A stretch of 62,388 nt of DNA, counting the filler, from Coriobacteriales bacterium (GTDB lineage Bacteria; Actinomycetota; Coriobacteriia; Coriobacteriales; UBA8131): the NCBI GenBank assembly GCA_031263105.1. It is 5 parts of 5 records of this genome, joined end to end, with 100 filler letters (N's around TTAATTAATTAA, not from the genome) between each part and the next. Parts side by side here need not be neighbours in the genome. Positions count along the whole stretch, not along the records: positions 1 to 8,698 come from JAISGJ010000020.1; 4 more parts are not named here. The stretch is one strand, 5' to 3'. Below, in pieces: positions 1 through 62,388 of this stretch. A program made the translations under genes and the position numbers. The notes under the pieces were generated by a model. It was not told the DNA's origin and ran no database searches. It was given only the letters and a program-made list of their open reading frames with translations. Position 1 is the first letter of the stretch. Every line of letters starts with the position of its first letter.

Positions 1-45
1 GCGATCAGACATGCTGAGATGTACCAGGTCATACTTTGGTTTCAT
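1..45 (-). CDS. 5' end of a gene running off the window (MKPKYDLVHLSMSDR...)
   Basis: ATG at 45-43 with a GAGGAG RBS upstream; frame stays open to the window edge. Confidence 0.45.
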   Translation of the reverse strand, partial: MKPKYDLVHLSMSDR

Positions 46-99
46 TGATACCACTCCTCTCATTGTAGATGACAGGAGTGATTATATCATTGATTTTAG

Positions 100-2026
100 A
101 TGAATCAAACTACTAGGGACAAGAGCGGCATCGCTTGTGCTTGCGGCCCTGCTCCTGACAATCGGTTTTGGAAGCTGGGGGGACTCCCTTCTGTTCGCCC
201 TTGAGCCTTTGGACGCCGGAGACTTACGGTAACGGGCGGCACGCAAGGCGACGACTACAGCTACGCTTCCGATACCCTCACCATCTTGAGCTCCACCCCC
301 TTGAGCATATCCGGAGCCACCACAAAAGACACGATATTCATGGAGAACATCGATGCGAAGCTGACGCTTGAGAACCTCTCCGTCGATGTGTCGGGCACCG
401 TCAACGCCGCCGCGCTCGACGTGAAAGGCGGCTCGCTCACCCTCACGCTTGTGGGCACGAACACCTTGAAAAGCGGCAGTGGCCGCGCCGGACTCCAGCT
501 CAGAGAAGGAGCGAACCTCACCATAACGGCAGCCAGTGACGGGGCGGGACTTACGGCGACCGGTGGTGGAGGCCCCAACATCTCCGCCGCAGGCATCGGC
601 GGCGGTGCCTATAGCATCGCAGGCGCCGTCACCATTACCGGCGGCAGCGTCACGGCTGAAGGCAGGAACTCGAACTCCCAGGACATCGGCAACGGATACG
701 ACAACAGCCCCGCCGCCTCTGTCGTCATAGACGGCGGCTCGGTCTGGGCGACAAGCGGGAGGGCTGCCTACGGCAACGGGATCCTGCCCAGAAACAGCAA
801 TGGTGCCGCAATCTATGCCAACACGCTCACCGTGGGCTCTCCGGCGATGGCGGACAATGTGTCTGTGACCGTCGGCATCATAGATGGGATTCCTTGCTCT
901 GCCGTCGCCAACGCAACAGGCGGCGTCTACGGCATCAACGATGTGGTGACCACATCTGCCGGCAAGGTCTGCTTCTGGCTTCCCACAACGGGAGACGGCG
1001 GCACCAGCTTGGGCGGGGTCGGCCTTGTGGCGGGCGGAAAAGACCATGAGCTGAGCTACGCACGCCCAGGAGCGCGAACCGAGACGCTTGTAATACCAGC
1101 CATCAGCGAGGTCAAGCCTGACGGCTCAGCGGAGAATGTGGGCGGCGACGTCATCATCAGGTTCAACGTCTCCATGGACACCGACGTCATTGGCACGGTA
1201 GAGTTTCAACCGTGCTCAGGAGCTCCCATCCCGCTCGCTCCTGCGGCTGACCGTTGGAACGGCACCGGCACCATCTACACTGTCTCCTATAGCGGTCTTG
1301 ACTACGCCACCGCATACACGATAAGGATCAAAGGCTTTGAGTCAGCAGTCTTCAACAGCGAGCTTGACTCTGGCAACACGAGCTTTGCCACAGTACAGGA
1401 AAGCCACACGGCCTCGCCTGACCTCGCCTCCAAGGCCTTCGACACGGTGACCGCAGGATATGCAAGGCCGCCTGCCGCCCAGCGGTTCACCATCACCAAC
1501 ACGGGCACGGCTGCGCTCACCGGCGTGCGTGCGCGCCTGAGCGGCGGACGCTGCGGCCTTCACCGTCACGATGCCTTTATCGAGCAGCATAATCGCCTGC
1601 GGCGGGATCGCCACCATCAGCGTGCGGCCCGTCGCAGGCCTTGCAGCCCGCTCCACCCCCTACACCGCAACGCTGCACATAACCGGCGACAACGGCTTTG
1701 TGCTCGAGATCCCCCTTACCTTTGCCGTCAAGGCCAGCGGCTCCGACGAAGGGGGCAACGGCGACGGAGGCGGTGCCGAGGAAGGCGATGGGGGCAACGG
1801 CAACAACGGGGGCAACGGCAGCGGGGGCAACGGCGATACCAAGGGAGGCACTGGCGGCGGTAACGGCGGCAGCTCCGACTCCGGCAGCTCCGACTCCGGT
1901 GGCTCCGGCGCAGGCGCGCTCCCGAAAAGCGGCGACACCTCCTCACATATCCTCACAGTCACAGCTCTGGCACTCGCCGCTTTTGGCACAACCATCCTTG
2001 TCGCCCGCCGCCTTCGCAAAGCGTAG
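100..2026 (+). pseudogene. Frameshifted sortase-anchored surface protein (Gly/Thr-rich beta-helix region, Ig-like domains, LPKSG anchor)
   Basis: Signal-peptide-like text (KLLGTRAASLVLAALLLTIG) lies in frame 2 at 104-222; the body is ORF 286-1863 (frame 1); the C-terminus with G-rich linker, LPKSG, TM helix and RRLRKA tail is ORF 1571-2026 (frame 2). Frame switches near 102, 224 and 1545. Confidence 0.75.
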
Positions 2027-2050
2027 ACACGGAAGGCAGCGGGAATCGTA

Positions 2051-2128
2051 TTTCGGCTCATAGGATGTTAGTTTACGGCTCGCAACCTGTTATAATTGAG
2101 CCGTAAGCCTGTTGGGTATGAGCCGAAA
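2051..2128 (+). promoter_or_regulatory. Fic gene promoter (extended -10 TGtTATAAT, 2088-2096) inside nested inverted-repeat operator boxes
   Basis: TTTCGGCTCATA (2051-2062)/TATGAGCCGAAA (2117-2128) and TTACGGCTC (2073-2081)/GAGCCGTAA (2098-2106). Confidence 0.7.
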
Positions 2129-2138
2129 GGAATCGGAC

Positions 2139-3173
2139 ATGACAAATCGCGAAAACCGTATCCTCTCGTCAATCAAAAGCTCGGGTAAAGCAAAAATAGA
2201 TGAAATTGTTTCTGCGGCCGGAGGCGCAAGCCTTGCTACTGTTAAGCGCGACTTGGTGAAACTCGTTGCGGACGGCATGGTTACGGTGCATGGGCGGGGC
2301 AAGGCGACACGCTACGCGCTGACAGCCGCCTACAGACTTTTGGAGACAATCGATATCGACTCGTATTTCGAGAAAGAAATCGACGAAAGGGATGTCCAGG
2401 AAAGTTTCAACTGGGCGCTGATACGCGACATACTGCCACAGGCGTCCCTGTTCACGCCGACAGAGAAAGAGCGCCTCAAAGCGCTACAGCAGGTATTCGC
2501 GAGGCACGTTTCGGATTTGAGTGAAACAGCTTATCACAAGGAGTTGGAACGGCTCGCCATTGACCTCAGCTGGAAGTCGTCGCAAATAGAAGGCAATACG
2601 TATTCGCTACTTGAGACGGAGCGCCTTCTGAAGGAAAAACAGACAGCAGCCGGCAAGACGAAGGAGGAGGCAATCATGCTCCTCAACCACAAAGACGCAA
2701 TCGACTTCATCGTCGGGAACAGCGATTTCATAAGACTGCTGTCAGCATCCGCGATCGAGAGCATCCACAGCCTGCTCGTGAAAGACTTGGGCGTGGACAG
2801 AAACATCCGAACGCGGCGCGTCGGCATCTCCGGCACGAATTACCACCCTTTGGACAACGAGTTTCAGATAAAGGAAGCGCTCGAGCAAATGTGCGCACTT
2901 GTAAACGGCAACTCCGACGTGTTCGAGAAAGCGCTGATTGCATTGCTGCTGATTTCATACATCCAGCCTTTCATGGATGGAAACAAGCGCACGGCGCGGA
3001 TTGTGGGCAACGCTTTGCTGATGGACGGTGGCTGCCCGCCGATGTCGTTCCGCACGGTGGACTCAGTGGACTACAAGAAGGCGATGCTCATCTTCTATGA
3101 ACAGAACAGTGCCGCTCCCTTCAAGCACATCTTTATGGAGCAGTTTGAGTTTGCGGTGGACACATACTTTTGA
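2139..3173 (+). CDS. Fic family protein with N-terminal winged-helix HTH
   Basis: Fic-like motif QPFMDGNKRTAR; inhibitory-helix motif SSQIEGN; DeoR-like SLATVKRDL at the N-terminus; AAGGA RBS before ATG 2139. Confidence 0.9.
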   Translation: MTNRENRILSSIKSSGKAKIDEIVSAAGGASLATVKRDLVKLVADGMVTVHGRGKATRYALTAAYRLLETIDIDSYFEKEIDERDVQESFNWALIRDILPQASLFTPTEKERLKALQQVFARHVSDLSETAYHKELERLAIDLSWKSSQIEGNTYSLLETERLLKEKQTAAGKTKEEAIMLLNHKDAIDFIVGNSDFIRLLSASAIESIHSLLVKDLGVDRNIRTRRVGISGTNYHPLDNEFQIKEALEQMCALVNGNSDVFEKALIALLLISYIQPFMDGNKRTARIVGNALLMDGGCPPMSFRTVDSVDYKKAMLIFYEQNSAAPFKHIFMEQFEFAVDTYF

Positions 3174-3533
3174 CCGCAGGCAGCCCGCCCACGGCACAGA
3201 AGGGTAATCTCGTCGTCTTGTTCTTCAGCTTCATGAGCCTGGCAAGGTAGACGTCGCGCTTGCTTTCCATTGCTGCTCAGAAAAATGTCTACAATGTCGT
3301 CGATTTTCGTAATATAGCGCCGGTACCAAACCCTGTCATAACAGTCGGTTTCTGCGCCCTGTAACCGTCGGTTTTGGCAGTCTGTCGTCGTCGGTTTCTG
3401 CACCTGTGCCCTGCCAAGGGCAGAGCAGAACGGAACGGGACAGCAGCGGCAGGGCGGAACCGGGGCGGGGACAGGACAGAAACCCTGCCTGCCGTCCCCT
3501 CCCTACTCATATGCCGCCCTTACGGGCGCTACG

Positions 3534-6071
3534 CTACCGCGCCCTCTTCCAGTGCGCGTAGAGCGTGACCGCCTTCGTGACCCTCGTGGCGGAGTTCACC
3601 TTCGTGCCGCCGGACTTGGCGGTGTACCAGCCGAGGAAGGTGTAGCCGGTGCGCTTGGGGGTCGAGAGCTTGCCGAGCCTCGTGTTATAACTCTTCTTTA
3701 GGGAGGTTGCCGTCGCTTTCCCGACCTTGCCGCCGTTGGCGTTGAGCTTCACCGTGTACGTCTTGGCCTTCCAGTGGGCGTAGCAGGTGACGTTCCTCGT
3801 CACCGCCGTCCTGGCCGTGACCTTGGTGCCCTTGGCCTTGCCGGTGTACCAGCCGAGGAAGTCGTAGCCGGTGCGCACGGGCTTGGCGAGGGTGCCGACC
3901 GCCGCGCCCTTCTTCTTCACCACTGAGGCGGTCGCCGTCTTGCCCACCTTGCCGCCGTTGGCGTTCAGCGTCACGACGGGGCCGTTGGCCTTCCAGTGCG
4001 CATAGTAGGTAAGGTTCCTCGTGACCTTCGCGGTCGCCTTCGGCTGCATGCCGCCCGCCTTGCCCGTGAACCAGCCTTGGAAGGTGTAGCCGGTGCGCAC
4101 GGGCTTGGCCGCGAGCCTCCCGAGCGCCTGGCCGTAGGTCTTCTTGAAGGACGCCGCCTTGGCGGCGAGCCTCCCGCCGCTAGCGTCGAGCTTCACGGTG
4201 TAGGTGTTCGCCCTGTACTTCGCGGTGACGGTGAGGTCGGAGGTCACGCTGCCGAACGCCCTGTCCCAGCCCGTGAAGGTGTGTCCTGCGCGACCGGATG
4301 CCTTGGGCGCGGTCGCCGCCGTGCCGTGGGCGACGCCCTTCCGCTGCGCGAGCACTCTGCCGTCGAAGCCCTTGAAGGTGACGGTGTAGGTGTTGGCCCT
4401 CCACTGCGCGTAGTAGGTCACGCCGCCGGAGACGACGGTGGAGGCCGTTACCCGTGCGCCGCCGGAGGGAGCCGTGAACCAGCCGAGGAAGGCGTGGCCT
4501 GTGCGCACGGGCACGGACAGCGCGCCCACGGCGGAGCCCGCCGCCACGGCGCGGCCCGCGACCGTACTGCCGCCCCGGCTGTCGAAGGCCACAGCGCAGG
4601 GGGCGGGGGCGTCCTGCGGGAGGATCGAAGAGTCGCCGAAGCGGGCCACGAGCACGCGACGGGCGGCAGAGTCCGGGATGCGGTTGTAGGCGCAAGCGAG
4701 CCAGGAGAGCTTGGGGTTCGCTCCGGCGCTCACGTCAAGCGCCGTGAGCCTGTTGTTGGAGCAGGAAAGCCAGGCGAGCTGGGCGTTCTTGCTCACGTCC
4801 AACGCGGCAAGGAGGTTGCCTGCGCAGTTCAGGCGCTCCAGCTTTGCGTTCGCGCCCACGCTGAGCGAGGAGAGCCTGTTGCCGGAGCAGTCCAGCTCCT
4901 CCAGCGCGGCGCTCCCGCCCACATCGAGGGACTCGAGCAGGTTGTCCGAGCAGTCCAGCCTCACCAGCCCGGTGCTCTTGCTCACGTCGAGCTCCGTGAG
5001 GCCGTCGTAGAAGCAGGACAGGCTCCTCAGCGCGGCACCGCACGCCGACACGTCCAGCGAGGAGAGGTTCACGCCGTTCAGCTCGACGGAGACCACGGGC
5101 CGCCCGCCGAGCGTCGCGGGGACGGAGACGGCGCCGGACGCGCCCCTGTAGCCTGTGACGTAGGCCCCGTCCCCGTAGGCAGCGCCCGCCTCCCCTGCGG
5201 CCCGAACGCTGTAGAGGAGGCCTGCCTCAACCTGCCCCCAGAAAACTTCGCCCTCATGGTCACCATCCCATTCGCTATCCCAGCCGCTGGGCTTGGACGA
5301 TGCCTTGCAATAGATGGTGGCCGTGCAGTATTGAAACGCACCGAAAATGACCGAGGACACAGAGGAAGGGATGAAAATGGAGGAAAGGGAGCGACATCCG
5401 TTGAACGCCTCTTGCGCAATCCTGTTCACAGACGAAGGGATGCTGTAGTTCACTGCGGGGCTGCCCATTGGATACTGGAGAAGTTCCGTCTTGCCGTTAT
5501 CGAAGAGGGCGCCCTGACCGTCCGTCGAGTAATACGCATTGTCGTCGTCAACAACGATGGAGACGAGGGAGGTGCAGCCACCGAAGACAAAATCCCCAAT
5601 CCAGTACACGGACGAAGGGATGGTGACGGATTTGAGGGACGTGCAGGAGCGGAATGCCTCCGACTGAATCGATTGCACACCCACAGAAATGTCGACGGAG
5701 GAGAGAGAGCCGTAACCCGCGAACGCACGACCTCCGACAGAGGTCACGCCCCCAGTGATGACAACATGAGTTATCGCATCACCGTAGCTGCCCCAAGGGC
5801 GTGCAGCATAGTTGTACACCCCCATCGCACCGCTGCCGGTAATCGTGAGGGTGCCGTCCCCGTCGAGCGACCAGGTGACGCTCCCTTCGCTGCCATCCGC
5901 CCCGCAGTTGCCGCTGGCGATTACCTCCTGCGGAGCCACGCCAGCCGCCGCGTCGCCGCTATCTTCCCCTTCTGCCCCGTAGGCCGGGGCGAGGCCGCCG
6001 AGCGAGAGGGCGAGAACGGCCGCCAAGAGGACGGCGAGGGCCTTGCGGAAGGTCGTTCGTGTGTGTGCCAT
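3534..6071 (-). CDS. Secreted surface protein with BspA-type LRRs, internalin-like LRRs and about five InlB B-repeats
   Basis: Signal peptide RKALAVLLAAVLALSLGG; IPSSV..I...AF repeats; LDCSxNxLxxLDV repeats; RTGYTFLGWYT...YAHW repeats; GGGGAG RBS before ATG 6071. Confidence 0.9.
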   Translation of the reverse strand: MAHTRTTFRKALAVLLAAVLALSLGGLAPAYGAEGEDSGDAAAGVAPQEVIASGNCGADGSEGSVTWSLDGDGTLTITGSGAMGVYNYAARPWGSYGDAITHVVITGGVTSVGGRAFAGYGSLSSVDISVGVQSIQSEAFRSCTSLKSVTIPSSVYWIGDFVFGGCTSLVSIVVDDDNAYYSTDGQGALFDNGKTELLQYPMGSPAVNYSIPSSVNRIAQEAFNGCRSLSSIFIPSSVSSVIFGAFQYCTATIYCKASSKPSGWDSEWDGDHEGEVFWGQVEAGLLYSVRAAGEAGAAYGDGAYVTGYRGASGAVSVPATLGGRPVVSVELNGVNLSSLDVSACGAALRSLSCFYDGLTELDVSKSTGLVRLDCSDNLLESLDVGGSAALEELDCSGNRLSSLSVGANAKLERLNCAGNLLAALDVSKNAQLAWLSCSNNRLTALDVSAGANPKLSWLACAYNRIPDSAARRVLVARFGDSSILPQDAPAPCAVAFDSRGGSTVAGRAVAAGSAVGALSVPVRTGHAFLGWFTAPSGGARVTASTVVSGGVTYYAQWRANTYTVTFKGFDGRVLAQRKGVAHGTAATAPKASGRAGHTFTGWDRAFGSVTSDLTVTAKYRANTYTVKLDASGGRLAAKAASFKKTYGQALGRLAAKPVRTGYTFQGWFTGKAGGMQPKATAKVTRNLTYYAHWKANGPVVTLNANGGKVGKTATASVVKKKGAAVGTLAKPVRTGYDFLGWYTGKAKGTKVTARTAVTRNVTCYAHWKAKTYTVKLNANGGKVGKATATSLKKSYNTRLGKLSTPKRTGYTFLGWYTAKSGGTKVNSATRVTKAVTLYAHWKRAR

Positions 6072-6158
6072 GGCTGACTCCCCTTCTGTCTGAGCCCCCC
6101 TGACGGGGCTTCCCTGCGGGCACAGGGCGCTCCCTGGCCCCCCAAAAATCAAAACCCC

Positions 6159-6189
6159 ACAATACCCCCCCCCCCCCCCCTGCTGTCAA
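6159..6189 (-). promoter_or_regulatory. Candidate sigma70 promoter of the surface-protein gene with a G16 tract in the spacer
   Basis: Minus strand reads TTGACA-gca-G16-TATTGT (19-nt spacer). Confidence 0.55.
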
Positions 6190-6212
6190 GGGATAAAAGA
6201 AAAAGAATCGAC

Positions 6213-6240
6213 TTGACCATTTTCGACGTGATGATAAAAT
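6213..6240 (+). promoter_or_regulatory. Promoter for tRNA-Phe/rpmB
   Basis: TTGACC-16 nt-TAAAAT with extended -10 TGn. Confidence 0.55.
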
Positions 6241-6263
6241 TACAAGGCTGTGCTCTAAAGCGC

Positions 6264-6400
6264 CCCTGCGCACAGAGCGTGTGTGTAGGAAGGTTGACAA
6301 CAGTGGTCGGGTAGCTCAGTTGGGACCGAGCGCCCGGAAAACGCACCGCGTTTTCAGCGAGGTCGGGTGGGAGCCTGCGACCACCCACGGAAGAGCAGGG
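6264..6400 (+). repeat. Duplicate of the tRNA-Phe leader and 5' end, interrupted by a hairpin-rich insert
   Basis: TTGACAACAGTGGTCGGGTAGCTCAGTTGG is identical at 6294-6323 and 6434-6463; AGAGCAGGG resumes at 6392. Confidence 0.75.
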
Positions 6401-6444
6401 TTCCCTGCGCACGCAGCTTGTGCACAGGGGGGATTGACAACAGT

Positions 6445-6520
6445 GGTCGGGTAGCTCAGTTGGTAGAGCAGGGGACTGAAAATCCCCGTGCCGGCGGTTC
6501 AAGTCCGTCTCCGACCACCA
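6445..6520 (+). tRNA. tRNA-Phe (GAA)
   Basis: 76-nt cloverleaf: acceptor GGTCGGG/TCCGACC, anticodon loop CTGAAAA, T loop TTCAAGT, encoded CCA. Confidence 0.97.
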
Positions 6521-6613
6521 GGAATCTCTAGGGCTGGGACATCCCAGCCCTTGAACTGATACGGCAAGGATCTGACAAGCGTGAGTTTTGACGAGCACTA
6601 AGGAGAGTCAAAG

Positions 6614-6802
6614 ATGTCGAAGGTATGTGCAATCTGTGGCAAGCACCCCGTGGCGGGACGCAACGTCAGCCACTCGCACCGTGTGACCAACCGCGTGTAC
6701 CGCCCCAACGTGCAGAAGGTGACCATCAACCAAGACGGCCACGTGAAGCGCGCCAACGTCTGCACCAAATGCCTCAAGGCAGGCAAGGCCCTACGCGCTT
6801 AG
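6614..6802 (+). CDS. rpmB: 50S ribosomal protein L28
   Basis: [10 protein letters not shown]...GRNVSHSH...PNVQ...[14 protein letters not shown]. Confidence 0.97.
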
Positions 6803-6965
6803 AAGTGCGGCGCAGCTTCGCTGCTGGCTATGCGACGCTCCGTTCGCTTGCGCTCACTGCGCTAGGGCGGCGTACCCGCCGCCCTGAACCACCCCGGCGC
6901 TTCGTGCCACCCCTCCGAGGGAGGGGAATTGGATGCCCTGTGAACAAACAATAACCCCACCCGCT

Positions 6966-7697
6966 TCAGCCCTCGAGCACGACCAAGGCCGTGCCCTGGT
7001 GGGCTTCGATATGCACATCCTCGCCAACCACAACATTAGAGACGCCCCGTGACCCGTTGAGGGGCAGACGTGCATGCTCGAGCTCCCATTCCACGCCGCT
7101 GATAGAGACCGTCACGTCCCCTCCCCAGGGGATGAGGGAGATAAAACGGGGAGGGGGCACGGCGGCGAAATCGAGGTGAAGCCGACAGCCTGTCTTCGCG
7201 CTCAAGAACACGCAGCACTCGTCCTCCTCGGCGATGACGACCCTCGTTCCTGCCTCGGCGGCGGCGGCAAGGCAGGCGAGCGCCGCGAGGCCATGGTCGA
7301 TGCGCCCGCCGAGCACCTTGGTCGCAACGACGGCAACAAAGCCACGCGACCTCAGCTCCTTGAGCGCAAGCTCGAAGTCGGTCGCATCCTTGTGGGCATC
7401 GAAGCTCATGACCTCGGCCCCTGCGGCCTCAAGCGCCGCGAGGGTGTCGCCCCCTATGGAGTCGAAGTCGCCGATCAGGAGCTGGGGCACAAGGCCTGCG
7501 GACCGCAGGTCCTCTCCCCCTGAATCGACGGCCACGACGAAGCCTGCCTCCTGCGCCAGCCCCAGGACAAGCCCGGGAGCGGCGCACCGAGGCGACCCGG
7601 CGACCACCAAGGCGCACTGCGCGTGCGGCACAAGGCCGACGAGCTGCCGCACCAAGGAAGCGCCGACTGCTGGCCCGTGCGCCAGATAGGGAGTCAT
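6966..7697 (-). CDS. thiN: Thiamine diphosphokinase
   Basis: AVDSG, IGDFDS, KDATD, GGRIDH and GVSN motifs; follows thiT. Confidence 0.92.
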   Translation of the reverse strand: MTPYLAHGPAVGASLVRQLVGLVPHAQCALVVAGSPRCAAPGLVLGLAQEAGFVVAVDSGGEDLRSAGLVPQLLIGDFDSIGGDTLAALEAAGAEVMSFDAHKDATDFELALKELRSRGFVAVVATKVLGGRIDHGLAALACLAAAAEAGTRVVIAEEDECCVFLSAKTGCRLHLDFAAVPPPRFISLIPWGGDVTVSISGVEWELEHARLPLNGSRGVSNVVVGEDVHIEAHQGTALVVLEG

Positions 7698-7718
7698 CTT
7701 ATTCCTCCCAAAGGATGC

Positions 7719-8381
7719 TCACGACGCAGATGCCGCTTCGAAGCGCCGCGCGGGCACCGCCTTGGCGAGCACGGGGATGACGATGAGGGCGCAGACGAGT
7801 GCGCCGGCAACCGAGGGGACGATATAGAGCAGGTTGTAGATAAGGGAGTATATCCAGACGTTCAGGCCGACGTCGGCAGGGCCGGCCTGCAGCATGCCGG
7901 GGTACTCCGCGAAGAAGTCGGCAGCGTACTCCGAGAAGAAGAAGACGCCGGAGACCACGTGGGAGACCAGCCGCAGGACGCCGCCGACCAGCACCGCAGC
8001 GACGACGGTGGCGGAACTGCCCGCGACGAAGCCGCCGGTCACGCGGCGTCCGTCGCGCTCCGCAGCCTTGCGGTAGATGCCCGAGAACAGCCCCGCACCG
8101 AGGCCGAAGAGCAGGTAGGGGGCGGGATAGTCGAGGATCACCTGCAACGGGAACAGGACGAACGGCTCAAGGAGCAAATCGATGCTGCCGAACAGCGCAC
8201 CCGCGACCGCCCCGGCCACCGGGCCGCGACGCAGCGCCACGACCGCGATGGGGAGCATGCACAGGTTGACGGAGCCGCCTGCGATGTTGAACGGCAGACG
8301 GATTTGGATGAAATTGAGCACGACGGCAAGTGCCACCGCCAGCGCCACCTCCACCAGAACCAGAACCCTCGTGTTGCGCAT
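7719..8381 (-). CDS. thiT: ECF transporter S component, thiamine-specific
   Basis: GGSVNLCMLPI, QVILDY, SHVVSGVFFFSEYA and WIYSLIYN motifs; RBS before ATG 8381. Confidence 0.92.
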   Translation of the reverse strand: MRNTRVLVLVEVALAVALAVVLNFIQIRLPFNIAGGSVNLCMLPIAVVALRRGPVAGAVAGALFGSIDLLLEPFVLFPLQVILDYPAPYLLFGLGAGLFSGIYRKAAERDGRRVTGGFVAGSSATVVAAVLVGGVLRLVSHVVSGVFFFSEYAADFFAEYPGMLQAGPADVGLNVWIYSLIYNLLYIVPSVAGALVCALIVIPVLAKAVPARRFEAASAS

Positions 8382-8446
8382 GGTCTTCCTTCCTTTTTGG
8401 GGAGAGCCACCACAGCCTGACGAGGTCGCGGAGCAAGTGGGGTGAG

Positions 8447-8540
8447 CACTTCCGCTTTGGCGCCCCGCATTACCGGAACGCTCCTCTCGGTCGCGAACGA
8501 ATCGCCTCTCAGCCATAAAGACAGCTCCCGATGGGATATG
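8447..8540 (-). ncRNA. TPP-like riboswitch (variant P4/P5 arm)
   Basis: Minus strand CGGGAGC...GCTGAGAGG...GACCG...CCGGTAATGCGG...GGAAGTG upstream of thiT; extended -10 TGcTATCAT at 8569-8577. Confidence 0.75.
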
Positions 8541-8698
8541 ACGCGCGCCTGCAGAACGCGCAGGGACAATGATAGCACAAGCCAGCGGAGCGGAGCGGAG
8601 CGAGCTGGGGGGGGGGGGGGGGGGGGGTAACCAACTGTTTAGTTAATTGGGTGAAACCCCCCCATTAATTGACAGGGCACCCCGGGTAGACATGGGAC

Positions 8699-8798
8699 NN
8701 NNNNNNNNNNNNNNNNNNNNNNNNNNNNNNNNNNNNNNNNNNTTAATTAATTAANNNNNNNNNNNNNNNNNNNNNNNNNNNNNNNNNNNNNNNNNNNN
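8699..8798. other. Artificial contig spacer
   Basis: 44 N + TTAATTAATTAA + 44 N. Confidence 0.99.
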
Positions 8799-9060
8799 CA
8801 GCCCACTGCCGCCCCGAGCGCGGGGCCGCCCCCGCAGCCCACTGCCACCCCGAGCGCGGGGCCGCCCCCGCCGTCCACTGCCACCCCGAGCGCAAAGGGC
8901 AACGCCCCCGCACCCCACTGCCACCCCGAGCGCGGGGCCGCCCCTCGCAGCCCACTGCCGCCCCGAGCGCGGGGCCGCCCCCGCAGCCCACTGTCATCCC
9001 GAGCGGAGGGGGGCGAAGCCCCCCGCAGCCGAGGGATCCTTGGCCGCGAAGCGGCCAACC
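8799..9060. repeat. Tandem ~36-bp degenerate repeats of the REP left end, followed by a partial REP element
   Basis: Five units of GCAGCCCACTGCCRCCCCGAGCGCGGGGCCGCCCC lead into CACTGTCATCCCGAGC...CCGAGGGATC. Confidence 0.85.
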
Positions 9061-9216
9061 CATGCCAAGAGCCCGCGCAGCGGGCGACACACTGCGGGCG
9101 ACACACTGTTTCGGCTGTTTGGCTGGAGTCAATGTATGCTACTATGGTGGGGTTATTTTTCGCTTCCCTTAGGGGTGGAGTTCGGTCAGAAGGAAGAGAC
9201 GGTGAGGTAGAGTATC

Positions 9217-9843
9217 ATGGCAGATGAGCAGATTGCTGCAGGTTGGTATCCCGACCCCGCAGGGGATACCACGAGAATCCGTTATTGGGACGGCCAGGCG
9301 TGGACCGAGCAGACCCAGCCTGCGGTGAATCCCGATCTGGCGAGCAGCGGCGCGGGCGCTCCGGCAGGCGCTCCGGCGGCCCCGGCGGCCCCTGTGGGCA
9401 CCCCGGCGGCCCCAACAACTCCCGTAGCCCCGGCAGGCGCAACGCAGGGCGCCCCTGCCCCTGTGTTCTCTGCGGAGCCGCAGCCGATCTATGCGCAGGG
9501 ACAAGGTGCTGCTCCCTATGCCGCAGTCGAGCAGGGCAAGGACCGCAAGGGCTTCGCCGTTGCCAGCCTCGTGCTGGGAATCTTCTCCCTTCCGTGCGCC
9601 TGCTTTGCCTATTTCGCCTTTTTTCCCGGGATCCTTGCGGTCATCTTCGGCATCCTTGGCATGAAAAGCTCCCGGAGGGGAATGGCGATTGCCGGCCTTA
9701 TCATGGGCATCGTGGGCATCATCGGAGGAATCGCCATGACCGTGCTTGTGTTTGTCACGATGCCGGATGTGCTGCAGGACATCATGCGGAACCCCACCGA
9801 GTACGGCCTGCCCTCCGACGCGTTCTCCGGGTACGACTTCTAA
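9217..9843 (+). CDS. DUF2510/DUF4190-like membrane protein
   Basis: AGWYPDP...RYWDGQAWT, a Pro/Ala linker, then ASLVLGI...GMAIAGLIMG transmembrane segments. Confidence 0.85.
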   Translation: MADEQIAAGWYPDPAGDTTRIRYWDGQAWTEQTQPAVNPDLASSGAGAPAGAPAAPAAPVGTPAAPTTPVAPAGATQGAPAPVFSAEPQPIYAQGQGAAPYAAVEQGKDRKGFAVASLVLGIFSLPCACFAYFAFFPGILAVIFGILGMKSSRRGMAIAGLIMGIVGIIGGIAMTVLVFVTMPDVLQDIMRNPTEYGLPSDAFSGYDF

Positions 9844-9912
9844 GAAAGCACACGTAGGCCACAACTGCCAGACACGCGGGCATCAGTCGCATTGGCTACT
9901 GTTCACTCCCCC

Positions 9913-10041
9913 CACTGTCATCCCGAGCCCCGCCGAGGAATCTTTGGACACGCAGTGTCCAACGGCAGGTCGGGGGCCCCTCGACCTGCGGTCGACCGCT
10001 GGCGCGGTCGAGGATTCCTCGGCAGGCTCGGAATGACAGTG
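9913..10041. repeat. REPIN/MITE-like palindromic element
   Basis: CACTGTCATCCCGAGC...GCTCGGAATGACAGTG termini with internal hairpins shared with other copies. Confidence 0.9.
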
Positions 10042-10187
10042 GGGTGTCCGTGGAGGGTGTGACCAGTAACCCGCAGTAACCCGCGTTGTGCCTGGCGACA
10101 CACGTCTGCTTGCGCGTGCGCTCAAAGGGCGGGCAAGTACGGTACAATACTGTTTCCGTTACCCATCCCTGCGCAAAAGGAAGCACC

Positions 10188-11528
10188 ATGGCATTCCAGG
10201 CACCACGCGGCACCACCGACCTGCTCCCGCCGCAGGCGCATGCGCTCGACCGCATCCAGCGCATCGCCTGCTCGGTGTTCGGCCTCTACGGCTACGGGCT
10301 CATCGAGACCCCCGCCTTCGAGCAACTCGACGTCTTCGTCCGGGGCATCGGCCAGGACACCGACGTCGTGGGCAAGGAGATGTTCCATGTGCTCTCGCCC
10401 GGCGCACTCGCGAAGCAGGCCGAGGGCGCACCGCTCAGGCCCGACGACGTCCTCGCCCTGCGGCCCGAGCAGACGGCCTCCGTCGCCCGCGCCGCCGTGC
10501 AGCACGGCCTCGTGCCCCCTGACGGTGCGACGGTCAAGCTCTGGTACCGGGGCACGATGTTTCGGGCGGAACGCCCTCAGAAGGGCCGCCTGCGCGAGTT
10601 CCACCAGGTCGGCGCCGAGTGCCTGGGAGCGGCGGGTCCCTCCGCCGATGCCGAGGCCGTCGTCATGCTCATGCACTTCTTCGAGGAATGCGGCATCCCG
10701 CGCGGCGCCCTGCGCCTCCTCCTCAACTCGATGGGCGATGCGGCCTGCCGCCCTGCCTACCGCAGCCAGGTGCGCGCCTTCATCCTCGACCATGCGGCGG
10801 ATCTCTGCCCCGAATGCGTGCGCCGCGCCGACACGAACCCCCTGCGAGCCTTCGACTGCAAGAACGAGGGATGCCGACAGGTGCTTGCGGACGCCCCCCG
10901 CATCACCGACCTGCTCTGCGACGACTGCGCGGCGCACTATGCCTCCGTCAAGGCCCTCCTCGATGCCGCACGGGTCCCCTACGAGGAGGACCCCCGTCTC
11001 GTGCGCGGCCTCGACTACTACACGCGCACGGTGTTCGAGGTGCAGGCCGACGCCGGCCTCGGTTCGCAGAACGCCTTGGGCGGCGGGGGGCGCTACGACG
11101 GGCTCATACAGGAGTTCGGCGGCAGGCCGACCCCCGGCCTGGGCTTCGCCGTCGGCCTGGAGCGCGTCCAGCTCGTCTTGGAGGCGACGGGCAATGCCCC
11201 TGACGCCCGTCCGGTGCCTGCGGCCTACCTTGCGGCGGTCGACGAGGACGCGCGGCCGGTCGTGTTCGCCCTGGCGCAGGAGCTGCGCGCCGCAGGCCTG
11301 GCGGCCGAGCTCGACCACCAGGGCCGCTCGCTGAAGTCGCAGTTCAAGCAGGCGGACAGGAGCGGGGCGCCCGTGGTGCTCGTCGTCGGCCCCGACGAGA
11401 GGGCGGCCGGCGCAGCGAGGATGCGCCACATGGGCACCCACGAGGAGCGCACCGTCGCCCTCGATGCCGTCGTCGATGCGGTCAAGGGAGAATGCACAGC
11501 GACACAGGAAGGCGACCAGGACAGATGA
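10188..11528 (+). CDS. hisS: Histidine--tRNA ligase
   Basis: PRGTTD, LRPE, FRAERPQKGRLREFHQ, LVRGLDYY and GGGRYD motifs. Confidence 0.97.
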   Translation: MAFQAPRGTTDLLPPQAHALDRIQRIACSVFGLYGYGLIETPAFEQLDVFVRGIGQDTDVVGKEMFHVLSPGALAKQAEGAPLRPDDVLALRPEQTASVARAAVQHGLVPPDGATVKLWYRGTMFRAERPQKGRLREFHQVGAECLGAAGPSADAEAVVMLMHFFEECGIPRGALRLLLNSMGDAACRPAYRSQVRAFILDHAADLCPECVRRADTNPLRAFDCKNEGCRQVLADAPRITDLLCDDCAAHYASVKALLDAARVPYEEDPRLVRGLDYYTRTVFEVQADAGLGSQNALGGGGRYDGLIQEFGGRPTPGLGFAVGLERVQLVLEATGNAPDARPVPAAYLAAVDEDARPVVFALAQELRAAGLAAELDHQGRSLKSQFKQADRSGAPVVLVVGPDERAAGAARMRHMGTHEERTVALDAVVDAVKGECTATQEGDQDR

Positions 11529-13300
11529 CCGAGTACCTCAACACCCATAGCATGCACACCCATACCTGCGGCCAGCTCAGGGCCGCAGCGATCGGAAGCA
11601 CCGTGACGCTGACCGGCTGGGTCGACCACCGCCGTGACCACGGAGGCCTCATCTTCGTCGATTTGCGCGACCGCACGGGCGTCACGCAGGTCGTCTTCGA
11701 CCCCGAGGCCATAGGGGAGCAGTTCGCCTGCGGCGAGCGCATGCGCCCCGAATGGGTCGTCCGCGCCGTCGGCACGGTGCGCGCCCGCCCCGAGGGCACG
11801 GCCAACCCCCACATGCCCACCGGCGAGGTGGAGGTGCTCCTCGCGGAGGTCGAGGTCCTCAACTCCGCAAAGACCCCGCCCTTCCCCATCGAGGACGGCA
11901 TCGAGACCGACGAGGTCACGCGCATGAGGTGGCGCTACCTCGACATCCGGCGCCCCGAGGTGCTCGGTGCGCTCAGGCTGCGCGACACGGTGACGGCGGC
12001 CATGCGCGGCTCCCTCAACAAGCGGGGCTTCCTCGAGGTGGAGACGCCGGTCCTCGGCCGTTCGACACCCGAGGGCGCACGCGACTTCCTCGTGCCCTCG
12101 CGCGTGAGCCAGGGCAGCTTCTATGCGCTGCCGCAGAGCCCCCAGCTCTTCAAGCAGCTCCTCATGGTGGGCGGCATCGAGCGCTACTACCAGATAGCGC
12201 GCTGCTTCCGCGACGAGGACCTGCGTGCCGACCGCCAGCCGGAGTTCACCCAGCTCGACATCGAGATGAGCTTCGTCACGGGCGACGACGTCATGGGGCT
12301 TGCGGAGGACGTCATGGCCGAGGTGCTTGCGGCCGCAGGCGTCGAGCAGGGCTTCCCCCTGCCGCGCATGTGCTACCGCGAGGCGATGGGGCGCTTCGGC
12401 AACGACAGGCCCGACGTGCGCTTCGGGCTCGAGCTCGTGGACGTCTCCCGTGCGGTCGCCGCGAGCGGCTTCAAGGTGTTCTCTGCGGCCGTCGAGGCGG
12501 GCGGCGTGGTCAAGGCCATCAACGCCAAGGGCGCAGGCGGCCTCAGCCGTGGCGAGATCGACAAGATTGCCGCCGTGGCGACGGCCCACGGCGCCAAGGG
12601 CATGGCGTGGATAGCCTTCACGGAGGGCGGCGAGGCGAAGTCGCCCATCGTCAAGTTCTTCTCCGACGAGGAGTTCGCCGCGCTCAAGAAGGCGCTCGAC
12701 GTGCAGCCCGGAGACCTCGTCCTCTTCGGGGCGGACGACTTCGAGACGGTCAGCGCCGCCCTCTCGGCGGTGCGCCTGTACCTCGCCGACCTGCTCGGCA
12801 TCGAGCGGACGGGCCACGGCCTGCTGTGGGTCGTGGACTTCCCCCTCTTCAGCTACGATGCGGACGAGAGGCGCTATACCGCCAACCATCACCCGTTCAC
12901 CCGGGTCAAGGACGAGGATATCGACAAGATCGAGAGCGACCCCCTCGCCTGCGGCAGCTATTCCTGGGACCTGGTCATGGACGGCTGCGAGATCGGGGGC
13001 GGCACGCTGCGCGTCCACAGCCCCGAGCTCCAGCTCCGCATGTTCAGGGCGCTCGGCCTCACCGACGAGGAGGCCAGAGGGCAGTTCGGTTTCCTGCTCG
13101 ACGCCCTCGCCTTCGGTGCGCCGCCCCACGGCGGCATCGCCTTGGGCCTGGACCGTCTCGTCATGCTGCTCGGCGGCTTCGGCTCCATCAGGGACGTCAT
13201 CGCCTTCCCCAAGACCTCCAGCGGCGCCGACCCCATGACCGGCGCCCCCGCCGGGGTGTCCGACCGCCAGCTCAAGGAGCTTGGGCTCCGGGCCCGATGA
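11525..13300 (+). CDS. aspS: Aspartate--tRNA ligase (probably non-discriminating Asp/Asn type)
   Basis: RRDHGG, RYLDIR, ALPQSPQLFKQ, FRDEDLRADRQPEF and PPHGGIALGLDR motifs; His in RRDHG and Gly in RPEG are typical of ND-AspRS. Confidence 0.97.
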   Translation: MTEYLNTHSMHTHTCGQLRAAAIGSTVTLTGWVDHRRDHGGLIFVDLRDRTGVTQVVFDPEAIGEQFACGERMRPEWVVRAVGTVRARPEGTANPHMPTGEVEVLLAEVEVLNSAKTPPFPIEDGIETDEVTRMRWRYLDIRRPEVLGALRLRDTVTAAMRGSLNKRGFLEVETPVLGRSTPEGARDFLVPSRVSQGSFYALPQSPQLFKQLLMVGGIERYYQIARCFRDEDLRADRQPEFTQLDIEMSFVTGDDVMGLAEDVMAEVLAAAGVEQGFPLPRMCYREAMGRFGNDRPDVRFGLELVDVSRAVAASGFKVFSAAVEAGGVVKAINAKGAGGLSRGEIDKIAAVATAHGAKGMAWIAFTEGGEAKSPIVKFFSDEEFAALKKALDVQPGDLVLFGADDFETVSAALSAVRLYLADLLGIERTGHGLLWVVDFPLFSYDADERRYTANHHPFTRVKDEDIDKIESDPLACGSYSWDLVMDGCEIGGGTLRVHSPELQLRMFRALGLTDEEARGQFGFLLDALAFGAPPHGGIALGLDRLVMLLGGFGSIRDVIAFPKTSSGADPMTGAPAGVSDRQLKELGLRAR

Positions 13301-13329
13301 TGCGGTCGGGGAAGGGTCGGGAGGGGACC

Positions 13330-14748
13330 ATGGGCATCGCGCAACGTATCGATGCGCTTCCGATGACGCCCTTCTTGAGGAAGGTCGTCCTTTTGGTGGG
13401 GATAGGCTGGCTCTTCGATGCCATGGACCAGGGCATGGTGAGCGGGGTCATCGCCTCGATCGGCAGCGACTGGCAGCTCGACGCCGCCCAGCGGGGCCTT
13501 CTGGGCAGTTCGGGGATACTCGGCATGATGCTCGGTGCGGCACTCTCCGGCATCGCCTCCGACCGATGGGGAAGGCGCACCGTCATCGTCTCCACCCTTG
13601 CGCTGTTCAGCGTGGGGAGCGCGCTCTGCGGCCTGGCCCCCACCTACGGGGTGCTCCTCGTCTGCCGCTTCCTCACGGGCTTCGGCCTGGGCGGCGAGCT
13701 CCCGGCCGCTTCGACGCTCGTCAGCGAGTTCTCGCCTGTGGCCTCGAGGGGGCGCAACGTCGTCGTCCTTGAGAGCTTCTGGGCCTGGGGCTGGATCGCC
13801 GCCTCGCTGGTCGCCTATCTCGCGATACCGCTGTACGGCTGGCGCGCCGCCTTCTTCATCGGGGCGGTGCCGGCGGTGTTCGCGGCCGCCCTGCGGGCCA
13901 TGGTGCCGGAGTCCCCCCGCTACCTGGAGGCACGCGGCAGACACGAGGAGGCGGAGGCGCTCGTGCGCAGGATGGAGGCCCAGGCGGGCCTGCCCGTCGG
14001 ACCGAATGCCCCGTCCGCCGCGTCTCTTTCCGCCCCCGCCGCCGTGACGGCCGCCTCAGCCCCGCCCCCGTCCGCCCCCGCCCCCGCCGCAGGCGCATCC
14101 CCGCCCTCCTCGGGCGCCCCGTCCCGCCCGCCCTCCTTCCTCGCGATGTTCACGCGCCTCTGGTCGCGGGAGTACCTGCGCTCGACCGTGGTGCTCTGGG
14201 TGCTCTGGTTCGGCATAAACCTCGGCTACTACGGCTTCGTGCTCTGGACCCCCTCGCTGTTGGTGGCCCAGGGCTTCAGCCTGGTCCAGGGCTTCGGGTT
14301 CACGTTGCTCATGTGCATAGCGCAGCTCCCGGGCTACCTCATCGCCGCCGTCCTCATCGAGAAGGCAGGACGCAAGCCGACCCTGACGGCCTTCTTCGCA
14401 GGGACGGCGGCAGCGGCCTGGCTGTTCGGCCACGCGTCCAGCGAGCTTCAGATACTGCTCTCAGGCTGCCTGCTCTACTTCTTCGCCCTCGGCGCCTGGG
14501 GCTGCGTCTATTCGTACACCCCCGAGCTGTACCCCACCGGCATCCGGGGCTCGGGCGTCGGCTGGGCGGCCGCCTGTGGGCGGGTCGGTGCCTTGGCAGG
14601 GCCCATGCTCCTGCCGCTGCTCTACGGGATGTTCGGTGTCGAGAACGGGTTCACGGGCGTGTTCGTCCTTTTGACGGGGGTCTTCCTTGCCGTCGCGCTC
14701 GTGGTGGGGCTGTTCGGCCGCGAGACCAAGGGGCTCGTCCTCGACTGA
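13330..14748 (+). CDS. MFS transporter (aromatic acid/niacin symporter-like)
   Basis: FDAMD, DRWGRR, GLGGE, PESPR and PELYPT motifs; about 12 TMs; Pro/Ala-rich central loop. Confidence 0.92.
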   Translation: MGIAQRIDALPMTPFLRKVVLLVGIGWLFDAMDQGMVSGVIASIGSDWQLDAAQRGLLGSSGILGMMLGAALSGIASDRWGRRTVIVSTLALFSVGSALCGLAPTYGVLLVCRFLTGFGLGGELPAASTLVSEFSPVASRGRNVVVLESFWAWGWIAASLVAYLAIPLYGWRAAFFIGAVPAVFAAALRAMVPESPRYLEARGRHEEAEALVRRMEAQAGLPVGPNAPSAASLSAPAAVTAASAPPPSAPAPAAGASPPSSGAPSRPPSFLAMFTRLWSREYLRSTVVLWVLWFGINLGYYGFVLWTPSLLVAQGFSLVQGFGFTLLMCIAQLPGYLIAAVLIEKAGRKPTLTAFFAGTAAAAWLFGHASSELQILLSGCLLYFFALGAWGCVYSYTPELYPTGIRGSGVGWAAACGRVGALAGPMLLPLLYGMFGVENGFTGVFVLLTGVFLAVALVVGLFGRETKGLVLD

Positions 14749-14806
14749 GGCAGCAGGACAGGGCGGGGCAGGCCAAGGCGTGCCGAGGCGGCACGCGGCC
14801 TGTCGG

Positions 14807-16615
<1,809 letters not shown>

Positions 16616-16724
16616 CGTCCTTTACGCCCTCTCGTTACCGTGACCGTCCCCGTGCATCACCATGCGCCCTGCTTTTGCGGGGTTCTTGCGGGGCCTCGTA
16701 CCGGGCCACAGGCCCCCCTACAGG

Positions 16725-17975
16725 CTACAGGGCCTTCCGCAAGGCCTCTGCGCGGTCGGTCCTCTCCCAGGTGAACTCCGGCAGCTCGCGCCCGAAATGC
16801 CCATAGGACGCCGTCAGGCGGAAGATGGGCCGCCACAGGTCGAGCGCATCGATGATGGCGCCGGGGCGCAGGTCGAAGACCTCGCGTATCGCACGGGCGA
16901 TATGTGCCTCGTCCGCCTCTGCGGTGCCGAAGGTGTCCACCATGAGCGACAGCGGCTCGGCCATGCCGATGCCGTAGGCGACCTGTACCTCGCAGCGCTT
17001 CGCCAGGCCGGCGGCCACGATGTTCTTGGCGACCCAACGGGTCGCGTAGGCGGCCGAGCGGTCGACCTTCGTCGCGTCCTTGCCGCTGAAGCAGCCCCCG
17101 CCGTGACGGCCCTTGCCGCCGTAGGTGTCCACGATGATCTTGCGGCCGGTGACGCCCGTGTCGCCCGCCGGCCCCCCGATGACGAAGCGCCCCGTGGGGT
17201 TGACGTAGATCCCGTTGCGGTCGAAGGGCAGCTCCTCGCGCTCGAAGACCGGCATGATGACATGCGCAAGGAGGTCGGCCGCAAGTTGCCCCTCGACGTC
17301 TATGTCCGCAGTGTGCTGGGCGGAGATGAGGACCTTCTCGACCGAGACGGGGCGTCCCGCCTCGTAGCGCACGCTGACCTGCGTCTTGCCGTCCGGGCGC
17401 AGGTAGCCGAGGACGCCCTCCTTGCGCACTGCGGCCAGGCGCTCGGCGAGGCGGTGGGCAAGGAACAGGGGCATCGGCATCAGCGTGGGCGTCTCGTCGC
17501 AGGCGTAGCCGAACATCATCCCCTGGTCTCCTGCCCCTATGGTCTCATAGGGGTCATGGGCGCCCTTGTCGTGCTGCACCTCGAAGGAGCGGTCGACGCC
17601 GCGTGCGATGTCGCTGCTCTGCTCGCATATGGCGTTTATGACGCCCACCGACCGGCTATGGAAGCCGGTCTCGGGGTCGTTGTAGCCGATCTCCTCGATG
17701 ACCTTGCGCACCACGCCCTCGATATCGACATAGGCCTGCGTCCTGATCTCCCCGGCGAGGATGACGAGGCCGTTCGTCACCAGGGTCTCGCAGGCCACCC
17801 GTGCCTGCCTCGGCCCGGCGTCGCCTGTGGCCGAGGACGCGGCGAGCTCTGCCTCGCGCACGAGTATCTCGTCGAGGATGGCGTCCGCTATCTGGTCGCA
17901 CACCTTGTCGGGATGCCCCTCGGTCACGCTCTCGGAGGTGAACAGGTAGCTGTCGGTGCCGGGAAGGTTCCCCAT
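16725..17975 (-). CDS. metK: S-adenosylmethionine synthetase
   Basis: [19 protein letters not shown] and GGGCFSGKD motifs. Confidence 0.97.
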
Positions 17976-18243
17976 CGTCTGTCCTTTCGGTCGTCCGTCA
18001 TACGTCATATGGCAACCGCTTCCGCAAGGAGGAAAGGAAGCGGTTATGAGACGGGAGATGACACCTCTCAAGGGTAACGCATCGTCGCTGGCCTGTGAAG
18101 GTGTAAAATCGGATACAATGGCATTTGGAGGCTTCCCGGTGCCCCAGGCCCCTCCAACCGGGGCCCCGGCGTCCCGGGGGCGGCGGACAGACTCGTTGGG
18201 AGGTGTCCGTCGAAGGGGACAGGGGCTTTGGGAAAAGGCGGTT

Positions 18244-18957
18244 GTGACAAAGGACAGGACGGCATACCCCCGCAGCCTTCTGCGGGACTACCTCCAGTGG
18301 GACACGGGCACGTGGGCACGGGCGCTCTCGCATTGGGACGGCGTGCTCGGGCAGCGCAGGCTGAAGGGCTGCGAGGCGCTCGATCTGGGTGCGCGCGACG
18401 GGGGGCTGACCCTGTACCTGGCGCAGAAGGGCATGCGGGTCGTCTGCTCCGACCTCGAGGGCCCGAGCCCGCTCGCCCATGAGCTGCATGCGCGTCACGG
18501 CATCGGCGGCCAGGTGACCTACGCGCAGGTGGACGCGACGGCGATACCCTTTGCGGACGGCAGCTTCGACGTCGTCGTCTTCAAGTCGCTCCTGGGCGGC
18601 ATCGGCGCCTGCGGGGGCCTTGCCGCCATGCGGACGGCCGTAGGCGAGATGCTCAGGGTGCTGAGGCCCGGAGGCGTCCTCCTGTTCGCCGAGAACCAAC
18701 GGGCGTCCCTCCTCCACCGGACGGCGCGGAGGCTGTTCGTCCCTTGGGGCAGGAGCTGGCATTACGCCTCGGTCCGGGAGCTCGAGGACATGCTCGCGCC
18801 CTTCGCATGCTTCGAGCTGCGGACCCACGGCTTCCTCGCCTGCTTTTGCAAGGACTTCCCCCCGTTCCTTTTCCTGGACCGCCTGGCCTGTGGCCTGCTT
18901 CGCCCGCAGTGGCGGTACGTGGCCTTCGGCCATGCGGTACGAGAGGGCGAACTATAG
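18244..18957 (+). CDS. Class I SAM-dependent methyltransferase
   Basis: [20 protein letters not shown] and RVLRPGG motifs; start codon uncertain (GTG 18244). Confidence 0.85.
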
Positions 18958-19071
18958 TATAATAGGGACATTCCCAAAGGAAACCAACGCAGTCGGGGCT
19001 GCCGTTGCCTTTGACGGCGCGGCGCCTCGGCGACGGCGGAGATGCAGGCATGCACACGGACATGCAAAGGA

Positions 19072-20355
19072 GTGATACCGATAGCGGGAAAGACGATAGC
19101 GGAGAAGGTGCTCTCGGCCCATAGCGGCACGGACGCCCGGGCGGGCGACATCGTGGTCGCGGACATCGACTTCGTGATGAGCCAGGACGGCACCTCGGCG
19201 CTCGCCATCGATGCGATGGCCTCCATGGGGGCCGAGACGGTCTTCGACCCCGAGAAGGTCGCCATGGTGATGGACCACAGCTGTCCCTCGCCGCTGGAGG
19301 GCGTGAGCGCCATCCACGCGAAGATGCGCAGCTTCGGCAAGAGGACCGGCGTGCAGGTCTACGACTGGGGGCGGGGCGTCTGCCATCAGCTCGTGCCGGA
19401 GAGCGGCAGGGTCGTCTGCGGGGACCTCGTCGTCGGCTGCGACTCCCATACCTGTACCTACGGGGCGCTCAATGTCTTCTCCACGGGCATCGGCTCCACG
19501 GACGGTGCTGCCGCCATGGCCTCCGGGAGGCTCTGGTTCAAGGTCCCCGAGACCGTTCGTGTCGTCTACGGGGGCAGCCTGCCAGAGGGCGTCTACTCGA
19601 AGGACCTCGTCCTGTACCTCGCAGGGCTTATCGGAGTGGACGGCGCCACCTATCAGGCGCTCGAGTTCTCCGGGCCGGTCATCGACGGGCTTTCCGTCGA
19701 CGCGCGCATGACGATGGCCAACATGGCCATCGAGGTCGGTGCGAAGGCGGGCCTCATGGAGGCCGACGCGAAGACCCTCTCCTTCTTCGAGGAGCGCGCG
19801 GAGCGCACGGGCGTCCCGCTCGGGCGGCCCCCCCGCCCGGTCGCGCCCGACGCGGACGCGGTGTACGCACGCACCGTCGAGATCGAGGTCGGCGCCCTCG
19901 GGCCGCAGGTGGCGAAGCCGCACGCCGTGGGCAACGTCGTGCCGGTGGGCGAGCTTGCGGGCACACCGGTCGCAGAGGGCTATGTCGGCACCTGCACGAA
20001 CGGGCGCCTGGAGGACCTTGCGGTCGCGGCCGACATACTGAGGGGGAAGGCCGTGCATCCCGACGCGCGCCTGGTCGTGGCGCCCGCCTCCCGCGACATC
20101 TACCTCGACGCCATGGCCGCCGGTTACATCCAGGACCTCGTCCTGGCGGGCGCAAGCGTGGTCACCCCCGGCTGCGGCCCCTGCGTCGGCACCCACAACG
20201 GGATCCCGGGCGACGGCGAGAACGTCATATCGACGGCGAACCGCAACTTCAAGGGAAGGATGGGCAACTCCAACGCCTTCATCTACCTGGGAAGCCCTGC
20301 GACCGTGGCCGCCTCGATGCTGACCGCGACGATAACCGACCCGAGGACGCTGTGA
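19072..20355 (+). CDS. leuC: Isopropylmalate/homoaconitate-type dehydratase large subunit
   Basis: TIAEK, DSHTCTYGA, GTCTNGR, PGCGPC and STANRNFKGRMG motifs; start ambiguous (GTG 19072 or ATA 19081); substrate not established. Confidence 0.88.
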   Translation: MIPIAGKTIAEKVLSAHSGTDARAGDIVVADIDFVMSQDGTSALAIDAMASMGAETVFDPEKVAMVMDHSCPSPLEGVSAIHAKMRSFGKRTGVQVYDWGRGVCHQLVPESGRVVCGDLVVGCDSHTCTYGALNVFSTGIGSTDGAAAMASGRLWFKVPETVRVVYGGSLPEGVYSKDLVLYLAGLIGVDGATYQALEFSGPVIDGLSVDARMTMANMAIEVGAKAGLMEADAKTLSFFEERAERTGVPLGRPPRPVAPDADAVYARTVEIEVGALGPQVAKPHAVGNVVPVGELAGTPVAEGYVGTCTNGRLEDLAVAADILRGKAVHPDARLVVAPASRDIYLDAMAAGYIQDLVLAGASVVTPGCGPCVGTHNGIPGDGENVISTANRNFKGRMGNSNAFIYLGSPATVAASMLTATITDPRTL

Positions 20356-20387
20356 GCGCAACGGCCGACGAGGGAGCAAGGAGCGAC

Positions 20388-20891
20388 ATGACGATACGGG
20401 CGAAGGCCGTCAGGTTCGGCGACGACGTCAACACCGACTACATCATCAGCGGCAAGTACAAGTTCAAGTCCAACGACATACAGGACATGGCGCGCCATGC
20501 CATGGAGGAGCTCGACCCGCGCTACTATGGGCGCGTGTCGCCGGAAGGCGGCATCCTTGTGGCCGGCACGAACTTCGGCTGCGGCTCGTCGCGGGAGCAG
20601 GCGCCGCTCGTGCTCATCCACTCGAACACCCGGGCGGTGCTCGCCAAGAGCTTCGCCCGCATCTTCTTCCGCAACGCGATAAACACCGGCCTCCCCGTGA
20701 TCGAGTGCGACACAGGACGCATCAACGAGGGCGACGAGGTGGCCGTAGACCTCGAGGGCGGCGTCGTGAGGGACCTGACGACAGGCGAGGACCTGCCGTT
20801 CGCCCCCCTCCCTGCGGTCATGGCAAGGCTTTTGGCGGACGGCGGGCTCGCCGCGCATTTCCGCAAACACGGGACCTTTTCATTGGAGTGA
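20388..20891 (+). CDS. leuD: Isopropylmalate/homoaconitate-type dehydratase small subunit
   Basis: DDVNTDYII, NFGCGSSREQA and SFARIFFRNAIN motifs. Confidence 0.88.
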   Translation: MTIRAKAVRFGDDVNTDYIISGKYKFKSNDIQDMARHAMEELDPRYYGRVSPEGGILVAGTNFGCGSSREQAPLVLIHSNTRAVLAKSFARIFFRNAINTGLPVIECDTGRINEGDEVAVDLEGGVVRDLTTGEDLPFAPLPAVMARLLADGGLAAHFRKHGTFSLE

Positions 20892-20893
20892 TG

Positions 20894-21649
20894 ATGGCTG
20901 CCACGGAAGACCTGACGAAGACGGCCACGGCGAAGGCCGTGACGAAGAAGGCCGCAGGGCACGGGGAGGGGCATCCCGTGCGGAAGGCGGCGAAGAGGAC
21001 GCACGCAAAGGCCGGGGCGTCCGCGAGGGACCAGCAGATCGTCTTCGATCCCTCGGCGGACCGCTCCCTCGTCGCCGAGCAGGCACGGGAGAACCCCGCC
21101 ATCCTCACGGCGCTCGTCGAGAACCTCTCGAAGGAGGCCCGCCGCGTCCGCCAGTTCAGCGCCGCCGCCCTCGGCGTCGTCTCCGAGAGCGACCCCGAGA
21201 TACTGGTGGGGCATATCGGGCATATCGTCGATGCGCTGCACCGTCCCGAGGCGCAGACGCGCTGGGAGAGCCTCGATGTCCTCACGCGGATCGTCTCCTA
21301 TGACCCCGCGTCCTGTGACGACGCGGTCGTCGGTGCCGAGGGCTCGCTGTACGACGAGGAGTCCGGCACCGCGCGCCTGGCGGCCGTGCGCTTCCTGTGC
21401 GCCTACGGGACGCTCGACGCGAAGCGCTCGGCCCGCGTATGGCCCCTGCTCGACGAGGCCATCCAGTGCTACCACGGCGACCCCGAGTTCCAGGACATGC
21501 TCATATCGGTCATCGGCTTTGCGGGCGGCCGCATCAGCAAGGAGGTGCGCGCCTCGCTTGCGGGCCGCATGGGCTTCGACGCGACGAACGGGAAGGGCGT
21601 GCTCAAGCGCCGCGCCACGCAGATAATCGAACTCTGTACGGGACACTGA
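20894..21649 (+). CDS. HEAT/ARM-repeat-like hypothetical protein
   Basis: Helical repeats (RRVRQFSAAALG, ARLAAVRFL); basic low-complexity N-terminus; tightly coupled in the operon. Confidence 0.7.
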   Translation: MAATEDLTKTATAKAVTKKAAGHGEGHPVRKAAKRTHAKAGASARDQQIVFDPSADRSLVAEQARENPAILTALVENLSKEARRVRQFSAAALGVVSESDPEILVGHIGHIVDALHRPEAQTRWESLDVLTRIVSYDPASCDDAVVGAEGSLYDEESGTARLAAVRFLCAYGTLDAKRSARVWPLLDEAIQCYHGDPEFQDMLISVIGFAGGRISKEVRASLAGRMGFDATNGKGVLKRRATQIIELCTGH

Positions 21650-21650
21650 C

Positions 21651-24171
<2,521 letters not shown>

Positions 24172-24184
24172 GGGGAGGCGACCG

Positions 24185-25390
24185 ATGCCGCTCGACCTCT
24201 CCCAGCTTCCGAGGACCGTCTGGTTCGACGCCGATGCGGCGGACGGCGCCTACGGCGTCTACCTCATCGACCAGACGCGCCTCCCGCTCCAAGGCGACGT
24301 GCTCTGCTGCCGCACGCTCGAAGGCGTCGAGACCGCCGTCAAGTCCCTCGCGCTGCGCGGGGCGCCGGCGCTCGGCGTGGGCGCTGCGATGGCGGTGGCG
24401 CTCTACAGCGAGAACGAGTCCCCTGCCACGGCGACGGACGAATGGCTCAAGGACATCGACCGGGCGGCCGGGCGCATAGGCCGGGCGCGGCCGACTGCGG
24501 TCAACCTCGCCTGGGGGGCCGAGCGCGCCCGCGCCTTCGCCCATGAGGCCGCCGCACAAGGCGGCTCGCTGGCCTCGGCGAAGCAGGCCCTCGTCGCCTT
24601 CGTGCAGCAGATGGCGGCCGACGACGAGGCCACGAACCGCGCCATCGGCGCGAACGGCGCCGCGCTCATCATGCCGGGCTCCCGCGTGCTGACCCACTGC
24701 AACGCCGGCTCGCTCGGCACGGCGTACTTCGGCACGGCGCTCGGGGTCGTCTATGCCGCCTTCGACCAGGGCAAGGTGGAGCAGGTCTGGTCGTGCGAGA
24801 CGCGCCCCCTCAACCAAGGTGCGCGCCTGACCGTGTGGGAGCTCATGCGGGCAGGGGTGCCCTGCGCCCTCATCGCCGACAGCATGGCGGCGAGCGTCAT
24901 GGCCCAAGGCTGGGTCGATGCCGTCCTCGTCGGCGCCGACCGCATCTGCGCGAACGGCGACACGGCGAACAAGATAGGCACTCTGGGCCTCGCCCTGCTC
25001 GCCAAGCACTACGCCATACCCTTCTATGTCTGCGCCCCCACCTCGACCATCGACAGGACGCTTGCCGACGGGAGCGCCATACCCATCGAGCAGCGCGATT
25101 CCCGCGAGCTTGCCGGCTTCACCGCGTCGGGCCTCATCACGCCCGACGACGCCGTCTCCGCACAGGCCTTCGATGCGCTGACCGCCCAAGGGGACCGCGA
25201 GATATGCTTCAAGGCAGGCCACAGGGTGTCGATAGGGCGCAAGGGCGGCGCCTACTCCTTCGACGGATGGTTCCAGACCACGCCGTCGCAGGTGCCCGTC
25301 TACAACCCCGCCTTCGACGTGACCCCTGCCAACCTCATCACCTCCCTCGTCACCGAGGACGGCGTCTACAGGCCCGACCGCCTCGGCTGA
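24185..25390 (+). CDS. mtnA: S-methyl-5-thioribose-1-phosphate isomerase
   Basis: DQTRLP, RGAPALG, RPTAVNL, LTHCNAG, ETRP and NPAFDVTP motifs. Confidence 0.93.
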   Translation: MPLDLSQLPRTVWFDADAADGAYGVYLIDQTRLPLQGDVLCCRTLEGVETAVKSLALRGAPALGVGAAMAVALYSENESPATATDEWLKDIDRAAGRIGRARPTAVNLAWGAERARAFAHEAAAQGGSLASAKQALVAFVQQMAADDEATNRAIGANGAALIMPGSRVLTHCNAGSLGTAYFGTALGVVYAAFDQGKVEQVWSCETRPLNQGARLTVWELMRAGVPCALIADSMAASVMAQGWVDAVLVGADRICANGDTANKIGTLGLALLAKHYAIPFYVCAPTSTIDRTLADGSAIPIEQRDSRELAGFTASGLITPDDAVSAQAFDALTAQGDREICFKAGHRVSIGRKGGAYSFDGWFQTTPSQVPVYNPAFDVTPANLITSLVTEDGVYRPDRLG

Positions 25391-25397
25391 CCCACTC

Positions 25398-25440
25398 GGT
25401 CAGGCCCCGGTCAGGCCCGGGTCAGGCCCGGCTCAGGCCC
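25398..25440. repeat. 4 x 11-bp tandem repeat
   Basis: GGTCAGGCCCS units between mtnA and comF. Confidence 0.8.
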
Positions 25441-25491
25441 GTGGCAGAAACGGGAGGGCCGCCGGTCAGCGCCGCCTGCTATGCTCGGAGA

Positions 25492-26346
25492 ATGCGAACC
25501 CACCTGTGGCATCGTCCCTCCCTTGGGAGGCATGCGGACCGGCTGCGGCAGGCCGCGCTCGAGCTTTTGTGGCCGACGCGCTGCGTCGGATGCGAGCGGC
25601 TCGGTGTCCTGCTCTGCGAGGACTGTGCGTCCGCCCTCCCCTTCATCGACCAGGGCCGCGCCTGTCCCCGTTGCGGCGCACCGGCCGGTGCGCTCGTCTG
25701 CACCGAGTGCGCGCCCGTCCATGAGAGAACGGCCCTCGCGTTCACGCAGGCACGTTGCGCGCTGGAGTTCGCAGGGCCCGTCCCGCGCCTCGTCGTCGCC
25801 TACAAGGACGGAGGGGAGCGCCGCCTTGCAGGGCTGCTCGCCCGCCTCGTCGCACGTGTCGTCACGCCCGAATGGCGATGCTGGGCGGACGTGCTCGCCT
25901 GGGTCCCCGCCGACGCCGCCGCGCTCAGGCGCCGGGGCTTCGACCACATGCGCCTGGTCGCCGAGGCGCTGGGCGCCCTGACCGGCCTGCGGACGGCCCC
26001 CCTGCTCGTCAAGCAGGCGCAGCTCGACCAGCGCCTGCTCGGTCGGAGGCAGCGCAGGGAGAACGCAGGCTCGGTGTTCTCCCTGCACCCTTCCCCTGCA
26101 ATCGCGCAGAGAGGCAGGGCAGGCACGGGGCAGGGGCCGCGTGCCGCCGGTGCGGACGTAGGAAAGGGGCCGTGCGCCGCCGACGTGCAAGGCGTCCTGC
26201 GGGGCGGCCCCCTGTCGTCCTTCGGACGCATCGTCCTCATCGACGACGTCCTCACCACCGGTGCGACCCTCGACGCAGCGACGCGCGTCCTCCTTTCCGC
26301 AGGTGCGCAGGAGGTCCGCGTCGCAACGGTCGCGCGGGTCTGGTGA
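25492..26346 (+). CDS. comF: ComF family protein (double zinc ribbon + PRTase domain)
   Basis: CxxC pairs, RRGFDH and LIDDVLTTGAT motifs. Confidence 0.9.
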   Translation: MRTHLWHRPSLGRHADRLRQAALELLWPTRCVGCERLGVLLCEDCASALPFIDQGRACPRCGAPAGALVCTECAPVHERTALAFTQARCALEFAGPVPRLVVAYKDGGERRLAGLLARLVARVVTPEWRCWADVLAWVPADAAALRRRGFDHMRLVAEALGALTGLRTAPLLVKQAQLDQRLLGRRQRRENAGSVFSLHPSPAIAQRGRAGTGQGPRAAGADVGKGPCAADVQGVLRGGPLSSFGRIVLIDDVLTTGATLDAATRVLLSAGAQEVRVATVARVW

Positions 26347-26353
26347 GATGTGG

Positions 26354-26555
26354 GTTACTGTTCGCACCCCCACTGTCATTCCGAGGCTCGCCGAGGAATC
26401 TTTGGACACGCAGTGTCCAACGGCAGGTCGCAGGGCCCTTCGGCCAGCGGTCGACCGCTGGCGCGGTCGAGGATCCCTCGGCAGGCTCGGGATGACAGTG
26501 GGGGCTCGGGATGACAGTGGGGGCTCGGGATGACAGTGGGGGTGTGAACAGTAAC
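26354..26555. repeat. REPIN/MITE-like element with two extra 19-bp copies of its right end
   Basis: GTTACTGTTCGCACCCCCACTGTCATTCCGAG...(GCTCGGGATGACAGTG)x3...GTGAACAGTAAC. Confidence 0.9.
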
Positions 26556-26608
26556 GGATGTGGCGGGACGCGCCCTGCGGGACGCGCCCTGCTCTGGTAG
26601 AATTGACG

Positions 26609-26868
26609 GGTTCCCTCCGGGTCTGTGGTTGCGGGATGCGGTTCCCTTGCGGCACCGCTCCTCAGTCCATGGTAGACGCGGCCGAAAGGACCCACGTAAA
26701 CGCACGGCGCCCGCCGTGCGCGAGCATGGCGCGTCTTAGGGGTAAGCCGTACCGCCCGGTGTTCGGGGCATCCGCCCCCTGGGCGAGAGGGTCGGTAGTG
26801 AGATCGTATCAGGCGAAGGCCCCGGTATGCGAGTGTGGGGGCAAAGACCAGGTCAGCCGGAGGGAACC
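26609..26868 (+). ncRNA. raiA motif RNA
   Basis: Closing stem GGTTCCCTCCGG/CCGGAGGGAACC; conserved blocks TGTGGTTG, CCACGTAA, GAGCATGG, CTTAG..GTAAG, GGCGAGAG, TAGTGAG and GCGAGTGTGGGG.CAAAGACCAGGTCA; typical context between comF and a binding-protein gene; extended -10 TGgTAGAAT at 26595-26603. Confidence 0.88.
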
Positions 26869-26897
26869 TTTGTCGTGACTCGAAGGAGAGAAGGTCC

Positions 26898-27923
26898 ATG
26901 AAATCTTGGCATCGGATAGGCAGGGCCGTCCTGAGCGGGATGCTGGCGGCCGTCACCTTGGGGCTTGCAGGCTGCTTCAGCCCCAGCATCGAAGGGGGCC
27001 TTAAGCTGTCGGACGCCGCCGTCGCACCTCCGAGCATCGCTCAGGAGGGGGTGCTGCGCGTGGGCGTCGATTCCTCGGGCGTGCCCTTTGCCGGCCCCTC
27101 CGAGGGCAGGATCATCGGCATCGACGTCGATACCGCTGCGGCGTTGGCCGAGCAGATGGGGCTCAGGCTCGAGGTCGTCGACGTCAAGGGGCAGGATGCC
27201 AACGCCGTCCTCGGCGCGGGGACGGTCGATGTGGTCATGGGCATCCAGGGCGAGGCCGCAGGCGCCTTCACCGGCTCCCAGGTCGGCCCTTACGTGGTCG
27301 ACGGCCCTGCGGCCTTCACGGTCGGCCTGTCCGGCGAGGCGCCCGCTTTCGACCCCGCCGTGCTCGGCGGGGTTCCCATAGCGGCCCAGGAGGGCTCGCT
27401 TTCCGCTTGGCAGGTGGACAGGGACTACGGGTCGGGGAACCTGCGCGCCTACCCGACGCTGAACGCGGTGTTCGACGAGCTCTCCTCCGGCTCGGTCTCC
27501 TATGCCGCCGCCGATGCCGTCGTCGGCTCCTTCCTCGCGCTCCAACAGTACGAGGGCATCCGTTGCGTGGGCCTGCTGTCCGAGCCGCAGGGCGTCTACA
27601 TGGGCGTGGCGACCGAGAAGCAGGAGCTCCTGTCGCGGCTCACCGACGCCCTGCGCAGCCTGCGCGACGAAGGCAACCTGCAGACGATCATCGCAAAATG
27701 GCTCGGGCCGCAGTCGGCCGTCACGGTGCTCGGCTCCCAGGCCATCGTCACCCTTCCGTCCGGCGGGGAGGCCCAAACGGGCACCGGCCAAGGGGCCTTG
27801 GGGACGACCGATGCCTCCGTCGTGCCCACGGACGGGGGCGCAGCCATGCCTGCGGACGGGGGCACCGAAGGGGCGGACGGCCAGCCGTCCGACGGCTCGG
27901 CTGAATCCCTCGCGCAAGAGTAG
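26898..27923 (+). CDS. Amino acid ABC transporter substrate-binding lipoprotein
   Basis: Lipobox LAGC; LRVGVD, GIDVD and IIAKW motifs. Confidence 0.88.
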   Translation: MKSWHRIGRAVLSGMLAAVTLGLAGCFSPSIEGGLKLSDAAVAPPSIAQEGVLRVGVDSSGVPFAGPSEGRIIGIDVDTAAALAEQMGLRLEVVDVKGQDANAVLGAGTVDVVMGIQGEAAGAFTGSQVGPYVVDGPAAFTVGLSGEAPAFDPAVLGGVPIAAQEGSLSAWQVDRDYGSGNLRAYPTLNAVFDELSSGSVSYAAADAVVGSFLALQQYEGIRCVGLLSEPQGVYMGVATEKQELLSRLTDALRSLRDEGNLQTIIAKWLGPQSAVTVLGSQAIVTLPSGGEAQTGTGQGALGTTDASVVPTDGGAAMPADGGTEGADGQPSDGSAESLAQE

Positions 27924-28038
27924 CTGTCTTTTAACCGTCTTTCAATCTGTTTCTCCCGCTTTTATAGAGGAAAGTGCGGTACCCTATACCGATGCACTTT
28001 TGTGTGCTGAAGAAGGGCAGAGAGCAAGGAGGTCCATG

Positions 28039-28923
28039 ATGTCTGTAACGAAGAGGCTGGTCTCCGCCGTGGCGGCAGCGGCGCTGATGGCGTCCATGGC
28101 GCTGACGGGCTGTGCGGGCGGCGGCAACGCCCCGACGGCGGGCGGCGACGCGGGCACGGGCGGCAGCGGGGGCGCGGCCACCGAGCTGGTCGAGTTCGAT
28201 GCCACCAGCGACGCGCTGGCCGCCCTGCAGGCGGGCAACGTCGAGGCGGTGGTCTTCGACGAGCCGGTCGCCATCGAGCAGGTGGGGACGACCTACACCG
28301 ACGCGGAGATCGTCGAGGTCATTCCGACCGGCGAGCAGTACGGCTTCGCAGTGGCCAAGGAGAACCCCGAGCTGAACGCGGCGGTCAACCAGGCGCTCGT
28401 CGACCTCAAAGCCGACGGCAGCTTCGACACCTTGTTCGAGAAGTGGTTCCCCGGTGTCTCGATTCCTGCGCTCACGCCGTCTGCCGATGCGCCGGTCGCC
28501 CCGACGCCGGCCGCCGACCTGCATCTTGTCACCCCCGGTGTCCTGACCGTCGGCTCCGACTGCGACTATCCCCCCTTCATCGCGATGGAGGGCGAGACCC
28601 CCGTGGGCTTCGAGTACGAGCTGATGCAGGAGGTCGGTGCCAAGCTGGGCCTCGAGGTCGTCTACCTGTCGCCGCAGAACTTCAGCAGCATCGTCGCCTC
28701 GGTGGCCGCCGCCACGAAGATGGACATCGGCGTCTCCTCGTTCACCATCAACGACGAGCGCCTCGAGCTCGTCGACTTCTGCATCCCCTACTTCGACTCC
28801 AACCAGGCCGTGGTCGCCCTGAAGAGCAAGGGCTACACGAGCGCCGAGGACCTCAGGGGCAAGAAGGTCGCGTCCCAGTCGGGCACCACGGGCTCCGACT
28901 GGGTCCGCGAGAACCTGATGTAG
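28039..28923 (+). CDS. Polar amino acid ABC substrate-binding lipoprotein, circularly permuted
   Basis: Lipobox LTGC; the C-terminal half of the family (YGFAV...EKWF) precedes the N-terminal half (LTVGSDCDYPPF...QSGTT); AAGGAGG RBS. Confidence 0.85.
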   Translation: MSVTKRLVSAVAAAALMASMALTGCAGGGNAPTAGGDAGTGGSGGAATELVEFDATSDALAALQAGNVEAVVFDEPVAIEQVGTTYTDAEIVEVIPTGEQYGFAVAKENPELNAAVNQALVDLKADGSFDTLFEKWFPGVSIPALTPSADAPVAPTPAADLHLVTPGVLTVGSDCDYPPFIAMEGETPVGFEYELMQEVGAKLGLEVVYLSPQNFSSIVASVAAATKMDIGVSSFTINDERLELVDFCIPYFDSNQAVVALKSKGYTSAEDLRGKKVASQSGTTGSDWVRENLM

Positions 28924-28960
28924 GGAAGGTCGCCCCGCAGAGCATGCCCGGAATTCTGTA

Positions 28961-30358
28961 ATGCCAGACAGACGCCACAGGCGCACCGCTGCATTCGCAC
29001 TGGCGGCGGTGCTCCTTCTCGCCCTCACCACGCTGATGCCGCAGACGGCGTCGGCGCTGGAGATGGACGTCAAGAAGACGACCGCGCGCTCGAACTCCTC
29101 GACGAGCAACGACGTCATCGGCGGCGAGCCCACACGGGTCACGTGGGAGGCCTACGTGGGCGACGACGAGCAGATCGGCTCGCTGACGCTCGTCTTTCCC
29201 GCAGGCTCCTCCCTTGCCGAGGGCGCAACCGCCAGGGCGACGGTGCTCGACGGCACGCTCCGGGTCGAGACCGGGTACGAGGAGGACCTCTCGGAGGGGC
29301 AGGTGCTGCTGCGCTTCGCCGAGCCGGTGCCCTCGGGGCTGCTGCTGCGCGTGGAGATACACAACATCGCCCTGCCTGCGGCATCCGGCGACTACAGCCT
29401 TACGGGCTCGTACAGCGACGCCCAAGGCGCTACCTACGACCTCCCGGCCTCGCCGACGGTCCACGTCACCGGCACATCGACCGCCGACGGCCTCATCGCC
29501 TGGCTGGGAGAGCAGTCCTGGGTTCAGACGTGGAACTCGGTGACCTTCTTCAGGATATTCCTGAACCCCGTGGTCGCCGCAGCCGCCGTCCCCAACCTGT
29601 TCACCGGCTGGCTGCGCTCCTTCGGCCTGGTCCTCGTCGGCTTCCCCGTGGCGATCCCCATAGGCCTGGGCATCTCGTTCTTGCGCATGTCGAAGTTCCG
29701 GCCGCTGCGCTTCGTCTCGAGCATCTATGTGAACGTCATCCGAGGGACGCCCTTGTTCCTGCAGATATTCATCGCGTTTTTGGGCCTGCCGCTGATGGGC
29801 GTCCGTGTGGGCGACTACGTATTGGGCACCATCGTCCTGGCGGTCAACTCCAGCGCCTATCTGGCCGAGATATTCCGGGCGGGCATCCAGTCGATACACA
29901 AGGGCCAGTTCGAGGCGGCGTCCTCGCTGGGCATGAACGGCGTGCAGACGATGTTCTCCGTCATCATCCCCCAGACCGTGCGCCGTGTCATACCGACGAT
30001 GACCTCGGAGTTCATCCTGCTCTACAAGGACACGTCCCTGCTCGCCGCCATGGGCGTCATGGAGCAGATGCAGTTCGCCCGCACGATGGTAGCCACGAGC
30101 GGCTCCATGACGCCCTACGTCATATCGGGCTGCTACTACCTGATCGTCACCCTGCCGCTGACGCGCGTCATCTCCGTCTTCGAGAAGAGGCTCGCTGCCT
30201 CCGACGGACGCGAGGCGCCTCCCGAGGACGCAGGGAAGGGCAAGGACGGGACGACAGGGACGAGGCGCGTCGGCCTGTTCAAGACCACGGCACCGCTCTC
30301 GGCGACCGATGCCGGGCCCGATGCCGGCATCACCCCAGAGCGCCCGAGCAGCCAGTGA
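28961..30358 (+). CDS. Amino acid ABC transporter permease with N-terminal extracytoplasmic domain
   Basis: IRGTPLFLQ, SAYLAEIFRAGI, GQFEAA and KDTSL motifs. Confidence 0.93.
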   Translation: MPDRRHRRTAAFALAAVLLLALTTLMPQTASALEMDVKKTTARSNSSTSNDVIGGEPTRVTWEAYVGDDEQIGSLTLVFPAGSSLAEGATARATVLDGTLRVETGYEEDLSEGQVLLRFAEPVPSGLLLRVEIHNIALPAASGDYSLTGSYSDAQGATYDLPASPTVHVTGTSTADGLIAWLGEQSWVQTWNSVTFFRIFLNPVVAAAAVPNLFTGWLRSFGLVLVGFPVAIPIGLGISFLRMSKFRPLRFVSSIYVNVIRGTPLFLQIFIAFLGLPLMGVRVGDYVLGTIVLAVNSSAYLAEIFRAGIQSIHKGQFEAASSLGMNGVQTMFSVIIPQTVRRVIPTMTSEFILLYKDTSLLAAMGVMEQMQFARTMVATSGSMTPYVISGCYYLIVTLPLTRVISVFEKRLAASDGREAPPEDAGKGKDGTTGTRRVGLFKTTAPLSATDAGPDAGITPERPSSQ

Positions 30359-30364
30359 GGGACC

Positions 30365-31117
30365 ATGACAACAGCGAGCTTGGATAACAGACCGGTCGTC
30401 CGCATCGAGGGACTGCACAAGTACTTCGGCTCCCTCGAGGTGCTCAAAGGCGTCGACATGGAGGTCTCGCGGGGCGAGGTCGTCGTCATCCTGGGCCCTT
30501 CCGGCTCGGGGAAGTCCACGCTGTTGCGCTGCGTGAACCTTCTGGAGAGGCCCACCGCCGGCAGGATATGGTTCGAGGACGCCTGCATAACCGACCCGAA
30601 GACGGACATCAACCGGATTCGGGAGAAGGTCGGCATGGTGTTCCAGAGCTTCAACCTCTTCCCGCACCTCTCCGCCCGGGGCAACATCATGCTCGCCCAG
30701 CGCAAGGTCCTCAAGCGCTCGAAGGAAGAGGCTTCCCGCATCGCCGTCGAGCAGTTGGGGAAGGTGGGGCTCGAGGACCGCATCGACTATCTCCCCGCAC
30801 AGCTTTCCGGCGGCCAGCAGCAGCGTGTCGCCATCGCCCGTGCGCTCGCCATGGACCCGCACGTCATGCTCTTCGACGAGGCGACGAGCGCGCTCGACCC
30901 CGAACTGGTCCGCGGCGTGCTCGATGTCATGCGCGAACTGGCGCTCGGCGGCATGACCATGATAGTCGTCACCCACGAGATGGGCTTTGCCCGCGAGGTC
31001 GCCGACCGGGTGGTCTTCATGGATGCGGGCGTCATCGTCGAGGAAGGGACCCCCACGGAGGTGTTCGACCATCCCCGGTCCCCGCGCACCAAGGACTTCC
31101 TCGGACATATCGCCTGA
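30365..31117 (+). CDS. Amino acid ABC transporter ATP-binding protein (GlnQ-like)
   Basis: [16 protein letters not shown] and [11 protein letters not shown] motifs. Confidence 0.96.
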
Positions 31118-31153
31118 CGCATCGCCTGCCCCCCCCCCCCCCCCGCTGCCGCC

Positions 31154-31253
31154 NNNNNNNNNNNNNNNNNNNNNNNNNNNNNNNNNNNNNNNNNNNNTTA
31201 ATTAATTAANNNNNNNNNNNNNNNNNNNNNNNNNNNNNNNNNNNNNNNNNNNN
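31154..31253. other. Artificial contig spacer
   Basis: N44-TTAATTAATTAA-N44. Confidence 0.99.
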
Positions 31254-31313
31254 AAAACCCCTGCACGCCCGCCCCCCCTTTGTTGTACCCCCCCCCCCCC
31301 CCCCCCCCCCCCC

Positions 31314-31415
31314 CTGTCATTGCGAGCCTGCGCAGCAGGCGCGGCAATCCATAGCTGCAAGGGAGTACGGACGCACGTATGGATTGCTTCGTCGCTTCGC
31401 TCCTCGCACTGACAG
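31314..31415. repeat. Second REP-doublet subtype (TGTCATTGCGAG...GCAATC / GATTGC...CTCGCACTGACA)
   Basis: Terminal and internal inverted repeats; same TGTCAT terminus as the main family. Confidence 0.75.
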
Positions 31416-31482
31416 GGGGGGTCTGCACGGTAACCGCTCCCTTTCTGCCCAGCAGTAATAGTAGTTAACTTATAAGTTAATA

Positions 31483-32679
31483 TCAATACCCCAAGAGCGC
31501 ATTGGCCTCGTCCACCTTGGCCTGGGCGTCTGCGAGGTAGGCGCGCATGGCGGCGGGGTTGTGGGCGACCTTGCCGCCGGGGCGCTCGGCGGATGCGCGT
31601 TGGAAGGAGTACCAGTAGCGGGCATCGACGTAGGCGGCGCGAGCAGCGCGGAGGTCGGCGGGGTCGGGAGCAGCGGCGCCCAAGGCGAGGGCGGCGGCGA
31701 TGCGCTGCTGCAGGGCATCGAGGGCGGCAAGCAGCTCGTCCTCCTGGGTGCCCAGTTCCGCCTGGCGCTGGCGCACGAACGAGCGCATGGCAACGGTGTC
31801 GGCCACCCCCTGCCCGGCATGGCAGTCCAGACACATCCGCATGGCCGACTCGTTGTTCAGCGGCGAGGTCGACGAGTTGTGGTTGCGGAAGGCCGTGCCG
31901 TCCGCTGCCGTCTCGGTGGGCATATGGCAGCTCGCACAGGTCAGGCCGAGCTGCTGATGGTTGCTGCCTTGGAATATCTCGATGTCGGGATGTCCGAGGT
32001 AGGGTATCGCATCGCCGGTCGCCTCGTCCGTCATCGGCGCGAAGCCGTCCTCGGCGGTCGCCTTCCTGAGCGCCTCGGCATCCGTGCCGTAGCGATAGGG
32101 GTCGAGGTCTGCCAGCGTGCGCCCGTCCTTCCCGTTGAGGTAGCGGGCGTAGTCGCAGAGCGCATTGTGGCACTGGCCGCAGGCGGCGCTCTCAGGGTCG
32201 AGCTCGGCGACGAGGCGCACGGCGGGCAGCGTGAAGGTCACCAGCGTGGCGCCCGCGCCGTCTGTCGGGGCGGCGCCTGCGTGGCAGGTGCGGCAGCTCC
32301 AGTACTCGACGACGTGCCCGGCGGCCTCCGGGTAGCTCATGTTGAACACCTCCATGCCGTAGCTGGCATACAGGTCGTTGAAGTCCCCCGTCTTGCAGGA
32401 CAGGCAGGCCAGCCCGGACTCCTTGAGCTTCTCGTCGGTCTCCACGCGATAGCGCAGCGAGGCGTGGCTGTGCACCAGGCCGTCCTCCTCCAGCTCCGTT
32501 CCGCCGCCGACGAAGCTGGCATACTCGTCGGGGTACCGCTCGGCGTACTCGCCGACGTAGCGGGGGGCACGTGCTGTCGAAGCCTCATGGTCGACAGTCC
32601 CGGTGCCGCCCGCCGCCGCACAGCCGCAGAGCGCCGTCAGCAGCAGCACGACGGTCAGTATCCAGATCCTCGCTCTCAT
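31483..32679 (-). CDS. NrfA-like pentaheme cytochrome c552 lipoprotein (divergent)
   Basis: Lipobox LCGC; CLSCK followed by CRTCH, CGQCH, CASCH and CLDCH; HPD; C-terminal helices ending in AHNP. Confidence 0.85.
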   Translation of the reverse strand: MRARIWILTVVLLLTALCGCAAAGGTGTVDHEASTARAPRYVGEYAERYPDEYASFVGGGTELEEDGLVHSHASLRYRVETDEKLKESGLACLSCKTGDFNDLYASYGMEVFNMSYPEAAGHVVEYWSCRTCHAGAAPTDGAGATLVTFTLPAVRLVAELDPESAACGQCHNALCDYARYLNGKDGRTLADLDPYRYGTDAEALRKATAEDGFAPMTDEATGDAIPYLGHPDIEIFQGSNHQQLGLTCASCHMPTETAADGTAFRNHNSSTSPLNNESAMRMCLDCHAGQGVADTVAMRSFVRQRQAELGTQEDELLAALDALQQRIAAALALGAAAPDPADLRAARAAYVDARYWYSFQRASAERPGGKVAHNPAAMRAYLADAQAKVDEANALLGY

Positions 32680-32737
32680 CTGCGTCCTCTCAATGCCTTA
32701 AGGAGATCCCCGAGGCAGCGATGTTACCGCTCACGCC

Positions 32738-32877
32738 CTGTCATCCCGAGCGGAGGGGCGAAGCCCCGCAGCCGAGGGATCTTCGGCTGCAAAGCAGCCG
32801 ACCGCAGGTTGAAGCGCCTTCCGGCTGCGGTCGACCGCTTACGCGGTCGAAGATCCCTCGGCAGGCTCGGGATGACA
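32738..32877. repeat. REPIN/MITE-like element
   Basis: CTGTCATCCCGAGC...GCTCGGGATGACA followed by GTGAACAGTAA. Confidence 0.9.
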
Positions 32878-33056
32878 ATGAATGTGAACAGTAATCCCGC
32901 TCCTTAAGGAAACGATGGCCGATCCCTGAAAGACGGTGACGGCTTCTTTCTGATGGTGCTATCATATCTGAACATACGGCTACTGGCGAGACGAACGCCA
33001 AAGGCATCGCTGCGGCAGCTTCGACGAGTGTAGGGAGGAGGTTGCCGTTCACACCT

Positions 33057-33208
33057 ACTGTCATTCCGAGCTGCGGGGCGGCTGGAGGGAGCGCCCCAGC
33101 CCAGGAACCCTTGAGAGCACCAGCGCCCGACCGGGTCAGTCGGACACTGCGTGTCCAAGGATTCTCGCGCTGCGCACCCTTGCGGGCGCTTCGCTCAAAA
33201 TGACAGTG
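33057..33208. repeat. REPIN/MITE-like element (variant; resembles the 40664 copy in inverted orientation)
   Basis: ACTGTCATTCCGAGC...GCTCAAAATGACAGTG with a GGACACTGCGTGTCC hairpin. Confidence 0.85.
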
Positions 33209-33241
33209 GAGCGTGAACGGTAACGGGAGGAGGCGCGAATC

Positions 33242-33832
33242 TTGACGGGAAACACAAGGCGACCACGTGCGGGCTTCCCCACGAAGGCGGCGACACTGCG
33301 GACGATCGTCGTCATGATGATGCTCGCGCTCTCGCTGGTCGCGCTCTCGCTGACGGGCTGCGATGCGCCGCAGCAGACCGCACAGAGCCCGCCGGCGCCG
33401 CCTGTCGACGGACAGCCTGCAGGCACAACGGACGAAGACGGGGCGCACGGGGGATCAGCCGTCACGCCCCCCGTCACACCCGTGCCCATCGCTGATGAGA
33501 ACCGCATAACGGCGGAAGATGCCTATCGGGGCCTGCGGGACAAGAAGGCCTGGACGGTGATCGACCTGCGGGATTACAGCAAGTACGTCGTCGGCCATGT
33601 CCCCGGGGCCAAGGCCCTGCCGTTCCGCTATATCGAGGAGCGCATGAAGGAGATCCCGCGCGAGCAGGAGCTCCTCCTGGTCTTCGCCGACCCCGAAGAG
33701 GCCCAGGCGACCTGGGACATCCTGAGCGCCAACGGCTACGACCCCGCGCTCATCCGCGTCATGGACGACGGGCTCGCCGCCTGGAACGACGCAGGTTACG
33801 AGACCGAGGTCAAAGAGGCGACGCACTGCTGA
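33242..33832 (+). CDS. Rhodanese-like domain lipoprotein
   Basis: Lipobox LTGC; VIDLR, GHVPGA and DGLAAW motifs; GGAGG RBS before TTG; no Cys at the usual catalytic loop. Confidence 0.85.
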   Translation: MTGNTRRPRAGFPTKAATLRTIVVMMMLALSLVALSLTGCDAPQQTAQSPPAPPVDGQPAGTTDEDGAHGGSAVTPPVTPVPIADENRITAEDAYRGLRDKKAWTVIDLRDYSKYVVGHVPGAKALPFRYIEERMKEIPREQELLLVFADPEEAQATWDILSANGYDPALIRVMDDGLAAWNDAGYETEVKEATHC

Positions 33833-33991
33833 GGCGGCGCACTGCCGAGGCGGCGCAGGCAGCTGGCAGGGAAGCACCCCCTGTCACCCGTCCCATACCA
33901 TCCAACAGCATATACCGACAAGGCCTCCAAGGGCCTCCAAAGCCCTCCCTTGAGCATAATCTGCTTTTTTTCTGCCTATAGTCATGAGGGA

Positions 33992-34041
33992 ATTCACGTG
34001 AATATTTGTGCTTGAGAGCGCATAACGGACAGGCGTATGAT
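33992..34041 (+). promoter_or_regulatory. Perfect 12-bp palindrome upstream of a candidate promoter of the molybdoenzyme cluster
   Basis: ATTCACGTGAAT (33992-34003); TTGAGA-18 nt-TATGAT. Confidence 0.45.
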
Positions 34042-34079
34042 AGGGCAAGATCAAGGAGCGATCGGAAGGAGGAACGGAA

Positions 34080-35687
34080 TTGGTTACGAAAAAAAGAGGT
34101 TTGTTGCTTGTGACACTGGCGCTCATAGCGGTGCTGTGTGCCCTTGTCGCATGCGCACCGAAGGAGGCTCCGTCGGCGTCGGGTGCCGAAGCGGGCGGCG
34201 CGGCGACGGACGAGGCGGCAACGGGCGTAGACTCGCTTGGCGTCGGGGTCGTGCCCGACTATCCCGGCACGGGACGGTATGTCGACAGCATCACGGCGCT
34301 TGGCGAGCGCTATGAGCATGCAGCCGCAGACACCCGCAATGCCGAGGAGAACCAGCCGCGCATCTACACCGACCGCAACGGCTTCAAGGTGCAGCCGGTC
34401 CCCAACGACCCGATCGGCTGGAACGTCACCTACCTGGATGCCGACAACCGCGGCTGCACGTCCTGCCACACCTTGGAGGACGCGCTGATGGCCCTGCCGA
34501 CCTATCACCGCCTCATCTTCGAGGGGTACCCGGCCGAGCAGAACCTGTCCAACTGCATCGTCTGCCACACCTGGTCGCCCACACCGCTGCAACAGACGAT
34601 CCACTCGCTGCACCTGTCCAGCAAGATGTTCACCGAGCAGTACACCGGCAGCTGCCAGAACTGCCACTACATCGACGACAACGGCGACTACCTGCGCTGG
34701 GACTACGTGAAATACGGCGTGTACACCGGTTACACGGAAGTGCCGGCCGCCGATGCCGACCTGAAGCCGGCCTGGGACCAGGACACCATCACCCCGGCCG
34801 CCAACCGCTTCTTCAAGACCATCCAGTCCGAGCCGAGCGAGTGGCTGCTGGACGACTCCAACGTCGATTCCACCATCGCCGAGAACTGGACGATCAAGGT
34901 GACGGGCGACGTGGAGAACCCCTTCGAGATGACCTTGCCTGAACTGGAGGCCCAGTTCGGCATCACCGAGCAGGTCATGAAGAACCACTGCACGGTCAAC
35001 GGCGTCGGCAACCCCACCATCTTCCAAGCAAAGGTCGGCGGCATATCGATCGAGGCAATCGCCGAGTTCGCCAAGCCCAAGGAGGGCGCGAACACCTACC
35101 GTGCCGTCGGCGACGAGCTGTACCATTACGCCACCTCGCTGGATTGGGCGTTCACGAACAAGGCCCTGCTGGTGACCCAGATGGACGGCGCACCGCTGCC
35201 GCCCAGCCAAGGCTATCCGTGCGCGTCCTGGATCGGCGCCACGTCCGGCGGCGACTTCACCAAGCGCGTTGTGGAGATCTCCATCGAGACCCTGCCGGAA
35301 GACACGCTCGGCGACGAGCTGTTCCTCGGCCAGTTCGTCGATCCCGCCTCCGGGGAGGTTGCCTCCAAGCCCAACAGCGGCGTGCTGAACTACCCGACCG
35401 GCGTGGTGCTGGAGGACCAGGTGGGCAAGCCCATCGACTTCGAAGGCTTTGCGGACGCCTGGGACGAGCCGATCACCAAGGTCGAGTTCTCCCTCGACAA
35501 GGGCCAGACATGGACTCCGATGGACGTCACGAACTGCGATGCCATGCGCTGGGTGTACTGGCGGATGAGCTACACGCCCAAAGAGGCGGGTTCCTACCTG
35601 CTCTCCATCCGCACCACGAGCCAGCAGCCTGATGGACAGCCGCGTGTCTCGCACTATGACACCGAGTTCCTGTTCAACGTCCGCTGA
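34080..35687 (+). CDS. Sulfite-oxidase-family molybdopterin oxidoreductase lipoprotein with N-terminal triheme cytochrome c
   Basis: Lipobox LVAC; CTSCH, CIVCH, CQNCH; WTIKVTGDVENP, NHCTVNG (Mo-ligand Cys), MDGAPLPPSQGYP; Moco-dimer motif VEFSLDKGQTW. Confidence 0.88.
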   Translation: MVTKKRGLLLVTLALIAVLCALVACAPKEAPSASGAEAGGAATDEAATGVDSLGVGVVPDYPGTGRYVDSITALGERYEHAAADTRNAEENQPRIYTDRNGFKVQPVPNDPIGWNVTYLDADNRGCTSCHTLEDALMALPTYHRLIFEGYPAEQNLSNCIVCHTWSPTPLQQTIHSLHLSSKMFTEQYTGSCQNCHYIDDNGDYLRWDYVKYGVYTGYTEVPAADADLKPAWDQDTITPAANRFFKTIQSEPSEWLLDDSNVDSTIAENWTIKVTGDVENPFEMTLPELEAQFGITEQVMKNHCTVNGVGNPTIFQAKVGGISIEAIAEFAKPKEGANTYRAVGDELYHYATSLDWAFTNKALLVTQMDGAPLPPSQGYPCASWIGATSGGDFTKRVVEISIETLPEDTLGDELFLGQFVDPASGEVASKPNSGVLNYPTGVVLEDQVGKPIDFEGFADAWDEPITKVEFSLDKGQTWTPMDVTNCDAMRWVYWRMSYTPKEAGSYLLSIRTTSQQPDGQPRVSHYDTEFLFNVR

Positions 35688-35707
35688 GAGTGGAAGTGAT
35701 AATCGTG

Positions 35708-36502
35708 ATGAAACAAAAGAGACGAGCACTTGCAGGCGCTGCCCTCGGCGTGTCGATGGTCATGGGCACCTCCTTGCCGGCCCTTGCCGGTGACGCCCCT
35801 GATGCGGGAACCCCTACGTCGGGTCCCGCACTCGACCAGGCCGCGCAGAACCAGGTCGTGGCAGACGGCCAGGTGATGCGGCCCACGGTTGCCGGCACCT
35901 TCGCCTACGACCAGAGCACCATCACCCCCAACAGCACCATCGCCAAGATGTTCCGCAAGGCTGCGGCGGCAATCTGTAACGCCACCGACGACTTCGTGGT
36001 CGCCAACCCGCTGGGCTGGAAGCTCTCGGTGTCCGGCGATGTGGGCAACGCCTTCACCATGGACGTCGGCACCTTGGCCTCCGAAGAGAGCGTCAAGAAG
36101 GTCATGACCTGCTCCTGCGGCGGGAACCCGGCCGACGGCGCCGTCATCGTCACGGCCGAGGTCAAGGGCGTGCCGCTCTACTACCTGCTCTCGAAGTCCA
36201 GGGCATCCAAGGACGTCAATACGGCGACCTTCATCGCCAGCGACGGCACGAAGGTGGCCGTGCCGCTCGGTTACGCCATCGGCCGTCATGCGGTCATCTC
36301 CTACGAGATCAACGGAGAGGACCTCTCGGCCTCCGTGGGCGGCAACAACCAGCTTTGGATGACCCGCACCCCGGCGAACTACTTTATCCGTGACGTTGTC
36401 GAGGTCCGCTTCACCAAAGAGGCCGTTCCTCCGACGAACCCCGGTGAGAACGATGTCCACCCCAACAGCCCCAACGTCGGTTTTCTGACGGGTGCCCAGT
36501 AG
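35708..36502 (+). CDS. Secreted stand-alone sulfite-oxidase-type molybdopterin-binding domain protein
   Basis: WKLSVSGDVGN, CSCGGN and YEINGEDL motifs; signal peptide. Confidence 0.8.
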   Translation: MKQKRRALAGAALGVSMVMGTSLPALAGDAPDAGTPTSGPALDQAAQNQVVADGQVMRPTVAGTFAYDQSTITPNSTIAKMFRKAAAAICNATDDFVVANPLGWKLSVSGDVGNAFTMDVGTLASEESVKKVMTCSCGGNPADGAVIVTAEVKGVPLYYLLSKSRASKDVNTATFIASDGTKVAVPLGYAIGRHAVISYEINGEDLSASVGGNNQLWMTRTPANYFIRDVVEVRFTKEAVPPTNPGENDVHPNSPNVGFLTGAQ

Positions 36503-36821
36503 GGCTCCCGGCCACTACCGCAAGCGAAGGCTACGTCTGACCATGATTGCTCCGATGATTGTGACGTGCGGCAAGCCGGTGACCCTCACCGGCTATGCCG
36601 ACGATTACGGCAAGCGCATCACCGCCGTCCAGTTCTCGCTCGACGAGGGCGAGAACTGGACGACGTTTTACACGCCGGATGCGTCAGAGGACCTCTGGGT
36701 CCACTGGACCTTCGACTACACCCCCGTCCGTCCCGGGCACTATCGCCTCAAGGTCCGCTCCGTGAACGAGGACGGCAGCACCAGCCCCGAGGCCGCAGTG
36801 GCCGAGCTGTACTGCGAGTAG
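36492..36821 (+). CDS. Stand-alone Moco-oxidoreductase dimerisation (Ig-like) domain protein
   Basis: GYADDY, VQFSLDEGENW and WVHWTFDYTP, matching the C-terminus of 34080-35687. Confidence 0.8.
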   Translation: MPSRAPGHYRKRRLRLTMIAPMIVTCGKPVTLTGYADDYGKRITAVQFSLDEGENWTTFYTPDASEDLWVHWTFDYTPVRPGHYRLKVRSVNEDGSTSPEAAVAELYCE

Positions 36822-36825
36822 GCCC

Positions 36826-37623
36826 GTGGAAACGGCGCCCTCGCCGCCCTTCGCGGAACCGGCCCGACAAGGCCGGGCCGGCAGAGGGGGTTTCCTCGAC
36901 ATCGACTGGCGCGGGGCCTGGGTGGAGATGGATGCGGCCCGCAAGGCCCCCGACGACAGCGCATACTGGGACGGCAGGGCGGAGGAGTTCGCTCGGTTCG
37001 CGAACCCGTCCCCCTATGCCGAGGCCTTCATCGAACGCTTGGGGCTCAAGGCGGGAGACAGCCTGCTCGACGTCGGCTGCGGGACCGGCAACCTTGCCCG
37101 CCCGCTGGCCCATAGAGGCCATCGCATCGTCGCCGCCGACTTCTCCCAAAAGATGCTCGATGCCGCTGCCCGCCTCGCAGCCGAGGAGGGCCTTGCCGGA
37201 ATCGAGTTCGTCAAGCTGGACTTCAACGACCCTTGGGAGCGCTGGCAGGCGGCGGGGATAGGGGGCAAGTCCGTCGATGTCGCCATCGCCTCCCGCTCGA
37301 CCATGATCCGCGACTTCCAGGCGGCCTGCGAGAAGCTTGAGCAGGTCGCACGCGCACAGGTCGCCGTCACCGTCAGCACCGAGTACGGGCCCCGGGGGCT
37401 CAGACGGCTGGGGTCGGACGTGACGGACGGCGGAGCTGCACCGGGCGGCGGGCAGGGCGGCGTGCCCTATGTGCCGAACCACATCCTGGCGCTGAACATC
37501 CTGTTCGCACAGGGACGTTACCCGGAGCTGTGCTACCTCGACTCGATGAAGGAAAACGGGGACGGCAGCCTTCGGCTGATCCGCTGGGCGTTCATCAAAT
37601 GGGACGTGCAGCCGCAACCTTGA
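36826..37623 (+). CDS. Class I SAM-dependent methyltransferase
   Basis: YWDGRA, LLDVGCGTG, DFSQKML and DVAIASRS motifs. Confidence 0.9.
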   Translation: METAPSPPFAEPARQGRAGRGGFLDIDWRGAWVEMDAARKAPDDSAYWDGRAEEFARFANPSPYAEAFIERLGLKAGDSLLDVGCGTGNLARPLAHRGHRIVAADFSQKMLDAAARLAAEEGLAGIEFVKLDFNDPWERWQAAGIGGKSVDVAIASRSTMIRDFQAACEKLEQVARAQVAVTVSTEYGPRGLRRLGSDVTDGGAAPGGGQGGVPYVPNHILALNILFAQGRYPELCYLDSMKENGDGSLRLIRWAFIKWDVQPQP

Positions 37624-37720
37624 GTGCGGCGGGATGTCGAGGGGCACGGAGGGACGGCGGGGACGCCGTCCCCCACAGAGGGCGCAGGGAGGACAAAGGA
37701 AGCGTCCCCTCTGCGCTTCC

Positions 37721-39763
37721 CTACAGCTCGGCGATCTCCACGTTGCTCCTCTGCTGCGCCTTTCTTGCGGTGCGCATGAGGAACTCGGCGTTGTTCTGGG
37801 TCTGCTTGAGCGACTTGATGAGCATCTCCATCGCACGTTCCGTGTTGTTCATGTTGGCGAGGATGCGACGCACGGCCCAGATGAGCGGGGCCTCCTGCGA
37901 ATCGAGCAGCAGCTCCTCCTTGCGCGTCCCGGAGGCGACAGGGTCGATGGCAGGGAAGATGCGGCGGTCGGCGAGGTCGCGGTCGAGCCGCAGCTCCATG
38001 TTGCCCGTGCCCTTGAACTCCTCGAAGATGACCTCGTCCATCTTGGAGCCGGTCTCGATGAGGGCGGATGCGAGGATGGTGAGCGAGCCGCCGCCCTCGA
38101 TGTTGCGCGCCGCGCCTAGGAAGCGCTTGGGCGGGTAGAGCGCCGTGGAGTCCACGCCGCCGGAGAGGATGCGCCCCGAGGCCGGCTGCGCAAGGTTGTA
38201 GGCGCGTGCGAGGCGGGTGATGGAGTCGAGCAGTATGACGACGTCGCGCCCTCCCTCCACGAGGCGCTTGGCGCGCTCGATGACGAGCTCGGCGACGGCG
38301 ATGTGGTTCTCGGAAGGCATGTCGAAGGTCGAGGAGACGACCTCGCCCTTGATGGAGCGCTCCATGTCCGTGACCTCCTCGGGACGCTCGTCCACCAGAA
38401 GGCACATGAGATGCACGTCGGGGTTGTTGTCGCTGATGGATGCCGCTATGTCCTTGAGGATGGTGGTCTTGCCGGCCTTCGGGGGCGAGACGATGAGCCC
38501 GCGCTGCCCCTTGCCGATGGGTGCGACGAGGTCGATGGTGCGCGCCGTGAGGGTATGGATGCCGTGCTCCATGAGAAGGCGCTCGTCGGGATAGACGGGC
38601 GTGAGGTCCGAGAAGCGCCGACGGCTGCGCGCGTCGTCGAGCACGAGGCCGTTGACCGCATCGATGCGATGCAGCGCGGCGTACTTCTCGTTCTCGCGGG
38701 CAGGACGCACCTGGCCCGTGACGAGGTCGCCTTTGCGCAGCCCGTTGCGGCGCACCACGGACATGCCCACATAGACGTCGGACTCGCCGGGCAGGTACCC
38801 GGAGGTGCGCAGGAAGCCGTAGCCTTCGGGGAGAAGGTCGAGGATGCCCTCGCAGGCAACGAAGCCCTCGGCCTTGACCAAGGCGTCGAGCACCGCCTCG
38901 ATGAGCTCCTCCTTCTTCTTGATGGCAGAGATGTCGAGCTCGAGCTCGGCGGCCTTCTCGCGCAGCTCGGCCATCTTGAGGAGCGCAAGGTCCTCCCGGC
39001 TCGCCTGCGGGGCGACCTGCTCGCGCGGGTTGTTGTAATTGCGTCGAGGGCGACGGCCGGCGCTCTGGTAGCTGCCCTTGCCCTTGCCGCCCTGGGTGCC
39101 GAAGCCGCCGTTCTGGTTGTTGCGGTAGCCGCCGTTCGAGCGACCGGGCCTGCCGGTTGACTCGCGGGCGAAGGGAGGCGCACTGGCGAGAGGGGCGGGG
39201 GCAGCCGCCTCGCCCGAGCGGTCGGAGGCAGCACCCGACGGAAGACCGGAGGCGCCGTCGTCCAGATCCTTGCCGGAGGTCGGGGCGCGGCGTGCGGGCT
39301 TGGCGCGGAACGAGGCCGCAGCACCTTCGCTGGAAGCAGAAGGAGAGGATGCGGTCGCATCCTGCTCGGACGGCACGGAGACCTTGCGGGGGCGCCCGCG
39401 CTTGCGGGGGGCGGGGGCGAGGACCTCGGCGGGCGCGAGGGCAGGAAGGGAGACGGTATCGACCGTCTCCTGCTCGGGCAAGGCGCTCTTACGGGGGCGC
39501 CCGCGCTTGCGGGGGGCGGGGGCGGATGCAGGGTCGGCGGTCGCCGCAGAAGCGGAGGCTTGGGCAGAGGCCTCGGCAGCCGTAGAGGCAGGGCTGGCAG
39601 AGGAGGCTGCCCCCTCCTGCTCGGACGGCACGGAGACCTTGCGGGGGCGCCCGCGCTTGCGGGGGACGGGGGCGGGAATCTCGATCTCCCTGGAGAGGGG
39701 CTCGTCAAAGATGACGGTCGGTGCCTCGACGAGGCCGGTGTCAGTGCTCGGTTTCTTGGTCAT
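37721..39763 (-). CDS. rho: Transcription termination factor Rho with long disordered N-terminal extension
   Basis: GYGFLR, PPKAGKT, DERPEEVTD and FEEFKGTGNME motifs; ATG 39763 overlaps the tal stop codon. Confidence 0.97.
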   Translation of the reverse strand: MTKKPSTDTGLVEAPTVIFDEPLSREIEIPAPVPRKRGRPRKVSVPSEQEGAASSASPASTAAEASAQASASAATADPASAPAPRKRGRPRKSALPEQETVDTVSLPALAPAEVLAPAPRKRGRPRKVSVPSEQDATASSPSASSEGAAASFRAKPARRAPTSGKDLDDGASGLPSGAASDRSGEAAAPAPLASAPPFARESTGRPGRSNGGYRNNQNGGFGTQGGKGKGSYQSAGRRPRRNYNNPREQVAPQASREDLALLKMAELREKAAELELDISAIKKKEELIEAVLDALVKAEGFVACEGILDLLPEGYGFLRTSGYLPGESDVYVGMSVVRRNGLRKGDLVTGQVRPARENEKYAALHRIDAVNGLVLDDARSRRRFSDLTPVYPDERLLMEHGIHTLTARTIDLVAPIGKGQRGLIVSPPKAGKTTILKDIAASISDNNPDVHLMCLLVDERPEEVTDMERSIKGEVVSSTFDMPSENHIAVAELVIERAKRLVEGGRDVVILLDSITRLARAYNLAQPASGRILSGGVDSTALYPPKRFLGAARNIEGGGSLTILASALIETGSKMDEVIFEEFKGTGNMELRLDRDLADRRIFPAIDPVASGTRKEELLLDSQEAPLIWAVRRILANMNNTERAMEMLIKSLKQTQNNAEFLMRTARKAQQRSNVEIAEL

Positions 39764-40440
39764 GCGTTGGTTACCTTCTCCCAATCTTTCTTGAATGCGG
39801 CAAGCCCGTTGCTGGTCAACGGGTGCTCGACGCACTTCCTCAACACATTGAACGGCACGGTTGCGATGTCCGCGCCGAGGAGTGCCGCCTGGGTGACGTG
39901 CTGGGCGGAACGGATGGAGGCCGCGATGACCTCGATGCGCTCCCCCGCCACGCCCACGTCGCTGAAGTCGTAGGCGTCGATTGCCTCGACGATGTCGGAA
40001 AGCTGCTCGATGCCGTCCTCGGAGATGTCGTCGAAGCGCCCGACGAACGGGCTGACATACCGTGCCCCGCTGCGGGCGGCCAGAAGCGCCTGCGGCACCG
40101 AGAAGCACAGGGTCATGTTCACGCGGATGCCCTCGTTGGCCAATACGCGCGTTGCGGCCAGCCCCTCGACCATCGTAGGCACCTTCACCACGACGTTGGG
40201 GGCAAGGGCGGCAAGCTCACGGCCCTCGCGCACGATCTCGTCGCGGGTCGATCCGACCGCCTCGGCCGAGACGGGGCCGTCCACAAGCGCACAGATGCGC
40301 CGGATGTGGTCAGGGAAGCCGGCAAACGTGCCGCCGATGCGCGCATACAGGCTCGGGTTGGTGGTCACGCCCGCAAGCGCGCCCCACGACGCCGCCTCTT
40401 CGATCTCGGCGAGATCGGCCGTATCCAGAAAGAACTTCAA
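39760..40440 (-). CDS. tal: Transaldolase (short TalC/FSA family)
   Basis: FFLDTA, GVTTNPS and VVKVP motifs; Glu in VSAE and Phe in SPFVGR point to transaldolase rather than FSA; AGGAG RBS before TTG. Confidence 0.9.
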   Translation of the reverse strand: MKFFLDTADLAEIEEAASWGALAGVTTNPSLYARIGGTFAGFPDHIRRICALVDGPVSAEAVGSTRDEIVREGRELAALAPNVVVKVPTMVEGLAATRVLANEGIRVNMTLCFSVPQALLAARSGARYVSPFVGRFDDISEDGIEQLSDIVEAIDAYDFSDVGVAGERIEVIAASIRSAQHVTQAALLGADIATVPFNVLRKCVEHPLTSNGLAAFKKDWEKVTNA

Positions 40441-40522
40441 GGGGACTCCTCCTCGGCTTACAGACGCATGTGCGCCCACAGGGAACAGGGGGCATGCGTT
40501 GTGTCAGGGATTGTTGGCTTCT

Positions 40523-40582
40523 ACTATACCACGGATTCGCTGGAAATAAAGGGGGGTCTTCTGACGCTCGCCGATTATACCA
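40523..40582 (-). promoter_or_regulatory. Two tandem extended -10 boxes upstream of tal-rho
   Basis: Minus strand TGgTATAAT (40574-40582) and TGgTATAGT (40523-40531). Confidence 0.5.
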
Positions 40583-40663
40583 CAGGGCGCTCCCCCAAGG
40601 GGGAGGAAGCGAAAGGGATTACTCTCTCGCAAGGGGGGGGGGGGGGGGCCAATTGTTCAAACC

Positions 40664-40846
40664 CCCACAGAAATTATGAGCGGAGCACCCGCAAGGGTGC
40701 GCAGCGTGAGAATCCTTGGGCACGCAGTGCCCGACTGGCCCGGTTGGGCGCTGGCACGTTCAAGGATTCCTCGGCGGAGTTTATCCTGAGCGCAGAGAAG
40801 GACCTTCGCTGCGCTCGGAATGACAGTGGGGGGTGTGAACAGTAAC
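40664..40846. repeat. REPIN/MITE-like element overlapping the folC 3' end
   Basis: GCTCGGAATGACAGTGGGGGGTGTGAACAGTAAC right end; degenerate left end. Confidence 0.85.
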
Positions 40847-42130
40847 AAGGGGGAGGGGGGGCCTTAGGGTGGCTTTGACTTCGCCGGCTATGGTGATGGA
40901 GCCGGTTGCCACGACGGCGGCGGCTTGGGCGGTGAGGGTGGCGAGGGCTTCGGGGACGGAGGGTGAGGTTGTGGGGGGGTGGGGGGAGAGAGGGGCGACG
41001 AGGGGGACGAGGTGCTCGGGGGGGAGGGCGCGCAGGGAGGTCGAGCGGGTGAGCATCACGTGCGCGAACAGCGGGGTCAGTGCCTCGATGATGCCTGGGG
41101 CGTCCTTGTCTGAGAGGATGCCGAGCAGGAGGGTGTCGAAGATCGCAAGGAGGCCGGTCGCAGGGTCGAGGCCGTAGCGCTCGACGAGGGCGTGGGCGAG
41201 GGTGCGGGCGGACTGGGGGTTGTGCGCGGCGTCGATGAGGAGCGGCGGCTCGTCGCGGAGAAGCTCGAAGCGTCCGGGGATGCTGAGGGTGCCGAGGACC
41301 TGCTCGACGGCCTCGGGGCGGGGCTCCTGCCCAAGTGCCGCCGTGGCGGCGGCGAGGGCGACTGCGATGTTCTGGTGTTGATAGCCGGGGAAGCGCTGGG
41401 CCTGGGGGTAGCGGAGCGTGGCTGCAGGGTCGGCCATGACCGGCGTTGCGGCGACCTCGGCGCAGCGAGCGCGGAAGACCTCGCGGACGGCGGGGGCGGC
41501 TGCGGTCCCCGGGCCGAGGACCGGGACGCTTCCCTCGCGGATGACGGCGGCCTTCTCGGCGGCGATCTGTTCGAGGTTCTTGCCGAGGATCGCCGTGTGG
41601 TCGTAGTCGATGCCGGTGACGACGGCGACCTGCGGCGCGACGATGCTCGTCGCGTCCCAGCGTCCTCCGAGGCCCACTTCGAGCACCGCGACGTCGACGC
41701 CCTCGTCCGCGAACAGCCAGAGCGCCGCCGCCGTCAGCAGCTCGAACTCGGTGACCGCCTCGACCTCCCCCGCCGCAACCGCATCCCGGGCCGCCCCTTC
41801 TGCGACAAGGACCGCCTCGGCGAAGCGCACGCGCGAGACGACGGCGCCGTCCAGCTCCATGCGTTCAGGGTACTCGACCAGCTCGGGCGAGGTGTACAGG
41901 CCCACCTTTTTGCCTTGAGCGTGAAGGAAGGCGGCCGCGAAGCGTGCCGTCGAGGACTTGCCGTTCGTGCCTGCGACCTGTATGCAGGGGTACCGCGCCT
42001 GCGGCGCGTCGAGCCTGCGCGTCAGCGCAGCGATCCCGGCAAGCGAGGGCTCGATGCCGAACTTCAGCGCATCTTTGAGGACGGCCAGGGCCCTGCGGTA
42101 GGCCTCCTCGCTGTCATCCCTGTCACCCAC
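40781..42130 (-). CDS. folC: Folylpolyglutamate synthase/dihydrofolate synthase
   Basis: AGTNGKSS, YTSPEL, EVGLGGRWDAT, IDAAHNP and TGSI motifs. Confidence 0.95.
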   Translation of the reverse strand: MGDRDDSEEAYRRALAVLKDALKFGIEPSLAGIAALTRRLDAPQARYPCIQVAGTNGKSSTARFAAAFLHAQGKKVGLYTSPELVEYPERMELDGAVVSRVRFAEAVLVAEGAARDAVAAGEVEAVTEFELLTAAALWLFADEGVDVAVLEVGLGGRWDATSIVAPQVAVVTGIDYDHTAILGKNLEQIAAEKAAVIREGSVPVLGPGTAAAPAVREVFRARCAEVAATPVMADPAATLRYPQAQRFPGYQHQNIAVALAAATAALGQEPRPEAVEQVLGTLSIPGRFELLRDEPPLLIDAAHNPQSARTLAHALVERYGLDPATGLLAIFDTLLLGILSDKDAPGIIEALTPLFAHVMLTRSTSLRALPPEHLVPLVAPLSPHPPTTSPSVPEALATLTAQAAAVVATGSITIAGEVKATLRPPLPLVTVHTPHCHSERSEGPSLRSG

Positions 42131-42140
42131 CGTGCCCCGC

Positions 42141-44852
42141 CTAGCCGAGGTCTGCGAGCTGCTGGTCGATGAGGGCGAGGGCCGCGTCCAGGTCGGCCGC
42201 GTCCAGGCGCACCTTCTCCACGACGGCAGGGTCGGCCCTGGTCAGGAAGCCCTCGTTCGACAGCTTCTGTTCGAGCTTTCCCAGCTCGGCGGAGCGCTTC
42301 TGGCGCTCCTTGGCAAGGCGGCCCCGCTCGGCCTCGAAGTCCACAAGCCCTTCGAGGGCGACGTACACCTCCAGCGACGGCGCGACCGTCACCGAGGACT
42401 GAGGGGGCTTCACGGCATCGGGGGAGGCCGTGAAGCACGCGGTTCTCGCCATCGCCTCCACCTGTGGCGCCTGGCCCATGAGCAGGGAGGCCAGGGCGGC
42501 ACCGTCCGCACCGCTCGTCCGCACCGTCACCGCAAGCGGCTCCTTGGGAGACAGGCCGTAGCGTGCGCGCGTGCCGCGCACCGCGCCCACCACCGCGCAC
42601 AGCGCGTCGATTGCACGCTCGGCCTGCACGTCGATATGGGGGGCGAGGTCTCCGGCATCGGGCCAGGCGGCGACCATGAGCGAAGGGCGCGTGTCGCCGT
42701 GCGGCAGGGAGAGCCAGATGCGCTCCGTCAGGAAGGGCATGAGGGGGTGCAGGAGGCGCAGGGCCGTGTCGAGCACATAGACGAGGTTCCGCTGCGCGGC
42801 GACGCGCTGCACCCGGCCTGCAGCAAGCTGGCCCTTGGAGAACTCGATGTACCAGTCGCAGAACTCGCTCCAGAAGAAGCGGTAGAGCGCACGGGCATCG
42901 GCGCCGAAGTCGTAGCCTTCCTGCCCCTCGGCAAGCCCTGCGGTCAGGCGGGCGAGGCGCGAGAGTATCCAGCGGTCGGCATCGGTGGCGACAAGCGGAC
43001 GGATGCGGCCGCCCTGCCCGTCACGCGCCGCATCCAGGTCGAAGTCCTCAAGGTTCATGGCCACGAAGCGCGCGGCGTTCCATATCTTGGTGGCGAAGTT
43101 GCGCGCCATCGTCATGATCTTGTCCTTGTCGAACTTGAGGTCCTGCGAGCCGGTGACCTGCAGCGCGAGACCGAAGCGCATGGAGTCGGCGCCGTACTCC
43201 TCGATGAGCTCGAGCGGATCGATGCCGTTGCCGCGCGACTTGGACATGGGGACGCCGTGCTTGTCGAGCACCGTGGGGTGGATGAGCACGTCCTCGAAGG
43301 GCACCTTCCCCTCAAGGAAGTACAGCGAGCTCGTCACCATGCGCGCCACCCAGAGGAAGATGATGTCGCGCGCCGTGGAGAGGACCTGGGTCGGGTAGTT
43401 CGCGGCAAGCTCCGCGTGCGCGGCGGCATCCGGCCAGCCTGTGGTCGCGAAGGGCCACAGCTGCGAGCTGAACCACGTGTCGAGCACGTCCTCATCCTGC
43501 CGTGCCGGCTCGCCGCAGACCGGGCAGAGCTCCACGTCGGTCTCCGAGGCGTCCGTCCAGCCGCAGGCGTCGCAGTAGAAGACGGGGATGCGATGGCCCC
43601 ACCAGAGCTGACGCGAGATGCACCAGTCGCGGATGTTCTCCATCCATTGGAAGTAGACGTTCTCCCAGCGCTGCGGGTTGAACGCGACGCGGCCCTCGCG
43701 CACGGCGGCGACAGCGGGCGCAGCAAGCGGCCTCATCGAGACGAACCACTGCTCGGAGAGCCACGGCTCGATGGTCGTGTTGCAGCGGTAGCAGTGCCCG
43801 ACCGCATGGCCGTGCTCCTCGACGTGGTCGAGGAGGCCCAGCTCCTCGAAGGCACCGACGACCGCCTCGCGCGCCTGCTCGCGCGTCATGCCCGCGAAAC
43901 GTCCGCCGTTGGCGTTGATGACGGCCTCCTCGGTAAGGATGTCGATCTGCTCGAGGCCGTGGCGCTGACCCATGTCGAAGTCGTTGGGGTCGTGTGCGGG
44001 GGTGACCTTGACCGCGCCGGTGCCGAAGGAGGCATCGACATAGTCGTCGGCGAACACCGGGATCTCACGGCCCGTCAGCGGCAGCAGCACCCGTGCGCCC
44101 GCCTCGACGAGCGCTGCGTAGCGCCCGTCCTGCGGGTTGACGGCCACGCCCGTGTCGCCGAGCATCGTCTCGGGACGCGTGGTCGCCACCACCAGGTAGC
44201 TCGTCTCCCCTACCGGCTCGACCAAGGGGTAGCGCAGGTACCACAGGTGCCCGTCCTCCTCCTGATGCTCGACCTCGTCGTCGGCGAGCGCCGTCGTGCA
44301 GCGGGGGCACCAGTTGATGATGCGGTGGCCCCGGTAGACGAGGCCTGCCTTGTACCATTCGACGAAGACCTTGCGGACGGCCGCCGCATAGCCCGCATCC
44401 ATGGTGAACTGCTCGTGGGCGAAGTCGCAGCTGCACCCCATGCGCTTGAGCTGCCCGATGATGGTGGAGCCGTACTTCTCGCGCCACTCCCAGCATGCCT
44501 CGACAAAGGCCTCGCGCCCCACGTCGAAGCGCGTCCTGCCCTCGGAGGCGAGCTTCTGCTCCACCCGGTTCTGCGTGGCGATGCCCGCATGGTCCGTCCC
44601 GACGACCCAGCGCGTGGGGCGGCCCTGCATGCGCGCCCTGCGGACGAGGACGTCCTGGAGCGTGTTGTTCAGCGCGTGCCCCATATGGAGCATCCCGGTC
44701 ACGTTGGGAGGCGGGATGACCACCGTGTACGGCGCCTTGAGCGCATCGGCGAAACCGGCCGCGTCACGGTCGAAGTAGCCGCGTGCGTTCCAAGAGGCGA
44801 ACAGCGCCTCCTCCATCTGGCCATGGTCGTAGCTTTTGGGCAGGTCGGTCAC
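42141..44852 (-). CDS. valS: Valine--tRNA ligase
   Basis: PPPNVTGMLHMGHA, DWCISRQLWWGH, DVLDTWFSS and MSKS motifs; C-terminal coiled coil. Confidence 0.97.
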   Translation of the reverse strand: MTDLPKSYDHGQMEEALFASWNARGYFDRDAAGFADALKAPYTVVIPPPNVTGMLHMGHALNNTLQDVLVRRARMQGRPTRWVVGTDHAGIATQNRVEQKLASEGRTRFDVGREAFVEACWEWREKYGSTIIGQLKRMGCSCDFAHEQFTMDAGYAAAVRKVFVEWYKAGLVYRGHRIINWCPRCTTALADDEVEHQEEDGHLWYLRYPLVEPVGETSYLVVATTRPETMLGDTGVAVNPQDGRYAALVEAGARVLLPLTGREIPVFADDYVDASFGTGAVKVTPAHDPNDFDMGQRHGLEQIDILTEEAVINANGGRFAGMTREQAREAVVGAFEELGLLDHVEEHGHAVGHCYRCNTTIEPWLSEQWFVSMRPLAAPAVAAVREGRVAFNPQRWENVYFQWMENIRDWCISRQLWWGHRIPVFYCDACGWTDASETDVELCPVCGEPARQDEDVLDTWFSSQLWPFATTGWPDAAAHAELAANYPTQVLSTARDIIFLWVARMVTSSLYFLEGKVPFEDVLIHPTVLDKHGVPMSKSRGNGIDPLELIEEYGADSMRFGLALQVTGSQDLKFDKDKIMTMARNFATKIWNAARFVAMNLEDFDLDAARDGQGGRIRPLVATDADRWILSRLARLTAGLAEGQEGYDFGADARALYRFFWSEFCDWYIEFSKGQLAAGRVQRVAAQRNLVYVLDTALRLLHPLMPFLTERIWLSLPHGDTRPSLMVAAWPDAGDLAPHIDVQAERAIDALCAVVGAVRGTRARYGLSPKEPLAVTVRTSGADGAALASLLMGQAPQVEAMARTACFTASPDAVKPPQSSVTVAPSLEVYVALEGLVDFEAERGRLAKERQKRSAELGKLEQKLSNEGFLTRADPAVVEKVRLDAADLDAALALIDQQLADLG

Positions 44853-45032
44853 GGGCGCGAAGCCTCCTTGCGACGAGGGTCAGGGTAGAGATGCCCCTCG
44901 CAACCGACACGCGGTCACAGGAGGCTTGCAGGTCTTTTGCCTGTGTGGACAATGGTAGCACAAGGTCTTCCCTCCAGACACTTGACAGGGGGGGGGGGGG
45001 GGGGCCCAATGTCAAGGATGCCAAACGGCGTT

Positions 45033-45132
45033 NNNNNNNNNNNNNNNNNNNNNNNNNNNNNNNNNNNNNNNNNNNNTTAATTAATTAANNNNNNNNNNNN
45101 NNNNNNNNNNNNNNNNNNNNNNNNNNNNNNNN
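45033..45132. other. Artificial contig spacer
   Basis: N44-TTAATTAATTAA-N44. Confidence 0.99.
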
Positions 45133-45284
45133 AGCGCCATTCCGGGGGCTTCGCATTCGCTGTGCGGCCCCCGGCAGTCACTGTTACCCGCTTCGCGGAA
45201 TCATGTTACCCAGATTTCAGAACAGCGTTACCCGACCGGCGGAATATCCACAGATATCCTCGGTACTCGGTTACGGTATGCACG

Positions 45285-45761
45285 TCAATACCGCACGAGT
45301 GCGTTGGCGGTTATGAACAAGTTACGGCGCGCAAACTCCTCGGGGGAGTTCCTTTTCAATGACTCTGCCAGCCGGGAAGGTATCTGCTCGGCTGTGTAGC
45401 CGGCATAGTCCGGCTCATTCAGAAAGTACAGAGGGTCGTCCACCCAGCCAGGGACTCGCAGCCCGTAATCATGTGCCAGCTTCTCGGCTTCGGCGGCGCA
45501 ATGGGCATAAAAGTACTTGTCAACCTTGGGGGAGGATGAAGGGGGCGGCTCAAGGTCGATGAACGACTGCCTTGTTTCTTGCGGTGCGCTATAGAACTCG
45601 TCGAGGAAGTTGCCATTGACAATATGGTCGGCAACGCCAATCTCCAACTGCCTTACCATTTCAGGAAAGTTGAGGGCACGGCTGCGCCCGAGCGCGGCAT
45701 CGTCGCGTACAAGGGGGATGCGTGTTTCTTTGCCTGCCGTGATGACCGTTTGAGACCTCAT
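45285..45761 (-). CDS. Hypothetical protein (lower GC)
   Basis: 158-aa ORF with AGAGGA upstream; ends VPGWV...SPEEFARRNLF. Confidence 0.7.
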   Translation of the reverse strand: MRSQTVITAGKETRIPLVRDDAALGRSRALNFPEMVRQLEIGVADHIVNGNFLDEFYSAPQETRQSFIDLEPPPSSSPKVDKYFYAHCAAEAEKLAHDYGLRVPGWVDDPLYFLNEPDYAGYTAEQIPSRLAESLKRNSPEEFARRNLFITANALVRY

Positions 45762-45903
45762 GCGGATTCGTGCGCTTCCTCTTGTCCTGCGATATGCTCC
45801 CTGCCAGCCGAGTGGCGAGGCGGAACTTCGATAGTCACAGTATAGCAGCGCATCACGTGCGCTACACGCACTTTCCCAAGGCGTGATAACTACGGTGCCT
45901 TTC

Positions 45904-46162
45904 GGTTACACGTCACACCCCACTGTCATTCCGAGCTCCGCCGAGGAATCTTTGGACACGCAGTGTCCAACGGCAGGTCAGGGGACCCTTCGACCTGCGG
46001 TCGACCGCTTGCGCGGTCGAGGATTCCTCGACAGGCTCGGAATGACAGTGGGAGCTCGGGATGACAGTGGGAGCTCGGGATGACAGTGGGAGCTCGGGAT
46101 GGCAGTGGGAGCTCGGGATGGCAGTGGGAGCTCGGGATGGCAGTGGGGTGTGACGTGTAACC
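45904..46162. repeat. REPIN/MITE-like element with long outer inverted repeats and five extra 19-bp right-end copies
   Basis: GGTTACACGTCACACCCCACTG.../...CAGTGGGGTGTGACGTGTAACC; (GGAGCTCGGGATGRCAGTG)x5 at 46051-46145. Confidence 0.92.
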
Positions 46163-46183
46163 TTTTGTGCGGTAACACGCCTT

Positions 46184-46696
46184 CTAGTGGATTTCCTCCG
46201 CCTCCTTGCAAAAGGCGTAAGTGCGGGCGTAGTCGTCTTGGTAGGCCGTCACCTCGGCGGTGAGGGCTGCAAGCTCCTCGTCGCTGAGGGCGTGGTCCTC
46301 CAGAGGGGCGTCGGGGGCGAGGCCGACGGCCTTGAGGCGTTGGGCGAAGGCCGTTCGGGCGCGCTCCATGGGGGCCTTCTTCGAGTGGCGGAGGTCGTCG
46401 TACATGCGCACCAGGGCGAGGTTGCGGCCCTCCTCCTCCTTGTCGTCGGCGTCGGAGGCGCGCTTGGCGTCACGCAGGGCCTGCAGGAAGAGCTCCTCGT
46501 GGCGCTCGGAGGCCGCTGCCGCCGCATGCGCCTCCTCGCGGAGCGCGATCAGCTCCCGCGCCTCGCGTGCCCGCGCAAGCTGTGTGTCCTTCTCCTGTAT
46601 GTCCTCAAGCCGTCCAAGGAGCTCTTCGAGATGCGCGAAGGCGGCGTCCCGTTCCTGTGCGTCGGCCCCGTCGGCCCTGTCACCCTTGTCGTCCAA
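46184..46696 (-). CDS. Helical hypothetical protein, paralog of 52687-53244
   Basis: GAGGAGG RBS + TTG; shares QEK...AREAR and YQ..YA..Y..CK with the paralog. Confidence 0.8.
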   Translation of the reverse strand: MDDKGDRADGADAQERDAAFAHLEELLGRLEDIQEKDTQLARAREARELIALREEAHAAAAASERHEELFLQALRDAKRASDADDKEEEGRNLALVRMYDDLRHSKKAPMERARTAFAQRLKAVGLAPDAPLEDHALSDEELAALTAEVTAYQDDYARTYAFCKEAEEIH

Positions 46697-46843
46697 AGCG
46701 TCCTCCTCATCGTCGCCACACGGCGTCTTCCCAGCGATTATAGCAGGAGCCGCCAGAGGTGCCCGCTTCGGGTCTCTGGCGGCTCCTTGGCTCCGTGGCT
46801 GCCTTGGTTGAGCGGCAGGCCTTGGGCGCCTCTGCCCCGCGCC

Positions 46844-48805
46844 CTATGCCGGAGGCGCGGGCTGCTCCTTGGGGAAGCCCTCGGCGGTCCAGGCGTTCAC
46901 GGTGCCGAGCGGGAGGCCGGGCATGGGGTCGCCGGGCTTCAGTGCAGGCTCGTAGACGCCCGCCAGCTGCTTGCCGAGGTCGTAGCCGTAGGTGATGCAG
47001 CGGCCGTGGCTGTTGCCCGCCACGTTGATGGGGTAGTCGACGGCGATGGCGCTGCCCACCATGTTGCCTGTGACATAAAGCCCCTCGATGGGCTTGCCGT
47101 CGGCATCGAGGGCCGCGAAGTCCTCGTCGCATTTGAGCCCTGCGGGGATGGCGAGGATGGCGGGGCCCACCTTGGTCGCGTAGAAGGGCGGCTCCTTGAT
47201 GGGGGTGAGGAAGGTCGCCTCCTTGAAGAAGTCGGTGTCGGACTTCGCGTCGCACATCTGGTTGTAGCGGTCGACGGTCGCCTTCAAGGTGTCGGCAGGG
47301 ACGTGGATGAGCTCGGCCAGCTCCTCGATGGTGTCCGCCTCCCAGGCGGGCTGGGTCCAGGTGACGGGGTCGGTGGCCGCATCCGGCTCCTTGCCGAGGT
47401 CGAGCCAGCTGGGAGCGCCCGTCGTCGGGTCGCCGTCGAACAGCTGGGCCCTGAAGCTCTCCGCAGCCGTCGAGGTGGGCGTGCCGAAGGGACGGAAACT
47501 GTCCCAGAACATGCCGCCGCCGAAGCCCACGGTGTCCGTGATGTCCTGCAGCCAGTTGGAGTCGAAGATGGAGAAGGCGCGCTGCTCGGGCTGGCGCACC
47601 ATGTTGTTCGACTTGCCCTGCACCCAGGTGTCCTCGCAGAAGAAGCGCTCGCCGTTGATGTTGACGAACAGGAAGGCCGCATGGAACCACGTGAAGGCCT
47701 GGGGGTGCATCATGGTCGGGCCGGGGAGGTCCACCATCTGTGCGCCGGCCCACATGCCCATCTTGTGGCCCTCGCCGTTGTTGACGGGCGCGTCGCTGTT
47801 CCAGCCGGAGGGCACGCTGGTGGGGGTGTACTGCGTGCGCTCGAGCGGGTAGGGCAGGGCGATGGGCGCATAGGCCTTGACCATCTCCGGGTCGCCCGAG
47901 ATGTCGCCGGTCGCCAGGACGACGCCCTTGCTCGCGTTGACGCGCGCGTAGGTGCCCTCGGCCGTCTCGATGACGGCGCCGACGACCTTCCCGCCTTCCT
48001 TGATGAGCTGGACCGCCGGTGCATTGAACATGAACTCGGCGCCGGCGCTCACGGCGTCGGCGTGGCAGAGCGTCGCCGGCAGGAAGGGGTTGTACTCGAA
48101 GGGCGGCTCTGCGTCGGGGTTTTCAGGGTCGGGCATCAGGAAGGTCATGTGGTAGCCGGGGACCTCCGACCAGACCTTGTCCTTGGAGAAGAAGTCGCCC
48201 ACCATGACGAAGGCGCCCACGGCATCGACCTTGTCGAGCAGCCAGTTGGAGGCGCGCTCGCTGTCACGGAAGAACTTCGCGACAAGGGGCTCGGTGGAGC
48301 GGCTCCCCGTCTGGGCGATCCAGTGCGCATAGGCGTCCGTCTTGTCGAAAGTGGCGCCCACGGCCTCCATGTAGCGCGAGTTGATGGCGCCGAAGCCGCC
48401 TCCGCGCCCGTTGAAGTTGGGGCACTTCTCGACCACGAGCACCTGGGCACCGCTCTCGGCGGCCGAGCAGGCGGTTGCCAGCCCCGACATCCCGGCCCCT
48501 ATGATGAGGATCTCGGTGTCTATCGTCTCGGCGAACTCGGTGATGGGCTCGGGCGCGGTCTCCCAAGGCAGCCCGCCGCTGCTCACAGGGGCGGTCGCGT
48601 CCGGGGCCGTGGCACCGCCGGGGGCGTCGCCGGCAGGCGCGTCGCCCCCGGCCGGCTGCTGGGGCGCACAGCCGGCCAGGCCCGCTGCGGCAAGCGCCCC
48701 AGCGGCCGCCGCGCCGGTCAGGAAGCTCCTCCGGGAGATGGCGGAAGGATCCTGGGCCGCCGTGGCGCCCACCCCTTCTGTCGACAGGTCTTTCGTTTCC
48801 TTCAT
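46844..48805 (-). CDS. Tat-exported FAD-binding lipoprotein reductase (flavocytochrome c/fumarate reductase-like family)
   Basis: SRRSFLTG, LAGC, IIGAGMSG, VVLATG, GLYVTGN and GNSHGRC motifs. Confidence 0.92.
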   Translation of the reverse strand: MKETKDLSTEGVGATAAQDPSAISRRSFLTGAAAAGALAAAGLAGCAPQQPAGGDAPAGDAPGGATAPDATAPVSSGGLPWETAPEPITEFAETIDTEILIIGAGMSGLATACSAAESGAQVLVVEKCPNFNGRGGGFGAINSRYMEAVGATFDKTDAYAHWIAQTGSRSTEPLVAKFFRDSERASNWLLDKVDAVGAFVMVGDFFSKDKVWSEVPGYHMTFLMPDPENPDAEPPFEYNPFLPATLCHADAVSAGAEFMFNAPAVQLIKEGGKVVGAVIETAEGTYARVNASKGVVLATGDISGDPEMVKAYAPIALPYPLERTQYTPTSVPSGWNSDAPVNNGEGHKMGMWAGAQMVDLPGPTMMHPQAFTWFHAAFLFVNINGERFFCEDTWVQGKSNNMVRQPEQRAFSIFDSNWLQDITDTVGFGGGMFWDSFRPFGTPTSTAAESFRAQLFDGDPTTGAPSWLDLGKEPDAATDPVTWTQPAWEADTIEELAELIHVPADTLKATVDRYNQMCDAKSDTDFFKEATFLTPIKEPPFYATKVGPAILAIPAGLKCDEDFAALDADGKPIEGLYVTGNMVGSAIAVDYPINVAGNSHGRCITYGYDLGKQLAGVYEPALKPGDPMPGLPLGTVNAWTAEGFPKEQPAPPA

Positions 48806-48836
48806 GGTTGGCTCCATTCCTGTATACGTGTCCTTG

Positions 48837-48866
48837 CCGACCGCGCCACGCCTGTGGCGCGGTCGG
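48837..48866. terminator. 13-bp perfect intergenic hairpin between two flavoprotein genes
   Basis: CCGACCGCGCCAC-GCCT-GTGGCGCGGTCGG; no U-tract, so it may be a stabiliser rather than a terminator. Confidence 0.5.
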
Positions 48867-48899
48867 GTAACGCATTGGGTGCCTCGATGCCTCAGTCCG

Positions 48900-50840
48900 T
48901 CACAGCTTCGCCAGGTCCTTGCCGAGGAGGTAGGAGAGGGTGCAGCAGACGCCGCCGAGGTTCTGGCCGAACACGACGAAGTTGTAGGTGGTCGCGTAGA
49001 AGTCGCCCGTCATGATGCCGGTGTTGTACAGGCCGGGGATGGGGGTGTCGTCCTCCTCGCAGACCTGCATGTCGTCGTTGGTGCGCAGGCCGCCGCAGAC
49101 GGTGAGGAAGGTCGAGCTGCTGGTGCCGGCCTCGCACGAGGAGGCGTAGAAGGGCGCGGTCTCGATGGGGTGCAGGGCACTGGGGTCCACGTGGAACTCC
49201 TCGTCGACGCCTTGCTTCGCGTAGCGGGTGTAGTCCTCGATGGACTGCTTGGCGGCTTCGGCGTCGAAGGCGGGATGCGCCTCCTTGATCTGCGCCAGCA
49301 GGTCGTCTATCGTGTCGGCCTTGAAGTTCGTCTTGGGGGCGTTCGGATCGACCGCACCGAAGGGGCTTTCCGGCGCGTCGGGGTCGGGCGGCGGCGGGTC
49401 GGCCTGCATGTCCCAGCCGGCTATCAGCTGCTCGGAGGTCTGCGGCATGATGCCGTTCTCGCGTCCGACGTTGACGCCGAAGGCCTCCCACTCGTCCTGG
49501 AGGTGCGCGTAGTTGATGTCCCAGACGCCGAGCGCCCATTTATGGGGACGGTTGAGCAGGCCGACCCCGCCGTGCCCGAAGTTGACGGTCTCGCGCTGGA
49601 AGCGCCGCCCGGTCTCGTCGAGGTTGATGCCGGCGAAGTTGTCGATGGCGTTGAGCGCGGGGCCGGGGACGCCGACGTTGATCATCGGCGATATGTTGTT
49701 CTTCTGCCAGGCCGCGCCGACCCACAGCCCCATCTTCTGCCCGTCCCCGGGGAGGAGGCCGGTGAAGTTCAGCTCGATGTCGTAATTGGGGTTCTGCTCC
49801 CAGTCCCAGTTGATGATGTCCTTGTAGTTCTTGTAGGTCCAGGGCGCGTACTTCGCCATCATGTCGCGCGAGACGGAGAAGTCGCCCGTCGCCATGACCA
49901 CCGCCTTGTTCGCGACGTACTTGACGTAGCTGCCGTCCGCCTTCTGGGCGACGACGGCGCTGACGCGGCCCGTGTTGTTGTCGTCACGGACAAGATAGCG
50001 GGCAACGGTCTCGTACTCGATGCTCCCGCCGCGCTCGATGAAGGTGTCGGCATAGGCCTGTGCCTGCAGGGGCGCGCCGAACAGGGCGCCGAAGGGCTGC
50101 TCGTCGTTGAAGAAGTTATGCGAGGCCGGCGGCGAGTCGAGGATGCCGTCGGGATCCACATAGCCGGGCTCCATCGAGACCTTGAGCCCCTTGGCGGTCA
50201 TGATGTCGATCATCCAGTCCATGGACTCGGCGCTGTTGTTGACCCACTTGCTCCACAGCCTCTGGTTGTGCTGATAGGCCCCGGAGACGTTCTCGACCTT
50301 GATGAGGTGGCGGATCTCGGGCGAGTCGGGGCCGATCTCGCCGATGAGCGACTTCTGGTACTTCGAGCCGATGGAGGAGTTCGAGCCGCCACGTCCTATG
50401 GGGCGGGTGCTCGCGGAGAACAGGTGCACGTCTGCGCCTGCCTCCTGTGCCGAGACGGCGGTGCACAGGCCGGCGAGGCCGGCGCCGATGACGACGACGT
50501 CGTGGGTTATCGTCTCCGTTATCTCGGAGTCGGGGACGGGCTCCGGCGGGATCTCGAAGCTCCACTTCCTCTCAAGGACGTCGGCGGTGAGGACGTCGGG
50601 CACAGCGTCGACGGGCGCGGCGTCCGGCGCGGCCGTGGCCCCTGCGTCACCTGCTGCGGGCGGCGGCTCCTCGTTCGGCGTCTGCGGTGCGCAGGCCGCA
50701 AGGCCGCCGGCTGCGACGGCGGCACCTGCGACGGCGGCGCCCTTCAGCAGGTCGCGCCTCGAGATACCGGTGCGCATGTTCCGGTAGATCAGCTCGTCGG
50801 GCACGTATGCGCCTACGTCCCTCTCCTTCTTGTCTTTCAT
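48900..50840 (-). CDS. Tat-exported FAD-binding lipoprotein reductase
   Basis: SRRDLLKG, LAAC, VIGAGLAG, VMATG and GLYNTG motifs; GAGGAGGA RBS. Confidence 0.92.
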   Translation of the reverse strand: MKDKKERDVGAYVPDELIYRNMRTGISRRDLLKGAAVAGAAVAAGGLAACAPQTPNEEPPPAAGDAGATAAPDAAPVDAVPDVLTADVLERKWSFEIPPEPVPDSEITETITHDVVVIGAGLAGLCTAVSAQEAGADVHLFSASTRPIGRGGSNSSIGSKYQKSLIGEIGPDSPEIRHLIKVENVSGAYQHNQRLWSKWVNNSAESMDWMIDIMTAKGLKVSMEPGYVDPDGILDSPPASHNFFNDEQPFGALFGAPLQAQAYADTFIERGGSIEYETVARYLVRDDNNTGRVSAVVAQKADGSYVKYVANKAVVMATGDFSVSRDMMAKYAPWTYKNYKDIINWDWEQNPNYDIELNFTGLLPGDGQKMGLWVGAAWQKNNISPMINVGVPGPALNAIDNFAGINLDETGRRFQRETVNFGHGGVGLLNRPHKWALGVWDINYAHLQDEWEAFGVNVGRENGIMPQTSEQLIAGWDMQADPPPPDPDAPESPFGAVDPNAPKTNFKADTIDDLLAQIKEAHPAFDAEAAKQSIEDYTRYAKQGVDEEFHVDPSALHPIETAPFYASSCEAGTSSSTFLTVCGGLRTNDDMQVCEEDDTPIPGLYNTGIMTGDFYATTYNFVVFGQNLGGVCCTLSYLLGKDLAKL

Positions 50841-50963
50841 GTCTTCCTCCTCATCCGTCTGCGTGTGCAGACCCTGTCCTTCGGGACTGCGGCCCTTTCA
50901 GGCCAAACAGCAACGGGGCGCCGGTGCGGCCCCTGCTACAGTCCCATCGCAGCAACGGTACCG

Positions 50964-51130
50964 TTACTGTGTTCACACCCCACTGTCATCCCGAGCCTGC
51001 CGAGGGATCCTCGACCGCGCCAGCGGCCGACCGCAGGTCGAGGGACCCCCTGATCTGCCGTTGGACACTGCGTGTCCAAAGATTCCTCGGCGGGGCTCGG
51101 AATGACAGTGAGGGGGGTGAACTCAGTAAC
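50964..51130. repeat. REPIN/MITE-like element (opposite orientation to the 9913 copy)
   Basis: GTTACTGTGTTCACACCCCACTGTCATCCCGAGC...GCTCGGAATGACAGTG...GTGAACTCAGTAAC. Confidence 0.9.
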
Positions 51131-51310
51131 ACGGTACCACGAAGGCGTGGGGAAACCATGGCCTCTTGCGTCCCATATGGCGCACTCATGGTAAAATGAG
51201 CCTATTCGACTCAGGGACAAAACAGGGACAACAAAGGAAGACAGGGAGAACCGGTAAAGCGGAGCATCGACATCAAGGCGGCTTCCCGCCCTCTCAGGTC
51301 GCTCAGGCTC

Positions 51311-52690
51311 TTGGGCCTGAGCTTCTGGCAGGCATGGTGGATGCTTGCCATGTGCACCCCCATCGTGCTCCCCTTCGGCATGGCCGAGAGCTTCTTCTTC
51401 GACCCCACGCTCATGGTGATGTCCGTCACCACGCTCGGCTACCTGGTCGTCGTCGGCCTGAGCAGGCGCTTCTCGCCCTTCCTCAAGAAGCGCGTCTTCT
51501 TCTGGCTCGCCGCGCTGTGCGGGTCGTTCGGCACCCTCTTTATGGCCCTGCTCGCCCAGGGCTACTTCGGCACCATGGTGGAGGTCCCTTATTTCTTCGC
51601 CTCCGTGGTGCTCTCCTTCGGCAACGCGCTGCTGCTCATCATGTGGGGCGAGCTGTGGAGCACGCTTGCGACGGGCAGGGTGGGGCGCTTCCTCACGGTC
51701 TCCTATGCCTTCGCCTTCGTGCTGTTCTTTGCGATAGACGCGCTCCCGCTCCTGGCCTCTTCGGTTTGTGCGGCGCTGCTGCCCTCGATCTCGGCCCTCA
51801 TACTCGCGAACGCCCGCCACGAGCCCCGTCGCAAGCCTGCGTCGGTGCGCTTCGACATGGAGCCCATATCCATCGGCAAGGTGTTCGCGGCCCTGGTGCT
51901 GGTGAGCATCGCCTACGGCATCTCGCAGCCCATCCTCCTCACGTCGGCGCCCTATCCCGAGATCGGGCTGCGCTCCTTCCTGCTGGCGGGCGTGGGCATC
52001 GGTGCGTTGGCGCTCAACCTGCTCGTCGCGCAGCCGCCGGTCGAGTCGCTCTCCCTGCACCGTCCCATCGTCCCGGCCCTGGCCTGCGGGCTGCTGTTGA
52101 TGGTCCTGCTCCCCACCGACCTCATCTTCGTGGGGGGCGGCCTCGTCATCATCGCCATCTACAGCCTCGACATGCTCGTGATGCTGGTCTCCTCCGACGT
52201 CGCCTTCCGTGCGCGCATCCCCGTCGCCCTCATCTTCGGCCTCGCCATATTCGCGGCGCGCCTGGGCACCCTGCTCGGGACCGTCGCCTACCGGGCGCTC
52301 TCGGGCTCCTTCCTCCTCACGCCCGAGCTGCCGCACCAGACGCTCCTCGTCTGTGTGGGCATAGCGGTGCTCGTGGGCACGCTCCTCTTCACCGGGGCGG
52401 ATCTCCGCAAGCTCTACCGCAGCGGCACGGCCACGGTCGTGAAAAACGAGTCGATAGCGAAGAAGTGCAGGAAGGCGGCCGAGATCTGCGACCTGACCTC
52501 CCGCGAGCTCGAGGTACTCACCCTGCTGGTCAACGGCAGGTCGGTGCCCTATATCTGCGAGGAGCTCTGCATCGCGCAGGGGACCGCAAAGCACCATGTG
52601 AGCAACATCTACCGCAAGATGGGCGTCGGCGACCGCCAGAGCCTCCTCGACGTCATCGGGCGCGGCAACCTCGGGCGCGGTGCGCTGTGA
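51311..52690 (+). CDS. Transmembrane LuxR-family transcriptional regulator (about 12 TMs + C-terminal HTH)
   Basis: Many TMs followed by LTSRELEVL...GRS...TAKHHVSNIYRKMG; true start may be further upstream (about 51254). Confidence 0.92.
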   Translation: MGLSFWQAWWMLAMCTPIVLPFGMAESFFFDPTLMVMSVTTLGYLVVVGLSRRFSPFLKKRVFFWLAALCGSFGTLFMALLAQGYFGTMVEVPYFFASVVLSFGNALLLIMWGELWSTLATGRVGRFLTVSYAFAFVLFFAIDALPLLASSVCAALLPSISALILANARHEPRRKPASVRFDMEPISIGKVFAALVLVSIAYGISQPILLTSAPYPEIGLRSFLLAGVGIGALALNLLVAQPPVESLSLHRPIVPALACGLLLMVLLPTDLIFVGGGLVIIAIYSLDMLVMLVSSDVAFRARIPVALIFGLAIFAARLGTLLGTVAYRALSGSFLLTPELPHQTLLVCVGIAVLVGTLLFTGADLRKLYRSGTATVVKNESIAKKCRKAAEICDLTSRELEVLTLLVNGRSVPYICEELCIAQGTAKHHVSNIYRKMGVGDRQSLLDVIGRGNLGRGAL

Positions 52691-53244
52691 GAGGGGAGAC
52701 GGCGGCGGCGGGCACGGACCCGGCGGTCGTGGAGGGCGGCATCCCCGACGCCCCGGCGCCCGCCTCGGCCTCGGCGGACGAGGCCTTCGAGCAGCTTGCG
52801 GCACTGTATGCCCGGCTTCCCGCCATGCAGGAGAAGGGGAGGGAACTGCGGGCCGCACGCGAGGCGCGGGCCCTGCGGGGGCTCAGGGCGCACCTCGACG
52901 CCCTTGAGCGCGAGTGGGAACGCCTCGATTCCGAGTGCAGGCGCCTCATGGCCGAGGAGCACGCGCTGAGGGAGGACGCCCGGCCCGACGACGGGGCCCT
53001 GGGGCTGGTACGGGCGCGGATACGCCATGTCGCCGAGACCGTCGCCTTGAGGCGCGCACCGCTCGCCCAGGCACGCGAGGCGCTCGCCGAAGCCCTTGCG
53101 CAGGGCAGCCTCTCCCTCGACGACCCCCTCGATGCGCTTGCCCTGCCCGACGGGGACTTCGATGCCTTGGAGCGGGACGTGACCGTCTATCAGGAGGCCT
53201 ACGCGCTCGCCTACGGGCAGTGCAAGGGCGTCGAGACACCCTGA
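52687..53244 (+). CDS. Helical hypothetical protein, paralog of 46184-46696
   Basis: GTGA overlap with the LuxR stop; AFEQL..L..RL..MQEK...AREARAL...YQEAYALAYGQCK. Confidence 0.75.
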   Translation: MRGETAAAGTDPAVVEGGIPDAPAPASASADEAFEQLAALYARLPAMQEKGRELRAAREARALRGLRAHLDALEREWERLDSECRRLMAEEHALREDARPDDGALGLVRARIRHVAETVALRRAPLAQAREALAEALAQGSLSLDDPLDALALPDGDFDALERDVTVYQEAYALAYGQCKGVETP

Positions 53245-53315
53245 ACGGCATGCGGCGGGACACTCCGTTTGGGAGCGTCCCGCCGCATGGGTCGGACAGG
53301 GAGTGAGGGCAGCGG

Positions 53316-55145
53316 CTACAGCTCGGCCAGATGCTCTCCCAAAAGGAAGCCGAAGGTCAGGCAGCGGCCATGCGAGTTGCCTTGGATGTTGATGGGGTAG
53401 TCGACGGCGTAGATGTCGCCCATCGTGTTGCCGCCCGCGTACAGCCCCTCGATCGGCTCGTCGTCCTCGGTGAGCACCTGGCAGTCGTCGTTGACGTGCA
53501 GGCCTCCCACGCAGCACAGCAGGCCGGTGCCCACTTTGGCCGCGATGAAGGGGCCCGCGTCGACCGGCGTGACGAAGACGGCCTCCTTGTAATAGTCCTC
53601 GTCCACGCCGCTGGCGGCAAAGCCGTTGTAGCGCTCGACCTCGGCCTTGAAGGCGTCTACGGGGACGCCGATCTTCTCCGCCAGCTCGTCGAGGGTGTCT
53701 GCGGTGACGAGGTTCGGGTCGCCGGCCTCAAGGCCGCCCTCCACCTGCTGGGCGATGGACTCGACCGCCTCCTCGTAGCTGGAGCCGAACATGCGGAAGG
53801 TGTCCCAGAACATGCCGCCGCCGACCGGCAGGCTCTCCAGCAGGTACTGCTTCCAGTTGCTGTCGAAGACCGACCAGGCGTAGTTCGGCTCGGTCTGCCC
53901 CTCGGCGCGGCGGGCCTGGGTGATGACGCCCACGCACTTGCCCTGCACCCAGGTCGCCTCGTTGAAGAAGCGCCTGCCCGTGGGGTCGACGAACATGAAG
54001 GGGCCGTGGAAGCCCGCGAGCGCCTGCGGGTGCATCATGGTGGGCCAGGGGCCGTCCATGAAGGCGCCGCCGGCCCAATGCCCCAGCTTGTGGCCGTCGC
54101 CGACGTTGCCGGGGGCGCCGTTGAGTTTCGAGTAGACCTTCTGGCCGATGGGACAGAAGTAGTCCATCATCTCGTCGTTGTAGCTGATGTCGCCCGTAGA
54201 GAGCACCACGCCCTTGCTCGCGTTGTACTGGACGTAGCCCTCGGCGGCCTCGCAGACGACGCCGGTCACCTTCGTGCCCGGGCCGTCGGGCTGGACGAGC
54301 CGCACGACGGGGGACTCGAAGACGAACTCGGCGTTGCCGGTCTTCTCCGCGAAGGCCTTGAAGCGGTACTCGGCGATGGTCGCCATGTTGATCTCGGGAT
54401 ACTTGCTCGGGGTCGCGTCGGGCCCGAAGCCGCCCCCCAGGTCCTCGGCGGGTATCTGGTCGCCGATGCTGCCGCCCATGAGCCAGTGGTAGGAGTGCTC
54501 CTCCTTGTGTATCTCCTGGTTCGAGGCGTTGGCGGTGATGAGGCAGATGGCGCCGTCGGCGAAGGACATGTCGATGAGCCAGTCCATGCTGCGCTCCGAC
54601 TCGCGGAACCACTTGGCCACGAAGGACTCGCGGGCGCGTCCGGCGCAGGTTTTGATCCAGCGGGCCTGGTTGAGGGGCTTGTCGATGTAGTAGCCCTGCG
54701 GCGCGTAGTTCTCCTCTAGCACCTTGGACCAGGCGCCGCCCGTCCCGCCGATGCCGTTCCCGTGCAGGACGGCGTCCTTCTCGAGGACCACCACCTTTGC
54801 GCCCAGTTCCGCCGCCCGCGCCGCTGTGGCGGTGCCCGCCATGCCGCCGCCGCAGACGACTATCTCAGTGTCGACGGTCCGCACGATCTCGGCGGCGTCG
54901 ATGGGCGCAGGTGCGTTGGCCCTGTCCCAGGAGTGCGCGCCCGCAGCGCTTGCGGTGTCGGTGGCAGCGCCTGTGTCTGCCCCGCCCGTCGCTGTGCCCG
55001 TTCCTCCCGAGGCGTCGCCGCCGCCTGCGGGTGCCGCAGGGGCGCACGACGGCAGGATCCCCAGGGCAGCGACCGCCGCCGCCCCGATCCCCGCTCCCTT
55101 GAGCAGGTCGCGCCGAGAGATGCCCGTTTGCATGCCTTGTTCCAT
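53316..55145 (-). CDS. Tat-exported FAD-binding lipoprotein reductase
   Basis: SRRDLLKG, LPSC, CGGGMAG, TMMHPQ, EATWVQGK and GNSHGRC motifs; close paralog of 46844-48805. Confidence 0.92.
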   Translation of the reverse strand: MEQGMQTGISRRDLLKGAGIGAAAVAALGILPSCAPAAPAGGGDASGGTGTATGGADTGAATDTASAAGAHSWDRANAPAPIDAAEIVRTVDTEIVVCGGGMAGTATAARAAELGAKVVVLEKDAVLHGNGIGGTGGAWSKVLEENYAPQGYYIDKPLNQARWIKTCAGRARESFVAKWFRESERSMDWLIDMSFADGAICLITANASNQEIHKEEHSYHWLMGGSIGDQIPAEDLGGGFGPDATPSKYPEINMATIAEYRFKAFAEKTGNAEFVFESPVVRLVQPDGPGTKVTGVVCEAAEGYVQYNASKGVVLSTGDISYNDEMMDYFCPIGQKVYSKLNGAPGNVGDGHKLGHWAGGAFMDGPWPTMMHPQALAGFHGPFMFVDPTGRRFFNEATWVQGKCVGVITQARRAEGQTEPNYAWSVFDSNWKQYLLESLPVGGGMFWDTFRMFGSSYEEAVESIAQQVEGGLEAGDPNLVTADTLDELAEKIGVPVDAFKAEVERYNGFAASGVDEDYYKEAVFVTPVDAGPFIAAKVGTGLLCCVGGLHVNDDCQVLTEDDEPIEGLYAGGNTMGDIYAVDYPINIQGNSHGRCLTFGFLLGEHLAEL

Positions 55146-55355
55146 GATTCGTCCTCCTCGTTCCCTTTCACGTCGGCCCGAAGGCCCCATGGCCCCGCTA
55201 TCCTGACAGGGCACCGCATCTAACCGTATCACGGGGCATCAGGCGGAACACGGGCTTATGTGTACCATACGGGCCGTTGTCGGCAAAATGAGACGAATCG
55301 TATCAGAGGCATTCAAGGGAATCGAACGCTTCTCGGCACTGCCTTGGGGCTTGGG

Positions 55356-56015
55356 TCAGTGCGGCGTGTCGGACGGCTCGCTCTCCAGCAGGTCCTCCAT
55401 GTCGCAGCCCAGCACGCGGGCGACCTTGGCAAGCGAGATGGCGCTGGCCTTGTTGACGTCCTTGTTGCGCTGCTCGTACATCTGGACAGACCGCAGCGAC
55501 ACGCCTGACTCCTCGGCAAGCCGTGCCTGCGAAAGCCCCGCCGCCTCGCGCAGCCGCTTGAGGTTGGTCTGCGGGTTCGCCTGCCTGTAGCGTTCCTCTG
55601 CGACAGCGTAGAACTTGGTGACATCGGCCTCGTGCAGGGGGTGGTAGAGCGAAACGACCTCCTCCCAAGGGAGCGCACGGAGTATCGACTGAAAGCTCCT
55701 TGCCGAGTGCCACTGATAGTGCGCCAACGCCCAACCGGCCCAGAACTCCGGTGTGCGGAACCCCACCATATCGGTGGGCGGCGCGGTCGGCGCTTCGCCC
55801 GTCGCCGAGCGTATGGCGCAGCCGGCGAGCTCAAGCCCGCTCATGCCCGCGACCACCTTCGGGTTTCCGTGCTCGAAGTCATCGGCAAGTCCGGACGAGA
55901 TGAACATCTGTAGAAACACTGCGCCGTCCAAGCCGCAGGCGCCTGTGGCATACTCCATCATGTTGCCGAACGCCTCGGCGCTTCTACGCACGTAGGATTT
56001 CCTGTAGGCGTTCAT
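55356..56015 (-). CDS. XRE-family HTH regulator with N-terminal extension
   Basis: NLKRLREAAGLSQARLAEESGVSLRSVQMYEQ. Confidence 0.88.
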   Translation of the reverse strand: MNAYRKSYVRRSAEAFGNMMEYATGACGLDGAVFLQMFISSGLADDFEHGNPKVVAGMSGLELAGCAIRSATGEAPTAPPTDMVGFRTPEFWAGWALAHYQWHSARSFQSILRALPWEEVVSLYHPLHEADVTKFYAVAEERYRQANPQTNLKRLREAAGLSQARLAEESGVSLRSVQMYEQRNKDVNKASAISLAKVARVLGCDMEDLLESEPSDTPH

Positions 56016-56685
56016 CGCCGTGCCTCATCTCCTCGTCGATGATGGTTGCCAGGTACACATCGCCCCCGCCGCGACCGGCCTTCCTCTCGCGGCGCAGGTA
56101 CTGCTCTCGGGCCTCGCTGTCGCGTTTCAGGCGCAACTGATGATACACCTCGCCGTCCGCCGGGATGCTCTCAACGAAGCGGATGAGGCCGAACGCCTTC
56201 TGGCTCTTCAGCACGAACTGCTCGCCGAGCGAGCCGAAGTGCATGGCGCGGTTCAGCTGCCTGAGCGAGATGGTGTTGTTCAGGAAGTCCTGCGCGAAGG
56301 CGAAGTACGAATCGTCGGCGCGATAGCCGATGATGGCGTCATATGCGTCTGTGTCGGGCAGAAAGAACTCCGTGAGGTACTCCTTCGCGTCGGCGGCGAT
56401 GGGGCTGGTGATGTCGAACTCCCGGTTGTTGACGAGAACCGCCAGCCAGTCGAGGATGCCGTATTCCGGCTCGTTCAGGCACATGATGGCAAGCCCGGCC
56501 GTGTCGATCGTGTAGACGTTGGCAAAGCCGCCGAGCTTGCTGCCGCAGGCCCATTCCTTGGCAAGCCCCAGGTCCTTCGTGCAGTAAAATCCGTAGCCGT
56601 AGTCGTTGCTGCGGCTTCCTTTGCCGAACTGCGGCTTCTTGATGATGGCCGTCGAGCCGTGGTAGAGCGTTTGGATCGAATCCAC
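55984..56685 (-). CDS. DUF3990 family protein (ADP-ribosyltransferase-like fold)
   Basis: LYHGS, DYGYGFYCT, AKEWA, IIGYRADD and GEQ motifs. Confidence 0.85.
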   Translation of the reverse strand: MDSIQTLYHGSTAIIKKPQFGKGSRSNDYGYGFYCTKDLGLAKEWACGSKLGGFANVYTIDTAGLAIMCLNEPEYGILDWLAVLVNNREFDITSPIAADAKEYLTEFFLPDTDAYDAIIGYRADDSYFAFAQDFLNNTISLRQLNRAMHFGSLGEQFVLKSQKAFGLIRFVESIPADGEVYHQLRLKRDSEAREQYLRRERKAGRGGGDVYLATIIDEEMRHGDERLQEILRA

Positions 56686-56709
56686 TGTGTGACCCTCCGT
56701 TTCACCAAG

Positions 56710-56738
56710 AGTATATCACCACAGTGATAGTCTGTCAA
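56710..56738 (-). promoter_or_regulatory. Near-consensus sigma70 promoter with embedded palindromic operator
   Basis: TTGACA-17 nt-TATACT; TATCAC-N4-GTGATA at 56714-56729. Confidence 0.85.
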
Positions 56739-56750
56739 GAGCAGAGTGCG

Positions 56751-56966
56751 TTATCCATCAGAAACAGCCGCATCGCGCAGCTCTGTCCTGTCATAGAAAT
56801 CCAATAAGTCCAGAGGTGCCCATGTCGAGAACGTCGTGTCTGGGTCTTGGATCATTTTGAGCAATTCGGAACGGTAGATGCTGTCCAACGCCTCGTCGTA
56901 ACTCATATGATGCCTGTTGACGAAATCATGCGCCAGCAGCCTGATCAGCGGTGTAAGCCTTCTCAT
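56751..56966 (-). CDS. Small helical protein of the type found next to DUF3990 genes
   Basis: MSYDEALDSIYRSELLKMIQDPDT; ATGA overlap with the upstream gene. Confidence 0.65.
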   Translation of the reverse strand: MRRLTPLIRLLAHDFVNRHHMSYDEALDSIYRSELLKMIQDPDTTFSTWAPLDLLDFYDRTELRDAAVSDG

Positions 56967-57127
56967 TGCGGCACCTCGTAGCTTTTCAAGAATCTTCTTT
57001 TGGCCCAGCCCTCGGCCTGAGCAGGCATTGTCGTAGTGTAGAAGCCAAGACCGAAGTCCAGTTTCTTCCTGCCGACGGATACGTCCGGATCTTGGATCTC
57101 GACAGCGCTACCGTGATAAAGAAGCAA
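56963..57127 (-). pseudogene. Internally deleted DUF3990 gene
   Basis: LYHGS...DFGLGFYTT...AEGWAKRR fused directly to a terminal FLKSYEV; only about 54 aa. Confidence 0.7.
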
Positions 57128-57338
57128 GGCAGACCCCGTTTCGCACAAACCACCTCTCGGCGTCCTCCAAGAGATACTCGACACCGAGAGTGTGGCTCAC
57201 GTCATAGGTATCCGAGAAGAAGGCCCAGAGTCCGGAGTCCTGCATGGCGACATAGGCAGCGGATTGGTTGCCCTCGAAAAATCGGTTGGCAACCTGCTCC
57301 ACAATAAAAACCATGAACTCTGCCACTTCTCTGCTCAT
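57108..57338 (-). CDS. DUF3791-like protein
   Basis: EFMVFIVE...YDVSHTLGVEYLLED; TTCACT-17 nt-TAGGAT lies 6 nt before the ATG (leaderless). Confidence 0.75.
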   Translation of the reverse strand: MSREVAEFMVFIVEQVANRFFEGNQSAAYVAMQDSGLWAFFSDTYDVSHTLGVEYLLEDAERWFVRNGVCLASLSR

Positions 57339-57412
57339 GCAGGAATCCTAACATATCTTGAGCGGGCAGTGAACGGCTCGCGTCACTTCGGGGTTTGAAA
57401 ACGTAAGGTCCT

Positions 57413-57568
57413 GTTACTGAGGTCACACCCCCACTGTCATTCCGAGCCTGCCGAGGAATCTTTGGGTCGGGGGGTCCTTCGACCTGCGGTCGACCGCGGG
57501 CGCGGTCGAGGATTCCTCGGCAGGCTCGGAATGACAGTGGGGTGTCCGTGGAGGGTGTGACCAGTAAC
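57413..57568. repeat. REPIN/MITE-like element
   Basis: CACTGTCATTCCGAGCCTGCCGAGGAATC...GATTCCTCGGCAGGCTCGGAATGACAGTG; right flank identical to that of the 9913 copy. Confidence 0.9.
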
Positions 57569-57588
57569 AAGGTCCTTGCGGCGCGATC

Positions 57589-58390
57589 TCAGTGCTCCGT
57601 TTCGTCCGAAAGCGGCAGAAAATACAAGGCCAACAGGAAGAGACAGACTCCGAGCGACACGACGCAGAGCGAGAGCGCTGCCTCATAGCCCGTAGGCCAG
57701 TAGACCAAGGTTCCTGCGGCACTCGCAAGCCCCGGACTTCCCAAAGACCCGGCGGCGGCATCTCCTACGGGAAGGCCCACCGGCGCAGCGGCGTAGGTGA
57801 GGTTGGGGATCTGGAAGCCGCCCTCGATGAGCTGGACGCGCTTCATGAGCACGCCCAGCACGGCAAGGACGGCGGCGACCATGACGGCCGGTCTGAGCGC
57901 ACGAAGGGACGGCGCGAACATGAGCACCAAGGCAACGAGTCCGCCGACGACCTCGGTCCAGAAGAAGGGGGCCAAAGGGCCTGCAAGCATCTGTGCGCCC
58001 AACTCGAATTCCGTGCCGGCCCCCGTATAGCCGCCCGTGAGCAGATCACAGAAGAACAGGAAGAGGTCGACGGCCACAAAGACCCCCAACAGCTTCCCCA
58101 TCTTCCCCAAATCGCCCTCGCTCACGCTCAGGTGCCCTGTCTTTCTGAGAACCAGGACGAGGATCAAGACGAGTCCCAGACCCGACACGAGCGCAGATGA
58201 GACGAACCACGGCGCCATGAGGGCGGTGTTCCAAAAGGGCCGAGCGATGTTGAGCGAAAAGATCCAAGCGGTGACGGAATGCACCAGGATGGCGACGACG
58301 AACGCGAGGAGCGAGACGAGCTTCAGGGCAGAATCCGAGGCCTTGCCCTTGCCTTGAGAGAGAAGCATCCGCAGATACACTATCGAAGAG
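57589..58390 (-). pseudogene. 5'-truncated NrfD/PsrC-family membrane anchor subunit
   Basis: HSVTAWIF...RPFWNT..MAPWFVSSALVSG and PFFW motifs; the N-terminal half and partner genes are missing; upstream ORF text is not membrane-like. Confidence 0.7.
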
Positions 58391-58633
58391 TGAGAGCGAA
58401 GCAGGAGAAGGCCGAGTGCCTCAAATGCGCGATCTGAGCAGACTGCCACAAAGGGGCATCGCCCTGCAATGCACCGGGTGCGGATTCGTTCATGGGCAGT
58501 CCGTGTCTCCCGTGTCCGTCCAAGCGGAGTTTCGCGGCGCATGGCCTCATTGATGAGGCCATGCGACAAACAGCAAGCATAGCACTGTTTGCCCCTGCTG
58601 AGGGCGACAGAGGCACGGGACTGGTTACTACTG

Positions 58634-58765
58634 GTTACTGTTCACACCCCCACTGTCATTCCGAGCGCAGCGAAGCGGAGTCGAGGAATCTTTGGTCGCG
58701 AAGCGACCAACAGTAGGTCGGAGGGGGCCTTCGACCTACGGTCGACCGCTTCGCGGTCGAAGATT
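58634..58765. repeat. REPIN/MITE-like element truncated by the contig end
   Basis: GTTACTGTTCACACCCCCACTGTCATTCCGAGC... Confidence 0.88.
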
Positions 58766-58865
58766 NNNNNNNNNNNNNNNNNNNNNNNNNNNNNNNNNNN
58801 NNNNNNNNNTTAATTAATTAANNNNNNNNNNNNNNNNNNNNNNNNNNNNNNNNNNNNNNNNNNNN
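58766..58865. other. Artificial contig spacer
   Basis: N44-TTAATTAATTAA-N44. Confidence 0.99.
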
Positions 58866-60867
58866 GTTGAACACCCAACACCGCCGCCGATGAACCGTCA
58901 CCCGCCTGTTCGATCAGGCAGGCGACGCAGTATTTGGGATCGGAAGCCGGGGCATAGGCGACAAACCAGGAGAAGTCGGCCTTCCCAAAAACCTCCGCGG
59001 TTCCCGATTTGCCAGCCGCCTGGACAGGAAGTTGGTTGAATTTTCCACCCGTCCGGGTTATCACGCGCCGCAGGCCGTCCTCGACACGGGCCACATACCC
59101 GCCATTGATGCTCGGTTGGATATCGCTATCTTTCGGCGTACTTTTCACAACCGCCTCGCCCTCGTTGTTGAGGGCCTGATGGAAGAAATGGGGCTTGAGC
59201 ATCTTCTTGCGGGCGATGCCCGCGTAGCCATTCGCTATCTGGAGCGGCGTGACGAGCAGGTCGCCCTGGCCGATGCACATGCTCGTCATGTCACCGGGCT
59301 GCCACTGCGCAAGCTCAGGGACATCGGAGAATGTGCTGATCTTCCACGCCGCGTCAGGGACCCGGCCCTCCGCCTCGCCCGGAATGTCGACGCCCGTCAC
59401 CGAGCCAAAGCCCCAGGTTCTGAGGTAGTCCTGGAGGTCGTTGGTCTTGTCGGCGCCGTTCGCTTCCTCCCAGCGCTCATGGAAACGCGCCCCGACGCTG
59501 TAAAAGAAGATGTCGCAGGACTGGTTGATCGCCTCCTCGAGACCGAGCCAGCCGTGGCCGTTGGGGAATATCCAGCACTTCTGCGTATACTGTTCGCCAT
59601 ATGCATCGAAGGATCCCGTGCAGTTAAAGCTCGTATTGCCCGCGACAACACCGTGCTCAAGCCCGGCGAGGGCCGTGAAGGCCTTGAAGGTGGACGCGGC
59701 GGGGTACAGACCGGCTATGGCCCGGTTGGTCAACGGATAGCCGGACTCCTTGCGGGTCAAATTCTGCCACAGTTCCTCGGAGATGCCGTTCGCCAGGTCC
59801 TCGGGATTGAAGGTGGGATAGCTCGCGGAAGCGAGGATGCCACCGTCCTCAATGTCGAGACAGACGAGCGCGCCCGCGTCCGCATAAGGAAAGCCCTTCA
59901 GATGGGAGGAGACGAGCACATCCGCGAGGATCTGCTCTGCCGCCTGCTGGAGCCTGAGGTCGATGGTCAGGCAGACGTCTGAGCCGTTCTGCGGCGGCGA
60001 TTCGCTGAGCAGGGCTATCGGATTGCCCATACTGTCGACGCGGTAGGTGCGGGTCCCCCGCGTCCCCTGCAACACGTTCTCAAAGGCATACTCCGCCCCG
60101 CTCTTGCCGATGCGGTCGTCGCCCTCGTAATCGACTATCTGGTTGGGAAGCTGCAGATCGACCTGCGTGACCGTGCCGATGTAGCCTAAGACATGGGCAG
60201 CAAGGCTGCCATGCGGGTAGGTCCGCGCCGTTCGCTCGGTCACCTCCACACCCGAGAAGAGCTGCTGATGCTCCTTGATAAACGACACGACGCTCATCGG
60301 CACGTCCGTCGCCAGGACACGGTCGGCCTGCGCCCCCAGGTTATCGTTGAGCAGTCGGTAGCGCACGACGCCCTTGGGGATGCCGAGGACCAGCGAGAGC
60401 AGATGCACCTGCACCGGGTTTTCTACAACCCGCTTGGGTGCCATCACGCACAGCGACGGACGGTTGCCCACAAGCTCTGCGCCGTTGCGGTCGAGGATGC
60501 GGCCCCTGGTCGCGGGCAGGGATGCCTCCGAAGTCATGTTCTCCTCGGCCATCCTCTGATAGGTGCCGCTGGAAATCATCTGGAGGGACCACAATCGCAT
60601 GGCAAGCGTCCCAAAGATGCCGGTTATGACGAGACCAAAGGCATACAGGCGGCCACGCCCCGCCTTGCGGTCGTTGCGCTCGTGCACGTCGGGCTTGCGC
60701 ACGTCTTTGATACCGACGCCCTCGGGCACCACATGGCGGCCAAAGCGCTCTCGCACAAAGAGCCCCTTACGCCGCCGTGCGCGGACGGCAAATACGATGA
60801 CCAACGTCAGGAATACGACGATGAATACCACGACCACCACAATGGCTATGAGCGTTGTAACATTCAT
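58866..60867 (-). CDS. mrdA: Penicillin-binding protein 2 (3' end cut by the gap)
   Basis: RGRILDRNG, STFK, SCD and KSGT motifs; follows mreCD. Confidence 0.93.
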
Positions 60868-60868
60868 C

Positions 60869-61405
60869 CTAGTCAAACTTGCCTTTAAGAGCGTTGGGGT
60901 CCTTTTTCCTGCCCGACCCAAAACGATGGATGAGCGGAAACACGACAAGGCCAAAGACCGCGTCATAGAGGGTGCCGGGCACCACGCGCATACCGACGGA
61001 ACGGAGGAAATCGGGCTCATCGCCCAAAATGGACAGAAAGCCCGCGTAGAGCAGCTCGCCAAAAAAGGCCGCAACCAGGAGAAACAGCGCTTGGACGCGC
61101 CAGCTTCCCGCAAAGAGCTCCTTGTTGAGAGAACTGACGCTGTAGCCGACGACCGCCAGCACAAGCGACATGACGCCGAGTGGACCCTGCGTCGTGAGGC
61201 CATAGAGCAGGCCGAGGACAAAGCCCGTCAAAGACGCGCGCGTACTGTTGCAGAACATGGCGTTGAGAACGACGAATCCCAGGCAGAGATTGGGCACAAC
61301 ACCGAGGATGGCAATATGCGGCGCCAAGGCGACCTGGAGCAAAAAAGCGATGAGCGAGCCCACCACCGTGAACGAACGTTTCATCTCGCGCGGTTCCATC
61401 GTCAC
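60869..61405 (-). CDS. mreD: Rod shape-determining protein MreD
   Basis: Hydrophobic; GVVPNL, GFVLGLL; lies between mreC and mrdA. Confidence 0.88.
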   Translation of the reverse strand: MTMEPREMKRSFTVVGSLIAFLLQVALAPHIAILGVVPNLCLGFVVLNAMFCNSTRASLTGFVLGLLYGLTTQGPLGVMSLVLAVVGYSVSSLNKELFAGSWRVQALFLLVAAFFGELLYAGFLSILGDEPDFLRSVGMRVVPGTLYDAVFGLVVFPLIHRFGSGRKKDPNALKGKFD

Positions 61406-62343
61406 TCACCTGCCCCGGCGCTACCGTCCCCCTGACCCTGTCCGCCTCCCTGGCCCTGCGCGTCCCCCGCGGAATCTGCGGCCCCCGCAGCCTCCGAAAT
61501 GCTTATCTCCGCCTCCTTGCCGGTGATGACGAGCACTTCTTCATAGGATGTCACGCGCGAGATGGGTCTGACGATGATGGTCTTGTAGACATCTGACGGG
61601 ACGTTTCGCACCGTCACAACCTCTCCGATGGGGATGCCCTTGGGATAGACGCCGCCTGTCCCCGAAGTAATGACCGTGTCGCCCGGCTCGACGGTGGCAC
61701 TCAGCGGGACAAAATCGAGGTAAAGGATGCCGTCGAGCGAGCCCGAGAGCACGCCCTCGACGCGGCTCGTCTGAAGGAAGGCGGCCACCCCGCTTTTCTC
61801 GTCAACGATGAGACGCGCCACCGAGCTGTAGAGACTCACGCTCTCTATCTGCCCTATGAGCCCATTCGCGCTCAGAACCGGCATGCCAATCGAGAGCCCG
61901 GCGACGCTGCCTTTGTTGATGGTGATGACCTTGTTCCAGGAATCGCCGCTCGTACTGATGACGCGGGCGCCCACGGATTCAAGATTGTAGGCCTCCTTGA
62001 GTTCAAGCAGGTCGGAGAGCCGTTCGTTCTCCTGACGGTACTCCTCCATGCGTAAGACAAGGGACTGGAGCTCCTCATTCTGGTTCCGCAACTCCTCCAC
62101 GATGGTGGCCTCGGTCGTAACGTTCTCGAAGAAGTCACCGAGCGCGGTCACAGGCGTCGCGATGAAGGAGCCTGCTATCCGTATCGGCGTGACCACCGTC
62201 TCTACGGCGGACTTCACACGATGGAGCGGCCCCGATGTTCCCTCCCGCGCCCAGACGGTCATCATCGCAATCGAAAGCAGGCAGAGAATCATGAGAAGAA
62301 TCCCCCCTGAGAGCTTTCTGGGCTTGTTGGGAGCGAACGCCAT
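61402..62343 (-). CDS. mreC: Rod shape-determining protein MreC
   Basis: ENERL..LL, ITINKGS and VITSGTGGVYPKGIPIG motifs. Confidence 0.95.
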   Translation of the reverse strand: MAFAPNKPRKLSGGILLMILCLLSIAMMTVWAREGTSGPLHRVKSAVETVVTPIRIAGSFIATPVTALGDFFENVTTEATIVEELRNQNEELQSLVLRMEEYRQENERLSDLLELKEAYNLESVGARVISTSGDSWNKVITINKGSVAGLSIGMPVLSANGLIGQIESVSLYSSVARLIVDEKSGVAAFLQTSRVEGVLSGSLDGILYLDFVPLSATVEPGDTVITSGTGGVYPKGIPIGEVVTVRNVPSDVYKTIIVRPISRVTSYEEVLVITGKEAEISISEAAGAADSAGDAQGQGGGQGQGDGSAGAGE

Positions 62344-62388
62344 GAAAGGGCGACCCCCTATCGTTGCGTGTAGGAGCGTTGCAGGGCG

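Follow-up and report, generated by a model that had tools for sequence, protein, structure and literature searches.

A TPP-type riboswitch variant without the P4/P5 internal loop upstream of thiT in a Coriobacteriales genome

Analysis of a 62,388-nucleotide stretch of DNA from a Coriobacteriales bacterium (GCA_031263105.1), which we refer to as the window, revealed a TPP-type aptamer upstream of thiT from which the internal loop of the P4/P5 arm was absent. Judged by sequence, this aptamer genuinely belongs to a conserved sub-type of the TPP lineage in which that loop is deleted. We consider it probable that it is a functional cis-regulatory riboswitch of the THI-box lineage which senses the pool of thiamine, TMP and TPP and acts as a translational OFF switch.

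The aptamer and its P4/P5 arm

The first-pass annotation had placed a TPP-like aptamer ahead of thiT and thiN. This was borne out, as all of the motifs it named were present on the minus strand and Pfam matches confirmed both genes (Table 1). The aptamer was 64 nt upstream of thiT, which was followed by thiN, encoding thiamin pyrophosphokinase (TPK). Alignment with the Rfam TPP model (RF00059) was end to end, but its score of 25.5 bits fell short of the 54.3 set as the gathering cut-off; the E-value was 0.047 for the 3.5 kb searched and 0.0093 genome-wide. This was the only TPP-like match to RF00059 in the assembled genome, which is 86% complete, and an Rfam E-value search of 7000–10500 returned nothing besides TPP.

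The alignment showed an intact pyrimidine pocket, with P2, P3, J3/2 CUGAGA and the ACC on the 3′ strand of P2 all retained, in agreement with the earlier description of this half as canonical. Following the P3 hairpin, the 5′ to 3′ order was GCUGAGAGG, the P3a hairpin, CGACCG, GAGGA, GCGUUCCG-GUAAUG-CGGGGCGC and the tail CAAAGCGGAAGUGC.

Table 1. Features of the aptamer, the leader and the downstream genes, in window positions
Feature	Position	Strand	Basis
Putative promoter, -10-like box TGcTATCAT (extended -10 type)	8569..8577	minus	sequence reading
5′ hairpin "P0", GCGCG-UUCUGCAGG-CGCGC, directly before aptamer	8543..8561	minus	RNAfold, -10.8 kcal/mol
Variant TPP-type aptamer, whole	8446..8541	minus	RF00059, 25.5 bits, model 1-105
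Proposed P1 5′ strand, CAUAUCC	8534..8540	minus	by eye
Pyrimidine-sensor half, 5′ part: P2 5′ strand (U)CGG, GA, P3 hairpin GC-UGUCUUUAUG-GC, J3/2 UGAGA	8505..8531	minus	RF00059 consensus alignment
CGGGAGC motif	8530-8524	minus	sequence reading
GCUGAGAGG motif	8513-8505	minus	sequence reading
P3a hairpin (GCGA/UCGC) and P2 3′ strand GACCGA	8487..8505	minus	covariation in A1 and A2
CGACCG motif	8493-8488	minus	sequence reading
J2/4 junction GAGGA, 5 nt, the length of canonical UuGAA	8482..8486	minus	cmscan alignment
P4/P5 arm, uninterrupted 8-bp helix GCGUUCCG/CGGGGCGC capped by L5 GUAAUG	8460..8481	minus	alignment and fold
Arm 5′ strand GCGUUCCG	8481-8474	minus	sequence reading
L5 GUAAUG	8473-8468	minus	sequence reading
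Arm 3′ strand CGGGGCGC	8467-8460	minus	sequence reading
Proposed P1 3′ strand, GGAAGUG, overlapping hairpin 8455-8428	8447..8453	minus	by eye
Hairpin just 3′ of aptamer, GCGGA-AGUG...CACU-UGC-UCCGC, competing with P1	8428..8455	minus	MFE folds
Pyrimidine-rich segment GGCUCUCCCC, putative anti-aptamer/anti-SD	8399..8408	minus	MFE of full leader pairs it with aptamer GGGAGC
Shine-Dalgarno-like GGAAGGAAG, 3 nt before AUG 8381-8379	8385..8393	minus	sequence
thiT, ECF S component for thiamine, 220 aa	7719..8381	minus	Pfam PF09515, E 2.4e-32
thiN, thiamin pyrophosphokinase, 243 aa, 21 nt after thiT	6966..7697	minus	PF04263, E 2.1e-22; PF04265, E 9.3e-11

The same alignment deleted precisely two J4/5 and two J5/4 positions (consensus CCUg-AU-ccGG...CCgg-CG-uAGG). 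The 5′ strand of the arm before L5 was 8 nt, compared to 4+2+4 in the canonical form. The window arm paired as G-C, C-G, G-C, U.G, U.G, C-G, C-G and G-C, with two tandem U.G pairs, and this 8-bp helix was present in every minimum-free-energy fold. The continuous helix without a J4/5–J5/4 loop that had been proposed was confirmed by the RF00059 deletions together with this helix, and L5 GUAAUG was retained as described. The Infernal comparison suggested at that stage, with four loop positions deleted, was not that of a normal TPP aptamer. The arm had also been called rewritten; it does depart from the canonical arm, but it was found to be shortened instead, only the 2+2 loop nucleotides having gone, with P4 stacking directly on P5. 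As aligned, it is the canonical arm minus its internal loop, two layers shorter, and not a different structure.

The proposed P1 strands paired, by eye, at six of seven positions in the window, and the register was not consistent among relatives, in which other registers were used or the Shine-Dalgarno sequence (SD) sat in the 3′ strand; in several members (L158, L162 and L170) the 3′ strand of P1 was the SD itself. At the position of the hairpin that follows the aptamer, relatives carried, by eye, stems GCGG/CCGC, ACGG/CCGU and AGCG/CGCU (AGCG-GAAA-CGCU). A hairpin at the P0 position, of different sequence and with an energy of -7 kcal/mol or better, was found in 13 of 22 thiT leaders of the family. 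P0 may be a 5′-end stabiliser or part of the switch.

Several other features lay nearby. From 8605 onward a run of ~24 G gave way to AT-rich sequence, with which the contig ended at 8698; Ns around the ttaattaattaa linker then extended to 8798 and mark the join of two contigs. The next contig started with a GC-rich tandem repeat (8799-9005; 36 nt, 5.6 copies, 86% matches) and encoded a 208-aa protein with DUF2510 and DUF4190 domains (9217-9843, plus strand). Beyond thiN were a tRNA-Phe (6445-6520, plus), a 62-aa zinc-ribbon-like ORF (6614-6802, plus) that we presume to resemble ribosomal protein L28, and an 872-aa ORF with repeated ...GYTFxGW... units, similar to a cell-surface repeat protein (3534-6152, minus).

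Conservation, covariation and distribution

Sixteen variant sequences were aligned (A1) and a covariance model, R1, was built from this alignment. R1 gave the window 75.7 bits, the window sequence being among those from which it was built. A second alignment (A2) of 79 rows, comprising 72 plain variants, five canonical controls and two sequences with insertions (L171 and L172), was fitted to R1; it leans towards the model, but the arm in it is ungapped and anchored by an invariant loop. CGGGAG, GCUGAGAGG and CGACCG were invariant in A1, partly by construction of the search pattern.

Seven of the eight pairs of the arm helix changed on both sides, and 90.6% of cells were paired in A1 and 90.8% in A2. 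The covariation check that the first-pass annotation had recommended yielded compensatory changes in the arm. The P2, P3 and P3a pairs were 95–100% paired in both alignments, with double-sided changes in P3a at three of four pairs in A1 and at all four in A2. Across the whole structure 93.3% of cells paired in A1 compared to 74.2% in shuffles, none of 500 shuffles reaching the observed value, and when partners were slid out of register pairing fell to 22–40%. The fold energy was no better than that of shuffled sequences (z +1.19 for the full leader and z -0.30 for the aptamer alone), and so the case for more than chance rests on the RF00059 alignment, on the aptamer lying 64 nt ahead of thiT and on the conservation with covariation in relatives. 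A one-off decayed copy, which the first-pass annotation had named as the outcome that would count against it, was excluded by this conservation and covariation in relatives.

The run of pairs next to L5 separated the two forms. Among 74 variant loci it was 7–8 in 63, six in six and 3–4 in four (two wrong loop picks by the script, one G.G mismatch and one bulge), with one not parsed. Among 32 canonical loci the run was 3–4 in 29, three of which were wrong loop picks, and six in one, with two not parsed. L5 was invariant among the variants, last G included, save for G or A at the first position. The outermost arm pair was unpaired in 42 of 77 distinct rows, and the arm helix is therefore mostly 7 bp. 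The fourth and fifth pairs from the loop were U.G in 32 and 29 of the 77 rows respectively and Watson-Crick in most others, so there were no loop-like conserved nucleotides where the pocket used to be. Two family sequences (L171:1500-1640 and L172:1500-1690) had the same loop-less arm with insertions of 35 nt and 85 nt, respectively, in J2/4, between CGACCG and the arm; because of these insertions they scored low with R1 and were misaligned.

A search of 61 related genomes with RF00059 returned two groups, 22 matches at 49.9–75.1 bits and 10 at 16.8–29 bits. The loop-less arm was present in six of the low group, including the window, and L230 later brought this to seven. Low matches in L023 and L024 fell in coding sequence, appeared chance-like and were dropped, and a partial match in G019 (23.2 bits) adjoined Ns. 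Using R1, the loop-less form was found in 22 of 34 family genomes, compared to 7 of 33 with RF00059 at E ≤ 1. When 151 genomes were sampled from the order, R1 gave 59 matches of at least 46.5 bits, which were distributed over 58 genomes and 9 of 13 families. The next match below this score (42.0 bits) was canonical on inspection, and families f3, f6, f12 and f13 gave canonical-level R1 scores only. When 20 diverse variant loci were compared with the Rfam cut-off, none reached 54.3 bits; 14 scored 21.5–39.2 bits and six had no match at E ≤ 10.

An even, phylum-wide sample of 151 genomes, which contained only 10 genomes of the same order, gave matches in 46 genomes at E ≤ 1e-6. No loop-less arm was present in the best 29 of the matches outside the window's own genome, and the form is therefore not general in this sample and looks lineage-restricted. 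In two sequences of the phylum sample (L191 and L193) only the 5′ strand of the loop was missing (CCUG-UAAG GUAAUG CUUG-CG-UAGG), leaving a one-sided loop; this arm is an intermediate between the canonical and loop-less forms. Species genomes were also scanned with a pattern of the three conserved motifs in which the arm was unconstrained, which yielded at least 120 loci and is not a census. Among the matches listed there were 109 canonical-type arms, 10 loop-less arms and one chance match. The loop-less loci among them were in MAGs labelled Nanopelagicales, Planktophila, Actinomycetota, Actinomycetales, Bifidobacterium, Coriobacteriaceae and Rhodospirillaceae.

Downstream genes and the leader

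Genes were assigned as the longest same-strand ORF starting no more than 300–400 nt from the aptamer and scanned against Pfam. The 64 variant loci of the order preceded ThiT (26), ThiD (20), ThiM (13), a CytX-like permease (2) and ThiC (1, L244), with two unassigned; a thiamine gene was thus downstream at 62 of 64 loci, which is every assignable one, although these counts are not independent events as many of the genomes are close kin. The 10 variant loci listed by the pattern scan preceded PnuC-family genes in eight cases and ThiD in one, with one unassigned. At the 32 canonical loci of the order the genes were ThiC (12), an ABC permease (BPD_transp_1; 7), ThiM (3), CytX-like (3), none (3) and single cases of ThiD, YkoF, ABC_cobalt and Thiamine_BP; at several of these the chosen ORF starts 250–390 nt downstream and may not be the first gene.

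Both forms occurred together in eight genomes of the order. Six of these, from one genus (G040, G051, G085, G091, G097 and G158), had the variant before thiD and the canonical aptamer before thiC. G077 had the variant before thiD and the canonical form before a cytX-like gene, and G043 the variant before thiT and the canonical form before an unassigned ORF. In the window's own genome, 86% complete, RF00059 detected the variant form alone. That assembly also gave no match to the ThiC, ThiE, ThiD or ThiM families. With thiT and TPK present, this suggests a thiamine auxotroph, which would take up the vitamin and pyrophosphorylate it.

Although tied to salvage and uptake genes, the variant is not confined to them, and it has no particular association with operons that combine uptake and TPK. 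The first-pass annotation had argued that the altered arm would suit an operon for uptake and pyrophosphorylation; this argument is weakened because thiD, thiM, cytX-like genes and, once, thiC also follow the same variant.

The putative promoter has counterparts in relatives, in which TGnTA...T boxes were seen by eye at matching distance; a strict two-hexamer sigma-70 promoter scan of 8300–8700 gave no hits. There were also no terminator-like sites in 8300–8700, and thus none between the aptamer and thiT. The window leader has the layout of its relatives, shortened, with GGCUCUCCCC followed by GGAAGGAAG. The relatives' counterpart of GGCUCUCCCC is ACAGCUCUCUCU, which is complementary both to GAGCUGU in the 5′ half of the aptamer and to the SD AGAGAGG. 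In family relatives ACAGCUCUCUCU paired with the aptamer in free folds and with the SD once the aptamer was enforced. Enforcing the aptamer clearly lowered the mean unpaired probability of the SD in 4 of the 12 leaders tested (L165, 0.44 to 0.28; L168, 0.44 to 0.29; L169, 0.47 to 0.38; L157, 0.33 to 0.16), with a small change or none in the others. In the window leader, computed SD accessibility was unchanged (0.56 vs 0.55), so the thermodynamic folds do not reveal the workings of its expression platform; the complementarity of anti-SD and SD was weak (CUCUCC vs GGAAGG, with one C.A and one U.G).

By analogy with the family relatives, rather than from the window leader, we infer a translational OFF switch for thiT. 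Ligand binding would fix the 5′ half of the aptamer and so free segment 8408-8399, which would otherwise be paired with aptamer GGGAGC. The freed segment would then cover the SD at 8393-8385, turning off translation of thiT and, with it, that of thiN.

The ligand and relation to described riboswitches

The canonical TPP riboswitch (RF00059; E. coli thiM and thiC) shares with the variant the three-way junction, the P2–P3 sensor, J3/2 CUGAGA, the ACC, the optional P3a, a 5-nt J2/4, a second arm capped by (A/G)UAAUG and a location in leaders of thiamine genes. It differs in having the 2+2-nt P4/P5 loop (CCUG-AU...CG-UAGG), which the variant, scoring far below the Rfam cut-off, does not have. The J4/5–J5/4 loop binds Mg-pyrophosphate, and specific Mg and base contacts are known from the crystal structures of 2006. 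Guedich et al. (2016) locate the pyrophosphate at the P4/P5 junction and report that thiamine sits in the pyrimidine pocket but does not touch the pyrophosphate pocket, which is disordered in that state. Lang et al. (2007) describe L5–P3 stacking, with A69 on C24, and place U62, U79 and G72 next to the pyrophosphate site.

McCown et al. (2017; RNA 23:995, PMC5473149) state, citing Roth et al. (in prep.), that TPP riboswitch variants with changes in the P4–P5 pyrophosphate core sense thiamin approximately as well as TMP and TPP. Their statement accords with the suggestion in the first-pass annotation that the RNA may sense free thiamine, TMP or a precursor. As briefly described there, these variants resemble the window element in having the defect in the P4–P5 pyrophosphate-binding core with the rest canonical, and they can co-occur with canonical aptamers, as in the eight genomes of the order. 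The kind was thus already known from those sentences of McCown et al. (2017). Compared by its brief printed description only, their collection likely includes the loop-deleted form; the print consists of a few sentences and a figure legend and gives no sequences, architecture or gene associations. A literature search found no detailed or later description of these variants; their consensus may be given in the supplementary files of McCown et al. (2017). The same laboratory later published two reviews, and a term search of these gave no passage on the variants.

By analogy with those variants, the discrimination between thiamine, TMP and TPP has likely been lost in the loop-less form. With the canonical Mg-pyrophosphate pocket excised, P4 and P5 would form a single 7–8-bp helix still capped by the docking loop L5. 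The ligand would be held through its aminopyrimidine ring, and pyrophosphate would no longer add affinity, so that the response would be to summed thiamine, TMP and TPP and not to TPP alone. Against the combined reading of relaxed ligand range and OFF switch stand the one variant locus before thiC (L244), the unchanged SD accessibility in the window leader, the fold energies close to those of shuffles and the inconsistent P1 register.

The main rival to this lost discrimination is that the variant is still TPP-selective, the pyrophosphate being read in some other way, such as by a hydrated Mg2+ bound to the tandem U.G pairs or by one near the retained G72 of L5, such that geometry and not specificity has changed. 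Tandem G.U pairs can bind metal ions, and the U.G pairs at the fourth and fifth positions recur in the proportions given above, window included. L5 is invariant including its last G, and Lang et al. (2007) place G72 close to the pyrophosphate site. TPP would also be a physiologically meaningful end product for an auxotroph with only thiT and TPK. Yet the wobbles are not conserved, as thiM-type and pnuC-type members are Watson-Crick there, the canonical pocket nucleotides are simply missing, and the brief statement of McCown et al. (2017) points to lost discrimination. We regard continued TPP selectivity as a minority possibility, well short of even.

Two further readings are unlikely. A sensor of a pyrimidine precursor (HMP, HMP-P or HMP-PP) in place of thiamine would fit the pyrimidine pocket being the sole ligand site kept, and 22 of the 64 variant loci of the order are before thiD or cytX-like HMP-salvage genes. 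It is nevertheless improbable, given that 26 of these loci are before thiT and 13 before the thiazole kinase gene thiM, that eight of the 10 loci outside the order, among the matches listed, are before PnuC-family (PnuT-like) transporters of intact thiamine, and that the window's own genome (86% complete) had no thiD or thiE match for using HMP. Conservation of the arm and L5 would also hardly be needed by a ring-only sensor. A TPP riboswitch in decay and no longer functional is very improbable indeed: the sub-threshold Rfam score and a fold energy close to that of shuffles are what it would predict, but 58 of the 151 genomes sampled from the order retain the form, every helix shows compensatory changes, and a thiamine gene follows at all assignable loci.

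The thiamine pathway has a second riboswitch, the HMP-PP riboswitch (thiS motif), whose ligand is not TPP and which can adjoin TPP riboswitches (Atilho et al. 2019, eLife 8:e45210). It is an unrelated, tiny aptamer embedded in a terminator; the window has the full THI-box fold and no terminator. This identity was rejected, as 8300–8700 contained no terminator-like site and the Rfam search returned only TPP.

Kang et al. (2017, Sci Rep 7:42252) used Rfam to find a THI element ahead of pnuC-like (PnuT) genes in acI Actinobacteria and report it with no remark on its arm; the Nanopelagicales and Planktophila members found here are loop-less and precede PnuC-family genes. As far as the literature search shows, the explicit architecture with its clean 2+2 deletion is new, as are the dominance of the form in the order, its presence before pnuC-type genes in lake Actinomycetota, and the occurrence, in single genomes, of variant leaders for thiD alongside canonical ones for thiC.

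Preferring, as above, a sensor of the thiamine, TMP and TPP pool, we tentatively suggest, at somewhat below even confidence, that the loop-less form makes up a ligand class of its own, a sensor of "thiamin vitamers" which recognises only the aminopyrimidine-thiazolium part, and that it is the main B1 regulator of the order and of freshwater acI-type Actinomycetota. Cells with both forms might then split their regulon, with thiT, pnuT, thiD, thiM and cytX responding to any thiamine species and de novo thiC to TPP alone through the canonical aptamer.

Since Rfam-based annotation misses the form (0 of 20 loci), this actinobacterial branch from guts and lakes has under-annotated thiamine regulons, and riboswitch-based predictions of B1 auxotrophy and uptake will miss thiT, pnuT, thiD and thiM leaders. 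R1 and the 74 loci provide a ready set for biochemistry. If the relaxed specificity reported by McCown et al. (2017) holds true here, the form would be a clean natural case in which ligand range was changed by deleting one recognition module, and in which canonical and trimmed sensors divide a pathway within one cell.
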